This document shows, piece by piece, positions 1 to 64,000 of a stretch of 64,000 nucleotides of DNA; position 1 is the first letter of the stretch; each line of letters starts with the position of its first letter. The position numbers and the translations under genes were made by a program. The stretch is from Polyangiales bacterium. Lineage in GTDB: Bacteria; Myxococcota_A; Polyangia; Polyangiales; JADJQN01. The notes beneath the pieces are model-generated. The model saw only the letters and a list, made by a program, of their open reading frames with translations. It had not been told where the DNA came from and searched no databases. The DNA lies in NCBI GenBank assembly GCA_964202905.1, contig CAXNJO010000003.1:576001-640000 (forward strand). Direction: 5' to 3'.

Positions 1-835
1 CTCCGTGTGGTGCTGGGGCCGCGACGATGCGCGGCTCGGTACCCGCGCCGACCCGCCGGCAGACGCCGGCGCGCCATCGGTCGGAGGCCCGGGTCGCGTC
101 GTGGGTGTGGCGGACGCCGTCGCGGTCGCCGCGAGCGAGGATGCCACCTGCGCGGCCCTCCGCGATGGGCGTGTGCTCTGCTGGGGTCTCGCGACACATG
201 GCCAGCTCGGCGACGGCACGACAGGAGGCGCACGCGCGGTACCCGTGCCCGCCACGCTCCCCGCCGACTTCGTCGCGATCGACATCGCCGGCGGCTCCCA
301 ACACTTCTGCGCACGCGCAGCCGATCGACGGGCGTATTGCTGGGGAAGAACCACCGATGGGGAGGTCGGCGACGGAAGTCGCAACGCCAACGGCGCGATC
401 TGTACGAACAGCACCGTGGAATCGACTCCCGTCTCGTGCATGTTGGCGGCCGTCGATCCCGTGCGCGCGCTCTCCGCGGGCGGCGTCGCGGGCCTCACCG
501 CGCCATCGTGCAGCGACGGGCACACGTGCGCGCTGGTCGAGCAAGCCGCGGACGGTGGAGTGACGACGCGCCTGCGCTGCTGGGGGTCCAACCAGATCGG
601 GCAGTGCGGCGCTCGCAGCATGCTCGTCAACGCACTTTTTGACGGCACGAACGTCCCGCTGGAGACACCGGTCCGCGCCGTGGAGGCCGGCGGACAGCAC
701 ACGTGCGCGGTCACCGGCGAAACCTGGGACCGCGTGTGGTGCTGGGGCCGCTCGTCGACCTTCTCCTACTTGCTGACCGGACCGGCAGCGGCGATCGGCG
801 AGCCCGTTCTCATCCCCGTCCCGGGCACGCGCTGA
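1..835 (+). CDS. RCC1/BLIP-II repeat beta-propeller protein, C-terminal part (runs off window start)
   Basis: Repeated VxCWG-x5-GQLG / HTCA units, e.g. GRVLCWGLATHGQLGDG and AGGQHTCAV. Confidence 0.85.
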   Translation, partial: SVWCWGRDDARLGTRADPPADAGAPSVGGPGRVVGVADAVAVAASEDATCAALRDGRVLCWGLATHGQLGDGTTGGARAVPVPATLPADFVAIDIAGGSQHFCARAADRRAYCWGRTTDGEVGDGSRNANGAICTNSTVESTPVSCMLAAVDPVRALSAGGVAGLTAPSCSDGHTCALVEQAADGGVTTRLRCWGSNQIGQCGARSMLVNALFDGTNVPLETPVRAVEAGGQHTCAVTGETWDRVWCWGRSSTFSYLLTGPAAAIGEPVLIPVPGTR

Positions 836-870
836 ACGCCCGATCCGGCGCATCGATGCGCCGACGCCGC

Positions 871-911
871 ACAGCCAGCCGGCTGGCTGTCACGGCCAGC
901 CGGCTGGCTGT
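871..911. repeat. Two tandem 20-bp palindromes (REP-like)
   Basis: ACAGCCAGCCGGCTGGCTGT (871-890, perfect palindrome) and ACGGCCAGCCGGCTGGCTGT (892-911) between convergent genes; related copies at 35932-35990. Confidence 0.75.
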
Positions 912-971
912 TCACCCCCACCTCGCAGGCGCCCTTCGCACGGCGCCGCGGTCTTCGTCGCAGCGGCGCGC

Positions 972-2915
<1,944 letters not shown>

Positions 2916-2938
2916 CGTCGTGCCCTCCCGCTTCGCGC

Positions 2939-6532
<3,594 letters not shown>

Positions 6533-6568
6533 GCCGCCTCCCCCTCCGTCACGCAGCGCCGACTCTGG

Positions 6569-6586
6569 CACTGACGTCAGTGTCAG
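6569..6586. promoter_or_regulatory. Palindromic putative TetR operator
   Basis: Perfect 14-bp palindrome CACTGACGTCAGTG (6569-6582) overlapping CTGAC-N6-GTCAG (6571-6586), between the activase and the divergent tetR. Confidence 0.55.
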
Positions 6587-6708
6587 CGGCGGAGATTACC
6601 TCTCGAGGTAGGCACGGACACCGCGGACGTGATGGCGGCGGCAGAATTTTCCGGCGCGCGCGCGCCCACGCGCGCGCGGCGCGCCGCCGCGCATGGTAGC
6701 TTCGACGC

Positions 6709-7439
6709 GTGTCGTCGCCCCGCACCGCTGCACGGCGCGCACGGTCGAGCGCGGCCGGTGCTGGCGCGCAGCCCGGCGACGACGCGTCCTCCACCGCGCC
6801 GCGCGGCGATGCCCGGCGCGCGGAGCGCCGCGTCGCGCTGCTCGCCGCCGCGCGCGACGTGTTCGCCGAGCGCGGCTACGGGGCGGCGACGGTCGACGAC
6901 GTGGTCGCTCGGGCGGGCGTCGCGCGGGGCACGTTCTACTTGTATTTCAAGGACAAACGCGATGTCTTCCGCGCGCTCGTCGACGACTTCTTCGCGCGCG
7001 TCGCGGCGAGCATCCGGCCGATCGACGTCGCACATCCGACGGAGCCGCCCGCCGCGCAGCTCCGCGCGAACCTCGCGCGCATCGTGGCGCTCGCGCTCTC
7101 GGAGCCCGCGCTGATGACGCTCGTGCTGCGCGACGCCGCGGGCCATGCGCCGGAGGTCGGAGGCGCCCTCGAGGCCTTCTACGAGGGCCTGCACGGGCTG
7201 CTCGACGAGAGCTTCGCGCTCGGACAGCGGATCGGGCTGGTGCGCGGGGGCGACCGCCGCGTGATGGTGGCGATCGGCCTCGGCGGGCTGAAGGAGCTCG
7301 TCTACGACGCCGTGCGCGGGGCGATGCCGCGGAGCGCGGACGTGCTCGTCGAGGAGATGATGCGCTTCCTCGGGGGGGCCTGCTCGCGCCGGCCCCCCCG
7401 GGAAACGATGCGCCGCTCAGCCGCCCGCGGACGCGCTGA
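6709..7439 (+). CDS. TetR/AcrR family regulator (frameshift in a G7 run near the C-terminus)
   Basis: HTH AARDVFAERGYGAATVDDVVARAGVARGTFYLYFKDK. The frame runs on past the G-run at 7372-7378; one extra G gives FLGGGLLAP...* ending at 7439. Confidence 0.8.
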
Positions 7440-8637
7440 CCGAGGCCGAGACCTCGATGCTCACCGAGACCGAGACGGTCGCGGGCGCGAGCGACGCCGC
7501 GGCCGAGCTGATGCACGAGGCCGCCGAGAGGCCGAGCGTGCCGACCGCGCCCGGGAGCTGACGGGCCGTGCGGCCCATCGCCTCCGCCGAGGCCGCGAGA
7601 CGGCGGAGCTTGAGTTCCGTGACGCGCACGTTCGCGAGGCCGATGCGCAGCGCCGCCTTGAGGTGGTTGACGCGCTCCTCGAGGTTCGAGGAGACGTTGC
7701 CCGTGATGGTGACGTCGACGGAGCCCGGCGTGCACTCGGCCTGCGCGTTGAGACGCGCGTCGCACGACGCCTGACACTCGGCCTCGATGCGCGGCGGCGT
7801 CACGGTTCCGGTGCAGCGCGGTGCGGTCATCTCGACCGAGCAGCCCCCGCGGCACTCACCCTGGCAGCTCGCCTGCGCCTGCACGACACACTGGCCTTGG
7901 CACGAGCCCGTGCAGCCCGCCGAGCAGGTGCCGCGGCAGGTGCCCTGGCACGCGCCGTTGCAGGAGCCGTCCGCGGCGCGCGTGCGGCAGGTGCCTTCAC
8001 AGGTGCCCTGGCAGACGCCGGTGCAGCCCGCCGAGCAGGTGCCCTCGCAGGAGCCGCTGCACGTGCCGCTCGCCTCGACCGCGCAGCTGCCGGTGCACTG
8101 CGCCGAGCACCCGCCGCGGATCTCGCCGCCCTCGCACTGGATCTGCGCGCTGCCCGGCGTGTACGAGGCGTCGCAGCCCGCGGCGCACTGGGCGTACGCG
8201 TCGACGCTCACTTCGCAGACGGGGGGCGTCGAGACGACCTGGATCTGCAGGCGCGCCGAGGCGCGCAGATCGCTCATCTCTGCGCGGAGCTTCTGGGCGA
8301 CGGCGTCGCACGCGACCTTGACTGCGGGCGTGTTGCCGCTCGCCGTCATCTGGCTCTCGGGGATGCCGAGCTCGGCGCCCATCTGGAGGCAGGTGTCCTT
8401 GAGGGACGACTCGAGCTCCGCGGCCGTGCCGGTGAAGGTCGAGGTGGCCTGCAGGAAGGCCTCGAGCTTGCCGGCCGCCGCGCTCGCGCCGAAGTCGCGG
8501 TCACAGCGCGCCTCGCCGCCACCCATGCCGCCCCCGGAGAGGCCGCCTGTACCGCCGAGCGTCCCGAACCCGCTGCCGCAGGCCGTCGCCAGGACGGCCG
8601 CCGCACACAACATCACACCCGACTTGAGTCGATTCAT
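7417..8637 (-). CDS. Cys-rich lipoprotein with CxGxC repeats
   Basis: Lipobox VLATAC; long CSGSCEGTCSAGCTGVCQGTC run; helical C-terminus. Confidence 0.8.
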   Translation of the reverse strand: MNRLKSGVMLCAAAVLATACGSGFGTLGGTGGLSGGGMGGGEARCDRDFGASAAAGKLEAFLQATSTFTGTAAELESSLKDTCLQMGAELGIPESQMTASGNTPAVKVACDAVAQKLRAEMSDLRASARLQIQVVSTPPVCEVSVDAYAQCAAGCDASYTPGSAQIQCEGGEIRGGCSAQCTGSCAVEASGTCSGSCEGTCSAGCTGVCQGTCEGTCRTRAADGSCNGACQGTCRGTCSAGCTGSCQGQCVVQAQASCQGECRGGCSVEMTAPRCTGTVTPPRIEAECQASCDARLNAQAECTPGSVDVTITGNVSSNLEERVNHLKAALRIGLANVRVTELKLRRLAASAEAMGRTARQLPGAVGTLGLSAASCISSAAASLAPATVSVSVSIEVSASVSASAGG

Positions 8638-8729
8638 CACGCTGTCTCTCCCGATGACGTGAGGCGGCGCGCCGTCGCGGGGACGCGCAGGCGCGTCAGG
8701 CGCCGCCCCCCGGGACAGGCGCGACGCGC

Positions 8730-9179
8730 TCAGTAGTTCTGCTTTTTGGCGCTGTTCGGGCCTGTCTGCTCGCCGAGGCCTTCGACGACGCTGCCGCCCA
8801 TGTCCTCGTACTTGAACGCCTTCGAGATCCGCCAGGCCGGGCCGTTGTCGGCGCGGATCGTGATGTCGACGGGGCCCGGGGCATCCACCTGCGGCGACAC
8901 CGCGAGGAGCGTCTCCGGGTTGAGGATCGTGACGTTTCCGGCGCGCTTGCTACCGAAGTAGACCGTGTAGCCGATGTCGTTGCGGAAGTGCTGACCGAGG
9001 ATTTTGATCGGCTGATCGCCGATCGTCGCGCCGGCGCGCGGGTCGACGTTGAGGATGACCGTGTCGCCCTCGCTCGCGCCGCAGCCCGCCGTGCTGGCGG
9101 CGACGGCGCCGCCGGCGATGGCCAGCGACGCGACGAGGCCGGAGACCGATGCAGTGAGCGCGCGGTGACGGTGCGTCAT
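8730..9179 (-). CDS. IPT/TIG domain protein, probable lipoprotein
   Basis: GGAGGA RBS; signal ending AGC; VDPRAG...IKILGQHF...VYFG...PGPVDITI...FKY. Confidence 0.75.
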   Translation of the reverse strand: MTHRHRALTASVSGLVASLAIAGGAVAASTAGCGASEGDTVILNVDPRAGATIGDQPIKILGQHFRNDIGYTVYFGSKRAGNVTILNPETLLAVSPQVDAPGPVDITIRADNGPAWRISKAFKYEDMGGSVVEGLGEQTGPNSAKKQNY

Positions 9180-9547
9180 GGTTCCTCCAGGAGGCGACCC
9201 GGGTGGGCCGCAGGGCGCGCGTGGGCGCCCGGTCGAGCGGCGCGGACGATACGTCGCGGGCGCTTCGCGGGTCAAGCCACGCTTGACACCCGGCGGCCAC
9301 GATCCGCAGACTTCGACGGCCTGAGCGCAGGCGGCGCGCGTGCAACCGCTGACAGTGTCCGTGCGTGGACCGCTGGAATCTCCGCCCGCCGTGCCGGGTT
9401 GTGCCAGCGCTGGAGTGACCCGATATCCCGGATCCAAGGGCTTTTCGGCCGACGAGGTCGGAGGCACGAAGCCTGCACCAGGTCGGAACGAAGCCCGCGC
9501 GGGGGCACGCGGACCGGGGCGACACCGTCAGACAGGGAGACCACGGC

Positions 9548-10810
9548 ATGGCGAAGAAGGGCAAGCGCAAGAAGAGCGGCGAAGTGGGTCAGGCCGGCGT
9601 CTCCGTTCGCCCCGAGGCGGCTGCCGCCGAGAGCAGCAACGTCATCCAGTTCCCCGCGAAGGGCGCGCGGCTCGCCGGGGCGACGACGCAGATCGCGATC
9701 GGGTCCGGCACGGTCGTCGCGCACGACGCGGACGACGGCGAGTCCGAGGACGAAGGCGCACGCGCCTCGGTCCCGCCGGCCGCCGAACCGGCGGCGAAGG
9801 AGGCGGCGCTGGCCCGCGACGCAACCGACGCCCCCGCGCCACAGCGGCGCCGCCACAGCACCCCGACGCCGTCGCGCGGCCTCGCCGCCGTGCGGGCGGA
9901 TGGCACCGTCGCCTCGACGACCGGCGAGCACGCCGCGGTCAGCGACGATTTCTTCGGGGCGGAGCTCTACCCGACGCAGGACACGGGAGAGCCCGAAAAC
10001 TGGGACGACCTGAAGATCGCCGAGCCGATCTCGGCGAGCACGCGGCGCGCCATGGTCGCGACGGCCGCGATCCTCGGCGGTTTCCTGCTGCTCGGCGGCG
10101 CCTACCTCTTCGTGCAGAAGGTGGTGATGCCGCAGCCCGAGCAGTTGGGCGGCCCGCCGCCCGTCGCGACGCTCCCGACGCCCATCGCTGCGCCCGAGCC
10201 TGCCGAAGCGCCCTTCGCGGCGCCGCCGGCACCAGTGGCGCCCCCCGACCCCGCGCTGGCCGACCCCGCGCTGGCCGACCCCGCGCTGGCCGCGGCCCCC
10301 GTCGAGGGCGAGGCGATCCCCGAGGGCGTGGCGCCGCCGACGGACGACCCGACGGCGCCAACCGAGGCGCCCGCTGCAGCGCCGGCCGCCGTCGCCGCCG
10401 TCGTGCCCCCTGCCGCTGCGCCGCCTGTCGCCGCACCGGCTGTCGCCGCACCGGCTGTCGCCGCACCGGCCGCTGCAACGGGCGACGTCGCCTCGCTGCT
10501 CGAAGCCGCCAAGCAGCTCCGCGGCGCGCGCAAGCTCGCTGCCCTCAACGATCTCGCCGCGGCGAACCCGAGCAACGCCGAGGTCCTCGCGGTGCTCGGC
10601 TTCGAGTACCTCCAGCGCTCGGACAACCGCCGCGCCCTCGAGTTCGCCGCGCGCGCCGTCGCGATCGATCCGACGAGCTCGCAGGGCTGGATCACCGTGG
10701 GCTCCGCCCAGGGTGGACTCGGCAACAGAGCGGCCTCGCAGGCCGCGTACCGCAGCTGTGCCGAGCGCGGGCAGGGGCGCTTCGTCCGCGATTGTCGCGC
10801 GATGCGCTGA
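9548..10810 (+). CDS. Single-pass membrane protein with Pro/Ala linker and C-terminal TPR
   Basis: GGGAGA RBS; TM AILGGFLLLGGAYLFV; TPR ALEFAARAVAIDPTSSQGWITVG. Confidence 0.75.
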   Translation: MAKKGKRKKSGEVGQAGVSVRPEAAAAESSNVIQFPAKGARLAGATTQIAIGSGTVVAHDADDGESEDEGARASVPPAAEPAAKEAALARDATDAPAPQRRRHSTPTPSRGLAAVRADGTVASTTGEHAAVSDDFFGAELYPTQDTGEPENWDDLKIAEPISASTRRAMVATAAILGGFLLLGGAYLFVQKVVMPQPEQLGGPPPVATLPTPIAAPEPAEAPFAAPPAPVAPPDPALADPALADPALAAAPVEGEAIPEGVAPPTDDPTAPTEAPAAAPAAVAAVVPPAAAPPVAAPAVAAPAVAAPAAATGDVASLLEAAKQLRGARKLAALNDLAAANPSNAEVLAVLGFEYLQRSDNRRALEFAARAVAIDPTSSQGWITVGSAQGGLGNRAASQAAYRSCAERGQGRFVRDCRAMR

Positions 10811-10902
10811 AGCGCGCGGTGGAGGGAACCGCGCAGCACCGCTGACGCAGGCCGCGGAGCGCCGTTGAAGCGGGCCGCGCGGCTCCGCCATACTGCGCCG
10901 CC

Positions 10903-12138
10903 ATGACCTCCCCCCACGCCGCGCGCGGCGATCACGACGCCCTCCTCCTCGACGCCGTCCGCACGCCCATCGGCCGGCACCGAGGCGCCCTCGCCCGCGT
11001 GCGCGCGGACGACCTCGCCGCCGACCTCATCACGGCGCTGCTCGGGCGCACGGGAGGCGCGCGCGAAGCCGTGTCGGAGGTCGTCCTCGGCGCGACCAAC
11101 CAGGCGGGCGAGGACAACCGCAACGTCGCGCGCATGGCCGCGCTGCTCGCGGGGCTGCCGGACGCGGTCACCGGCGTGACCGTGAACCGGCTCTGCGCGT
11201 CGGGGCTCGAGGCCATCGTGCAGGCGGCCCGCGCCGTGCGGCTCGGCGAGGCGGATGTCCTCGTCGCGGGCGGCGTCGAGTCGATGACGCGCGCCCCTTG
11301 GTCGATGCCGAAGCCCGACGAGCCCTTCGCGCGGACGCCGCCGCCCGTCTACGACACGAGCCTCGGCTGGCGCTACCCGAACCCGCGCCTCGCGGCCCGT
11401 TTTCCCCTGATTTCCATGGGCGAGACGGCCGAGAACGTCGCAGAAACATACGGTATTTCGCGCGCGGACCAGGACGCGTTCGCCGTCGAGTCCCACCGGC
11501 GCGCGCACGCGGCCTGGGAGGCGGGGGACTTCGCGGCCGAGGTCGTGCCCGTGACGGTTCCGGCCGCCGAGAAGAAGGCCGCGCCCGCGGTCGTGTCGCG
11601 CGACGAGTGCGTCCGCGCGGACGCGAGCGTGGAGAAGCTCGCGACCCTCGCGGCGGTGTTCCGCAAGGGCGGGAGCGTCACCGCGGGCAACTCCTCGCCG
11701 CTGAACGACGGCGCGAGCGCTGTGCTCGTCGCGTCGCGCGCGTGGGCGAAGGCGCATGGCGCGCGGCCGCTCGCGCGGATCGTCGCGACCGGCGTCGCGG
11801 GCGTCGACCCGAACCTGATGGGGATCGGCCCCGTGCCGGCGACGCGGATCGCGCTCGCGCGCGCCGGGATCGGCGTCGCGGACCTCGATCTCGTCGAGCT
11901 GAACGAGGCGTTCGCCGCGCAGTCCCTCGCGTGCATCCGAGAGCTGGGCCTCGACCCGGCGAAGGTGAACGTGCAAGGCGGCGGCATCGCGCTCGGGCAC
12001 CCCATCGGCTCGAGCGGCGCGCGCATCGTCGGCACGCTCGCGCACGCGATGCGGCGGCGCGGCGCGCGCTACGGCCTCGCGACGCTGTGCGTCGGCGTCG
12101 GCCAGGGGCTCAGCGTCGTGCTCGAACGCGAAGACTGA
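10903..12138 (+). CDS. Acetyl-CoA C-acyltransferase (thiolase, PaaJ/PcaF-like)
   Basis: [35 protein letters not shown]. Confidence 0.95.
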
Positions 12139-12210
12139 CGACGACGCGCGCTCGATTCAGCGCCGATCGCCGCGGCGCGGCGTGGTGCCTGGCGGCGACG
12201 CGCCCGCAGT

Positions 12211-12957
12211 TCAGCGCGACGCGCGGGCCGCGAGGAGCGCGTCGACGACCTCGACGACGGACGCGACCCGGGGCGCACCCGTGTAGTCCGCGTAGTGCCC
12301 GAGGGGGTCGACGAGCACCGCGCGGAGGCCCGCGCCGCGCGCGCCGTCGATGTCGACCGAGGGGAGATCGCCCACGTAAAGGGCCCGCGACGCCGCGACG
12401 CCGAGCCGCGCGAGGGCGCGCCGGAAGATCTCCGGGTCGGGCTTGCGAACGCCCTCGAGCGCCGAGTCGACGACGCAGGCGAACGCGCCCTCGAGGCCGA
12501 CGTGCGCGAAGAGCGCGTCGAGCCGACCCTCGGAGTTGGACACCACGCCGAGCCGGAGGCCCCCTGCGCGGGCCCGTGCGAGGGCCTCGGGCACACCGGG
12601 CGGCACGCGGCGCCAGAGGTTCAGCGTGTCGTGCGCGCGGCGCAGGACCGGCACGACGGCGCGCGCATCGGACTCGGCGATCCCGAGCGCGCCGAAGAGC
12701 GCGACGAAGAAGAGCGTCCACCCGTCCTCGTGCGCGCCGCCCGCTGCGAGCAGGGCCTCGTAGCGACGCTTCGCCACGGCCTCGGCGACGCGCAGCGCAA
12801 CGCCCGTGATCGCGCCACCGTCCGGCGCCCGGAGCGTGTCGCGGACGAGCGTGGCGACCGCGTCGTGATCGAGGAAGACGAGCGTGTTTCCGGCGTCGAG
12901 CAGGACCGCGTCGACGGTCGTCCATTCCGCGGCCTCGAGCGCACGCGGGGAGTTCAC
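12211..12957 (-). CDS. HAD-superfamily hydrolase
   Basis: LLDAGNTL, VVSNSE, KPDPEIF, YVGD...DIDGA; GTG start next to the upstream gene's stop. Confidence 0.85.
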   Translation of the reverse strand: MNSPRALEAAEWTTVDAVLLDAGNTLVFLDHDAVATLVRDTLRAPDGGAITGVALRVAEAVAKRRYEALLAAGGAHEDGWTLFFVALFGALGIAESDARAVVPVLRRAHDTLNLWRRVPPGVPEALARARAGGLRLGVVSNSEGRLDALFAHVGLEGAFACVVDSALEGVRKPDPEIFRRALARLGVAASRALYVGDLPSVDIDGARGAGLRAVLVDPLGHYADYTGAPRVASVVEVVDALLAARASR

Positions 12958-12958
12958 C

Positions 12959-13342
12959 TCAGAGCAGGTCGAGCAGGCGCTTCGCGCGCGCCTCGGCCGC
13001 CTCGAGCAGCTCCTTCGCCTCGTCCGGCGGGACGCGCAGCCGCGCGACGAGGTCCGCGAGGATCTGCTTCTCCTGCTCCGACTGGTGCCCGTCGATGTAG
13101 GTGACGATGAGCGCGTGCTGCAGGAGGATGCGGCGGTCCTCGGCGCCGAGCTCCGTGAGCGGCACATCTTCGAGCGTGCGGGGCGTGCGCGCATACGCGC
13201 GGAGCGCGTCGGCGTCCGCGCCGTGCACGTCGAACGCCGAGAGCAGCGCCTCGATGACCTCGTGCTCTTCGCCGTCCATGCGCCCGTCGGCCCACGCGAC
13301 CGCGACGAGCGACTTGAGCATGGCTTCCTGATGTTCCTGCAT
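12959..13342 (-). CDS. TerB (tellurite-resistance) family protein
   Basis: VAVAWADGRMDGEE and IVTYIDGHQSEQE; GGAGG RBS. Confidence 0.8.
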   Translation of the reverse strand: MQEHQEAMLKSLVAVAWADGRMDGEEHEVIEALLSAFDVHGADADALRAYARTPRTLEDVPLTELGAEDRRILLQHALIVTYIDGHQSEQEKQILADLVARLRVPPDEAKELLEAAEARAKRLLDLL

Positions 13343-13429
13343 GCGCGCTGCCCTCCGTGACGGCGGACGGTAGCAGAGCAGCGCGCGCCGCGGGAAGCGG
13401 CCCCCGCACGTCGGCGCGGCGGTGCCCCC

Positions 13430-15934
13430 CTACTCTTCCACGCTCGACCAGAAGGCGTCGGCGCGGCGGCGGCACTCGCGGCGCGCTTCGCGGAACGCGT
13501 CGTCCGCGCGAAGCGGCCCGAGCGAGGGGCAGCGGTCGAGCCACTCGACGTCCGCGAGCCCCGCCTCGACCGCGCGCCCGAGGTAGCGCACCGCGTCCGG
13601 CACGCGCCCGAGCCCCGCGAAGATCTCGGCGCCGCTCTGCAGCGCGAGCCGGAGAAAGCGCGGGCTGACGACCGCGGGGATGAGCGCGCCGAAGATCGCC
13701 TCGCCCTCCGCGGCGCCGATGTCTCCGAGCGCGAGGCGCAGGTAGAGCGCCGAGAAACGCGCGACGGGGTCGTCGCTCTCGTCGAGCGTCGGCAGCAGCG
13801 CCCGCTGCCCCTCGACGTCGCGGTACCACACGGCGATGCGGGCCTGCAGCGCGAGGAGTTGCGCACCGCCGCCCGCGTCGTGCACCGCGAGCACCCGCCG
13901 GCTGGCCTCGCGATCGCCCGCGAGCGCGAGCGTGCGTGCGAGGTCGCGCGCGGCGACGATTAACGTCGGGTCGAGCTCGAGCGCGGCCCGGAGATGGCGC
14001 ACGCCGCGCTCGAGACGCCCCGTCTCCACCGCCATGGCGCCGAAGGCCTGGTGCGCGGCCGCGAAGGTGGGCGCGATCGCGACGGCGCGAGAGAGCGAGC
14101 GCCCGGCGCCCGCGTAATCCGAGACGTGCACCGCGTAGAGGCCCGCCGCGAGCTGCGTCTCGGCGACGTCGGGCGCGTGCAGCCGGGCGCGCTCGACGCT
14201 GCGCGCGACCGCGTCCGCGAAGCCCACCGGATCGACGGAGGACGGCGCGAACCACGCGCGCAGCGAGGCGAGCGCATGTCCAGCGAGGGCCGGCGTGAAG
14301 GAGGGCGCGCGCGCGAGCGCCTCGTCGAAGAGCGCGACCGCGCCCCCCGGCCCGTCGAGCCGCGTGAGCGCGAGCGCGCGCCGCCCGCGCATGTAGGAAT
14401 CCACCGCTTCGGCCGACGCCGCGCCGCGACGCGCGCCGACGTCGAGCGACACGCGGAGCGCCTCCGCGACGCGCCGGCTCACGCGCTCCTGCACCTCGAA
14501 GACATCCTCGAGCTGCGCGTCGAAGCGATCGCTCCACAGCTGCGTGCCGGACGCGACGTCGACGAGCCGCACGCTCAGGCGGAGCGCGTCCGCGGTGCTC
14601 TGCACGGTGCCGTCCACGACCGCGTCGACGCCGAGCGCGAGCCCGACGCGCTTCGGGTCGCGATCGTCCCGGAATCGCGCGGTCGCGGCGCTCCCTGCGA
14701 GGCGCAGCCCGCGCGTACGCGAGAGCACATCCGTCAGTTCCTCGGCGAGCCCGTCCCCCAGGTACGCGAGCTCGGCGGGGCCCCGGTATCGGAACGGCAA
14801 AACCGCGAGCGCGCGCACCGGCGCGACCGGCGGCACGCCCGACTGCGCATCCGAGGGCGCGCGCGATTCGTCGCCGGGCGTCCGCGTCGAGGCCACGCCG
14901 AGGAGCCCGCTCTCATACAGCTCCGTCCGCGCCTGCGCCTCGCCCGACGCCTCTGCGACGCCGGCCTCGCCGTCCTGCGGCGTCTCTTGCGCGCCGACCG
15001 AGAGTCCGTGAGCGCGCAGCCAGACACGCAGAGCCGCCGCGACCGCGCGGCCGTCCGCGGGGCGTCCCTCGGGCTCGCGCGAGAGGCAGGCGAGCACCAG
15101 CTCTGCGAGCGCGTCGTCGATCGCGACGGCTGCGCGCGGATCGGGCGGCGGCTGCTGGAGCCGGGCGAGCGCGGTCGCGATCGGCGTGTCGCCCCGGAAG
15201 GCGTGCGTACCGACCACCATCTCGTAGAGGAGCAAGCCGAGCGCGTAGACGTCGGTGCGCGCGTCGACGGGCAGGGCCTGCACCTGCTCGGGCGCCATGT
15301 AGAGCGGGGTGCCCACCGGGCCGAGCGTCCGGTGCAGCGAGGCCTCGTCGGCGAGGCCGCGCGCGATGCCGAAATCCGTGAGCACGACGCGGCCGGTCGC
15401 GTCGAGGAGCACGTTCGCGGGCTTGAGATCGCGGTGCACGACGCCGGCCGCGTGCGCCGCGCCGAGCCCATCGGCGACGGCGATCGCGAGGCGGACGGCG
15501 CGCTCGGGGGCGAGCTGTTTGTCGCGCTCGAGCAGCGCGTCGAGGTCGCCGCCCTCGACGTATTCCATCGTCAGGAAGTGCACGCCGGCGTGCTCGCCGA
15601 GGTCGTGGACGCGCGCGACGCACGGGTGCGAGACGCGGCGCGCGAGGCGGACCTCGCGCTTGAAGCGCTCGATGGACGCGGGGGATGGTGCCCGCGGGAA
15701 GCCGAGCTCGAGGGTCTTCAGCGCGACGCGGTCGCCGAGCAGCTCGTCGACGGCGAGGTAGACCGCGCCCATGCCGCCGCGCCCGAGCAGCCGCTCGACG
15801 CGGTAGCGCCCCGCGAACACCGCGCCCTCGCGCGGGCCGCCCGGCTGCGGCGCTTCGGGGCCCGCGGCCGCGGCGTGCTCGGCGGCGAGCGCGTCGCTGG
15901 TCGGCGGGAGTCGGGGGTCGGCGGATGGTCGCAA
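13430..15934 (-). CDS. Ser/Thr protein kinase with TolB-like and TPR domains
   Basis: GRGGMGAVY, VALK, HRDLKPAN, DFGIA, GTPLYMAPE; LAVLPF...GLAEEL TolB-like segment; start codon uncertain (TTG). Confidence 0.9.
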   Translation of the reverse strand: MRPSADPRLPPTSDALAAEHAAAAGPEAPQPGGPREGAVFAGRYRVERLLGRGGMGAVYLAVDELLGDRVALKTLELGFPRAPSPASIERFKREVRLARRVSHPCVARVHDLGEHAGVHFLTMEYVEGGDLDALLERDKQLAPERAVRLAIAVADGLGAAHAAGVVHRDLKPANVLLDATGRVVLTDFGIARGLADEASLHRTLGPVGTPLYMAPEQVQALPVDARTDVYALGLLLYEMVVGTHAFRGDTPIATALARLQQPPPDPRAAVAIDDALAELVLACLSREPEGRPADGRAVAAALRVWLRAHGLSVGAQETPQDGEAGVAEASGEAQARTELYESGLLGVASTRTPGDESRAPSDAQSGVPPVAPVRALAVLPFRYRGPAELAYLGDGLAEELTDVLSRTRGLRLAGSAATARFRDDRDPKRVGLALGVDAVVDGTVQSTADALRLSVRLVDVASGTQLWSDRFDAQLEDVFEVQERVSRRVAEALRVSLDVGARRGAASAEAVDSYMRGRRALALTRLDGPGGAVALFDEALARAPSFTPALAGHALASLRAWFAPSSVDPVGFADAVARSVERARLHAPDVAETQLAAGLYAVHVSDYAGAGRSLSRAVAIAPTFAAAHQAFGAMAVETGRLERGVRHLRAALELDPTLIVAARDLARTLALAGDREASRRVLAVHDAGGGAQLLALQARIAVWYRDVEGQRALLPTLDESDDPVARFSALYLRLALGDIGAAEGEAIFGALIPAVVSPRFLRLALQSGAEIFAGLGRVPDAVRYLGRAVEAGLADVEWLDRCPSLGPLRADDAFREARRECRRRADAFWSSVEE

Positions 15935-16033
15935 GGCGCACCCACCTTACGGCCTCACGCAGGCGGCGACCATCGTCGCCGCGCGCGGCGCGCGCTGGTC
16001 AGCGCCGATCGCGGGGTTTACATTGCCGCCCAC

Positions 16034-17482
16034 ATGACGACGCTCTCCTCGCGGTACAAGGCCCCCTTCGCGCCGGGCGGGTCGGCGCCCGTCGACGCGG
16101 AGCTCGCGCGCCGGTTGCTCACGCTCGCCCTCTCACGCGGCGGCGACTACGCCGACCTCTTCTACGAATACGGCGTCTCCGGCAGCTACTCCTTCGACGA
16201 AGGCATCCTCAAGGCCGCGGGCCGCGCGGTGACGATGGGCCTCGGCGTGCGCGTCATGAAGGGCGACGCGACCGGCTACGCCTACGTCGAAGAGCTCACC
16301 CCCGAGGCGATGGACCACGCGGCGCGCACCGCGGCGCAGATCGCGGACGGCGGCGGCGCCCCCGCGCCGATCGGCGTCACGCCCCGCACGGTCGCGCGCC
16401 GCTACGAGCTCCCGCACCCGACGCTCGACGTCGCCGGCACGGAGAAGCGCGAGCTGCTCGCGCGGGCCGACCGCGTCGCGCGCGCCGAGGACCCGCGCGT
16501 CGTGCGCGTCGACGCGTCGTTCAGCGAGGAAATCCGCGAGATCCTCATCGCCTCCTCGGACGGCAAGCTCGTGCACGACGTGCAACCGCTCATGCGCTTC
16601 GGCGTGCGCGTGATCGTCGAGCACGAGGGCAAGCGGCAGTCGGGCTCGTCGGGCGGTGGCGGACGCTTCGGCATGGCCTACTTCGAGGGCCGCAGCCCCG
16701 AGTGGCACGCGAAGGAGGCCGTGCGCCAGGCCGTCGCGATGCTCGACGCGCGCGAGGCCCCCGCGGGCGAGCTGCCCGTCGTGCTCGCCCCGGGCGACAG
16801 CGGCATCCTGCTCCACGAGGCGGTCGGGCACGGGCTCGAGGCCGACTTCAACCGCAAGAAGACGAGCAACTACTCCGACGCCGTCGGCACCAAGGTCGCG
16901 AGCGAGCTCTGCACGGTGGTCGACGACGCGACGCTCGCCTTCTCGCGCGGGACGATCAACGTCGACGACGAGGGCAACGAGCCGACGAAGGCGACGCTCA
17001 TCGAGGGCGGCATCCTCCGCGGCTACATGCAGGACCGGCACTCGGCGGGCTTCTTCCACACGGCGCCGACGGGCAACGGGCGCCGCGAGTCCTTCCGCTC
17101 GCACCCGCTCCCGCGCATGACGAACACGCTGCTGCTCGCGGGCAAGGACGACCCGGCCGACATCATCCGCTCGGTCGAGCGCGGCATCTACGCGTGCAAG
17201 TTCGGCGGCGGACAGGTGGAGATCTCGAACGGCGACTTCGTGTTCTCGCTGACCGAGAGCTACCTGATCGAGAACGGGCGCATCACCGCCCCGCTCAAGG
17301 ATGTGAACCTCATCGGCAACGGCCCCGACGTCATGCGCAAGGTCGTGATGCTCGGACACGACGTCGAGGTCTCCGACGGCATCTGGACCTGCGGCAAGGA
17401 CGGGCAGTCGGTGCCCGTCGGCGTCGGCTGTCCCACCATCAAGATCTCCGCCGTGACCGTCGGCGGCTCACAGATCGGCTGA
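16034..17482 (+). CDS. tldD: Metalloprotease TldD
   Basis: LLHEAVGHGLEAD, TGNGRRES, PRMTNT, GGGQV, CGKDGQSVPV. Confidence 0.92.
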   Translation: MTTLSSRYKAPFAPGGSAPVDAELARRLLTLALSRGGDYADLFYEYGVSGSYSFDEGILKAAGRAVTMGLGVRVMKGDATGYAYVEELTPEAMDHAARTAAQIADGGGAPAPIGVTPRTVARRYELPHPTLDVAGTEKRELLARADRVARAEDPRVVRVDASFSEEIREILIASSDGKLVHDVQPLMRFGVRVIVEHEGKRQSGSSGGGGRFGMAYFEGRSPEWHAKEAVRQAVAMLDAREAPAGELPVVLAPGDSGILLHEAVGHGLEADFNRKKTSNYSDAVGTKVASELCTVVDDATLAFSRGTINVDDEGNEPTKATLIEGGILRGYMQDRHSAGFFHTAPTGNGRRESFRSHPLPRMTNTLLLAGKDDPADIIRSVERGIYACKFGGGQVEISNGDFVFSLTESYLIENGRITAPLKDVNLIGNGPDVMRKVVMLGHDVEVSDGIWTCGKDGQSVPVGVGCPTIKISAVTVGGSQIG

Positions 17483-17487
17483 CGCGC

Positions 17488-18867
17488 ATGTCCATGAAAT
17501 CCAACGGAAAAGTGGATGCGCTCCTCGGCCTCGGGGACCGCATCGTGTCGATGGCGCGCGCGGCCGGCGCCGACGTCGCCGAGTGCAGCGTGCGCGAGGG
17601 CGATCACCTCAGCGTGAAGGTCCGCATGGGCGCGCCCGAGCTCGTCGAGGAGGCGGGCTCGCGCGCCGTGGGGCTCCGCGTGATGCTCGGGCAGCAGGTC
17701 GCGGTGACGTACACGAGCGACCTCACCGACGCGGGCCTGCAGCGCTTCGTCGAGGACGCGCTCGAGCTCGCGAAGCTCTCGCAGCCCGACCCGTTCGCGG
17801 GGCCGCCGGATCCGTCGCTCCTCTCGTCGCGCGCGGACCACGCGGACCTCGACCTCTTCGACCCCGAGATGCGCGCCCTCGACGCGGCCGAGGCGCTGCG
17901 GCGCGCCAAGGCCGGCGAGGCCGCGGCCTTCGCCGTCGACCCGCGCATCACGAACAGCGAGGGCGGCTCGTTCACGCGGGCAGCGGGCGCGAGCGCGCTC
18001 GTCACCTCGGGCGGTTTCCGCGGCGGCGGCGAGGGCACGTACGCCTCGATCGTCGTCTCGCCCATCGCCGAGGACGAGGGTGGCAAGAAGCGCAGCGGCC
18101 ACCACTGGGCGGCGCGCCGCAAGCTCGCCGGGCTCGAGGACGCCGGCGACGTCGGCCGCGAAGCCGCACGCCGCACCCTCGCGCGGCTCGGCGCACGCAA
18201 GGTCGAGACGCAGGAGGTCGCGGTCATCTTCGATCAGGACGCCGCGCGCGCGATGCTCGGCCTGCTCGCGGGCGCCGTGAACGGCAGCGCGGTCTGGCGG
18301 AAGTCGAGCTACCTCGCCGACCGCGAGGGCACGCGCGTCGCCTCCGAGCACGTGACGGTCATCGACGATCCGCTCCTCGTCGGCGGTCCCGGCTCGCGCC
18401 CCTTCGACGGCGAGGGCCTGCTCTCGCGCCGCAACGTCGTGGTCGAGAACGGCATCCTCCGCACCTTCCTGCTCGACACCTACAGCGCGCGGAAGCTCGG
18501 CAAGCAGAGCACCGCGAGCGCCTCGCGCGGCTCCTCGGGCGGCGTCGGCCCGGGCAGCACGAACTTCATCCTGCAGCCGGGGCCGCTCAGCGCCGACGCG
18601 CTGCTCCGCGCGACGCCGCGCGCGCTCTACGTCACCGACATGATGGGCTTCGGCTTCAACGCGGTGACGGGCGACTTCTCGCGCGGCGCGAGCGGCTTCT
18701 GGGTCGAACATGGAGAAAAGGTCTTTCCGGTGAGCGAGGTCACCATCTCGCTCAACGTCGACCAGATCTTCCAGCGCATCGACGCCGTCGCGAACGACCT
18801 CGACCTGCGGACCTCGGTCGCATCGCCGACGTTCCGCGTGAGCGCGATGACGCTCGCGGGCAAGTGA
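17488..18867 (+). CDS. pmbA: TldE/PmbA protein
   Basis: SRPFDGEG, TGDFSRGASGFWVE, PVSEVTI; no HEXXH; directly after tldD. Confidence 0.9.
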   Translation: MSMKSNGKVDALLGLGDRIVSMARAAGADVAECSVREGDHLSVKVRMGAPELVEEAGSRAVGLRVMLGQQVAVTYTSDLTDAGLQRFVEDALELAKLSQPDPFAGPPDPSLLSSRADHADLDLFDPEMRALDAAEALRRAKAGEAAAFAVDPRITNSEGGSFTRAAGASALVTSGGFRGGGEGTYASIVVSPIAEDEGGKKRSGHHWAARRKLAGLEDAGDVGREAARRTLARLGARKVETQEVAVIFDQDAARAMLGLLAGAVNGSAVWRKSSYLADREGTRVASEHVTVIDDPLLVGGPGSRPFDGEGLLSRRNVVVENGILRTFLLDTYSARKLGKQSTASASRGSSGGVGPGSTNFILQPGPLSADALLRATPRALYVTDMMGFGFNAVTGDFSRGASGFWVEHGEKVFPVSEVTISLNVDQIFQRIDAVANDLDLRTSVASPTFRVSAMTLAGK

Positions 18868-20369
18868 CGGCGCAGGGAGCCGACGCGCGCGACGACAAGC
18901 GCCTCCTGCGGCTGTTGCCCGTCGAGCGCTGGCCCACGGCGGCGGAGGCGGCCGCGGCGCGCTGGTTCCAGCCGCTCGCGCTCGGGCGCGGCGGCGCGCT
19001 GCCGGTGCGGACGCGCACGTGGGTCCCCGCGATGGTGCCCTGGCGCGCGACGCCCGAGGGCTTCGCGAGCGACGACGTCGTCGCCTGGTATCGGCGCTTC
19101 GCGGAGGGTCGGCCGGGCGTGCTCGTCGTCGAGGCGACGGGCGTGCGCGACGTGCCGAGCGGCCCGCTCCTGCGCATCGGCGACGACCGCTTCGTGCCCG
19201 GGCTGCGGCGCCTCGCGGACGCGGTGCGCGAGGCGAGCGGCGGCGAGACGCGGCTGTTCATCCAGCTGATCGATTTTCTCGCGATCAAGCGCCGTCCCGA
19301 GCGCACGCGCTTTCTGCAGCGGTTTCTGCCGCTCACCGCGGCGCTGCGCGCGCGCTTCGCGGAGGCGACGGGCACGCCCGCGCCGGCCAACGACGACGCG
19401 CTGCGGGACGCCCTCGTCGCCCTCGACGACGCGCGGCTCGCACGCGCGCTGCCGCCGCGCGACCTCGAGGCGCTCGAGCGCGGACACCGCGAGCGCGTCA
19501 CCGACGTGCACCTGCCGCACATCGCCGCGCTGCCCGAGACGCTGCCCCCGCTCTTCGCGGACGCGGCGCGGCGCGCGCGCGAGGCGGGCTTCGACGGCGT
19601 GGAGCTCCACTACGCGCACGCCTACACGATGGCGAGCTTCCTCTCGCGGCTGAACACGCGCGAGGACGGGTGGGGCGGCTCGCCCGAGGGCCGCGTGCGC
19701 CTGCCGCTCGAGGTCTTGCGCGCGGTGCGCGGAGCCGTCGGCGGGGACTACGTCGTCGGCTGCCGCTTCCTCGGCGACGAGGTCGTCGAGGGCGGCTCGC
19801 GGCTCGAGGACGCGCGCTTCGTCGGGGTCGCGCTCGCCCGGGCGGGGATGGATTTCCTGAGCGTCTCGAAGGGCGGGAAGTTCGAGGACGCGCGCGCGCC
19901 GAAGGTGGGCGAGGCGGTGTACCCGTACACCGGGGAGAGCGGCCACGAGTGCATGCCGACGGTGCGCATCGGCGCGCCCGGCGCCTTCGGCCGCAACGTG
20001 CCGCTCGCCGCCGCGGTGCGGGCCGCGGTGCGCGGGGCGGGGCTCGAGACGCCGGTCGTCGCGGCGGGCGGGATCAGCACCTTCGCGCAGGCCGAGCAGA
20101 TCCTCGCGGACGGACACGCCGACTTCGTCGCCGCCGCGCGGCAGTCGCTCGCCGACCCGGACTGGTTCGCGAAGATCCGCGCCGGCCGGGGCGACGAGGT
20201 GCGTCGCTGCTTCTTCACGAACTACTGCGAGGCGCTCGATCAGGCCCACAAGGAGGTCACCTGCCAGCGCTGGGACCACGCGCCCGACGTGCCCGGCGAG
20301 CCCGCGCCCGCGCGCAGCCGGGACGGTCGGCGCCGCCTCGTCGCGCCGCCCTGGCCCAGCGGCGGCTGA
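18864..20369 (+). CDS. NADH:flavin oxidoreductase (old yellow enzyme family)
   Basis: GTGA overlap with the pmbA stop; AGFDGVELHYAHAY, LNTREDGWGGSPEGRVR, ARQSLADPDW. Confidence 0.85.
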   Translation: MTAQGADARDDKRLLRLLPVERWPTAAEAAAARWFQPLALGRGGALPVRTRTWVPAMVPWRATPEGFASDDVVAWYRRFAEGRPGVLVVEATGVRDVPSGPLLRIGDDRFVPGLRRLADAVREASGGETRLFIQLIDFLAIKRRPERTRFLQRFLPLTAALRARFAEATGTPAPANDDALRDALVALDDARLARALPPRDLEALERGHRERVTDVHLPHIAALPETLPPLFADAARRAREAGFDGVELHYAHAYTMASFLSRLNTREDGWGGSPEGRVRLPLEVLRAVRGAVGGDYVVGCRFLGDEVVEGGSRLEDARFVGVALARAGMDFLSVSKGGKFEDARAPKVGEAVYPYTGESGHECMPTVRIGAPGAFGRNVPLAAAVRAAVRGAGLETPVVAAGGISTFAQAEQILADGHADFVAAARQSLADPDWFAKIRAGRGDEVRRCFFTNYCEALDQAHKEVTCQRWDHAPDVPGEPAPARSRDGRRRLVAPPWPSGG

Positions 20370-20480
20370 ACGCGCGCCGCCGCGTGCAGCCGGCGTGCGT
20401 CGCCACCCAGCGCGCGCGCCCGGGTCCGCGGGGCGCGGGCACCATGGGAATGCGCGCGCTTCTGTGATACGCGGGGGACC

Positions 20481-21146
20481 GTGGGCGTGGTCGTAGGACT
20501 GACGGGTGGGATCGCGTCGGGCAAGAGCACCGTGGCGCGTCTCTTCGGCGCGCTCGGCGTGCCCATCGTGGACGCGGACGCCGTGGCGCGGGACGTCGTC
20601 GCGCCGGGCAGCGACGCGCTCCGCGAGATCGTCGCGGCCTTCGGCGAGGGCGTGCTCGCGGGCGGCGCGCTCGACCGCGCGTCGCTCGGCGCGCGCGTGT
20701 TCGCGGACACGGCGTCGCGCCGCCGACTCGAGGCGATCACGCACCCGCGCATCGCCGCCGAGAGCGCACGGCGGCTCGCGGCCGCACTCGCGGGCGGCGC
20801 GCCCTATGCGCTCTACGAGGCCGCCCTGCTCGTCGAGAACGGCGCGTACCGCATGTTCCCCGCGCTCGTCGTCGTCACCGCGCCCGAGGACGTGCAGCGC
20901 GCGCGCATCGCCGCGCGGGACGAGCTCGACGCGGCGCAGGCCCAGGCGCGCATCGCGGCGCAGGCGCCCGTCGACGCGAAGGTCGCCGTCGCCGACTGGG
21001 TCATCGAGAACGCCGGCGACCTCGCCGCGCTCGAGGCGCGCGTGCGCGCGGTGCACGGCGCGATCCTCGCGCGCTTCGCGGCGGAGGCCGTGCCCGGAGC
21101 GGCGCAGGGCGGGGTCGGGGCGGACACGCACGGAGGCGCACGATGA
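20481..21146 (+). CDS. coaE: Dephospho-CoA kinase
   Basis: VGLTGGIASGKST, DAD, LDRASL, LEAITHP. Confidence 0.95.
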   Translation: MGVVVGLTGGIASGKSTVARLFGALGVPIVDADAVARDVVAPGSDALREIVAAFGEGVLAGGALDRASLGARVFADTASRRRLEAITHPRIAAESARRLAAALAGGAPYALYEAALLVENGAYRMFPALVVVTAPEDVQRARIAARDELDAAQAQARIAAQAPVDAKVAVADWVIENAGDLAALEARVRAVHGAILARFAAEAVPGAAQGGVGADTHGGAR

Positions 21147-22273
21147 GCCGCGGACGCACGCTGGTGACGGGCTTCCCCTCGAGTTTCCTCGCGCGGCGCG
21201 TGGTGCAGAAGCTCCTCGCCGCCGAGCCCACGACGCGGCTCACCTGCGTGGTGCAGGCGAAGTTCCGCGCCCGCGCGGAGGAGGCGCTCCGCGGGCTCGG
21301 CGACGCCGAGCGGCGCCGCGTCGAGCTCGTCGAGGGCGACATCGCCGCGATGGACCTCGGGCTCTCCGGGCGCGAGTTCCGCGAGCTCGCGCGCGAGGTC
21401 GAGGTCATCCACCACTGCGCGGCGGTCACGTACCTAGGCGCCGATCGCCGCGCCGCCGAGCGCGTGAACGTCGGCGGCACGCGCGAGGTGGTCGAGTTGG
21501 CCGAGGCCGCGACGAACCTCTCGCGCCTCGTGCACTGGTCGACCGCGCTCGTGTCCGGCGCACGCCGCGGCTACGTGCTCGAGGGCGAGCTGCTCGCGCC
21601 GTCGGGGTTCCGCAACGCGGTCGAGGAGACGCGCTTCCGCGCCGAGCGCATCGTGCTCGAGGCGGGCGCGCGGGTGCCGACGACGGTGCTGCGCCCTGCG
21701 ACGATCGTGGGCGACTCGCACACCGGCGAGATCGACCGCTTCGAGGGCCCGTACCTGCTCGTGCAGCTGCTCCTCAGCGCGCCGAGCGATCTGCGCCTGC
21801 CGCTCCCCGGCCGCGGCGACATCCCGCTGAACCTCGTGCCCATCGACTACGCCGTCGACGCAGGCTGCGCGATCGCCCGCGACCCGCGCTCGGTCGGGCG
21901 CACCTTTCACCTCGTCGATCCACACCCGCTCACGACGCGCGCGGTGTTCGAGCGGCTCGCGCACGAGGCGGGGCGCCCCTCGCCGCGCGGCTCCGTCCCG
22001 ACGCGCGTCGCGGCCGCGCTCCTGCGCGCGCCCGGCCTCGATCGGCTCGCGCAGGCGCCGCGCGCCTTCCTCGAGCAGCTCGGCACCGAGGTCGTGTACG
22101 ACGCGCGCAACACCGAGGAGTTGCTCGCGCACACCGGCATCGCGTGCCCGCCCTTCGATCGCTATGTGGGCACGCTCGTCGACGCCGTGCGCCGCCAGCA
22201 GGCCGCGCGGCGCGCGCAGGTCGCGACCGAGCTCGAGGCCGTGCCCGAGCACGACGACCCGCTCGCGGATTGA
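21143..22273 (+). CDS. Extended SDR / NAD-binding reductase-like protein
   Basis: LVTGFPSSFL, HCAA, VNVGGT, LRPATIVGDS, NLVPIDY; ATGA overlap with coaE. Confidence 0.8.
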   Translation: MSRGRTLVTGFPSSFLARRVVQKLLAAEPTTRLTCVVQAKFRARAEEALRGLGDAERRRVELVEGDIAAMDLGLSGREFRELAREVEVIHHCAAVTYLGADRRAAERVNVGGTREVVELAEAATNLSRLVHWSTALVSGARRGYVLEGELLAPSGFRNAVEETRFRAERIVLEAGARVPTTVLRPATIVGDSHTGEIDRFEGPYLLVQLLLSAPSDLRLPLPGRGDIPLNLVPIDYAVDAGCAIARDPRSVGRTFHLVDPHPLTTRAVFERLAHEAGRPSPRGSVPTRVAAALLRAPGLDRLAQAPRAFLEQLGTEVVYDARNTEELLAHTGIACPPFDRYVGTLVDAVRRQQAARRAQVATELEAVPEHDDPLAD

Positions 22274-22480
22274 GCCTCACGCACGCTCGACGAGCCTCTT
22301 CGCGCCGGCGCGAAGCGACGTGGTTTCAACCACTTGTGGCCGAATGCCACGCTCGTGCGCGGGAGTCCGAATCCGGCATCGTCGCGATGTTTGGGAGTTT
22401 GTTCGACGTCGCAGAACTTCGCGTGACCCCACGCGTCGGAGGCTCCACGGCGCGCAGAGACGCGCGCGAAGGAGCCCGCG

Positions 22481-23719
22481 GTGGACGTCACGCTCGTACT
22501 CACGCACGACTGCAACCTCGGCTGCGCCTACTGCTACGCGGGCGCGAAGTTCCAGAAGCGCATGAGCCCGGAGACGGCGTCGCGCGCGATCGCGCTCGCC
22601 TTCACCGACGGCGCGCCCCGCGTGCAAATCTCGTTCTTCGGCGGGGAGCCGCTGCTCGCGTGGGACGAGCTCGTGCGCTCGGCCGAAGAGGCGCGCGCGC
22701 TGGCCGAAGCGCGCGGCGTCGCGCTCGTGATGTCGGTGACGACGAACGGCACGCTGCTCGACGCCGACCGCGCCGCGACCCTCGACGCGCTCGGCGTCTA
22801 CGTCGCGCTCTCGATCGACGGCGTCCGCGAGGCGCACGACGCGGGGCGCCCGCGCGCAGGCGGCGGCTCGAGCTTCGATCAGGTCGCGCGCGGCCTCGAG
22901 GTGCTGCTGCGGCGCGGGACGCCCTTCGAGACGATCTCCGTCGTCACGCCGCAGAACGCACACCTCGTCGGCGCATCCGTCGAATGGCTCTTCGCGCAGG
23001 GCGTGCCGCGCGTGGGGCTCAACCCCTGCTACGAGGCGGCCTTCGACGACGCAGCGCTCGCGGCGTGGGAGCGCGGGCTCGAGCACGCGGCCGAGGTCGT
23101 CGCGGGTCATTTCCGCAGCGGGCGCGTCGTCTCGCTGACGACCTTCGACAACAAGATCCTCGCGGCCGTGAAGGGCGGGCTCTCGGCGGGCGATCGCTGC
23201 TCGCTCGGCACGCGCAGCGTGGCCGTCGCGCCGGGCGGGAACCTCTACGCCTGCGAGCGGCTCGTCGGCGAGGACGACGACGCCTCGCTCGTGATCGGCC
23301 ACGTCGACGACTGGGCGGGCCCCGCGGGCGAGGCGTGCGCGCGCGGCCCGGTGAACCCGGCGTGCGAGCCCTGCGGCGAGCGCTGGCGTTGCAGCAGCCA
23401 CTGCGCCTGCGCGAACCGCGCGGAGACGGGGCGCACCGACGTCGCGGGCGGCACGCAGTGCTGGCACGAGCGCACGACGGCGCGCATCGCCGATGGCCTC
23501 GCCGAGACGCTCTGGGCCGAGCAGAACCCGGCGTTTCTCGCGTGGTTCTACGGGCGCTCGCTGCCCGCCGGGACGACCGCCAACGGCGCCCACGAAGCGC
23601 ACGCGTCGGCACACGCGAGCACCCCCATGCGCACGCCGCACGAGCCGCGACGAAGCGTCGGACGCATCGATCGGCGGGCGCCCGTGACCGCACGAAAGCG
23701 CCTCGTGGTGGTGCGCTGA
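22481..23719 (+). CDS. Radical SAM/SPASM domain protein
   Basis: CNLGCAYC, FFGGEPLL, TTNGTLL, SIDG; SPASM CSLG...YAC...CEPCGERWRCSSHCAC...C; AAGGAG RBS. Confidence 0.92.
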   Translation: MDVTLVLTHDCNLGCAYCYAGAKFQKRMSPETASRAIALAFTDGAPRVQISFFGGEPLLAWDELVRSAEEARALAEARGVALVMSVTTNGTLLDADRAATLDALGVYVALSIDGVREAHDAGRPRAGGGSSFDQVARGLEVLLRRGTPFETISVVTPQNAHLVGASVEWLFAQGVPRVGLNPCYEAAFDDAALAAWERGLEHAAEVVAGHFRSGRVVSLTTFDNKILAAVKGGLSAGDRCSLGTRSVAVAPGGNLYACERLVGEDDDASLVIGHVDDWAGPAGEACARGPVNPACEPCGERWRCSSHCACANRAETGRTDVAGGTQCWHERTTARIADGLAETLWAEQNPAFLAWFYGRSLPAGTTANGAHEAHASAHASTPMRTPHEPRRSVGRIDRRAPVTARKRLVVVR

Positions 23720-23784
23720 GCCGCCTCGCCCGACTTCCATCTTTTCCAGAATCACGTCCTCCATCGCTCGATCACGGAGCCGCC

Positions 23785-24504
23785 ATGACCGCGCCACGCC
23801 CTGTCCGCCGCAAGCCCGTCGCCGCACCGCTGGCCTCCTCGCGCACGCTCGCGCGCCCGCTCGCACCGCACGCCGTCACGGACGCGCCGCGCGGCTATCC
23901 GACGGCCGCCGCGCTCTTCGCCTCGGGCGGGCTCACGACGCAGCTCGGCGCCTCGCTGCGCGCGCTGCTCGGCCCCGCGGCGCTGATGGGCGCCGTGGGC
24001 GTCGCCGGCTGCGGGCCGCTCGACGCGCCGCCGAAGGCGGATCCCGCCGCAGACGTCTCGCCGGGCGACGCGAAGACGCCGCCCGACAAACCGGACGATG
24101 CCGCATCACCGCCGGACGACGCGCCGGTCTCGGGGACGCCCTCCATCGTGCTCACGCCGCTGCCGCCTCAGCCGCCTCCGATCCGGCCGCCCGTGCCGCA
24201 GGACGTCGACACCGGCCGCCCGCCACCCCGTCCGTGGACGCCGCCGGTCGTCTCCGGTCCGCTGCCGCCTCTGGTGCGCCCCCCGATCGCGCGCGGCGTC
24301 ATGCAGCACGTCGAGCCCGAGCCCCCGAGGCCGGAGCCCATGCCCCCGCGGCCCGAGCCGATCCTCCCGCGTCGGGACCCGATCCCGCTCGCGGGCGCGC
24401 CGATGCCCGTGCATCCGCCCCCGCTGCCGCCGCCTCCGATCCATCCTGCCCCCCACGCCCCGCAGGCGCCGGGGCGCATCATGGTGCGCCCGGACGTCGA
24501 ATGA
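23785..24504 (+). CDS. Pro-rich putative lipoprotein next to the radical SAM gene
   Basis: GGAG RBS; basic N-terminus, PRGYPT, hydrophobic stretch ending VGVAGC, Pro-rich tail with repeated Gly-centred motifs. Confidence 0.7.
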   Translation: MTAPRPVRRKPVAAPLASSRTLARPLAPHAVTDAPRGYPTAAALFASGGLTTQLGASLRALLGPAALMGAVGVAGCGPLDAPPKADPAADVSPGDAKTPPDKPDDAASPPDDAPVSGTPSIVLTPLPPQPPPIRPPVPQDVDTGRPPPRPWTPPVVSGPLPPLVRPPIARGVMQHVEPEPPRPEPMPPRPEPILPRRDPIPLAGAPMPVHPPPLPPPPIHPAPHAPQAPGRIMVRPDVE

Positions 24505-24608
24505 CCGCGTCGTGCGGCGCCTGCCTCTGACCGCGCCGATCGCCGTGCGAAACAGGCCGATCACGCCGTGCGACGCGGCGCGGAGCGCGTGCTAGCGTCG
24601 CCCCGGCC

Positions 24609-25775
<1,167 letters not shown>

Positions 25776-25778
25776 CGG

Positions 25779-27290
25779 ATGCGGAGGGGATTCGTGGCGG
25801 TCGTGCTCGCGGCCGGGCAAGGCACGCGCATGAAGAGCGCGCTGCCGAAGGTGCTGCACCCGCTCTGCGGGCGCGCGCTCGTCGCGTGGCCGGTACTCGC
25901 CGCGCTCGAGGCGGGGGCGGCGCGCGTGGTGGTCGTCGTCGGGCACGGACGCGACGCGGTCGAAGCCGCGCTCGCCACGCGCTTCCCGGAGCACACGCGC
26001 GACGGGCGCGTGACGACCGCCGTGCAGCAGCGGCAGCTCGGCACGGGCGACGCGGTGCGCTCGGCGCTCCCCGCGCTCGCCGACGTGGCCGATCGCGACT
26101 ACGTCGTCGTCCTCTGCGGTGACACCCCGCTGCTGCGGCACGAGGCGCTCGAGGCGCTCCTCGACACCACCGCGCAGGCCGGTGCGCGCTGCGGGATGCT
26201 CACGGGCACCGTCGACGACCCGACCGGCTACGGCCGCATCGTGCGTGACGCGGGCGGCCGCGTCGTCGCCATCCGCGAGCACCGCGACGCGACCCCGGAA
26301 GAGCGCGCGATCCGCGAGATGAACCCCGGCGTCTACGCCGTCGAGAAGTCCTTCCTCACGCACGCGATCGCCGCGCTCGACACGAAGAACGCGCAGGGCG
26401 AGCTCTACCTGACCGACGTCGTCGCGCGCGCCGCCACCGAAGACGCCGCGGGCGTCGCCGCGCAGCCGTGGACGATGGAGGACCTGCACGGCGTCAACGA
26501 TCGCTTCGACCTCGCGCGCGCCGAGTCGCTCTTGCGCGCGCGCATCCTGCGCGACCTCGGGCGGAGCGGCGTGACGGTGCGCGACCTCGCGGCGACCTAC
26601 GTCGACGCGGAGGTCGTCGTCGAGCCCGACGTCACGCTCGAGCCCGGCGTGGTGCTGCGCGGCCGCACGCGCGTCGGCGCGGGCGCACGCCTCGACGTCG
26701 GCTGCGTGCTCGAGGACGTCGTCGTCGCGCCCGGTGCGCGCCTGCGTCCGTACACCATCGCGACCGACAGCACGATCGGCGAGCGCGCCCAGGTCGGCCC
26801 CTTCTCGCACCTGCGCCCGCGCTCCGCGCTCGGCCCCGACGCGCACGTCGGGAACTTCGTCGAGACCAAGGCGACGACGCTCGGCGCGCGCAGCAAGGCG
26901 AACCACCTCGCCTACCTCGGAGATGGTGTCGTCGGCGAGGACGTGAACATCGGCGCGGGCACGATCTTCTGCAACTACGACGGCTTTCAAAAGCACGTGA
27001 CGCGCCTGGAGGACGGCGCGTTCATCGGCTCGGACTCCCAGCTCGTCGCCCCCGTGACGGTGGGTCGCGGCGCCTACGTCGCGACGGGCACGACCGTCAC
27101 GCGCGACGTGCCCGCGGACGCGCTCGCGATCGGCCGCACGAAGCAGGAGAACAAGGCCGGCTACGCCTCACGCCTGCGCGCGACCATGAAGGCGAAGAAG
27201 GACGCCGCGGCCCGCGGCGCAGTGAACCCGAGCGCCGTGAACCCCGACGCGGGCCCCGTGGCCGCCCCGAAGAAGGACGAGACCCCATGA
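25779..27290 (+). CDS. glmU: Bifunctional UDP-GlcNAc pyrophosphorylase / glucosamine-1-P acetyltransferase
   Basis: LAAGQGTRMKSALPKVLH, QLGTG, GYGRI, ELYLTD, GNFVE, NYDG, hexapeptide repeats. Confidence 0.96.
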   Translation: MRRGFVAVVLAAGQGTRMKSALPKVLHPLCGRALVAWPVLAALEAGAARVVVVVGHGRDAVEAALATRFPEHTRDGRVTTAVQQRQLGTGDAVRSALPALADVADRDYVVVLCGDTPLLRHEALEALLDTTAQAGARCGMLTGTVDDPTGYGRIVRDAGGRVVAIREHRDATPEERAIREMNPGVYAVEKSFLTHAIAALDTKNAQGELYLTDVVARAATEDAAGVAAQPWTMEDLHGVNDRFDLARAESLLRARILRDLGRSGVTVRDLAATYVDAEVVVEPDVTLEPGVVLRGRTRVGAGARLDVGCVLEDVVVAPGARLRPYTIATDSTIGERAQVGPFSHLRPRSALGPDAHVGNFVETKATTLGARSKANHLAYLGDGVVGEDVNIGAGTIFCNYDGFQKHVTRLEDGAFIGSDSQLVAPVTVGRGAYVATGTTVTRDVPADALAIGRTKQENKAGYASRLRATMKAKKDAAARGAVNPSAVNPDAGPVAAPKKDETP

Positions 27291-28129
27291 CGAGCGGCTG
27301 GCTGGAGCACCCCTGGAAGAGCGTGCGCGTCGCGCGCCGCGACCCCGGCATCGTGACCGTCACGCTCTGCGGGCCCGGCCGCGGCAACGCGCTCGGGCCG
27401 GATTTCTGGCGCGACATGCCCGCGCTCTTCGCCGATCTCGATCGTGACGAGGGCGTGCGCGTGATCGTGATCCGCGGGAGCGGCGATCACTTCTCGTACG
27501 GACTCGATCTCCTCGGCATGATGCCCGAGCTCGGCCCGCTGCTCGCCGGTGCGCCCCTCGCGGCCGGCCGCACGAAGCTGCTGCGCCTCATCGAGGACAT
27601 GCAGCAGGCCTGCGACCGCGTCGCGCGCTGCCGGCGGCCGGTGATCGCGGCGATCCACGGTTGGTGCATCGGCGGCGGGCTCGATCTCGCGGCGGCGTGC
27701 GACGTGCGGCTCGCCTCGCGCGAGGCGAAGATCTCGCTCCGCGAGGTGCGCCTCGCCATGGTCGCGGACATCGGCTCGCTGCAGCGTCTGCCGCGCATCG
27801 TCGGCGCGGGCCACGTGCGCGAGCTCGCCTACACGGGCAAGGACATCGACGCCGCGCGCGCCGAGCGCATCGGGCTCGTCAACGAGGTCTTCGACACGCC
27901 GGACGCGCTCTTCGCCGCGGCCGACGGGCTCGCGGACGAGATCGCGACGCAGTCACCGCTCGTCACGAGCGGCATCAAGCAGGTCCTCGACTACTGCGAG
28001 GACAAGAGCACCGGCGACGGCCTCCGCTACGTGGCCGCCTGGAACGCCGCGTTCCTGCAGTCGAACGACCTCGCCGAGGCGCTGCAGGCCTTCATGGCGA
28101 AGCGCCCGCCGCAGTTCAAGGGAGACTGA
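27287..28129 (+). CDS. Enoyl-CoA hydratase/isomerase (dienoyl-CoA isomerase-like)
   Basis: FSYGLDL, HGWCIGGG, ADIGSLQRLP, KRPPQFKG; ATGA overlap with glmU. Confidence 0.9.
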   Translation: MTSGWLEHPWKSVRVARRDPGIVTVTLCGPGRGNALGPDFWRDMPALFADLDRDEGVRVIVIRGSGDHFSYGLDLLGMMPELGPLLAGAPLAAGRTKLLRLIEDMQQACDRVARCRRPVIAAIHGWCIGGGLDLAAACDVRLASREAKISLREVRLAMVADIGSLQRLPRIVGAGHVRELAYTGKDIDAARAERIGLVNEVFDTPDALFAAADGLADEIATQSPLVTSGIKQVLDYCEDKSTGDGLRYVAAWNAAFLQSNDLAEALQAFMAKRPPQFKGD

Positions 28130-28133
28130 ACCA

Positions 28134-28169
28134 GCGCCGGATTCCCCTGCAAGTCCGAGGGGATGGCGC
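28134..28169. terminator. Possible hairpin between convergent genes
   Basis: GCGCC..TCCCCT / AGGGGA.GGCGC inverted repeat; no U-tract. Confidence 0.3.
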
Positions 28170-28171
28170 GT

Positions 28172-30168
<1,997 letters not shown>

Positions 30169-30169
<1 letters not shown>

Positions 30170-31110
30170 CAGAAGGTCACCATCGGACCCGACACCGGCT
30201 GATCTCCCTGGGTCCCCGGGACGAGGAGCACGATCACGATCGCGGCCGCGACGAGCGCAACCCCGCCCCCGATCACCCAAGGCCACGGCGACATGCCGCC
30301 GCCCTCGTCGCTCGGCGCGCCACCCGCCGGCGCCTGCGCGGCCGCACCGCCCGTCGCCGCATCGCCCGCGCCCTCGGCGCGCGTCTCGACCGTCACCGCC
30401 GCGACGGCCGAGGCGATCGTCATGCGGAGCGGCGCGGCGTCGGTGCCCGCCGTCGCGAGCACGGCGCCGCCCGGCCCGACAGCCTCCGCGACGAACTCCA
30501 CCGTGGCGCCCGCTGCCGCGGGGAACTCGAGCGACGCCCGCTCCGAGCGTCGCCACACGCCGCCGGCGGTGCGAGCACGCACGCGCAACGCCTGCACGAG
30601 GCCGGCGTTGTCGTCGGTCACGCGGGCGACGAGGCGCGTGCCGCCGGGCATCACGGCCGCCTCGACGTCGACGCGCAGGAGCGCCGTGACCCGTGCGACC
30701 GCCTGCTCGTAGGCCCGACGCACCGGGGGCGGCGCCGAGCGGGGCAGGCGCACCTCGCGGTCGAGGTTGGCGAGGCGGAACGCGTCCGCCTCGAGGTCCT
30801 CGGGGTGCCGCATCGCGTGGTGCACCATCGCGCGGCGCGTGTAGAGCTGAACGATGTCGTCGCGGGTCAGGTCCGTCGCCTGCTCGGCGCGCGCGAACGC
30901 GTCGAGGGCGCCCTGGAAATCAGCCTCTTCGTACTTGCGCTTGCCTTCTTCGATGAGGGGGTGTGCGAGCGCGACCGCGGGCGCGAGCACGACGAGCACG
31001 AGCGCCCACAGCGCGGCGAACGCACGCACCGCGCCGACGCCGAGCGCCCACGGAGCGACCGTCCGCTTGTGCGTCGCGCGCCCGGAGGCGCCTGCATCCC
31101 GGATTGGCAT
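30169..31110 (-). CDS. Secreted TPR-like protein with C-terminal membrane anchor
   Basis: Signal peptide; EEGKRKYEEADFQGALDAF; WPWVIGGGVALV TM; stop overlaps the kinase start. Confidence 0.7.
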
Positions 31111-31244
31111 CGCGCGGAGATACTAGATCACCTGCACCGCCCCGCGCCATCGATCCGCACAACCCGCGAGATGCGGGCGCGCAGCGCGGCTGCGAGTGGT
31201 TCGCGGATCCATCCCGGGCGCGACCATGGTAGCGTCGCCGGCCG

Positions 31245-31721
31245 ATGAGTCGTCCAGCCGCCTCCCGCTCCGGGCGACGCCCCTCCCGGGGCGCGCTCGT
31301 CCCCCTCACCCTCCTCCCGGCGGCGCTGCTCCTCGCCGTCGCGTGCTCCGGCAGCGGGCGCGACGCCCCGGAAGCGCCGGCCGCGCCGCGCGCCAACGCC
31401 GAGTCGCCGACCCCGGCGCCCGCGCCCGCGCCCAGCCCCGCGCCGACGCCGAACCCCGCACAGCCCGCGGAGATCGCCGCGGTCGAGAGCTGGGACGCCG
31501 CGGGCATCGCGGTCGAGCGCCTCCTCGACGGCTCGATCCGCCTGCGCGGCGTGGATCGCTGGGGCGTCCGCGTCGACACGGTCTACGCCGACGCGACGTA
31601 CTTCGCGAACGCCGTCCCGGTGTTTTCACGCGGTCTCACCGACGAGCAAGCCCGCGCGGTCACCGCGCTCGTCCCCCGTGTGCGCACGGCCGCAGGTACG
31701 CCCCCCGCACCGGCGCCGTGA
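31245..31721 (+). CDS. Hypothetical lipoprotein
   Basis: LLLAVAC lipobox, Pro/Ala linker, small globular domain. Confidence 0.65.
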   Translation: MSRPAASRSGRRPSRGALVPLTLLPAALLLAVACSGSGRDAPEAPAAPRANAESPTPAPAPAPSPAPTPNPAQPAEIAAVESWDAAGIAVERLLDGSIRLRGVDRWGVRVDTVYADATYFANAVPVFSRGLTDEQARAVTALVPRVRTAAGTPPAPAP

Positions 31722-33316
31722 GCCTCCGGCGCGCACGCGCCAGGCTGGCCCTCGCCGCGTTCGCCACACTCTTCGCGGCGGCCGTCACCGTCCCGGCGCG
31801 CGCGCAGCAGGGCCCCGCGCCGACCCTCGGGGTGAACCCGCAGCGCGTCGGAGCCGTCGCGCCGGAGCACGGCATCCATCACGCGGGGATGGCGCCTGCG
31901 CTCGAGGATCGCTCGAACGTCGCCGACGAGATCGAGTGGGTCGAGGAGCGCAGGGAGTGGTTCCGTGGGCCGGACCTCGAGCTCTTCGGGACGCAGGGCG
32001 TCGACCGCGCGCTGCGCGGGGTGCTCGGCACGGGCTTCGGCTCCGCGGCCCACGTCGAGCTGATGCTCACGCACTGGCTCGGCGTGCACGCGGGCCTGAC
32101 GTGGCTGGAGCTGCCGGGGCGCGGCGACCTCGAGGGCGCATTCTACTGGGGCGCGCGCCTCGGCCTGCGCCTCCACTGGACCGGCCTCGCCGGGCTGCGC
32201 GGACACGACGGCTGGATCGATCTCCACGACGCCTTCGGGCGCTCGGGCGTCGCGACGCGGCACGGCCTCGACGTCGGCACCGGCTACGACTTCCGCGTCG
32301 CAGACCTGCTCGCCGTCGGCCCCTTCGCGCGGCTGCTCTGGGCGAGCGACCCGCAGGGCTTCGACCCGCTCATCCTGACCTTCGGTGTCTCCGTGCAGGT
32401 CGACCCGCCGACGCGCCGCTTCAAGCCGCGCCCGCGCATCGATCCGGAGACCGAGACGCACATCGCCGAGCACGTGGCGGACTCCCCGTTCCTGCGTCGG
32501 CTCGGGGACGCGCCGCCCCTCGACGACCTCCGCGATCACGAGCCGATCGTGGCCGACGCGGAGGCGCACCTCGTCCGCAGCGTGGACGCGTTCGGCGCGC
32601 GCGAGCTCGGCTGGGGCGGCGGCGCCGCGCTGCACGTCGAGGTGGTCATCTCGCGCCTCGTGGGCCTGCACCTCGGCGGCGTCGTCCACGCGATGCCCCC
32701 GGCGCAGGCCGGCGCCTTCGGCACCTCCGTCTACCTCGGCTCGCGCGCCGGTGTGCGCGTGCACTGGACGCAGGCGCTCGGCTGGGACGCGCTCGACGGC
32801 TGGGTGGACGTGCACCACGCGTTCGCGACGTCCGGCGGCGTCGCGCGGCACGGCTTCGACGCGGGCACCGGGCTCGCGGTGCACCTCGCGCCCGAGGTGA
32901 GCGTCGGCCCCTTCGTGCGGCTCACCTACGGCAGCGACCCGAACGGCGACGACCCGCTGCTCCTCACGGTCGGCGCGACCGTCGCGCTGCTCGCCGGCGT
33001 GCGGCACGGGCGCTCGGTGGCGGACGGCGATCGCGACGGCGTCGCCGATGCGCACGACCTCTGTCCTGGCGAGCACGCGACGACCTCGCGTCCGAGCGAC
33101 ACGCGCCGCGGCTGTCCCACCGCCGACACCGATCACGACGGCTGGCACGACGACGTCGACGCATGCACGACGGATCCCGCCGGCGCGAACCCCGACGCAG
33201 CACACCCTGGCTGTCCGCTCCCCGACCGCGACGCCGACGGAATCGCCGACGCAGAGGACGTGTGCCCCACCGAGCCGGGCGGATTCGAGGACGCACTGCG
33301 CCACGGCTGCCCCTGA
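31718..33316 (+). CDS. Secreted protein with two tandem OM beta-barrel-like repeats and thrombospondin type-3 repeats
   Basis: GTGA overlap; duplicated HVE...HWT...DGW.D.H.AF..SG...RHG.D.GTG...VGPF.RL...SDP.G.DPL; DGDRDGVADAHDLCP repeats. Confidence 0.75.
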   Translation: MSLRRARARLALAAFATLFAAAVTVPARAQQGPAPTLGVNPQRVGAVAPEHGIHHAGMAPALEDRSNVADEIEWVEERREWFRGPDLELFGTQGVDRALRGVLGTGFGSAAHVELMLTHWLGVHAGLTWLELPGRGDLEGAFYWGARLGLRLHWTGLAGLRGHDGWIDLHDAFGRSGVATRHGLDVGTGYDFRVADLLAVGPFARLLWASDPQGFDPLILTFGVSVQVDPPTRRFKPRPRIDPETETHIAEHVADSPFLRRLGDAPPLDDLRDHEPIVADAEAHLVRSVDAFGARELGWGGGAALHVEVVISRLVGLHLGGVVHAMPPAQAGAFGTSVYLGSRAGVRVHWTQALGWDALDGWVDVHHAFATSGGVARHGFDAGTGLAVHLAPEVSVGPFVRLTYGSDPNGDDPLLLTVGATVALLAGVRHGRSVADGDRDGVADAHDLCPGEHATTSRPSDTRRGCPTADTDHDGWHDDVDACTTDPAGANPDAAHPGCPLPDRDADGIADAEDVCPTEPGGFEDALRHGCP

Positions 33317-33404
33317 AGGCTTGCGCGGGCGAGCGTCCGTTCGACCGGTCGAGCCGCCCCAAAACACGCACCGGCGGAGCGCGACCCGGACGGGAGCGAC
33401 CCGT

Positions 33405-35165
33405 TCAGCGCAAGATGACGGCGACCGTCGGCGCGAGCAGATCCATCGCGACGCCGCCGTCGGGCGTCAGGTCGACACTTGTACCCGTGCGCCCGTCGGT
33501 CACGCGGCCCCAGCAGTACCACGCCCTCGCCGGATCGGCGGCCGTGCTCGAGCGCCCGCACGAGTGATCGGCCGCCACCGCGACGGCGTCGAAGTCGGCG
33601 AGGATCCGCGTCGGCACGTAGGTGAAGTCCGCCGTCCCGGTGCCCGTCTGCCCGCGCGCGCTGACGCCCCAGCAGTAGAGGTCGCCGTCCACCGCGACGG
33701 CGTCGAAGCCGATGGCGCAGGTGTGGAAGTTGCCCGCGGCGATCTGCGTCCAGACCGCGACCGGCGTAGTCACCCGCTGGGGCGTGAGCACGTCCATGCC
33801 CGGGCCCGGGTCGGAGATCCCGAGCCCGAGGCGGCCCCAGTTCGTCTGCTCACCCCAGCACCAGAGCGAACCATCTTGCTGGATGGCACAGGTGTGGGCC
33901 GTGCCCGACGAGACCTCACGCCAGTCGAAGCCGACGCCGACCCGCGTCGGCTCGCTGCGGTCGAGCGTGTCCCCGACGCCGAGCTGACCACTCGTCATGC
34001 CCGCGCTGGCGTTCGAGCCCCAGCACCAGAGGGAGCCGTCCTCCTGCACGCCGCAGGTGTGACGCTCGCCCGCCGAGACGCGGCTCCAGCGCGCCGTGCC
34101 GACGGGCGTCGGCGCGCTGGCGAACCCCGCTGTCGCCATTTCGCCGAGGCGACCATCGCTGCGCTGCCCCCAACAGAACAGCTGCCCGTCCGCGCGGATG
34201 GCGCAGACGTGCTCGTTGCCGCCGTCGATGGCGCGCCACGCACTGGTCCCCACGCGTGTCGGCATCGGCTGCGCGGTCGTCAGCGCGGACGAGCCTGCGC
34301 CGAGGAGGCCGAACGAGTTGGTGCCCCACGCGTAGAGCGCGCCGTCGACGGTGAGCCCGTAGGCCGTGAATTGCGTCGCGGCGACGGCGACGAAGCGCAG
34401 CGACCCGCTGTAGGACTCGAAGGGGTCGCCCGTCACGCTCGGCGAGCGCGGCGCGCCGCGCTGCGAGAAGCTGTCGTCGCCCGCCGAAGCGAGGCGATCG
34501 GCCTCCGGGGTCCACAGAATGAAGGAGTTGCGCGCCGACAGCGCGACGGGCACGCGCACGACGGCGGTCGGCGGGCCGGCGTCCGGCAGCGGACCGAGGT
34601 CGATGGGCGGTCCGAGGTCGATGGGCGGCCCGAGATCCGCGGGTGGCCCGAGATCCACGGGCGGGCCGAGGTCCGCGGGCGGCATCGCGTCGGGTCCGAG
34701 ATCGCGGGGCCCTGCGTCCATGCCCGCGTCCGGCACATCCCCCGCGCACACCCCTGCCGTGCACTCGGAGGCCGCGCAGGCCGACGCGCCGCGACCCGAC
34801 GACGTCGGCAGCACGACGGCGATCGCGCCGTCCACGGGCAGGACCCGCTCGACGCAGGCCTGCGTGAGCACCGCGCAATTCGCGTCGCGGGCCTCCGCGA
34901 AAAAGCCCCAGGTGCCCGCCGGGAGCGCGCCGGGCGACATCCCCATCGCCGCGCCGCTCGCGACGTCGGCGGCAAAGCGCGCGCTGCCCGCGCACCCGCC
35001 CGTGCGGACCTCGGCGTGCACGAGCACCGTCCCGATGGGCGCGGAGCCGCCCGCGAAGGTGATGCGCCAGTCGGCCGGCGACGGCTCCGAGCCGCACGCG
35101 CCGAGCGCAAGCAGCAGCGAGGCCGCGACGAAGCCGGTCGCGGGTCGGGAGGCGCGCGGGGTCAC
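33405..35165 (-). CDS. RCC1-repeat lipoprotein
   Basis: LALGAC lipobox; DLG linker; repeated HTC...DGSLWCWG. Confidence 0.85.
   Translation of the reverse strand: MTPRASRPATGFVAASLLLALGACGSEPSPADWRITFAGGSAPIGTVLVHAEVRTGGCAGSARFAADVASGAAMGMSPGALPAGTWGFFAEARDANCAVLTQACVERVLPVDGAIAVVLPTSSGRGASACAASECTAGVCAGDVPDAGMDAGPRDLGPDAMPPADLGPPVDLGPPADLGPPIDLGPPIDLGPLPDAGPPTAVVRVPVALSARNSFILWTPEADRLASAGDDSFSQRGAPRSPSVTGDPFESYSGSLRFVAVAATQFTAYGLTVDGALYAWGTNSFGLLGAGSSALTTAQPMPTRVGTSAWRAIDGGNEHVCAIRADGQLFCWGQRSDGRLGEMATAGFASAPTPVGTARWSRVSAGERHTCGVQEDGSLWCWGSNASAGMTSGQLGVGDTLDRSEPTRVGVGFDWREVSSGTAHTCAIQQDGSLWCWGEQTNWGRLGLGISDPGPGMDVLTPQRVTTPVAVWTQIAAGNFHTCAIGFDAVAVDGDLYCWGVSARGQTGTGTADFTYVPTRILADFDAVAVAADHSCGRSSTAADPARAWYCWGRVTDGRTGTSVDLTPDGGVAMDLLAPTVAVILR
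34591..34682. repeat. 18-bp coding tandem repeat (PPxDLG)x5
   Basis: PPADLGPPVDLGPPADLGPPIDLGPPIDLGP in the RCC1 lipoprotein linker. Confidence 0.8.
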
Positions 35166-35285
35166 GGCGCCGGATGATACCCGGCGTCCCCGCAGGCGGC
35201 CAGCGACGTGCGCGGAGGGCGTGGCTCAAGCGCCCCCCACGCGCGTCGCGCGCGCAGCGAACGGCCCCGTCCGCCGGGCGCGGGA

Positions 35286-35696
35286 TCAGCAGACGGCGCC
35301 GGCGGGAAGACACACCCAAACGACGTCCGTCGCGGTCGGGCACGCATGGCAGCGTGAGGTCCCCGGGCAGCCGAGCGTCCGACAATCCGCGGGACTCGCG
35401 CACGGGCCCGGGTACGCGATGTCCGTGCCCCCGCCCTGCGCGAAACACGCGTCGTCGTAGGTGCCCCCATCGCAGCCGCAGACGGGCGCCTCGTCCTCTG
35501 GGCACACGTCGGGCCGCGGGAGACAGAGCCCGAACGAGCCCTGATGACCGCACGGGTCCCCTTGCGGGGAGGAGCACACCGCGTCGCCCGCGCAGCCCTC
35601 GCGCAGGTCGCAGGGCGTCAGCCCGTGGACCTCGGCGAGGCAGCCGCCGAGGAGGAGCGAGCACGCGGCCGCGAGCCCGGTCGATGTCCTGCGCAT
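35286..35696 (-). CDS. Kazal-type domain lipoprotein
   Basis: LLGGC lipobox; CPEDEAPVCGCDGGTYDDAC...YPGPC. Confidence 0.8.
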   Translation of the reverse strand: MRRTSTGLAAACSLLLGGCLAEVHGLTPCDLREGCAGDAVCSSPQGDPCGHQGSFGLCLPRPDVCPEDEAPVCGCDGGTYDDACFAQGGGTDIAYPGPCASPADCRTLGCPGTSRCHACPTATDVVWVCLPAGAVC

Positions 35697-35931
35697 CGTG
35701 GCCCCCCGCGGACGCGTCGGGGGCGCCCCCGGAGACGTGCGCCCGCCCCGCCGCGCGTCGATCCCGCGACGGCGGGGCGATGCGCGCGCCCCTCGCCGGG
35801 CCCGGCCTCACGGCGAAGCGGCTGCTCTCGTACGACGCGACGTGTCCGACGTGCGCCGCGCGCTTCGGGCGCAACGCGTCCGTACTCTTCGCGCAGGTCG
35901 CCTGACGCTCGGCTGCGACGAGGCGCGACGC

Positions 35932-35990
35932 CAGACGGCCAGCCGACTGTCCGTCTGCGCGACGCGTGACGGCCAGCCGGCTGACTGTCT
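35932..35990. repeat. Two degenerate copies of the REP-like palindrome
   Basis: CAGACGGCCAGCCGACTGTCCGTCTG and GACGGCCAGCCGGCTGACTGTC directly after the nadE stop. Confidence 0.65.
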
Positions 35991-35999
35991 GCGAGACGA

Positions 36000-37661
36000 T
36001 CAGCCGCGCCAGCGCTGCGCGATGGGCACGCGGCGCCCGGGACCGAAGGCCTTGCGCGAGACGAGGAGGCCCGGCGCGAGCTGGCGTCGCTTGTGCTCGC
36101 TCAGGTGGATCAGGCGCACGACGCGCTCGACGAGGGCGCGATCGAGGCCCTCGGCGACGAGCTCCTCGACGCCGCGCGCGCGCTCGACGTAGCCCTCGAT
36201 CACCGCGTCGAGCTCCTCGTAGGGCGGGAGCGAGTCCTGATCCGTCTGATCCGGGCGCAGCTCCGCGCTCGGCGCGCGCGTGAGCGTGCTCTCCGGGATG
36301 ATCTCACGCCCCGCGCGGCGGTTCACCTCGCGCGCAACCTTGTAAACGAAGGTCTTCGGCAGGTCCGCGATCACCGCGAGCGCGCCGGCCATGTCGCCGT
36401 AGAGCGTGCAGTAGCCGACGGCGATCTCGCTCTTGTTGCCGGTCGTCAGCAGCAGGCGCCCCGTGCGATTGGCCGCGCCCATCAGCACCGCGCAGCGGAT
36501 GCGCGACTGCACGTTCTCCCACGTGACGTCGCCGGGCCCGGGCGGCGCGAGCGCGTCGAGGTGCGGCGTGAGCCCGTCGAGATAGGCCTGGAAGAAGCCG
36601 TCGATCGGGATCTCGCGCAGCCCGATGCCGAGCGCCACAGCGAGCGCGTCCGCGTCGAGAAAGCTCTGCCGCGACGAGTAGCGGGTCGGCAGCGCGAGGC
36701 CGAGCACGTTCTCCGCACCGAGCGCCTCGGCCGCGATCGCCGCGACGAGCGCGCTGTCGATGCCGCCCGAGACGCCGAGCAGCGCGCGCGAAAAACCGCA
36801 TTTGCGCGCGTAATCGCGCACGCCGAGCACGAGCGCGTCGAGCACCGCGCCCTCGTCCGTGTCGGGGTGCGGCGCGATCGGCCCGCCCGCCGCGAGGTCC
36901 GCGACCACCACGTCCGCACCGAACGCGCGCGCCCGCGCGAGGAGCGCGCCATCGGGCCCGAAGAGCGCGGAGCTGCCGTCGAAGACGAGGTCGTCGTGCG
37001 CGCCCACCTCGTTCACGAAGGCGACGGGCACGCCGTGCTTTCGCGCGACCGCCGCGAGCAGGCGCGGGCGGCCTTCGCGCTTGTCGCGCGTGAAGGGCGA
37101 GGCCGCGACGTTCACGAGCAGGCGCGCCCCCGCGGCGACGAGATCACCCACCGGATTCACGGGATACGCGCGCGACGCGAGCGGGTCGGGGACGTCGTTC
37201 CAGATGTCCTCGCAGATCGTGAAGCCCACGGGCACGCCCGCGACCTCCACGAGCGCAGGCGCCGCGCGGCCCGGCTCGAACCAGCGGTCCTCGTCGAAGA
37301 CGTCGTACGTCGGCAGCAGGCGCTTGTGCACCGCGCCGAGGACGACACCATCCCGCACGATGGCGACGGCGTTGCAGAGCCCGCGCGACGCCCCCTCGGG
37401 CGCGCGGTCGACGAAGCCGATCGCTGCGGTGAGCCCGGCGGGCAGCGTGGGCACGAGCGCGTCGAGCGTCGCGCGCTGGGCCGCGATGAAGGAGGGCCGG
37501 TCGAGCAAATCCCGGGGCGGATAGCCGGTGATCGCGAGCTCCGGGAACACGGCGAGGTCCGCGCCCGCGGCGCGCGCTTCCCGGGCCGCGTCGCGGATCC
37601 GCGCGGCGTTCCCCTCGAGATCACCGACCGTCGCGTCGAGCTGGCAGAGGGCGAGCCGCAT
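36000..37661 (-). CDS. nadE: Glutamine-dependent NAD+ synthetase
   Basis: FPELAITGYPP, ICEDIW, GVSGGIDS, TGNKSE, TLYGD, PSAELRPDQTD. Confidence 0.96.
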   Translation of the reverse strand: MRLALCQLDATVGDLEGNAARIRDAAREARAAGADLAVFPELAITGYPPRDLLDRPSFIAAQRATLDALVPTLPAGLTAAIGFVDRAPEGASRGLCNAVAIVRDGVVLGAVHKRLLPTYDVFDEDRWFEPGRAAPALVEVAGVPVGFTICEDIWNDVPDPLASRAYPVNPVGDLVAAGARLLVNVAASPFTRDKREGRPRLLAAVARKHGVPVAFVNEVGAHDDLVFDGSSALFGPDGALLARARAFGADVVVADLAAGGPIAPHPDTDEGAVLDALVLGVRDYARKCGFSRALLGVSGGIDSALVAAIAAEALGAENVLGLALPTRYSSRQSFLDADALAVALGIGLREIPIDGFFQAYLDGLTPHLDALAPPGPGDVTWENVQSRIRCAVLMGAANRTGRLLLTTGNKSEIAVGYCTLYGDMAGALAVIADLPKTFVYKVAREVNRRAGREIIPESTLTRAPSAELRPDQTDQDSLPPYEELDAVIEGYVERARGVEELVAEGLDRALVERVVRLIHLSEHKRRQLAPGLLVSRKAFGPGRRVPIAQRWRG

Positions 37662-37762
37662 CGTGCGCGCGACGGTACGCCGACCGCGCCCAGTCCGCCA
37701 CGGCGCGCGTCGTCCCCGCGCAAGTCTGGCCGCGCCGCGCGCGCACGGGTTAAGCTCGCGCG

Positions 37763-39484
37763 ATGCTGCAACGCCCCGCGTCCTCGCTCGTGCTCTCCGC
37801 GCTGCTCCTCGGCCTCGCCGGCTGTGGCGACGCCCCGTCCACGCCTTCGACCCCCGACGCAGGCGCGGACTTCGGCCCGCCCGACCTCGGCGTCGACGCG
37901 GGGCCGCCGCCGCCGCCGGACGTCTGCGATGCGCTCGGGCTCACGCGCACGCCCTTCCGCACGGCCGGCGCAGGCGTCGGCATGGGCGACGTCGCGGGCG
38001 ACTTCACGGCAGAGACGCTCGCAGGGACGTACACGCTCTCCGAGCGCTGGAGCGGCTGCGAGAGCCACGTGTTCTTCGTGCACATGCCGCGCGTCTCGGA
38101 CGACGTGATCCGCACGCCGGTCGACCGCCTGCTCAGCGAGGGGCGCCGCAACGTGCAGTACTTCTTCCTCTCGACCTCGCCGGACGCGGCCGCGCGTCGC
38201 GCGCTCATGGAGGAGCTGTCCGCCGGCCTCGACGAGACGTTCGCCTTCCAGGGCACGACGGTCGAGGAGCAGGCCTTCTGGCGCGAGCGCTTCCACTACG
38301 TCACCGACGAGGCGGGCGCCGTCTCGGGCAGCGTCGGCGCGTACGTGACCGACTACCTCACCTTCGCGCGGACCCCGGCCGGCACCGTCGACCTCGGCGA
38401 TCGCGGCCGCGCCGGCATGCCGCCGCCCACGGTGTTCGGCATCGACCGCGCGCAGACGTGGGATCCGGGCGACAGCCTCAGCCCCGCCGTCGGCGCGCCC
38501 GCGGATCTGCTCGGGATGGCCGCATTTCTCAGCCACTTCTACGAGTACCGCGGCGCCCTCGACGCGCGCCTCGCCGCCGAGACGGACACCACCGTCGTCA
38601 CGCTCCTCGACGAGACGACCACCGGCCGCGTCTTCACGCGCGAGGTGACGCTCCCCGACGCGGCGGCGATGGCCGCCTTCGACACGCTCGAGATCGACAT
38701 CGAGATCACGTGCAACCAGCGCAACCCCTTCGGCTGCTCCGAGTGGGATCGCATCGCCGACATCCAGCTCTGCGCGGACGGCGCGGCCTGCACGGATCGC
38801 CGCGAGATCGCGCGCTGGATCACGCCCTACTGGCGCCGCGGCCGGCAGCACTACCTCATCGAGGCCTCGCCCTTCCTCGGCGCGCTGCGCGACGGCGGCA
38901 CGAAGCACTTCTTCGTCGAGCTCGGACCCGAGTGGGAGCGCGCGACCGAGTGGGACGCGAAGGTCGCGCTCCGCATGCGCGCCCGCGGCACCGAGCCCCG
39001 CGCGACGGGCGCAGAGCGGGCCTTCACCGGCGGCGGCTTCGGCCCGACCTACAACGACCGCGCGCCCGTCACCTTCACGCCGCCCGCGGACGCGACGCGC
39101 GTCGAGCTCGTCACGATCGTCACCGGACACGGCCAGGCGGCGAGCAACGGCTGCGCGGAGTGGTGCGATCACCGCCACGCCTTCACGGTCAACGGCACCG
39201 CGCTCCCCATCCTCCGCCACGAGGGCGAGTCGATCGGCAGCGACCGCGGCTGCGCGGCCCGCGCCGACGAGGGCGTGATCCCCGGCCAGTGGGGCAACTG
39301 GGCGCAGGCCCGCGCCTATTGGTGCCCGGGCATGGCGGTGCAGCCCATCCGCACGGACATCACCGCGCTCGTGACGCCGGGCAGCGCCAACACGATCGAC
39401 TACGAGGGCGCCTTCCGCGCCGGCGCGCCCTCCGGCGGCGACATCGCACTGAGCGCGTGGGTCGTCTGGTACCGCAACCCCTGA
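37763..39484 (+). CDS. Peptide-N-glycosidase F-related lipoprotein
   Basis: LAGC lipobox; CSEWDR, EIARWITPY, VTGHG, CAEWC, GNW..RAYWCPG. Confidence 0.8.
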   Translation: MLQRPASSLVLSALLLGLAGCGDAPSTPSTPDAGADFGPPDLGVDAGPPPPPDVCDALGLTRTPFRTAGAGVGMGDVAGDFTAETLAGTYTLSERWSGCESHVFFVHMPRVSDDVIRTPVDRLLSEGRRNVQYFFLSTSPDAAARRALMEELSAGLDETFAFQGTTVEEQAFWRERFHYVTDEAGAVSGSVGAYVTDYLTFARTPAGTVDLGDRGRAGMPPPTVFGIDRAQTWDPGDSLSPAVGAPADLLGMAAFLSHFYEYRGALDARLAAETDTTVVTLLDETTTGRVFTREVTLPDAAAMAAFDTLEIDIEITCNQRNPFGCSEWDRIADIQLCADGAACTDRREIARWITPYWRRGRQHYLIEASPFLGALRDGGTKHFFVELGPEWERATEWDAKVALRMRARGTEPRATGAERAFTGGGFGPTYNDRAPVTFTPPADATRVELVTIVTGHGQAASNGCAEWCDHRHAFTVNGTALPILRHEGESIGSDRGCAARADEGVIPGQWGNWAQARAYWCPGMAVQPIRTDITALVTPGSANTIDYEGAFRAGAPSGGDIALSAWVVWYRNP

Positions 39485-39597
39485 ATCGCGGCGCAGGCGG
39501 CGCGGGCCGCTCGCGTCCTGTTGCTGTTGTATCCGTGATGCTCCTGCAACCCGATCACATCGAGTCGTCGCGGTCGCGCGGCGCCCCCGGAGACGCC

Positions 39598-41319
<1,722 letters not shown>

Positions 41320-41566
41320 GCGCGGGCCCGCGCGGCCCTCCCCCGACACGACTCGTCAGGAGGCCGAGACCCGCGCGGCCATCGGATTGGCTCGTACACA
41401 AACGGCGCGACGGCGGACACTTGCCGCCGCCCGCGCCCCCGCTTTCTGCACCCCCGCCGTCACGCGGGCCCGCGCCGGGCGGACCTGCGGCGTCACGCGT
41501 GGCTCATGTACGGCGACACGAGCCTGCGCATCCCCAACACCCGCAGACGACGTCGCGTTCGCTGCC

Positions 41567-43169
41567 TCAAGGCCCGACGATCGCCCGCACCCGCGCGACG
41601 ATCGCATCGCACGCAGTTCCGATGGCCGTCGGCGTCGCGGCGATGTGATGATCCGTGAGCGGCTGGCCGAGATCGGTGAGCATCGCGTCGAACTGCGCCG
41701 GCGCGGGGCTCGCGGAGGCCGAGTCGAAGACGATCAGCGTCGTACCGCTCGCGCGGAGCGCATCGCGCACGGCAGGCCACTGCGCCGGCGCGGGCGTGAT
41801 CCCGGTGTAGGGGCTGTAGAGGCCCGCGCCCGTGGGGTTCGGGCCGTTGTGAATCGGGCTGTCGGTATGCATCACGACGACCCGCGCGGCGCTCGAGCGC
41901 CAGCAGCCGCCGGGCACGCGCCCAGCCGAACAGCTGAGGCCGGACGCCGACGAGGGCAGCACGCCGCCCGCCAGGACGGAGAGCGCCTCGACGGTGGCTT
42001 CCGGCGCATCGCTGCCGCCAAAGGACGGGCGCGTCGTGACCTCCGCCGCGATCGCCGACGCGGAGGCGACCGGCTCGATCCCGCCCTCGAAAGGCCGATC
42101 ACCAGCTGCACCGTAAAATTCGACGGGGAAATCCGCGAAATACGACACGCCCACCTGCACGCCGCTGAGCGCGAGCAGCGGCACGATGCAGCGCGATGTG
42201 ATCGTGGGCAGGTCCGTCGTCACCGCAGGGCTGTTCGAGGTCGCCTGCTCGAACAGGAGCGTCACGTCGACGGGACGCATGCTCGAGCACGGCGAAACCT
42301 CCTCCGTGTAGCCGCAGGCGGCATCACAGCGGAGCAGGCGCGTCTGACCCGAGGGGCAGCCCGCCCCCGTGCGCGTCGTCGCGCCGGGCATGCAGCTGCC
42401 CTCTGCCGTGCACGCGCCGAAGGTCGTCCACGTGCAGGTGTCGGTGCAGCGCGTCGTCTGCGTCCCGCACATCCCGCACGACTCGCTGCCGGTCGTCCCC
42501 GGCATGCACACGCCCTCGCCGGTGCAGGTGCCGTACTCCCACACACGCGACGCGTTGCAGAATCGGTCGCGCGTCCCGCACCTCCCGCACGACTCTTGCT
42601 CGAGCGCGCCCGGCGTCGGGCACGCATCCGCCATGCACGCGGAGACCGGCTCGAAGCTGCACGTGTCGCTGCACAGAAGTTCGCGCGTCTCGCCCGCGCC
42701 GCAGCCCGCGCCCGAGCGGGTGCGCGTGCCCGGCGCGCAGCTCCCCTCGCCGCCGCAATCGCCCGCCGACTCCCACGTGCACGCCGCGGTGCAGCGCGTC
42801 GGGCGCGATCCGCACATCCCGCACGACTCGCTCGCCGTCGTCCCCGGCATGCACACGCCCGACTCGCCCTCGCAGGCGCCGTACGCCCACACCAGCTCGG
42901 CCGTACAGAAGCGCTGCGACCGTGCCGCACATCCCGCAGGGCACGCTCTCGATCGCGCCCGCCGTCGTGCACGGGTCGGTCGCTCCCGCGTCCTCGACGC
43001 TTCCCCCGCCTCCGTCAGCACCCGGGCCACCATCGACGTCGCCGGCACCATCTCTCTCGACGGCGCCGTCGACCGTCGATGCACCGCTCGGCTTCTCGCT
43101 CCCGCAGGCCGACACCACACCGACGAGCGCCCCGACGAGCGCGACCCGACCGATCATCCTGAGATTCAT
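41567..43169 (-). CDS. Cys-rich repeat + vWA-like lipoprotein (frameshift at about 42915-42921)
   Basis: AGGAG RBS, VVSAC lipobox in one frame; CGMCG repeats then VDVTLLF...ADFP...GGSDAPE...VVVMHTD in the next frame. Confidence 0.75.
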
Positions 43170-43389
43170 TTCCTGCTCCTTCGGAGGCCAAGCGACCGCG
43201 TCGACGGCGCGGGGCCAAATCATGCCACAAGCCCCCCCCCCAGCCATGGGGATTCTGGGAGCCGACGTCCCCGCAGACGACGGTCGGAAGTACACGGCAC
43301 GCGTCGCTGAATCCGTCGATGGCGCGACAACGCACGTGTCGTTCGCCGGCCATGCGACGCCGGGGACCGTCCGATTCCCTTGCTCGATG

Positions 43390-43797
43390 GGATGACTCGT
43401 TCGCAGCGGAGCCCGCCGCTGTGTCCGTCACCCATCCTCGGGCGAATGAGTCGGAGAATCTCCACGCGTTGGGCGTAGACCGTGGTGTGGTCGTCAGCGT
43501 CGACATCCGTTCAATCGACCGCAGCGACGACGTCGGGCGTCGTACCGACGACGTGCCGGACCAAGGGAAGGATGAGTTCCTCGAGCCTCTCCCCCCGTCG
43601 CGCAGCAGCCGATCGAGCGACCGGATCCCGCTCTTGCCCTGAATCCTGCGCAACGCCGCCATGCTGCGACCCACCGCGGCGATCGACCCCTGGCTCGCGT
43701 TCAAGACGCCCGCCACGCCGCTCGCGAAAGAGCACACCCGCGCGAGGTGCCGGTCCGCGCCGAACACATCCTCGAGCAACTCGGTCATGTGCGCCAT
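43390..43797 (-). pseudogene. IS4-family transposase remnant
   Basis: LEDVFGADRHLARVCSFA...SIAAVGR...GIRSLDRLL, then frameshifted VVAAVD*TDVDADDHTT (DWT motif with TGA); most of the DDE domain is missing. Confidence 0.7.
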
Positions 43798-44117
43798 TCC
43801 GGTCTGCGTTCTCGGCGACACACACCGGGGGCGGCCACCACGTCGCGACCATCGGAAAGCACGAGGCGCGCTCCATGCGCAGGCAACACGGGCCGTCGCA
43901 GACGGGATCCCCGAGACGCATCGACGATGCCCGGCCGCTCGCGGCACGTCCCTTCCGCCGTTCGCCGGGCACCGGTCGGCGGCCCCAACTCGAGGGCCCC
44001 TCAGCTTCATCCTGGGAGCCGCACTCGGCCTTCAACGCCCTGGAAAACACCCGAACTTCCACCCCCAGCGCTCGGCCTGCAAGACACGGATGCGCGCGAC
44101 GTGCTGTCCTCACCGCC

Positions 44118-46229
44118 TCACGGCGCCGCGGCCGCGGCGCGCAGCTCGGGGCGATCCGCATCCTTCGCGTAAAGCGGCGGTGAGCCGATCGGCGCCATCG
44201 CCTCGATCGTGCGGCCGCCCTCGACGCGCGTGCCCGTCCAGACGTCGAACCACGTGCCCGGCGGCAAGTAGACGCTGCGCGAGGTCGCTCCCTCTTCGAT
44301 CACCGGCGCGGCGAGCAGCGCGTCACCGAGCAGGAACTCGTCGTCGATCCCGCGGCTGCCCGGGTCGTCGGGGTAGACGAGACAGAGCGGCCGCATCATC
44401 GGCGCCGAGCTCGCCTCGGCCTCGGCGGCGAGCCGCGCGAAGTCGGGTTTGAGCGCCTCGTGGAGCAACGACATCCGGCGCGTGTGCGCGATCGTCTCGG
44501 CGTCCGAGTTCCAGTCCCAGTTGACCGTGCGCTGCAAACCCTCGTGCGTGCGGAAGATCGGCGTGAGCGCGCCGAGCTCGGCCCAGCGGAGCCACAGTTC
44601 CTTCGTGCTCGGCCCACCGCTGAAACCCGCGACGTCGTGCGTCACGTAGGGCAAACCGCTCACGCCGAGCGAGAGCAGCGCGGGCATCACGGTCGGCAGA
44701 CCGTCCGTCTCCTCGTAATCCGCTTCTTGATCGCCAATCCACACGATCTGCGCGACGCCGTGCTCGCGCGTCCAGCCCGAGCGCGTGAACACCGCCCAAT
44801 CGCCGTCCGGGCGCGCGCGGTCCATCACCGCACGCGAGGCGCGATGCCAATCGGTCGGATAGAGGTTGTGCACGAGCCGCGCGGGGCGGCCGTCCGCGAG
44901 CGTCGCGTCCATCGGGAGCCACTCGCCGAAGTCCGCCATCCAACCATCCATACCGAGATCCTCGACCATCGCGCCGAGGAAGCCCTCCACGTACGCGTAG
45001 GTTTCCGGCTTCGTGAAATCGGGCATCGAGCCGCGCAGCTCGAGGATCGGCATGTCGTACGTGGCCGAATCCGTCGGATCGCGGAGCAGCAATCCCGCGG
45101 ACTCCATCGGATCGAAATGATCCAGCCCGCGCGGGACGAAGGGATTCGCGTAGCCCAGAAACCGTACGTCGCGAGAATGCAATTCTGAGATCATCCCCGC
45201 GAGATCGGGATACCGCATCTCGTCCGCGACCCAGCGATAGAGCACGCCGAAGCGCTCCGGCGTGATCTCGCGCTGCCCCGTCCAGTCCTGCGCCCACAAC
45301 GCCGAGAACGGCACGCGCGCGTCGCGGAGCGCCTGCTCCTCGGCGAGCACCGCGTCGCGGCCGCCCTGCACGCCGATCCACAGCGAGAATGCCCACTCGG
45401 GCGGGCGCGCAGGGCGCCCCACCGCCGCGCCGAGCTGTTCGACGACCTCGAGCGGACGCGGCCCGTGAAACACGAGCATCTCGAGCGGCGCGTCGTCCTC
45501 GACTTCGACCGTCGCGCGCGCGGGGTCGGCCGCGCAGAGATCGACGAGCGTCCGCGCGGGGGTATCGACGAGCACGCCGAAGCCGCGCAGATCGAGCCAG
45601 TACGGCATCGGGAAATAGGTGCGATGGCGGTCGCGCGGGCTGATGCGGCCAATCCCCTGCTCCTCGATGAAGAGCGGGAACGCCTCGCCGCGGTGGTCGA
45701 GCTGGTCGTACTGCGCGCCGAAGCCGAGGAACGTCGCCTCCGCGTCGCACGCGAACGGCAGGCCGATGGCATCGAACGCTGCGCCGTCCGTGTGATTCAC
45801 CGCGAGCACGAGCCGTGTGCTGCGCTCCGCCTCGCCCACGCCGACGCGCAGCGTGGCGCGTGTCCCGTCGGTGCCCTCGAAGTCGAGCAGCACCTCGCCG
45901 CCCTCCTCGCGCGCCCCGACGTAGCGGCCCACGGCGAAGTCGCGGACGTCGCCGCGCGTGAAGCGCCACGTGCCGAGCAGGCTCGACGAGCCGGGCGAAA
46001 AACGCCGCGCGAAGGGCCCGCCGGGCGCGAGCGCGGCGAGGGCGCGGTCGCCGTCGAAGAGCCGCACACCGCCGCGCGGGTCGACTTCGACGCGCGTTCC
46101 GTCCGGAAGCGTGTGCATCGACGCGGGCGCGAGCGGCGGCGCGTCGTTGTCGCCACAGGCGCTCAGCGCGGAGACGGCGACCAGAGCGGCCATGATGGGC
46201 GAGGCGGCGAGGGTTCGCGAAAATCGCAT
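44118..46229 (-). CDS. Glycoside hydrolase family 31 lipoprotein (YihQ-like clade)
   Basis: LSAC lipobox; WAQDW, GWMADFGEWLP, WIGDQ, FRTHEG, LLAAPV. Confidence 0.88.
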   Translation of the reverse strand: MRFSRTLAASPIMAALVAVSALSACGDNDAPPLAPASMHTLPDGTRVEVDPRGGVRLFDGDRALAALAPGGPFARRFSPGSSSLLGTWRFTRGDVRDFAVGRYVGAREEGGEVLLDFEGTDGTRATLRVGVGEAERSTRLVLAVNHTDGAAFDAIGLPFACDAEATFLGFGAQYDQLDHRGEAFPLFIEEQGIGRISPRDRHRTYFPMPYWLDLRGFGVLVDTPARTLVDLCAADPARATVEVEDDAPLEMLVFHGPRPLEVVEQLGAAVGRPARPPEWAFSLWIGVQGGRDAVLAEEQALRDARVPFSALWAQDWTGQREITPERFGVLYRWVADEMRYPDLAGMISELHSRDVRFLGYANPFVPRGLDHFDPMESAGLLLRDPTDSATYDMPILELRGSMPDFTKPETYAYVEGFLGAMVEDLGMDGWMADFGEWLPMDATLADGRPARLVHNLYPTDWHRASRAVMDRARPDGDWAVFTRSGWTREHGVAQIVWIGDQEADYEETDGLPTVMPALLSLGVSGLPYVTHDVAGFSGGPSTKELWLRWAELGALTPIFRTHEGLQRTVNWDWNSDAETIAHTRRMSLLHEALKPDFARLAAEAEASSAPMMRPLCLVYPDDPGSRGIDDEFLLGDALLAAPVIEEGATSRSVYLPPGTWFDVWTGTRVEGGRTIEAMAPIGSPPLYAKDADRPELRAAAAAP

Positions 46230-46341
46230 GCGCCGATGGATAACACGCCGCGCGGCCCCCCCGATGCGGCAGCGCTGCATGCCACCGCGCACGCGATTCG
46301 CGCAGCGGGCCGCGCGCGCGGCTGTGTATGCTCGCGCCGCC

Positions 46342-47529
46342 GTGCGCGACGCCGACCCCCTCCCCCACCTCGATTACGCCGCCTTCGCCGCCGAGCTCGA
46401 CGCCCTCGGGCGCGCGCTGCGCGCCTCGCTCGGGCCCGCCGACTTCGCGCACCACCGCCGCCTCGCGCGCATCGGCCGCACGCTCGAGGCGCTCGGCTAC
46501 GCGACGGCGTGGCTCGCGCCCAACCCGCTCTCCGCGGGCCTGCTCGCGACGGGCAGCATGGCGCGCTGGGCGATCGTCGCGCACCACGTCTCGCACCGCG
46601 GACTCGACCGTATTCCCGGAGTCCCCGAGCGCTGGACGAGCCGGGGATTTGCGAGGGGCTGGCGGCGCTACGTGGATTGGCTCGACTGGATCTCTCCCGA
46701 AGCGTGGGATGTCGAACACAACAAGCTGCATCACTACCACACGGGTGAGCGCCTCGACCCGGACCTCGTCGAGGAGAACATGGCCGGCGTGCGCGACGCG
46801 GACTGGCCGCGCAGCGCCAAGCTCGCCCTCGCCGCGCTCATCGCCTCGTCCTGGAAGCTCTCGTACTACGCGCCGAGCACGTTCCAGGTGCTCCGCCGCG
46901 GCGAGCGGCTCCGCGCCGCGGGCCAGCCCATCGACGCCGACGCGATGCGCTCGGACGAGCCCTACGCGGCGGCCTTCGATCCGCGCACCGAGGAGGGCCG
47001 CCGCTTCTGGCGCACGTGCGTGCTCCCCTACGGGATCGCGCGCTTCGTCGTCGGGCCCGCGCTCTTCGCGCCGCTCGGCCCGCTCGCGTCGCTGCACGTG
47101 TTGCTCAACTCGCTCGGCGCCGAGGTGCTCACGAACCTCTACACCTTCGCGATCATCGTGCCGAACCACACCGGCGAGGATCTCTACCGCTTCGAGGGTC
47201 CCAACTCCGATCGCCCCGAGTTCTACGTGCGGCAGATCCTCGCCTCGACGAACTTCACGAGCGGCGGCCCGGTGCGGGACTTCCTGCACGGCTATCTCAA
47301 CTACCAGATCGAGCACCACCTCTGGCCCGATCTGCCGCCCGCCGCCTACGCGCGCGCCGCCCCGAGGGTGCGTGAGATCTGCGCGCGCCACGGCGTCCCG
47401 TACGTGGAGGAGAGCGTCTGGGAGCGCACCCGCAAGGCCCTCGCGGTGATGGTCGGCGACGCGAGCCTGCGCCGCGGTCGCCCCCGCACGCGCCGCGAGC
47501 GGGAGGCCGAGCCACTCGCCGCCGAGTGA
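46342..47529 (+). CDS. Membrane fatty acid desaturase
   Basis: His boxes HHVSH, HNKLHH, QIEHHLWP. Confidence 0.88.
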   Translation: MRDADPLPHLDYAAFAAELDALGRALRASLGPADFAHHRRLARIGRTLEALGYATAWLAPNPLSAGLLATGSMARWAIVAHHVSHRGLDRIPGVPERWTSRGFARGWRRYVDWLDWISPEAWDVEHNKLHHYHTGERLDPDLVEENMAGVRDADWPRSAKLALAALIASSWKLSYYAPSTFQVLRRGERLRAAGQPIDADAMRSDEPYAAAFDPRTEEGRRFWRTCVLPYGIARFVVGPALFAPLGPLASLHVLLNSLGAEVLTNLYTFAIIVPNHTGEDLYRFEGPNSDRPEFYVRQILASTNFTSGGPVRDFLHGYLNYQIEHHLWPDLPPAAYARAAPRVREICARHGVPYVEESVWERTRKALAVMVGDASLRRGRPRTRREREAEPLAAE

Positions 47530-47547
47530 GGCGTCGCGAGGGTGCGG

Positions 47548-47684
47548 TGCGCGCCACCCCCAGCGAAGAATCCGAATCTCCAATGCCGAGAATGCGATTC
47601 ACCTTCAACCGTGAATACGATTCCTCGCCCGCCTTGAATCCAATTCTTGACCTAGTGAGAATCTGATTCTCGGTGGGGTGCGCA
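47548..47684. repeat. Array of five GAAT-N3-ATTC palindromes with imperfect flanking inverted repeats
   Basis: GAAT at 47568, 47590, 47613, 47636, 47659; flanks GCGCCACCCC / GGGGTGCGC. Confidence 0.8.
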
Positions 47685-47700
47685 GGGGACTCGACCGGGT

Positions 47701-49487
47701 TCAGCGCGCGGCAGCGGGCGCGTGGCGCGCGTCGCCCGGTGCGACCACGAGGAGCCGGTAGTCGCCGACCGGCATCGCGGGCGGCACGCCGAAATTGCCG
47801 CGAAAATCGCCGCTTTCGCGGCTGACGGTGACGCCGAGCAGGAGCGCCCGGTCACCGCGCGCCGTGCGGAGCGAGACCTCGACGCGCTGCCCCGCGACGC
47901 CGACGCCCGCCATGTCCGTGACGCGCCCCGTGACGAGCAGCTCGCGGCCGCGGAACACCTCGCGGTAGAAGGACTGCACCTCGAGCGAGAGCGCGACACG
48001 CTGCGGCGGGCCCGGCGTCCACGCGGCCTCGGACGTGCTTTCCGCAGCGGCCGTGTCGGTGCGCGGTTCCGCGCCCGCGGCGCTCGGCGTGGGTGGCGCG
48101 ACCTGCGCGCCCTCCGTCGGCGCGGCGGACGGGGACGCCTCGGTCGGAGCCGCCGTGCCCCGCTCGTCCCGCCGCTCGCGAGCGCGCTGCCCGCCCCCGG
48201 GAGCGTGAGCGGGTCGTCGGCGCGCAGGCCGGGAGCGCTCCGCTGCTGCGAGTAGCTGCGCTCGAAGGCCTCGGGGCGCGGCAGCAGATCCGGCGTCTGT
48301 GGGCGGTAGACGGGCGCGTCGCGCGCGCCGTGCGCCTCGAGCCCGTCGGCCGCGCCGCCGAGGTCGATGCGCAGCCAGCCGGCGGCGTCGGGCTGCTTCA
48401 CCTCGACCCAGGCGTGCGCCTCGTTCTGCACGAAGCGCGCGGGGATCCCGAGCGCGTGCGCCACGATCACGAAGGCATACGCGCGGTGACGACACACGCC
48501 CTTCATGCCCCGCGCGAGGTCGAGGAAGATGTCCCCGCTGTCCGCGGGTGGCGTGGCCGACTCCTCGAACGCGCGGAAGTGCGCGACGAGCCCACCGACC
48601 GCCTCGGCGAAGGGCATGCCGCGGCGCAGGCCGTGCTCGGCGGCGAAGAGCACCGCGCGCCGCTGCACGCCCGCCGGCAGCGGGAAGACCTCGGCCGCGC
48701 GCGCGTCGACGGGCTGGCGCGAGAGCGGCATCGAGAAGTAGCCGCGCGGCGCGTCCATGAGGAAGGTGAGCCGCACCTCGCCGCGGATCGGCGCCGCGGC
48801 GACGACGTAGAAGTTGTCCGCCGAGTCGCGCTCGACGCGCAGCAGCGCCTCGGGCTCGCTGCGCAGCGTGAGCACGCGCGAGTCGGGCGCGACGCTCGGC
48901 AGCGGCAGCGTCGTGCCGCCGTCGAACTCGAGCACCACGGTGCCCCAGAACTTGTCGCGCGGGCGCGCGTCGGGCGCGGGCGCGCTCGCTCCCTCGACGG
49001 GCACCGCGACGCGCGGCTGCGGGCGCGCGATACCGAGCACGGGCGTCACACCATCTTGGGAGAGGGTGACGACGTCGAGCGCCGTCACGCGCTTATAGGG
49101 CGCGATCGCGGGCGAGAAGACCTCGAAGTAGTGCAGCGTGCTCTCGAGGTCCGTGATCCGATCGGGGCGGAAGCTCGAGGAGCGGCGCCCGGGTTGCTCC
49201 TCCCTCGCGCCGTCGCCCGGCTGCGCACGCATCGGCCGCTCGTCCGCGGAGAGCGCGCCCGCCTCGGGGGGCGGGACGACCTCGCCCCTGACCACGATCG
49301 CCGCGGGTTCGGCGCCCTCCTGCGCGACGAGCAGCGTCCCCTCGTCCTCGCTCGGGCTCGGCACGAACTCGTGCAGGACGCGGTCGTCGGCCCGCACGAG
49401 CAGCACGGCCGCGAGCCCGCCGAGCAGCGCGGCGCCCCCTGCGAGGACACGGCGCGGCGCGGCTCCGTTCGGCGGACGGCGTGACAC
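47701..49487 (-). CDS. Transglutaminase-like domain protein (frameshift at about 48160)
   Basis: GVCRHRA...GIPARFV.NEAHAWVEV...WLRID; a coherent C-terminal Ig-like domain continues in another frame after a G-run. Confidence 0.8.
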
Positions 49488-49609
49488 CCGGCCGAGCGTA
49501 GCAGCGCGGGCGCGCCGCGCGCCGCCGGGCGCAACCCCGCGCGATGCCCCGCCGCATGCGCCCGCCGCGCTCCGGTGTCATCCTCGGCGGCGGAGCCCCG
49601 ACGCTACGC

Positions 49610-50653
49610 ATGTCGCAGATCCCCTACTACCTCGCGGGCGTGCTCGGCCTCTCGCTGCTCGTGATCATCCACGAGTGCGGCCACTACTTCGTCGCGCGCG
49701 CGTTCGGCATGCGCGTGCTGCGCTTCAGCATCGGGCTCGGCCCGGCCATCGTGCGTTACACGCCGAAGGGCAGCCCCACCACGTTCCAGCTCTGTGCGAT
49801 TCCGCTGCTCGCCTACGTGCAGATCGCGGGCATGAACCCCGCCGAGGACGTCGATCGCGAGGACCCGGAGCTCTTCCCGAACAAGAGCGTCTTCGCGCGG
49901 ATCGCAACCATCGCAGCAGGCTCGCTCGCCAACTATCTCTCGGCGTCGGTGCTCTTCTTCGGGCTCGCGCTGGTCGGCCTGCCCGAGGCGGGGCCGCCCG
50001 TCTCGCCGATGCGCGTCGAAGAGGTCGCGCCCGACTCCGCCGCCAAGGCCGCGGGCATCCGCGCGGGCGACCTCGTGCGCGAGGCCGATGGCCAGCCCGT
50101 GCGCGACGTCCGCGACGTGCAGCGCATCACCAAGCAGCGAGGCGCGCGGCCCACCGCCTTCGTGATCGAGCACGACGGGCGCCGCCGCACGCTGACCCTC
50201 ACGCCGAAACTCGACGCAGGCGGCACGCCACGCATCGGCGTCGTCTCCGCGGTGTCGGTGTCCTACGTGTCCAAGCCCGTCGGCGAGGCGCTGAAGCTCG
50301 CGGCGCTCTATCCCTTCCTGTTCTCGGCCGCGCAGGCGCGGGGCATCTACGACATGATCCGCCGGCTCTCGGGCGATGGCCTCATCAGCCCGCGCGGCAT
50401 GACGGAAGAAGCCGCCAAGGCCGCGAAGCGCGGGCCGAGCTCCTTCGTGCTGCTGCTCATCCACCTCTCGATCGCCATCGGCTTCTCGAACCTGTTGCCC
50501 TTCCCCGCGCTCGACGGCGGTCGCCTCGTCTTCCTCGCGTACGAGCTGGTGACACGGCGCCGCCCCAACGAGCGCTTCGAGGCGGTCGTGCACCTCGTCG
50601 GCATGGTCTTTCTGCTCACGGTCGTCGTCGCCGTGATGATCAGCGGGCGCTGA
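49610..50653 (+). CDS. rseP: RseP-like M50 site-2 protease with PDZ domain
   Basis: IHECGH, FSIGLGP, PDZ segment, NLLPFPALDGG. Confidence 0.85.
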   Translation: MSQIPYYLAGVLGLSLLVIIHECGHYFVARAFGMRVLRFSIGLGPAIVRYTPKGSPTTFQLCAIPLLAYVQIAGMNPAEDVDREDPELFPNKSVFARIATIAAGSLANYLSASVLFFGLALVGLPEAGPPVSPMRVEEVAPDSAAKAAGIRAGDLVREADGQPVRDVRDVQRITKQRGARPTAFVIEHDGRRRTLTLTPKLDAGGTPRIGVVSAVSVSYVSKPVGEALKLAALYPFLFSAAQARGIYDMIRRLSGDGLISPRGMTEEAAKAAKRGPSSFVLLLIHLSIAIGFSNLLPFPALDGGRLVFLAYELVTRRRPNERFEAVVHLVGMVFLLTVVVAVMISGR

Positions 50654-50672
50654 GCCCGGCCACGCCCGCACG

Positions 50673-51548
50673 ATGACCGCGCCGCGCTTCTCCGAGTCGT
50701 TCGTCACCGCCAACGGCCTCTCGCACCACACCCTCACCTGGGATGGTCGTGCCCCCGGCGACACGCGCCCCACCGTCCTGCTGCTGCACGGCTGGCTCGA
50801 CCTCGCGTGGAGCTTCGCGTCGCTCGGCGAGGCCCTCGCCGCAGCCGGGCGGCGCGCGGTCGCGCTCGATCTGCGTGGACACGGCGAGACGCAGTGGACG
50901 CCGCCGGGCAGCTATTACCACTTCCCCGACTACGTCCTCGACGTCGACTCGCTCGCGCCGCTGCTCGCGCCCGCCGAGGCGCAGCTCGACCTCTTCGCGC
51001 ACAGCATGGGCGGCACGGTCGCGATGCTCTACGCGGGGGCGCGCCCCGACCGCGTGCGGCGCCTCGTGCTCGCCGAGGGGCTCGGCCCGCCGGACATGTC
51101 GCCCGAGATCCTCGTCGATCGCACGGTGTCCTTCCTCGATGGCGTCGCGCGCACGCGGCAGACGCCGCAGCGCCCGATCGCCTCGCTCGCCGAAGCGCTG
51201 ACGCGGATGCGCGTGCAGAACCCGGAGTTGCCCGACTCGCTCGGCCTCTTCCTCGCGGAGAAGAGCACCGTCGTCACGCCAGCGGGCCGCATGTGGCGCT
51301 TCGATCCGCTGCACCGCACGCGCTCGCCGTCGGTGTTCCGGGTCGATCAGCTGCGCCCCTTCCTGGCGCATATCACCGCGCCGGTGCTCGCCATCGCCGG
51401 CGAGCGCGGCTTCCGCCTCGCGGACGAAGCCGCGCGCCTCGCGTTGCTCCGCGACGCACGCCTCGTCGAGATCGCAGGCGCGGGCCACATGATGCACTGG
51501 ACGCACCCCGCGGAGTTGGCGTCCGCCGTCGTCGACTTCCTCGCGTAG
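50673..51548 (+). CDS. Alpha/beta hydrolase
   Basis: LLHGWLD, DLRGHG, AHSMGG, GAGHMMH. Confidence 0.92.
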   Translation: MTAPRFSESFVTANGLSHHTLTWDGRAPGDTRPTVLLLHGWLDLAWSFASLGEALAAAGRRAVALDLRGHGETQWTPPGSYYHFPDYVLDVDSLAPLLAPAEAQLDLFAHSMGGTVAMLYAGARPDRVRRLVLAEGLGPPDMSPEILVDRTVSFLDGVARTRQTPQRPIASLAEALTRMRVQNPELPDSLGLFLAEKSTVVTPAGRMWRFDPLHRTRSPSVFRVDQLRPFLAHITAPVLAIAGERGFRLADEAARLALLRDARLVEIAGAGHMMHWTHPAELASAVVDFLA

Positions 51549-51561
51549 ACCGCGCAGCGAC

Positions 51562-51783
51562 GTGCGGTCGCAGGCCCGGGTCGCACGGAGGACACGCCTG
51601 CAAGAGGTGCTCGACCAGTTCGGTCCGGCACTTCAGCGACTCGCGCGCAGCTACGAGGAACACCCACCGCTCCGGGCCGACCTCGTCCAGGAGATCTACG
51701 TCGCGCCGGCCGCCACGCACGTCACGACGAAACTGTCGCGCATCCGCGCGGCGCTCACACGCCGCATGGGAGGTAACTCGTGA
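51562..51783 (+). pseudogene. ECF sigma factor with large internal deletion
   Basis: Region-2 start GPALQRLARSYE...ADLVQEI joined directly to the region-4.2 end HVTTKLSRIRAAL. Confidence 0.7.
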
Positions 51784-52343
51784 ACGAAGAGCAGGACCTG
51801 CGGGATCTCTGGCAGTCGCAGGACGTGCCGAGAGCAGAGATCGACGTGCACGCCTTGTCCGCGAGGGCTGGCCAATTCCAGACGTCCATTCGAACGCGGA
51901 ACTTCGTCGAAGTCCTCGCAGCGCTGCTCGTCGCGCCGGTCTTCATCCGGACGGCCCTCGGTACGGCACCGCTGATGGCGCGAATCGGCGCGGCGCTGCT
52001 CGTCGCGGCGGTCGGGGTGATCGTCACGCACATCCACCGGCACGGTCGAAGCGCCGCCGAGAAGCCGCCGCTCGACGGGCCGACGCAGCGTCTCGTGGAT
52101 TGGCATCGCGCGGAGCTCGAACGGCAGCGACGGCGCGTGCGCGCCGTCCCCCGATGGTACGTCGGGCCGATGGTCCCCGGGATGCTGCTGTTCGTGGGCG
52201 GTTTCGCGGGCGAGCACCCCCATCCGTGGCTCTTCGTCGCCTTCGTGTACGGCGTCTGCGCAGGCGTCCTGCTCGCCGTGCTCTGGGCGAATCGGGTCAC
52301 CGCGCGGCACCTCGAACGTCAACTCGCCGAACTCGACGGCTGA
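51780..52343 (+). CDS. Membrane protein, probable anti-sigma partner
   Basis: GGAGG RBS, GTGA overlap; DLRDLWQSQ N-terminus; about 4 TM segments; WYVGP motif. Confidence 0.7.
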   Translation: MNEEQDLRDLWQSQDVPRAEIDVHALSARAGQFQTSIRTRNFVEVLAALLVAPVFIRTALGTAPLMARIGAALLVAAVGVIVTHIHRHGRSAAEKPPLDGPTQRLVDWHRAELERQRRRVRAVPRWYVGPMVPGMLLFVGGFAGEHPHPWLFVAFVYGVCAGVLLAVLWANRVTARHLERQLAELDG

Positions 52344-52419
52344 GCCCGCACGGCCCTCGCAGAAAGTCGCGTGCGCCGGCGTTGCGACGTCGGCCCGCAG
52401 TTCGGCCAAACTCGCCGCG

Positions 52420-53115
52420 ATGCCTGTTCATCGCGAGTTCCATCGGGCCCATCTCGGCGGCTGGCTGCGCGCGGCCGTGCTCGGCGCGAACGACGGGATC
52501 GTCTCGATCGCGAGCCTCGTGCTCGGCGTCGCAGCCGCGGAGAGCGAGAGCGGCTTCGCGCTCACCGCGGGCGTGGCGGGTCTGGTCGGCGGCGCCCTGT
52601 CGATGGCGGCCGGCGAGTACGTCTCGGTGAGCTCACAGCGCGACGTCGAGCTCGCCGATCTCGCGAAGGAGACGCGCGAGCTGGCCGAGACGCCGGAGCT
52701 CGAGCGCAAGGAACTGATCGGCATCTATGTGAAGAAGGGGCTCCCGGTCGAGCTCGCGATCCGCGTGGCCGACGCGATGCTGGCCTCCGAGGATCCCCTC
52801 CGCGTCCACGCTCGCGAGGAGTTGCGGCTCGACCCCGACGACCTCGCGCGACCGCTGCAGGCCGCGATCGTCTCGGCGATCTCCTTCGCCCTCGGCGCCG
52901 CGCTCCCGCTCGCGGTGATCACCCTCTCGCCCGCGAGCGTCCGGGGCCCGCTCACGCTCGTCGCGGCCCTCTGCACGCTGACGGCCCTCGGCGCCTGGAG
53001 CGCACGCCTCGGCAGCGCACCGGTGCTGCGCGCCGCGCTCCGCGTCGTCGTCGGTGGCGGGGCCGCGATGGGCCTCACCTACGCGCTCGGCGCGTGGCTC
53101 GGCGCCGCGATCTGA
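52420..53115 (+). CDS. VIT1/CCC1 family Fe/Mn transporter
   Basis: LRAAVLGANDGIVS, SMAAGEYVSVSSQRD, HAREEL. Confidence 0.92.
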   Translation: MPVHREFHRAHLGGWLRAAVLGANDGIVSIASLVLGVAAAESESGFALTAGVAGLVGGALSMAAGEYVSVSSQRDVELADLAKETRELAETPELERKELIGIYVKKGLPVELAIRVADAMLASEDPLRVHAREELRLDPDDLARPLQAAIVSAISFALGAALPLAVITLSPASVRGPLTLVAALCTLTALGAWSARLGSAPVLRAALRVVVGGGAAMGLTYALGAWLGAAI

Positions 53116-53202
53116 GCCTCGGCGCGCTCGCGACGCCGCGGCGACGGGAAGGCGCGGTCTTGCGCCGTGTCTGTTAGCATCCAGCGCGAAAGGTGTTTCG
53201 CC

Positions 53203-54144
53203 ATGCTTCGACCCTCCCTTCGTGCCCGCTTGTCACCGGTCTCCGCCGCCCTCGCCCTCACCGCCCTCGCCCTCGCCGCGCCGTCGGCCACGCACGCGCA
53301 GGACACGGGCGGCGGCGCCTCGACCTCTGCCTCCGATTCGGTGACGACCCCGACCGAGGGAAGCGGCGGCACCGGCGATCCCTCGCTCACCGACGAGCAG
53401 GCGCTCGCCAACGAAGGCAGCGGCGGCGCGACGCCCCCGCGCGACAGCACCGACCCCTTCGAAGATCCGCACGAGGGCTACTACTTCGTCGGCCTGATGT
53501 ACCGGCAGACGGTCGTCCCGCAGTTCATGCAGGGCCTGTTCGTGGACGGCGGCGCGGTCGTCTCGAACCCGGGCTTCGGCGGGCAGTTCGAGTACCGCAA
53601 GAACAATTTCAGCATCCTCGGCAACCTTTGGTGGCAGGACTTCGCGTTCAACGGGCCCTACCGCGAGGCGGGCGACCCGGCGACGAACACCGAGATCCTC
53701 GACTCGGGCTGGTCGATCCTCTTCGCGTCGGCCGCGTTCCTGTGGTCGACCCCGTTCAACGACGTGGTCGCGCTCGAGTACGGCATCGACGTCGGCCTCG
53801 GCGTCGTGCTCGGCAACGGCGTGCGCACCGAGGGCTTCTCGACGGACGGCAACCGCACGTTCACCGCGTGCAACGGCGCCCGCGACCCGCGCGACACGGG
53901 CGGCGGCTACTGCACCGCGCCGATCGGCGGCGGCGCGACCGACCCCGACGGCCAGGACGGCGAGCACTACGGCGTCGTCTCCCGTAAGTGGTCCGACGGC
54001 GGCAGCGTCCCGAACGTGATCCCGTGGCTCGGCCTCCCGCACATCGCGCTGCGCATCAAGCCCATCCACCAGGTGCAGATCCGCATCGACGGCGGCTTCT
54101 TCGGCGGCTTCTGGTTCGGCGCGTCGCTCAGCTACGGCATCTGA
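53203..54144 (+). CDS. Secreted, probable outer-membrane beta-barrel protein
   Basis: Signal peptide ending HAQ; amphipathic strands; C-terminal FGASLSYGI. Confidence 0.7.
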   Translation: MLRPSLRARLSPVSAALALTALALAAPSATHAQDTGGGASTSASDSVTTPTEGSGGTGDPSLTDEQALANEGSGGATPPRDSTDPFEDPHEGYYFVGLMYRQTVVPQFMQGLFVDGGAVVSNPGFGGQFEYRKNNFSILGNLWWQDFAFNGPYREAGDPATNTEILDSGWSILFASAAFLWSTPFNDVVALEYGIDVGLGVVLGNGVRTEGFSTDGNRTFTACNGARDPRDTGGGYCTAPIGGGATDPDGQDGEHYGVVSRKWSDGGSVPNVIPWLGLPHIALRIKPIHQVQIRIDGGFFGGFWFGASLSYGI

Positions 54145-54150
54145 CCGTCG

Positions 54151-55539
54151 TCAGAGCATCCCGGCCGCGGCGAGCAGATCGATCAGCGCGAGCTGCCGCT
54201 CGACCGCGCGCAGCAGCAGCGTCGATTCCGTCTGCGCTAGCTGCCGTCCCGCCTCGTCGAGCTCCACGCCCGTCGCCGCGCCTGCGGCGTACGCGAGCCC
54301 CGCGCGCTCGAGGTTCTGCCGGGCGAGCGCGACGCCCTGCTCGGCGAGCGTGATGGCGCGCGCGGCCGTCTCCGCGCGTCGGTACGCGTCGCGCACCTGC
54401 ACGCGCACGCTCCGCCGGATCTGCGCGGCGCGCTCCTCGGCGTCGGTGAGCTGCGCGCGCGCGTCGTCCATCGCGCCGTAGCGCGCGCCGCCGTCGAAGA
54501 GCGGCACGACGAGCGAGGCGAGCGCCGTCCATTGCGTCGTCGTCGGGTTGAAGATCGTCGTCGGCCCACGGTAGACCCCGACCCACGAGAGGTTCAGCGA
54601 GGGCACGTAGCGCATCCACGCGTCGTCGATCTGCAATCGCGCGGTGTCGCGCGTCGCCTCGAGCACGCGCAGATCTGGGCGCGTCGCGAGCGCACGGTCG
54701 AGATAACGACCGAGCGGCTCCTCCGGCGCGGGCGGCGGCGCGTCCTCGGCGTCGACGGGCTCGTCCTGCCCGAGCGCCTGCCCGAGCAGATCCCACTGCT
54801 GCGCGAGCTGCGCGTCGGCCGCCTCCGCCCGCTGCCGCGCCTCGAGCGCCCCGAGCTCGGCGCGCGTGCGATCGAGCGGCACCGCCGCGCCCGCCGCGAT
54901 CCGCGCGGCGACCGTCTCCGATTGCCGCATCGCCGTCGCGAGCTGCGTGCGCGCGAGCAGCGCGCTCTGCCGCGCCGCGAGAACGGCGAAATACACGCGG
55001 GCGACCGCGGCGCGCACGAGCCGTGACGTCTCTTCGACGCGGAGCCGCGCGGCGCGCGTGTTCGCGGCGGCGACGCGCGTCGCGTTCCAGCTGCGCAGCG
55101 AGAGCGACTCCTGCACCTGCAGGTCGAGGTCGTAGCCGTAGCGGGGCCGGATCACGCCCGCGATGTTGCGCACCTCGCGGTCGAAGACGTTGAGGTTCAC
55201 GACGCCGTTCACGGTGGGCAGCAGCGTCGCAAGCGCCGTACGCTCGGCCGCCTGCGCGCGCCGCACGGCGACCTCCGCGAGCCGCGCATCGCCCGCCTCG
55301 CGCGAGGCCGCGCGCATCGCCTCGACGAGCCCGATGCGCCGCGCGGGCGGCGTCGGCAGCGCAGGCACATCGATGGCCGCGAGCGGACCGCCGAGCGCGG
55401 CCTGCGCTGTCGCAGCGGCCGGAGGCGCCGTCACAGCGGGCCTCGCATCGCGGTCCTGCGCCCGCGCGCACGGTGCCGCGAGCGCCGCCCCACAGAGCGC
55501 GGCGGCAGCGACGAGATGACTCGCGCGGCGTCCCTTCAT
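54151..55539 (-). CDS. TolC family outer-membrane efflux protein
   Basis: Signal peptide; two helical repeats; LVVPLFDGG; YAAGAATGVEL. Confidence 0.85.
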   Translation of the reverse strand: MKGRRASHLVAAAALCGAALAAPCARAQDRDARPAVTAPPAAATAQAALGGPLAAIDVPALPTPPARRIGLVEAMRAASREAGDARLAEVAVRRAQAAERTALATLLPTVNGVVNLNVFDREVRNIAGVIRPRYGYDLDLQVQESLSLRSWNATRVAAANTRAARLRVEETSRLVRAAVARVYFAVLAARQSALLARTQLATAMRQSETVAARIAAGAAVPLDRTRAELGALEARQRAEAADAQLAQQWDLLGQALGQDEPVDAEDAPPPAPEEPLGRYLDRALATRPDLRVLEATRDTARLQIDDAWMRYVPSLNLSWVGVYRGPTTIFNPTTTQWTALASLVVPLFDGGARYGAMDDARAQLTDAEERAAQIRRSVRVQVRDAYRRAETAARAITLAEQGVALARQNLERAGLAYAAGAATGVELDEAGRQLAQTESTLLLRAVERQLALIDLLAAAGML

Positions 55540-55662
55540 ACGGCGCGACGATGGCACGCGCGCCGCGCCTGTCCACGTCGCTCCGCACTCGCACTGCGCA
55601 GGGGTGGCGGCACCGCGCCTGACGCCTATGCTCGCGCCCGCGCGACACGCCGCGCAGCGCGC

Positions 55663-56801
55663 ATGATCTCCCGTCGCCCCACCACGCGCTTCGCGCGCCT
55701 CGCCCTCGCGGCGCTCCTCGCGCTCTCGTGCGCGTGCGGCGGGAAATCCGGCGCTCCCGGCGGCGGCGGGCCCGGCGCACCGGGCGGCGGGGCGAAGCGC
55801 GCACGCGGGCCGCGCGTCGTGGTAGCCGCACACCCGACGGCGACCCAGTGGCCCCGCACGGTGCTGCTGCACGGCACGCTCGAGGCGTCAGAGTCCGTCG
55901 AGCTCGCCGCGCGCGTCGAGGGCCCGCTCGACGAGGTGCGCGCGGATCTCGGCGACGTCGTCGCACCGGGCGCGGTGCTCGCCCGCGTCGCGACGGCCGA
56001 CTTCGCCACGCGCGATGCGCGCGCCGCCGCCGAGCTCGCGCAGTCGGAGTCCGAGCTCGCACGCACCGAACAGCTCGCGGCCTCCCAACTCGCACCCGCA
56101 CAAGCCATCGAGCAGGCACGCACCCGCGTCGCCGTCGCCCGCGCCGAACGCGCCCTCACCGCGCAGAAGCTCGCCGACACCGCCGTCCGCGCGCCCTTTC
56201 GCGGGGCGATCGCGCGGCGCTTCGTCTCGCGCGGGGCCTTCGTGCGCGTCGGCACGCCGCTCTTCGCGCTCGTCGCCGTCGACACGCTGCGCCTCGTGCT
56301 CGAGGTGCCCGAGCGCTACGCGCGCGACGTCCACGCGGGCGACGCCGTGCGTGTACGCGACGACGCCGCCCCCGCGAGCGCCGACGTCACGGCCACGCTC
56401 ACGCGCCTCTCGCCCATCGTCGATCCCGCGCGACGCACCTTCCGCGCCGAGGCCACCGTTCCGGGCGACGCGGGGCTGCGCCCCGGCATGTTCGTCACCG
56501 CGTCGCTCGCTCTCGGCGCGCCGCTCGACGCCGTGCGCGTGCCGCGGAGCGCCGTGTTCACCGTGCTCGGGCAGGAGCGCGTCGTGCGCGTCACGGGCGA
56601 TCGCGCCACGCCCGCCGACATCACGCTGATCGGCGAAGACGGCGCAGATGCCATCGTCCAAGGTGTCAGCGCCTCCGACCTCGTCGTGACGCGCAGCGCA
56701 GCAGGCCTCGCGCCGGGCACCGCCGTGCGCATCGAGGTCGAGGGCGCACGCGCCGCGCCGACCGCAGCGCCGCGCGGAGAGGGCGCGGAGCCCGCGCGCC
56801 G

Positions 56802-56805
<4 letters not shown>
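55663..56805 (+). CDS. RND efflux periplasmic adaptor (MFP)
   Basis: Lipobox; VRAPFRG; LRPGMF; VPRSAV. Confidence 0.88.
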
Positions 56806-59883
<3,078 letters not shown>

Positions 59884-59902
59884 CCACCACGGGCCGGTCG
59901 GC

Positions 59903-60319
59903 TCAGCGGCGTGCGGACCGACTCCTGCTCTCGGCCAACCAGCGAGCCAGGCTCTCGGCGAGCCTCTCGTCGGGCGCGGCGCCTGCAAGTCGCTCCGAGA
60001 GCGCGCGGGCGCGGGGCGATCGTCGACCGCGACCGCCCGCGAGGACTCGCCCAGCACGGACGCAAACGCGGATTCGGGGAAGGTCCAGAGACGCAACGTC
60101 CTCGACATCGAGTGCACGACCTGAATGCCATTGCGCACCACGAGGCATCGCCGCGGCGCCGTCCGTGAGGTCGTCGAATCCGTACTGCGTCCGAAACTCC
60201 CGGGGGAGCAGCACGGGCATCGGCTCGTGGAAGGCTGGCGCGCCGCGATGCGGGTGGCGCAGCACCGTGGACAGCCACGTGCTCCCAGCGTGGCCTGTGC
60301 TGAATACCTAGTACCACAT
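59903..60319 (-). pseudogene. Sulfotransferase-like N-terminal remnant
   Basis: MWY*VFSTGHAGSTWLSTVLRHP...FHEP resembles the PAPS-binding TGxxGSTWL...HEP motif; TAG at codon 4; truncated. Confidence 0.5.
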
Positions 60320-60369
60320 GGCTGGTCGTCCTGGGCGGAGAGGGAGGCCCCACCCTTGGGCACCCATTC

Positions 60370-60552
60370 CCCATCCACGACACGCGGTCATCGATCCCCG
60401 CCGTCTCCATCGCGGTGCGGAAGGTGGTGTCCATCGCGTCCCGCACGGCGTCGCGCGCGCGCCCCCATCGCCGCGGACTCGTCGGGCAACACGATCACGT
60501 CGATGGGCAGGCGCACCGTGGTGCCCATCGCCTCGACGCCGGTGCAGACGAG
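60370..60552 (-). pseudogene. Frameshifted fragment of a paralog of the 61720-62952 gene
   Basis: Near-identical to 62480-62661 (LVCTGVEAMGTTVRLPIDVIVLPDES...RDAMDTTFRTAMETAGID) with a 1-bp indel. Confidence 0.85.
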
Positions 60553-60872
60553 AGCAGCGGGTTGCCTGGCGCGGGCGCAGGCTGCGGCCTGCGCGCCGGT
60601 CTGTCTGGCGACGGAGTCAGAGGAGTCGTCGTCGTGGGATCTTCCGAGCCCGCGGCGCAGCGCTGGCCCTGCTGGGTTGGCCGGGCGCATCCCGTGACGA
60701 ACAGGAGACCGGCGGGGATGGAGGCGATCTTGGTGAGCGCATGCTTCGTGGGAGCGTCCGTCTTCGAAGGCGAGACAGGCGGACGCGACCGCTCGTTACA
60801 GCGCCCGCGCTCCAGCGACCGGACCCGGATAACATCGCGCGCTCACACGCGAAGAGACCAAGGAGCCAGGCG

Positions 60873-61196
60873 ATGCGACAGTCGTTGAAGTGTCCGAAAT
60901 GCCAAGGGCAGCAGTTCCACCGGATTGGCGCGTGCACCGTTACAGCCCACGACAGCAACGGTACGGAGCCATTATCCGTCGCGGCGGCGTACCTGCCGAC
61001 AGGGGAGCGAGGGTTTCTCGGGGGAGAGGACCACGCGAGGTTCGTGGCACAGCTTCAGGCGGTCACGTGCTCGAGCTGTGGATTCACGGAATTCTACGTG
61101 GGAGAACTCGAGGTGCTCGCGTACATGGTGCAGCACACGGCGGGAGGGGTCAGGTTCATCGATGGATCGGTGGGGACCGGTGGCGCGTCCCGATAG
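60873..61196 (+). CDS. Small zinc-ribbon protein
   Basis: AAGGAG RBS; CPKC...CSSCGFTEFY. Confidence 0.75.
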   Translation: MRQSLKCPKCQGQQFHRIGACTVTAHDSNGTEPLSVAAAYLPTGERGFLGGEDHARFVAQLQAVTCSSCGFTEFYVGELEVLAYMVQHTAGGVRFIDGSVGTGGASR

Positions 61197-61214
61197 GCAC
61201 GCGGGGCGAAGAAG

Positions 61215-61586
61215 TCAGTGCGCGCCCGACTCGGGGAGGCCGCAATCGGCGGCGTCGTCGCATGTCGCGGCGTCGCCAGCGGGCACGGTGGTGTCGAAGT
61301 CGAAGTCCTCGACCTCCAGGCCGGCGCCTCCTGCGACTGGGTTGGACGTGAAGGTCTTGCCTGCGCAGTCGATCTCGACTTCGATCAACCTTCCGTTTTG
61401 GATGGAGCCTTTGACCTCGCCGGTGGCTGGGGAGAAGTGGATGGTCGAGGTCAGCTCACCGGACTCTTGGAAGTAGTACTTGGCGGCCTCCCCGTCGGGG
61501 CCGAGATCTCTCCCTGGCCGCGCCGTGCGCAGCCCCTCGGCCCACGGTGCTCTCCGCTCAACCCACCACGAGCCGCAGCTGTCCAT
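61215..61586 (-). other. Hypothetical protein or gene fragment
   Basis: Protein-like stretch KYYFQESG...LIEVEID...FDFDT; N-terminus unconvincing. Confidence 0.4.
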
Positions 61587-61719
61587 GCGCGGACGCTTGC
61601 AGCTCGGCGTCGGGCGGCGCTCTTGCGTATCCGCGCTCGTCGAACAACGGCAGCTGCGGCTGTGGGGGCGGTTTCACTGGAAGCGCGGCGAATCCAGCGC
61701 ATCGGCGTGAATCCCACCC

Positions 61720-62952
61720 TCAATACAACGACGGATCACACCCCGAGAGCACGCTGAGCGTCGCGTCGGCGTCGGCGGTCACGCGGGTGCAGGCGGACGG
61801 GCAGAGCGTGACGCGGTCGCCGTCGAGGAGGAAGCGGGTGTCGCTGCACTCGGCCGCGGACGCCGCGCGGAACAACACCTCCTCACCGCCGCTGCCCGTG
61901 CGATAGCGGACGGCGACGGTGCTCTCGTCGATGGTCATGCCGCCCATGGGCGGCGGCAAGACGAGCTCACAGGGCACCGCGGCGCGCGCGATGGCCGACT
62001 CGGCGATGCGCTGGAAGACACCATTGAAGAGGTCGAAGCGGCAGAGCGGGAATCGCAATCCCCCCGTGCGCTGCGCGATTTGCTGCAAGGTGGGTGGGTT
62101 GTCGAAGCCGCCTGAGCACGAGCCCGACACGAGCGGATCCGCAGGCAGATAGGGCATCTCGGGCGGGGAATTGACCGTGAGTCCGGCGAAGGTGTTGTAC
62201 GAGAACCGCGGCGCGCCCGCGGTGCCCCACAAGCCTGCATCCCGGGCGAAGAGCACCTGATCGAAGGTGCCCGCATATCCCGAGATCGACGCGCCCGTGC
62301 CCGAGGTCGCGTCGGTGAAGTGGACGAAGACTTTGATCGCGTCGGTGCGCAGCGTCGGGGCCCACGAATCGTAGATGTCGAGCACGGGTTTGAACATCGC
62401 CCCATCGCCGCTGCCGAGCGACACCGCCGGATAGTTCGTGATCCGCCCGGCGGCCATCAGCGAGGGCAGCGTCGTGCGGCCCATCCACAACACGCGGTAA
62501 TCGATCCCTGCCGTCTCCATCGCGGTGCGGAAGGTGGTGTCCATCGCGTCCCGCACGGCGTCGCGCGCGGGGCCCATCGAGGCGGACTCGTCGGGCAACA
62601 CGATGACGTCGATCGGCAGGCGCACCGTGGTGCCCATCGCCTCGACGCCCGTGCACACGAGATCCGGCGGCGCCGCGTCGAAGCCCGCGAGGTCCGGGCC
62701 GCCGCCCCCGCCGCCCGCATCGCCCCGGTCGACCTCGCCGCCGGCGTCCATCCCACCGGCGTCCATCGGTGCGACGCAGCGACCATCCACACAGGTGCTC
62801 GCGCCGCTGCAATCGCGCGTCGTCGTGCAGCGGCCGCGCACGGGCGCCGGCGCATCCTCCGAGCAGGCGCCGAGCAGCAGCGCCAGCAGGAGGGCCGCAG
62901 TGGTTGAACCAGTCGCACCGAACGTTGCGCGAGACTGATGGCAATCGTGCAT
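61720..62952 (-). CDS. vWA-like domain lipoprotein
   Basis: LLGAC lipobox, DAG linker, MIDAS-like DESASM, FVHFTD, C-terminal LCPSAC...GC. Confidence 0.8.
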   Translation of the reverse strand: MHDCHQSRATFGATGSTTAALLLALLLGACSEDAPAPVRGRCTTTRDCSGASTCVDGRCVAPMDAGGMDAGGEVDRGDAGGGGGGPDLAGFDAAPPDLVCTGVEAMGTTVRLPIDVIVLPDESASMGPARDAVRDAMDTTFRTAMETAGIDYRVLWMGRTTLPSLMAAGRITNYPAVSLGSGDGAMFKPVLDIYDSWAPTLRTDAIKVFVHFTDATSGTGASISGYAGTFDQVLFARDAGLWGTAGAPRFSYNTFAGLTVNSPPEMPYLPADPLVSGSCSGGFDNPPTLQQIAQRTGGLRFPLCRFDLFNGVFQRIAESAIARAAVPCELVLPPPMGGMTIDESTVAVRYRTGSGGEEVLFRAASAAECSDTRFLLDGDRVTLCPSACTRVTADADATLSVLSGCDPSLY

Positions 62953-63032
62953 GGCGAGAGAGGACCGCGCCCCGGCGCACTTGTCCATCCCCACCCTTGC
63001 GGACCGCGCGATGGCACCCTCATGCTCCCACG

Positions 63033-64000
63033 ATGCCTCCGCTCGACGCCCCGCACACCGATCTCGCCGCCATCCCCGCGCTCGTCGTGGACGTACGCCG
63101 CTTCTTCGACACGGGCGGCACGCGCCCGATCGCGTGGCGCCGCAAGCAGCTCGAGCGGCTGCTCGCCCTCGTCACCGAGCGCGAAACGGAGTTGTGCGAG
63201 GCCGTCGCGGCCGACTTCGGCAAACCTCGCTTCGAGGCGTGGGCGACGGAGACGGGCTTCGTCGCCTCGGACGTGAAACACACGCTCGCGAAGCTCGCGC
63301 GCTGGATGCGCCCCGAGCGCGCGCCTACGAACCTCACCGCGATGCCGGGCAGCAGCCGCATCGTGCGCGAGCCGCTCGGCTGCGTGCTCATCATCGCGCC
63401 CTGGAACTACCCCATTCAGCTCGTGCTCTCGCCGCTCGCGGCCGCGCTCGCCGCCGGCAACTGCGCGGTGCTCAAGCCCTCCGAGCTCACCCCGCACGTG
63501 AGCGCCGTGCTCGCGAAGCTCGTCCCCGAATACCTCGATCGCGAGGCCGTGCGCGTCGTCGGCGGCGCGGTCGAGGAGACGACGGCCCTGCTCCGCGAGC
63601 GCTGGGATCACATCTTCTTCACGGGCGGCGGCACGGTCGGCCGCGTCGTGATGGAAGCGGCCGCCAAGCACCTCACGCCCGTCACGCTCGAGCTCGGCGG
63701 CAAGAGCCCGTGCATCGTCGACGACGACGTCGACATGGAGACGGCCGCGCGCCGCATCGTCTGGGGCAAGTTCGTCAATGCAGGCCAGACCTGCGTCGCC
63801 CCCGACTACGTGCTCGTCCACCGCAAGGTCGAGGGCGCGCTGCTCGACGCGATGAAGAAGGTCCTCACCGAGTTCTACGGCGCGGACCCGCAACAGAGCC
63901 CCGACCTCACGCGCATCGTCAGCGCGCGGCACCACGCGCGCCTGGTCGCGCTGCTCGGCGATGGCGAGGTCGTCACGGGCGGCACGCACGACGCGGCGAC
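63033..64000 (+). CDS. Aldehyde dehydrogenase (ALDH3-like), runs off window end
   Basis: EPLGCVLIIAPWNYP, LKPSE, FFTGG, LELGGKSP, NAGQTCVAPDY; absent from the ORF track because there is no stop in the window. Confidence 0.93.
   Translation, partial: MPPLDAPHTDLAAIPALVVDVRRFFDTGGTRPIAWRRKQLERLLALVTERETELCEAVAADFGKPRFEAWATETGFVASDVKHTLAKLARWMRPERAPTNLTAMPGSSRIVREPLGCVLIIAPWNYPIQLVLSPLAAALAAGNCAVLKPSELTPHVSAVLAKLVPEYLDREAVRVVGGAVEETTALLRERWDHIFFTGGGTVGRVVMEAAAKHLTPVTLELGGKSPCIVDDDVDMETAARRIVWGKFVNAGQTCVAPDYVLVHRKVEGALLDAMKKVLTEFYGADPQQSPDLTRIVSARHHARLVALLGDGEVVTGGTHDAA

Follow-up and report, generated by a model that had tools for sequence, protein, structure and literature searches.

The genome of a Polyangiales bacterium carries, side by side, a gene for a radical SAM/SPASM enzyme and a gene for a putative proline-rich pre-lipoprotein, and the enzyme is predicted to be a maturase which modifies this neighbouring pre-lipoprotein before export, acting at glycine-centred motifs. 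As a whole this reading stands at about an even chance, and its parts differ in strength. It is highly probable that the two genes work together, and moderately probable that the tail of the partner is the substrate. If the tail is the substrate, the glycine motifs are likely to be the modified sites, and if both of these hold, the chances for and against a chemistry of the -2 Da type would be roughly equal.

Gene organization

An earlier note, made from the letters of the DNA, had described a two-gene unit, and both open reading frames were found on the + strand of the window, that is, the whole stretch of 64,000 nucleotides which was analysed. The features are as follows.

21143-22273, SDR / thioester-reductase-like gene, upstream of the enzyme gene
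22481..23719, + strand, radical SAM/SPASM enzyme gene, 412 aa, GTG start (from ORF, GC3, PF04055 and AF2 core)
22511..22534, + strand, CxxxCxxC, radical SAM cluster motif (Cys11, Cys15, Cys18), from sequence
23198..23461, + strand, SPASM-type Cys-rich region (Cys240, 258, 295, 298, 304, 308, 310, 327)
23558..23716, + strand, C-terminal stretch of the enzyme, residues 360-412 (from alignment and C-termini; pLDDT <50 in AF2)
23785..24504, + strand, partner gene, 239 aa, putative pre-lipoprotein with extended N-terminus (GGAG at 23776-23779)
23785..23958, + strand, basic N-terminal extension of the partner, residues 1-58, predicted docking/recognition leader (from alignment of 10 partners)
23959..24012, + strand, hydrophobic segment and lipobox VAGC (Cys76), from sequence
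24013..24501, + strand, exported Pro-rich region, residues 77-239, 36% Pro
24247..24264, + strand, VVSGPL (G158), the only strict-pattern motif in this partner
24286..24303, + strand, IARGVM (G171), variant motif, G171 kept in at least 90% of 10 partners
24385..24405, + strand, PLAGAPM (G204), variant motif, +2 position taken by Pro, G204 kept in 10 of 10 partners
24466..24486, + strand, APGRIMV (G230), C-terminal motif, kept in the five closest partners
24609-25775, Get3/ArsA-fold, BagB-like ATPase gene, downstream of the partner gene

The enzyme starts at GTG 22481, 6 nt downstream of a GGAG (22471-22474), and the starts of homologues coincide with it (the MDV...THDCNLGC position). Its GC3 is about 0.95 in frame across 22470-23640 and 0.94 for the whole ORF. 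For the partner, ATG 23785 is the only workable start: it follows a GGAG by 5 nt, and the frame offers neither GTG nor TTG until ATG 23986, just 8 residues short of the partner Cys; GC3 is already 0.92 in codons 1-60. A scan of 22100-24750 found neither promoters nor terminators. The earlier note had also stated that no sulfatase is encoded nearby, and indeed none of the 34 window ORFs is a sulfatase in a Pfam scan. Elsewhere in the source genome there are seven PF00884 matches above the cut-off, all on contigs other than that of the window, and the genome holds 12 genes with an FGE-sulfatase domain.

Placement of the enzyme

The enzyme begins 10 residues ahead of the first cluster Cys and so has no N-terminal domain. 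The CxxxCxxC motif and the Cys-rich SPASM tail, which had been reported from the sequence, are both present as Cys11, Cys15 and Cys18 and as eight C-terminal cysteines in SPASM arrangement. CxxxCxxC is invariant in 26 of 26 aligned homologues. Judged by the pattern C-X9-15-G-X4-C ... C-X2-C-X5-C-X3-C ... C for two auxiliary clusters, the seven SPASM cysteines lie at C240...G253-X4-C258, C295-X2-C298-X5-C304-X3-C308 and C327, and in profile comparison this stretch matches the SPASM region of CteB. All eight cysteines of this region are kept in 12 of 12 separate-type homologues, that is, those in which enzyme and partner are encoded by separate genes; a clade of fused enzymes retains just four of the eight and may therefore have another chemistry. 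The AF2 model has a confident core and pLDDT <50 in the tail 360-412, and the enzyme ends in a conserved KRLVVVR.

Membership of the radical SAM superfamily is clear from PF04055 (66.5 bits against a cut-off of 29.5), and a Pfam scan at E <= 0.01 gave Radical_SAM and Fer4_12 only, with no SPASM model. The enzyme lies outside the characterised subfamilies, in keeping with the earlier note's view of a candidate undescribed system, since the best 25 of 72 NCBIfam matches are all far under their cut-offs. The best of them is PapB (NF047865, 165.3 bits against 340), spanning 5-327 of 330 positions. The scores for the SCIFF maturase (TIGR03974, 97.1 of 425 bits), QhpD (TIGR03906, 93.8 of 453), DynA (NF041298, 88 of 450), HxsB (TIGR03978, 83.5 of 370) and the anaerobic sulfatase maturase (TIGR03942, 82.7 against 349.45) all fall below the family thresholds. 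The same best 25 of 72 matches include PapB, nif11, SCIFF and QhpD models, and no EpeE/YydG-type epimerase HMM is among them. Profile scores against the enzyme were 162 bits for CteB, 120 bits for anSME and 51 bits for TigE. When the AF2 enzyme model was compared over representative chains by VIA-align, CteB was the closest structure (Z 35.3, rmsd 2.5 over 332 residues), followed by anSME (PDB 4k36, Z 28.9, rmsd 3.4 over 345 residues), ChlB (Z 28.5) and TigE (Z 26.7), the fold match to SPASM enzymes covering residues 1-345. The epimerase EpeE (8ai1) lay far under CteB and anSME, with Z 13.9 and rmsd 4.7 over 233 residues. The nearest relatives of the enzyme are thus peptide- or protein-modifying SPASM enzymes. 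In PADLOC 2.0 (2023 library) the enzyme matched pVip models only, over residues 4-159 with 55.8 bits, which is the generic viperin core, and the partner had no match.

The partner and its leader

All the strings quoted for the partner in the earlier note were located, namely PRPVRRKPV, PRGYPT, LLGPAALMGAVGVAGC and the four Gly motifs (G158, G171, G204 and G230), and the "about 55" extra residues ahead of the lipoprotein signal proved to be a basic extension of 58. In an alignment of the close partners, the invariant leader positions are K10, R24, Y38-P39 (23896-23901) and L44. The proposal of a shared YP leader holds in part: Tyr38-Pro39 is present in 10 of 10 close partners and (D/R)YP in two other enzyme clades, but the fused, Nannocystaceae and Eremiobacterota-type forms lack it. 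The leader is clade-specific.

The candidate lipobox, taken as [LVI][ASTVI][GAS]C closing the h-region of a signal peptide, is VAGC (residues 73-76) after the hydrophobic stretch. Its Cys, at residue 76, lies much farther from the N-terminus than in usual signals, and it is the sole Cys of the partner. A lipobox had also been expected in adjacent ORFs of relatives, and this was borne out: a Cys of lipobox type occurs in most of the partner clades, and export signals of this or another kind are general. The signals of the relatives' partners are of three kinds, twin-arginine-like, ordinary lipoprotein and signal-peptidase-I-type. In Nannocystaceae partners an ordinary lipoprotein signal of 20 residues is found and a cytoplasmic part is missing, while Eremiobacterota-type partners (82-100 aa) and upstream partners have RR-x-F-L-type signals. 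TIGR01409 was passed by one of 11 relatives' partners (L081, 18.6 against 16.7) and was weak in two more, Pfam TAT_signal was weak in two of six, and Pfam and NCBIfam gave nothing on the variant partners but such weak Tat-signal matches. Because the sole element common to all forms is exported, a cytoplasmic Fe-S enzyme could reach the tail only prior to its export.

No family was found for the partner in Pfam or NCBIfam, and the ESM Atlas gave no usable match. Only four close partner homologues were found by sequence, and the tail evolves fast. The sulfatase-type motif C/S-x-P/A-x-R is absent from the partner. Two other identities were weighed and set aside: a Tat signal in the window's partner, where R8-R9 lies about 50 residues ahead of the h-region and scans with TIGR01409 and PF10518 gave no match, and a TonB-like nature of the Pro-rich tail, which has no C-terminal domain.

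Conservation of the pair

Homologues of the enzyme were expected to keep such a partner, and among 71 public loci with an intact enzyme homologue 53 do so, counting 14 in which the enzyme is fused to a membrane helix and a Pro-rich tail. An adjacent same-strand ORF with helix and Pro-rich tail was found by an automatic rule at 29 of the 71 loci, against about 2 expected by chance (15 such ORFs in 709,076 strand-bases more than 300 bp from the enzyme), and partners at 10 further loci were found by eye or tblastn. The pairing is beyond chance. At 18 of the 71 loci no partner was seen, including the nearest relative of the window in the tree (L027), and in three enzyme-bearing genomes (G002, G034 and G018) a search with the profile of the window's partner subtype found no partner elsewhere.

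There are three architectures, that is, separate downstream, separate upstream and fused. In the enzyme tree the fused forms are one clade (100/99), and the partner is upstream in some clades and downstream in others. Gaps between enzyme and partner are often -4 or -1, so that stop and start codons overlap. Tandem partner paralogues occur at L051, L052 and L088; such tandem paralogues are typical for precursor genes. Most tails hold one Cys, and in eight of the 14 fused tails a Cys closely follows the helix. An AF2 model of a natural fusion (L080) has a single motif region, residues 411-440, at pLDDT 64-69 with no secondary structure, and the other part of the tail below 50. Across 78 loci no third gene, whether transporter, protease or ArsA-like ATPase, is conserved: an ArsA-like gene neighbours the pair at none of them, an SDR gene at three and CoaE at two.

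Glycine motifs of the tails

The recurring hydrophobic-x-Gly motifs pointed out in the earlier note are strongly enriched in the tails. In 40 tails hydrophobic-x-G-x-hydrophobic was counted 61 times, whereas residue shuffles gave 8.7 +/- 2.8 and none of 1000 shuffles reached 61. This enrichment of about 7-fold is to be read with the pattern having been set after the data were seen, the shuffles ignoring local composition and the tail sequences being related. The excess is found in the separate partners (28 against 5.2) and in the fused tails (30 against 3.3). The consensus is P-P-x-[VLI]-x-G-[DEG]-[MIVL]-A-A-P-P, with Met 15-fold enriched at +2, and in relatives the last motif is often 4-20 residues from the C-terminus. 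An unbiased Gibbs sampler on the 40 tails did not recover the Gly motif and converged on poly-Pro/Ala strings (about 11 bits); the case for the motif rests on the pattern counts against shuffles. The strict motif is missing in 10 of the 29 automatically found partners, and five of these 10 (L024, L026, L034, L036 and L040) have another conserved string, ...T-I-A/E-P-P. The window's partner has one strict and three variant motifs, and the L-[AG]-G-x-P-hydrophobic subtype, as at G204, is also found in Polyangiaceae-type and Nannocystaceae partners.

Proposed maturation and its significance

The enzyme is without an RRE domain, and the 58-residue extension with K10, R24, Y38-P39 and L44 may be what docks the pre-protein on it and may delay export. 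Using one SAM cluster and two auxiliary ones, the enzyme would cleave SAM in the cytoplasm and attack the Pro-flanked motifs, probably by H abstraction; the most likely target would be the aliphatic or Met residue at +2 from the Gly. As with the structural relatives CteB, anSME and TigE, the outcome would most likely be a net two-electron oxidation, -2 Da per site, either as an intra-residue or short-range C-C link or as a dehydrogenation; epimerisation, one of the edits proposed earlier, appears less likely. Sec export, acylation at Cys76 and a signal peptidase II cut would then give a modified Pro-rich envelope lipoprotein of 164 residues.

To our knowledge, new peptide chemistry comes mainly from radical SAM/SPASM enzymes, and nearly all of their known substrates are short cytoplasmic peptides read via an RRE. 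We tentatively propose, as somewhat less than an even prospect, a new radical SAM/SPASM maturase family of the Myxococcota with remote Eremiobacterota-type cousins, in which aliphatic or Met residues in Pro-flanked motifs are modified, a YP-bearing Sec/Tat/lipoprotein signal serves as the leader, one clade is fused through a helix to its own substrate, and the products are modified surface lipoproteins, possibly with an HxsA-like role in barrier or defence. If this is true, it would be unusual in that the substrate is an exported, mostly lipidated, Pro-rich envelope protein, that the recognition element is an extension of the export signal itself, and that natural fusions of enzyme, membrane helix and substrate exist. 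It would also offer a short defined motif for a possibly new aliphatic/Met modification, a second case, HXS (2026) being the first, in which radical SAM enzymes mature envelope proteins, and a testable link between post-translational modification and the timing of Sec/Tat export. Because the module consists of two genes, heterologous testing would be simple. Literature searches, including a term search of PMC10288494, gave no description of this enzyme-partner family.

Comparison with known systems

The nearest precedent is HXS, in which, according to the sections of the report consulted (PMC13128918, Nat Commun 2026), the radical SAM enzymes HxsB and HxsC mature HxsA, a signal-peptide-bearing repeat protein acting in the periplasm. 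Both cases concern the maturation of a protein, not a short peptide, with a signal peptide and short repeats, and in those sections the maturation of HxsA precedes and conditions its periplasmic appearance and the modification lies within the repeat (PMC13128918). By the same partial account HXS has two enzymes plus HxsD whereas the window has one; its repeats are His-Xaa-Ser, none of which was seen by eye in the partner, whose repeats are hydrophobic-x-Gly-x-hydrophobic in poly-Pro; and the window partner is without a peptidoglycan-binding domain. Moreover, there is no sign of a defence role for the window pair in PADLOC, the generic viperin-core match being the only one.

TvgB/TigE perform rSAM/SPASM chemistry on Val/Ile beside Gly in repeated motifs (TVGG, TIGSVS) and give cyclopropylglycine, a -2 Da intra-residue C-C bond, as stated in the consulted part of PMC10878394; the aliphatic residue near Gly in a repeated motif is shared with the window tail. 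That part of the paper also gives GYW, with Tyr as ligand of auxiliary cluster I, as defining the cyclopropyl synthases, which have an RRE domain (PMC10878394), whereas GYW was not seen by eye in the 412 aa of the window enzyme and it has no RRE. As far as that partial account goes, the window-family motifs differ further in having common Met/Leu at the hydrophobic positions, and the substrate in being an exported protein.

The CteB/PapB thioether maturases (ranthipeptide, SCIFF) are the best matches in sequence and structure, and the window enzyme likewise has the full SPASM Cys set. However, the N-terminal ~100 residues of CteB have no counterpart in the window enzyme (the alignment runs from CteB residue 94-101), and PapB precursors have repeated Cys-Xn-Asp/Glu units whereas the window partner has one lipobox Cys and no Cys-rich core. 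The anSMEs are, like the window enzyme, SPASM enzymes without an N-terminal recognition domain; they read a short motif in an unfolded, export-bound protein and modify it in the cytoplasm. The window enzyme differs in lying under the family cut-off and in its partner, which is neither a sulfatase nor a carrier of C/S-x-P/A-x-R. The SPASM enzyme QhpD cross-links the small leader-bearing QhpC in the cytoplasm, after which QhpC goes to the periplasm; this chemistry needs several Cys, and the quinohemoprotein amine dehydrogenase system includes a dedicated protease and exporter, whereas neither is conserved beside window-type pairs. Finally, borosin-type fusions resemble the 14 fused relatives, in which the presumed substrate is the enzyme's own C-terminal extension, but borosin enzymes are methyltransferases rather than radical SAM enzymes, here a membrane helix lies between enzyme and tail, and the window's own system is split into two genes.

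Alternative explanations

The partner may instead be a membrane tether or scaffold which holds the enzyme at the inner membrane, the enzyme acting on a lipid, another exported protein or a small molecule and the tail having its own periplasmic role. The enzyme-helix-tail fusions at 14 of 71 loci, the conserved cytoplasmic leader, the fast evolution of a tail with four homologues by sequence and the genomes in which the enzyme has no recognisable partner would all suit a tether. This is nevertheless unlikely, since the Nannocystaceae partners have no cytoplasmic part and the Eremiobacterota-type ones only a short twin-arginine-like signal, cleavage at the lipobox or by signal peptidase would sever the leader from the tail, what all forms share is the exported motif, and no other conserved neighbour could supply a substrate (ArsA-like 0 of 78, SDR 3, CoaE 2). 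The fused forms also count against a maturase, as an enzyme tied to its substrate would be an unusual, single-use catalyst. It is improbable, too, that the enzyme modifies the partner at another place, either the leader Tyr38 or, by a thioether as in CteB, PapB and QhpD, the single membrane-proximal Cys. The best HMM and structure matches are thioether formers, Tyr38-Pro39 is invariant, most tails have one Cys (soon after the helix in 8 of 14 fused ones), and the G-P-L-D directly after Cys76 gives a Cys-X3-Asp spacing such as PapB uses in the partial account available. On the other side, Cys76 belongs to the lipobox and lipidation would require it, the Cys-to-acid spacing varies among partners, the first-copy partner at L088 (Eremiobacterota-type) has no Cys, and the YP leader, which the fused, Nannocystaceae and Eremiobacterota-type forms lack, would be lost on cleavage. 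The thioether at Cys76 was accordingly dropped.

That the enzyme is an anSME-like maturase working in trans on sulfatases or another distant target, with its adjacency to the partner meaningless, is very unlikely. The domain layout without an N-terminal domain, the 120 bits and Z 28.9 to anSME and the seven sulfatase-family genes of the genome speak for it, but TIGR03942 gave 82.7 bits against 349, the 12 FGE-sulfatase-domain genes could serve the sulfatases, none of which is on the window's contig, the partner is without the C/S-x-P/A-x-R motif, and the conserved pairing and the fusions speak against chance adjacency. There is scarcely any chance that the partner ORF is not real, being an open frame of a genome of 75% G + C or the complement of a true antisense product. 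The frame is open from 20506 to 24504 and the partner has no family or Atlas match, but GC3 is 0.92 from the first codons with GGAG 5 nt upstream, and the leader, helix, lipobox and motifs of the + strand product are conserved at the corresponding position in many genomes; in 14, the product forms an in-frame fusion with the enzyme. On the antisense strand, 24168-24482 is a Gly-rich ORF whose GC3 of 0.90 equals that of the partner frame on the + strand; this value is high because it mirrors the Pro (CCN) codons, and in relatives only the + strand product is conserved.

Organization of the Two Genes

The G + C content of this part of the window is about 75%, so long spurious frames are common in it. 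Two plus-strand genes are picked out by third-position G + C between SDR-like and ATPase genes:

21143–22273, SDR-like gene, upstream flank of the pair
22481–23719 (+), radical SAM/SPASM enzyme, GTG start with GGAG six bases before it, 412 residues
23785–24504 (+), proline-rich pre-lipoprotein (partner), sole workable ATG with GGAG five bases before it, 239 residues
24609–25775, Get3/ArsA-fold, BagB-like ATPase directly downstream of the partner; best model mycobacterial BagB, 332 bits (cut-off 521)

The enzyme begins with MDVTLVLTHDCNLGCAYCY, a start shared by its homologues, and carries Cys11, 15 and 18, followed by Cys240, 258, 295, 298, 304, 308, 310 and 327 with SPASM spacing. The partner, whose GC3 is 0.92 already in the first codons, consists of a basic N-terminal extension of 58 residues including PRGYPT (the leader), a hydrophobic stretch ending with VAGC, in which Cys76 is the only cysteine of the protein, and a tail of 163 residues containing 36% proline and four glycine motifs. 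Therefore, the two-gene unit described in the earlier note, with its CxxxCxxC, SPASM cysteines, PRGYPT, lipobox and four glycine motifs, is present in the sequence. An antisense glycine-rich frame inside the partner gene, 24168–24482 (−), 104 aa, has a GC3 of 0.90, equal to that of the partner, but it mirrors the proline codons and is a trap for GC3-based gene calling.

Relationship of the Enzyme to Known Radical SAM Proteins

The Pfam domains of the enzyme are Radical_SAM and Fer4_12. Among the 72 NCBIfam models matching it, the best 25 all score far under their cut-offs (bits/cut-off: PapB 165/340, nif11 maturase 120/519, SCIFF 97/425, QhpD 94/453, HxsB 84/370 and the anaerobic sulfatase-maturating enzyme, anSME, 83/349), and the enzyme belongs to no curated family. 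By a profile of 15 homologues, the nearest solved proteins are CteB (5wgg, 162 bits) and anSME (4k36, 120 bits), and because the alignment starts at CteB residue 101, the enzyme is without the N-terminal domain of CteB. The AF2 model, confident in the core and disordered at residues 360–412, is closest in structure to CteB (Z 35.3, rmsd 2.5, 332 residues), followed by anSME (Z 28.9), ChlB (Z 28.5) and TigE (Z 26.7). By these comparisons the enzyme is a complete SPASM enzyme from the branch that modifies peptides or proteins, with a compact layout lacking an RRE, like that of anSME.

A role as the sulfatase maturase of the genome is ruled against by the anSME score. The genome has seven sulfatase-family genes, all on contigs other than that of the window, and 12 FGE-domain genes. 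A second SPASM-like radical SAM gene lies on contig C2 of the same genome (G000) at 696058–697134 (−), and its 79 bits with the anSME model are also under the cut-off.

The window stretch 23558–23716 codes for the enzyme's low-complexity C-terminal tail, also seen in the C-termini of loci L019–L047 and predicted by AF2 to be disordered. The clade of the window and those sister to it consist of tail-bearing enzymes (391–420 aa), which end in a conserved motif, basic-x-L-x-V-hydrophobic (KRLVVVR in the window); the tail is missing from the tail-less and fused clades. The final seven residues of TigE occupy the substrate groove (PMC10878394), a likeness which suggests, as a lead, a pseudo-substrate role for this tail.

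Distribution of the Pair

Enzyme homologues at E ≤ 1e-20 numbered 310 among 8000 scored candidates in the sequence search; their names go no further than “radical SAM protein” or “uncharacterized”, and those labelled belong to the Myxococcota. Only four homologues of the partner are detectable by sequence (64–94% identity), so the partner is a fast-evolving protein. The distribution of the enzyme is patchy: it occurs in 14 of 41 relatives, the window's own genome counted, and, at E ≤ 1e-40, in 45 of the 401 genomes sampled from the phylum.

A scan of species-representative genomes gave 78 loci, of which L042, L077, L086, L095 and L096 were left out for truncated matches and L054 and L060 for interrupted frames, leaving 71. 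At 14 of these the enzyme carries, fused to its C-terminus, a basic patch followed by a membrane helix and a proline-rich tail. An automatic rule (same-strand ORF within 300 bp, hydrophobic helix, tail of at least 14% proline) found a separate partner at 29 loci, 25 downstream and four upstream, where about two are expected by chance from 15 such ORFs per 709,076 strand-bases farther off. Ten further partners missed by the rule (L033, L035, L039, L051, L052, L064, L070, L073, L081 and L085) were found by eye or tblastn. No partner was seen at the remaining 18 loci; at L025, L049, L055 and L046 the relevant side is covered by little sequence, and the real exceptions include L044, L050, L090, the group L059/61/67/68 and L027, the nearest neighbour of the window in the tree, where an unrelated lipoprotein is encoded downstream. 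A profile of window-type partners has no match elsewhere in genomes G002, G034 and G018.

In a maximum-likelihood tree of 72 enzymes every fusion falls in one clade (100/99), and the window falls in a clade of seven, six of which have the partner downstream. Among the 78 loci no further gene consistently accompanies the pair, and an ArsA-like ATPase is beside it in none of them. Tandem partner paralogues stand beside a single enzyme gene at three loci:

L051, about 2573–2845 and 2927–3481
L052, about 2509–2847 and 2872–3480
L088, 4495–4794 and 4794–5081

The 14 fused enzymes (L062–L084 in the enzyme alignment A2) keep four of the eight C-terminal cysteines, the equivalents of C258, C298, C308 and C310, and have two cysteine columns peculiar to the clade in place of lost ones; they may bind one auxiliary cluster, not two.

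Forms of the Partner

In the 10 aligned window-type partners, K10, R24, Y38-P39 and L44 of the leader are conserved, as are the helix, a cysteine and G204. In the upstream partners of a second clade, (D/R)YP precedes RR-x-F/V-L, which is followed by a helix and a lipobox; of 11, one exceeds the cut-off of the curated Tat-signal model and two others match it weakly. Some upstream partners contain a globular insert of about 110 residues that matches nothing in Pfam or NCBIfam and is flanked by an MPGMIAEDP-type motif on the N-terminal side and an IDGDMAA-type motif on the C-terminal side. One clade has upstream partners that are not proline-rich, with this domain placed after YP and a twin-arginine-like lipoprotein signal:

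L064, 705–1241
L073, 479–1012
L081, 2969–3487
L085, 2927–3421
L070, 363–866

A third group has YP immediately ahead of a signal-peptidase-I-type signal, the Nannocystaceae form is a simple lipoprotein whose signal is 20 residues long, and remote loci (32–34% identity, labelled Vulcanimicrobiota or “bacterium”) have partners of 82–100 residues with YTRRRF-type signals. The partners of L057, L058 and L072 (Nannocystaceae) and of L035, L038 and L039 terminate in the conserved sequence H-x-H-x-P-[GD]-E-P-C, a possible metal site.

The Glycine Motif of the Tail

The element common to the partner forms sits in the exported part. Forty tails contain 61 copies of the motif hydrophobic-x-G-x-hydrophobic, whereas residue shuffles give 8.7 ± 2.8 and none of 1000 reaches 61, with a pattern written after the data were seen, shuffles that ignore local composition and sequences that are related. 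It is found 28 times against 5.2 in separate partners, 30 against 3.3 in fused tails and three against 0.3 in six Nannocystaceae and remote tails. The consensus of the 61 instances is P-P-x-[VLI]-[DPAR]-G-[DEG]-[MIVL]-A-A-P-P-P, methionine at +2 is enriched 15-fold, and the final copy often lies 4–20 residues before the C-terminus. A Gibbs sampler run on the tails did not recover the motif. The repeated glycine motifs emphasized in the earlier note are enriched across the tails, but of the 29 partners found by the automatic rule 10 lack the strict form, five of these 10 sharing another conserved string, ...TIAPP, and the window's own partner has a single strict copy and three variants.

Proposed Mode of Action and Alternatives

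Radical SAM enzymes require SAM, reductant and the Fe-S assembly of the cytoplasm. The conserved motifs lie where each type of partner signal would carry them across the membrane, and the partners of some clades have no cytoplasmic part whatever. The simplest reading, therefore, is that the enzyme would meet the tail before export and modify it. anSME treats sulfatases likewise, modifying them before export. HxsB/HxsC also modify the repeat protein HxsA ahead of export (PMC13128918). The twin-arginine-like signals of the relatives are consistent with a substrate completed in the cytoplasm. The window leader with its invariant Tyr-Pro would be the handle gripped by an enzyme without an RRE, and in the fused clade covalent linkage would take the place of the leader.

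The partner could instead be a pure membrane tether, as the enzyme-helix-tail fusions favour, but leaderless and cleavable partners are hard to reconcile with this and we consider it unlikely. Slightly less probable again is a modification at Tyr38 or Cys76; thioether-forming relatives of the enzyme and the Cys-X3-Asp spacing that follows Cys76 speak for it, but conservation is lacking for both features. Action in trans in the manner of anSME, for an enzyme which shares the compact layout of anSME and scores far under its model's cut-off, is very improbable, and it is scarcely credible that the partner ORF, with its high GC3 from the first codons, is a non-gene.

For the modification of tail motifs before export, the chemistry proposed, with low confidence, is a net two-electron oxidation on the aliphatic or methionine residue at +2 or immediately beside it, because the enzyme retains the complete SPASM set for two clusters, because the nearest relatives all perform −2 Da chemistry, and because TvgB/TigE, SPASM enzymes that can target Val or Ile adjacent to Gly within repeated motifs, offer a precedent (PMC10878394). 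The enzyme is not a member of the TvgB/TigE family, having no RRE and no GYW motif seen in it. Epimerisation, the first guess of the earlier note, appears less likely, since the fold match of the model with the epimerase EpeE is much weaker (only Z 13.9).

Novelty and Neighbouring Genes

Full-text literature searches found no description of this enzyme-partner family. HXS (HxsB/HxsC with HxsA) already represents the general kind, in which a radical SAM enzyme matures an exported protein with repeats that is encoded beside it, and the present system differs from HXS in enzyme clade, motif, proline-rich lipoprotein substrate, signal-peptide extension and natural fusion. The proposed maturation of the partner by the enzyme comes from comparative evidence only.

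A tandem pair of TldD/PmbA-type metallopeptidase genes lies at 13994–18867, 3.6 kb upstream of the enzyme-partner pair; proteases of this family process certain modified peptides. As called, the first ORF has 1162 aa, and its start is probably over-called in the G + C-rich DNA, because the peptidase domains fill only residues 720–1158. In addition, the window codes for two proteins of kinds which are unusual in bacteria and common in Myxococcota-like genomes:

33405–35165 (−), RCC1-repeat protein
37763–39484 (+), protein with a PNGase F C-terminal domain
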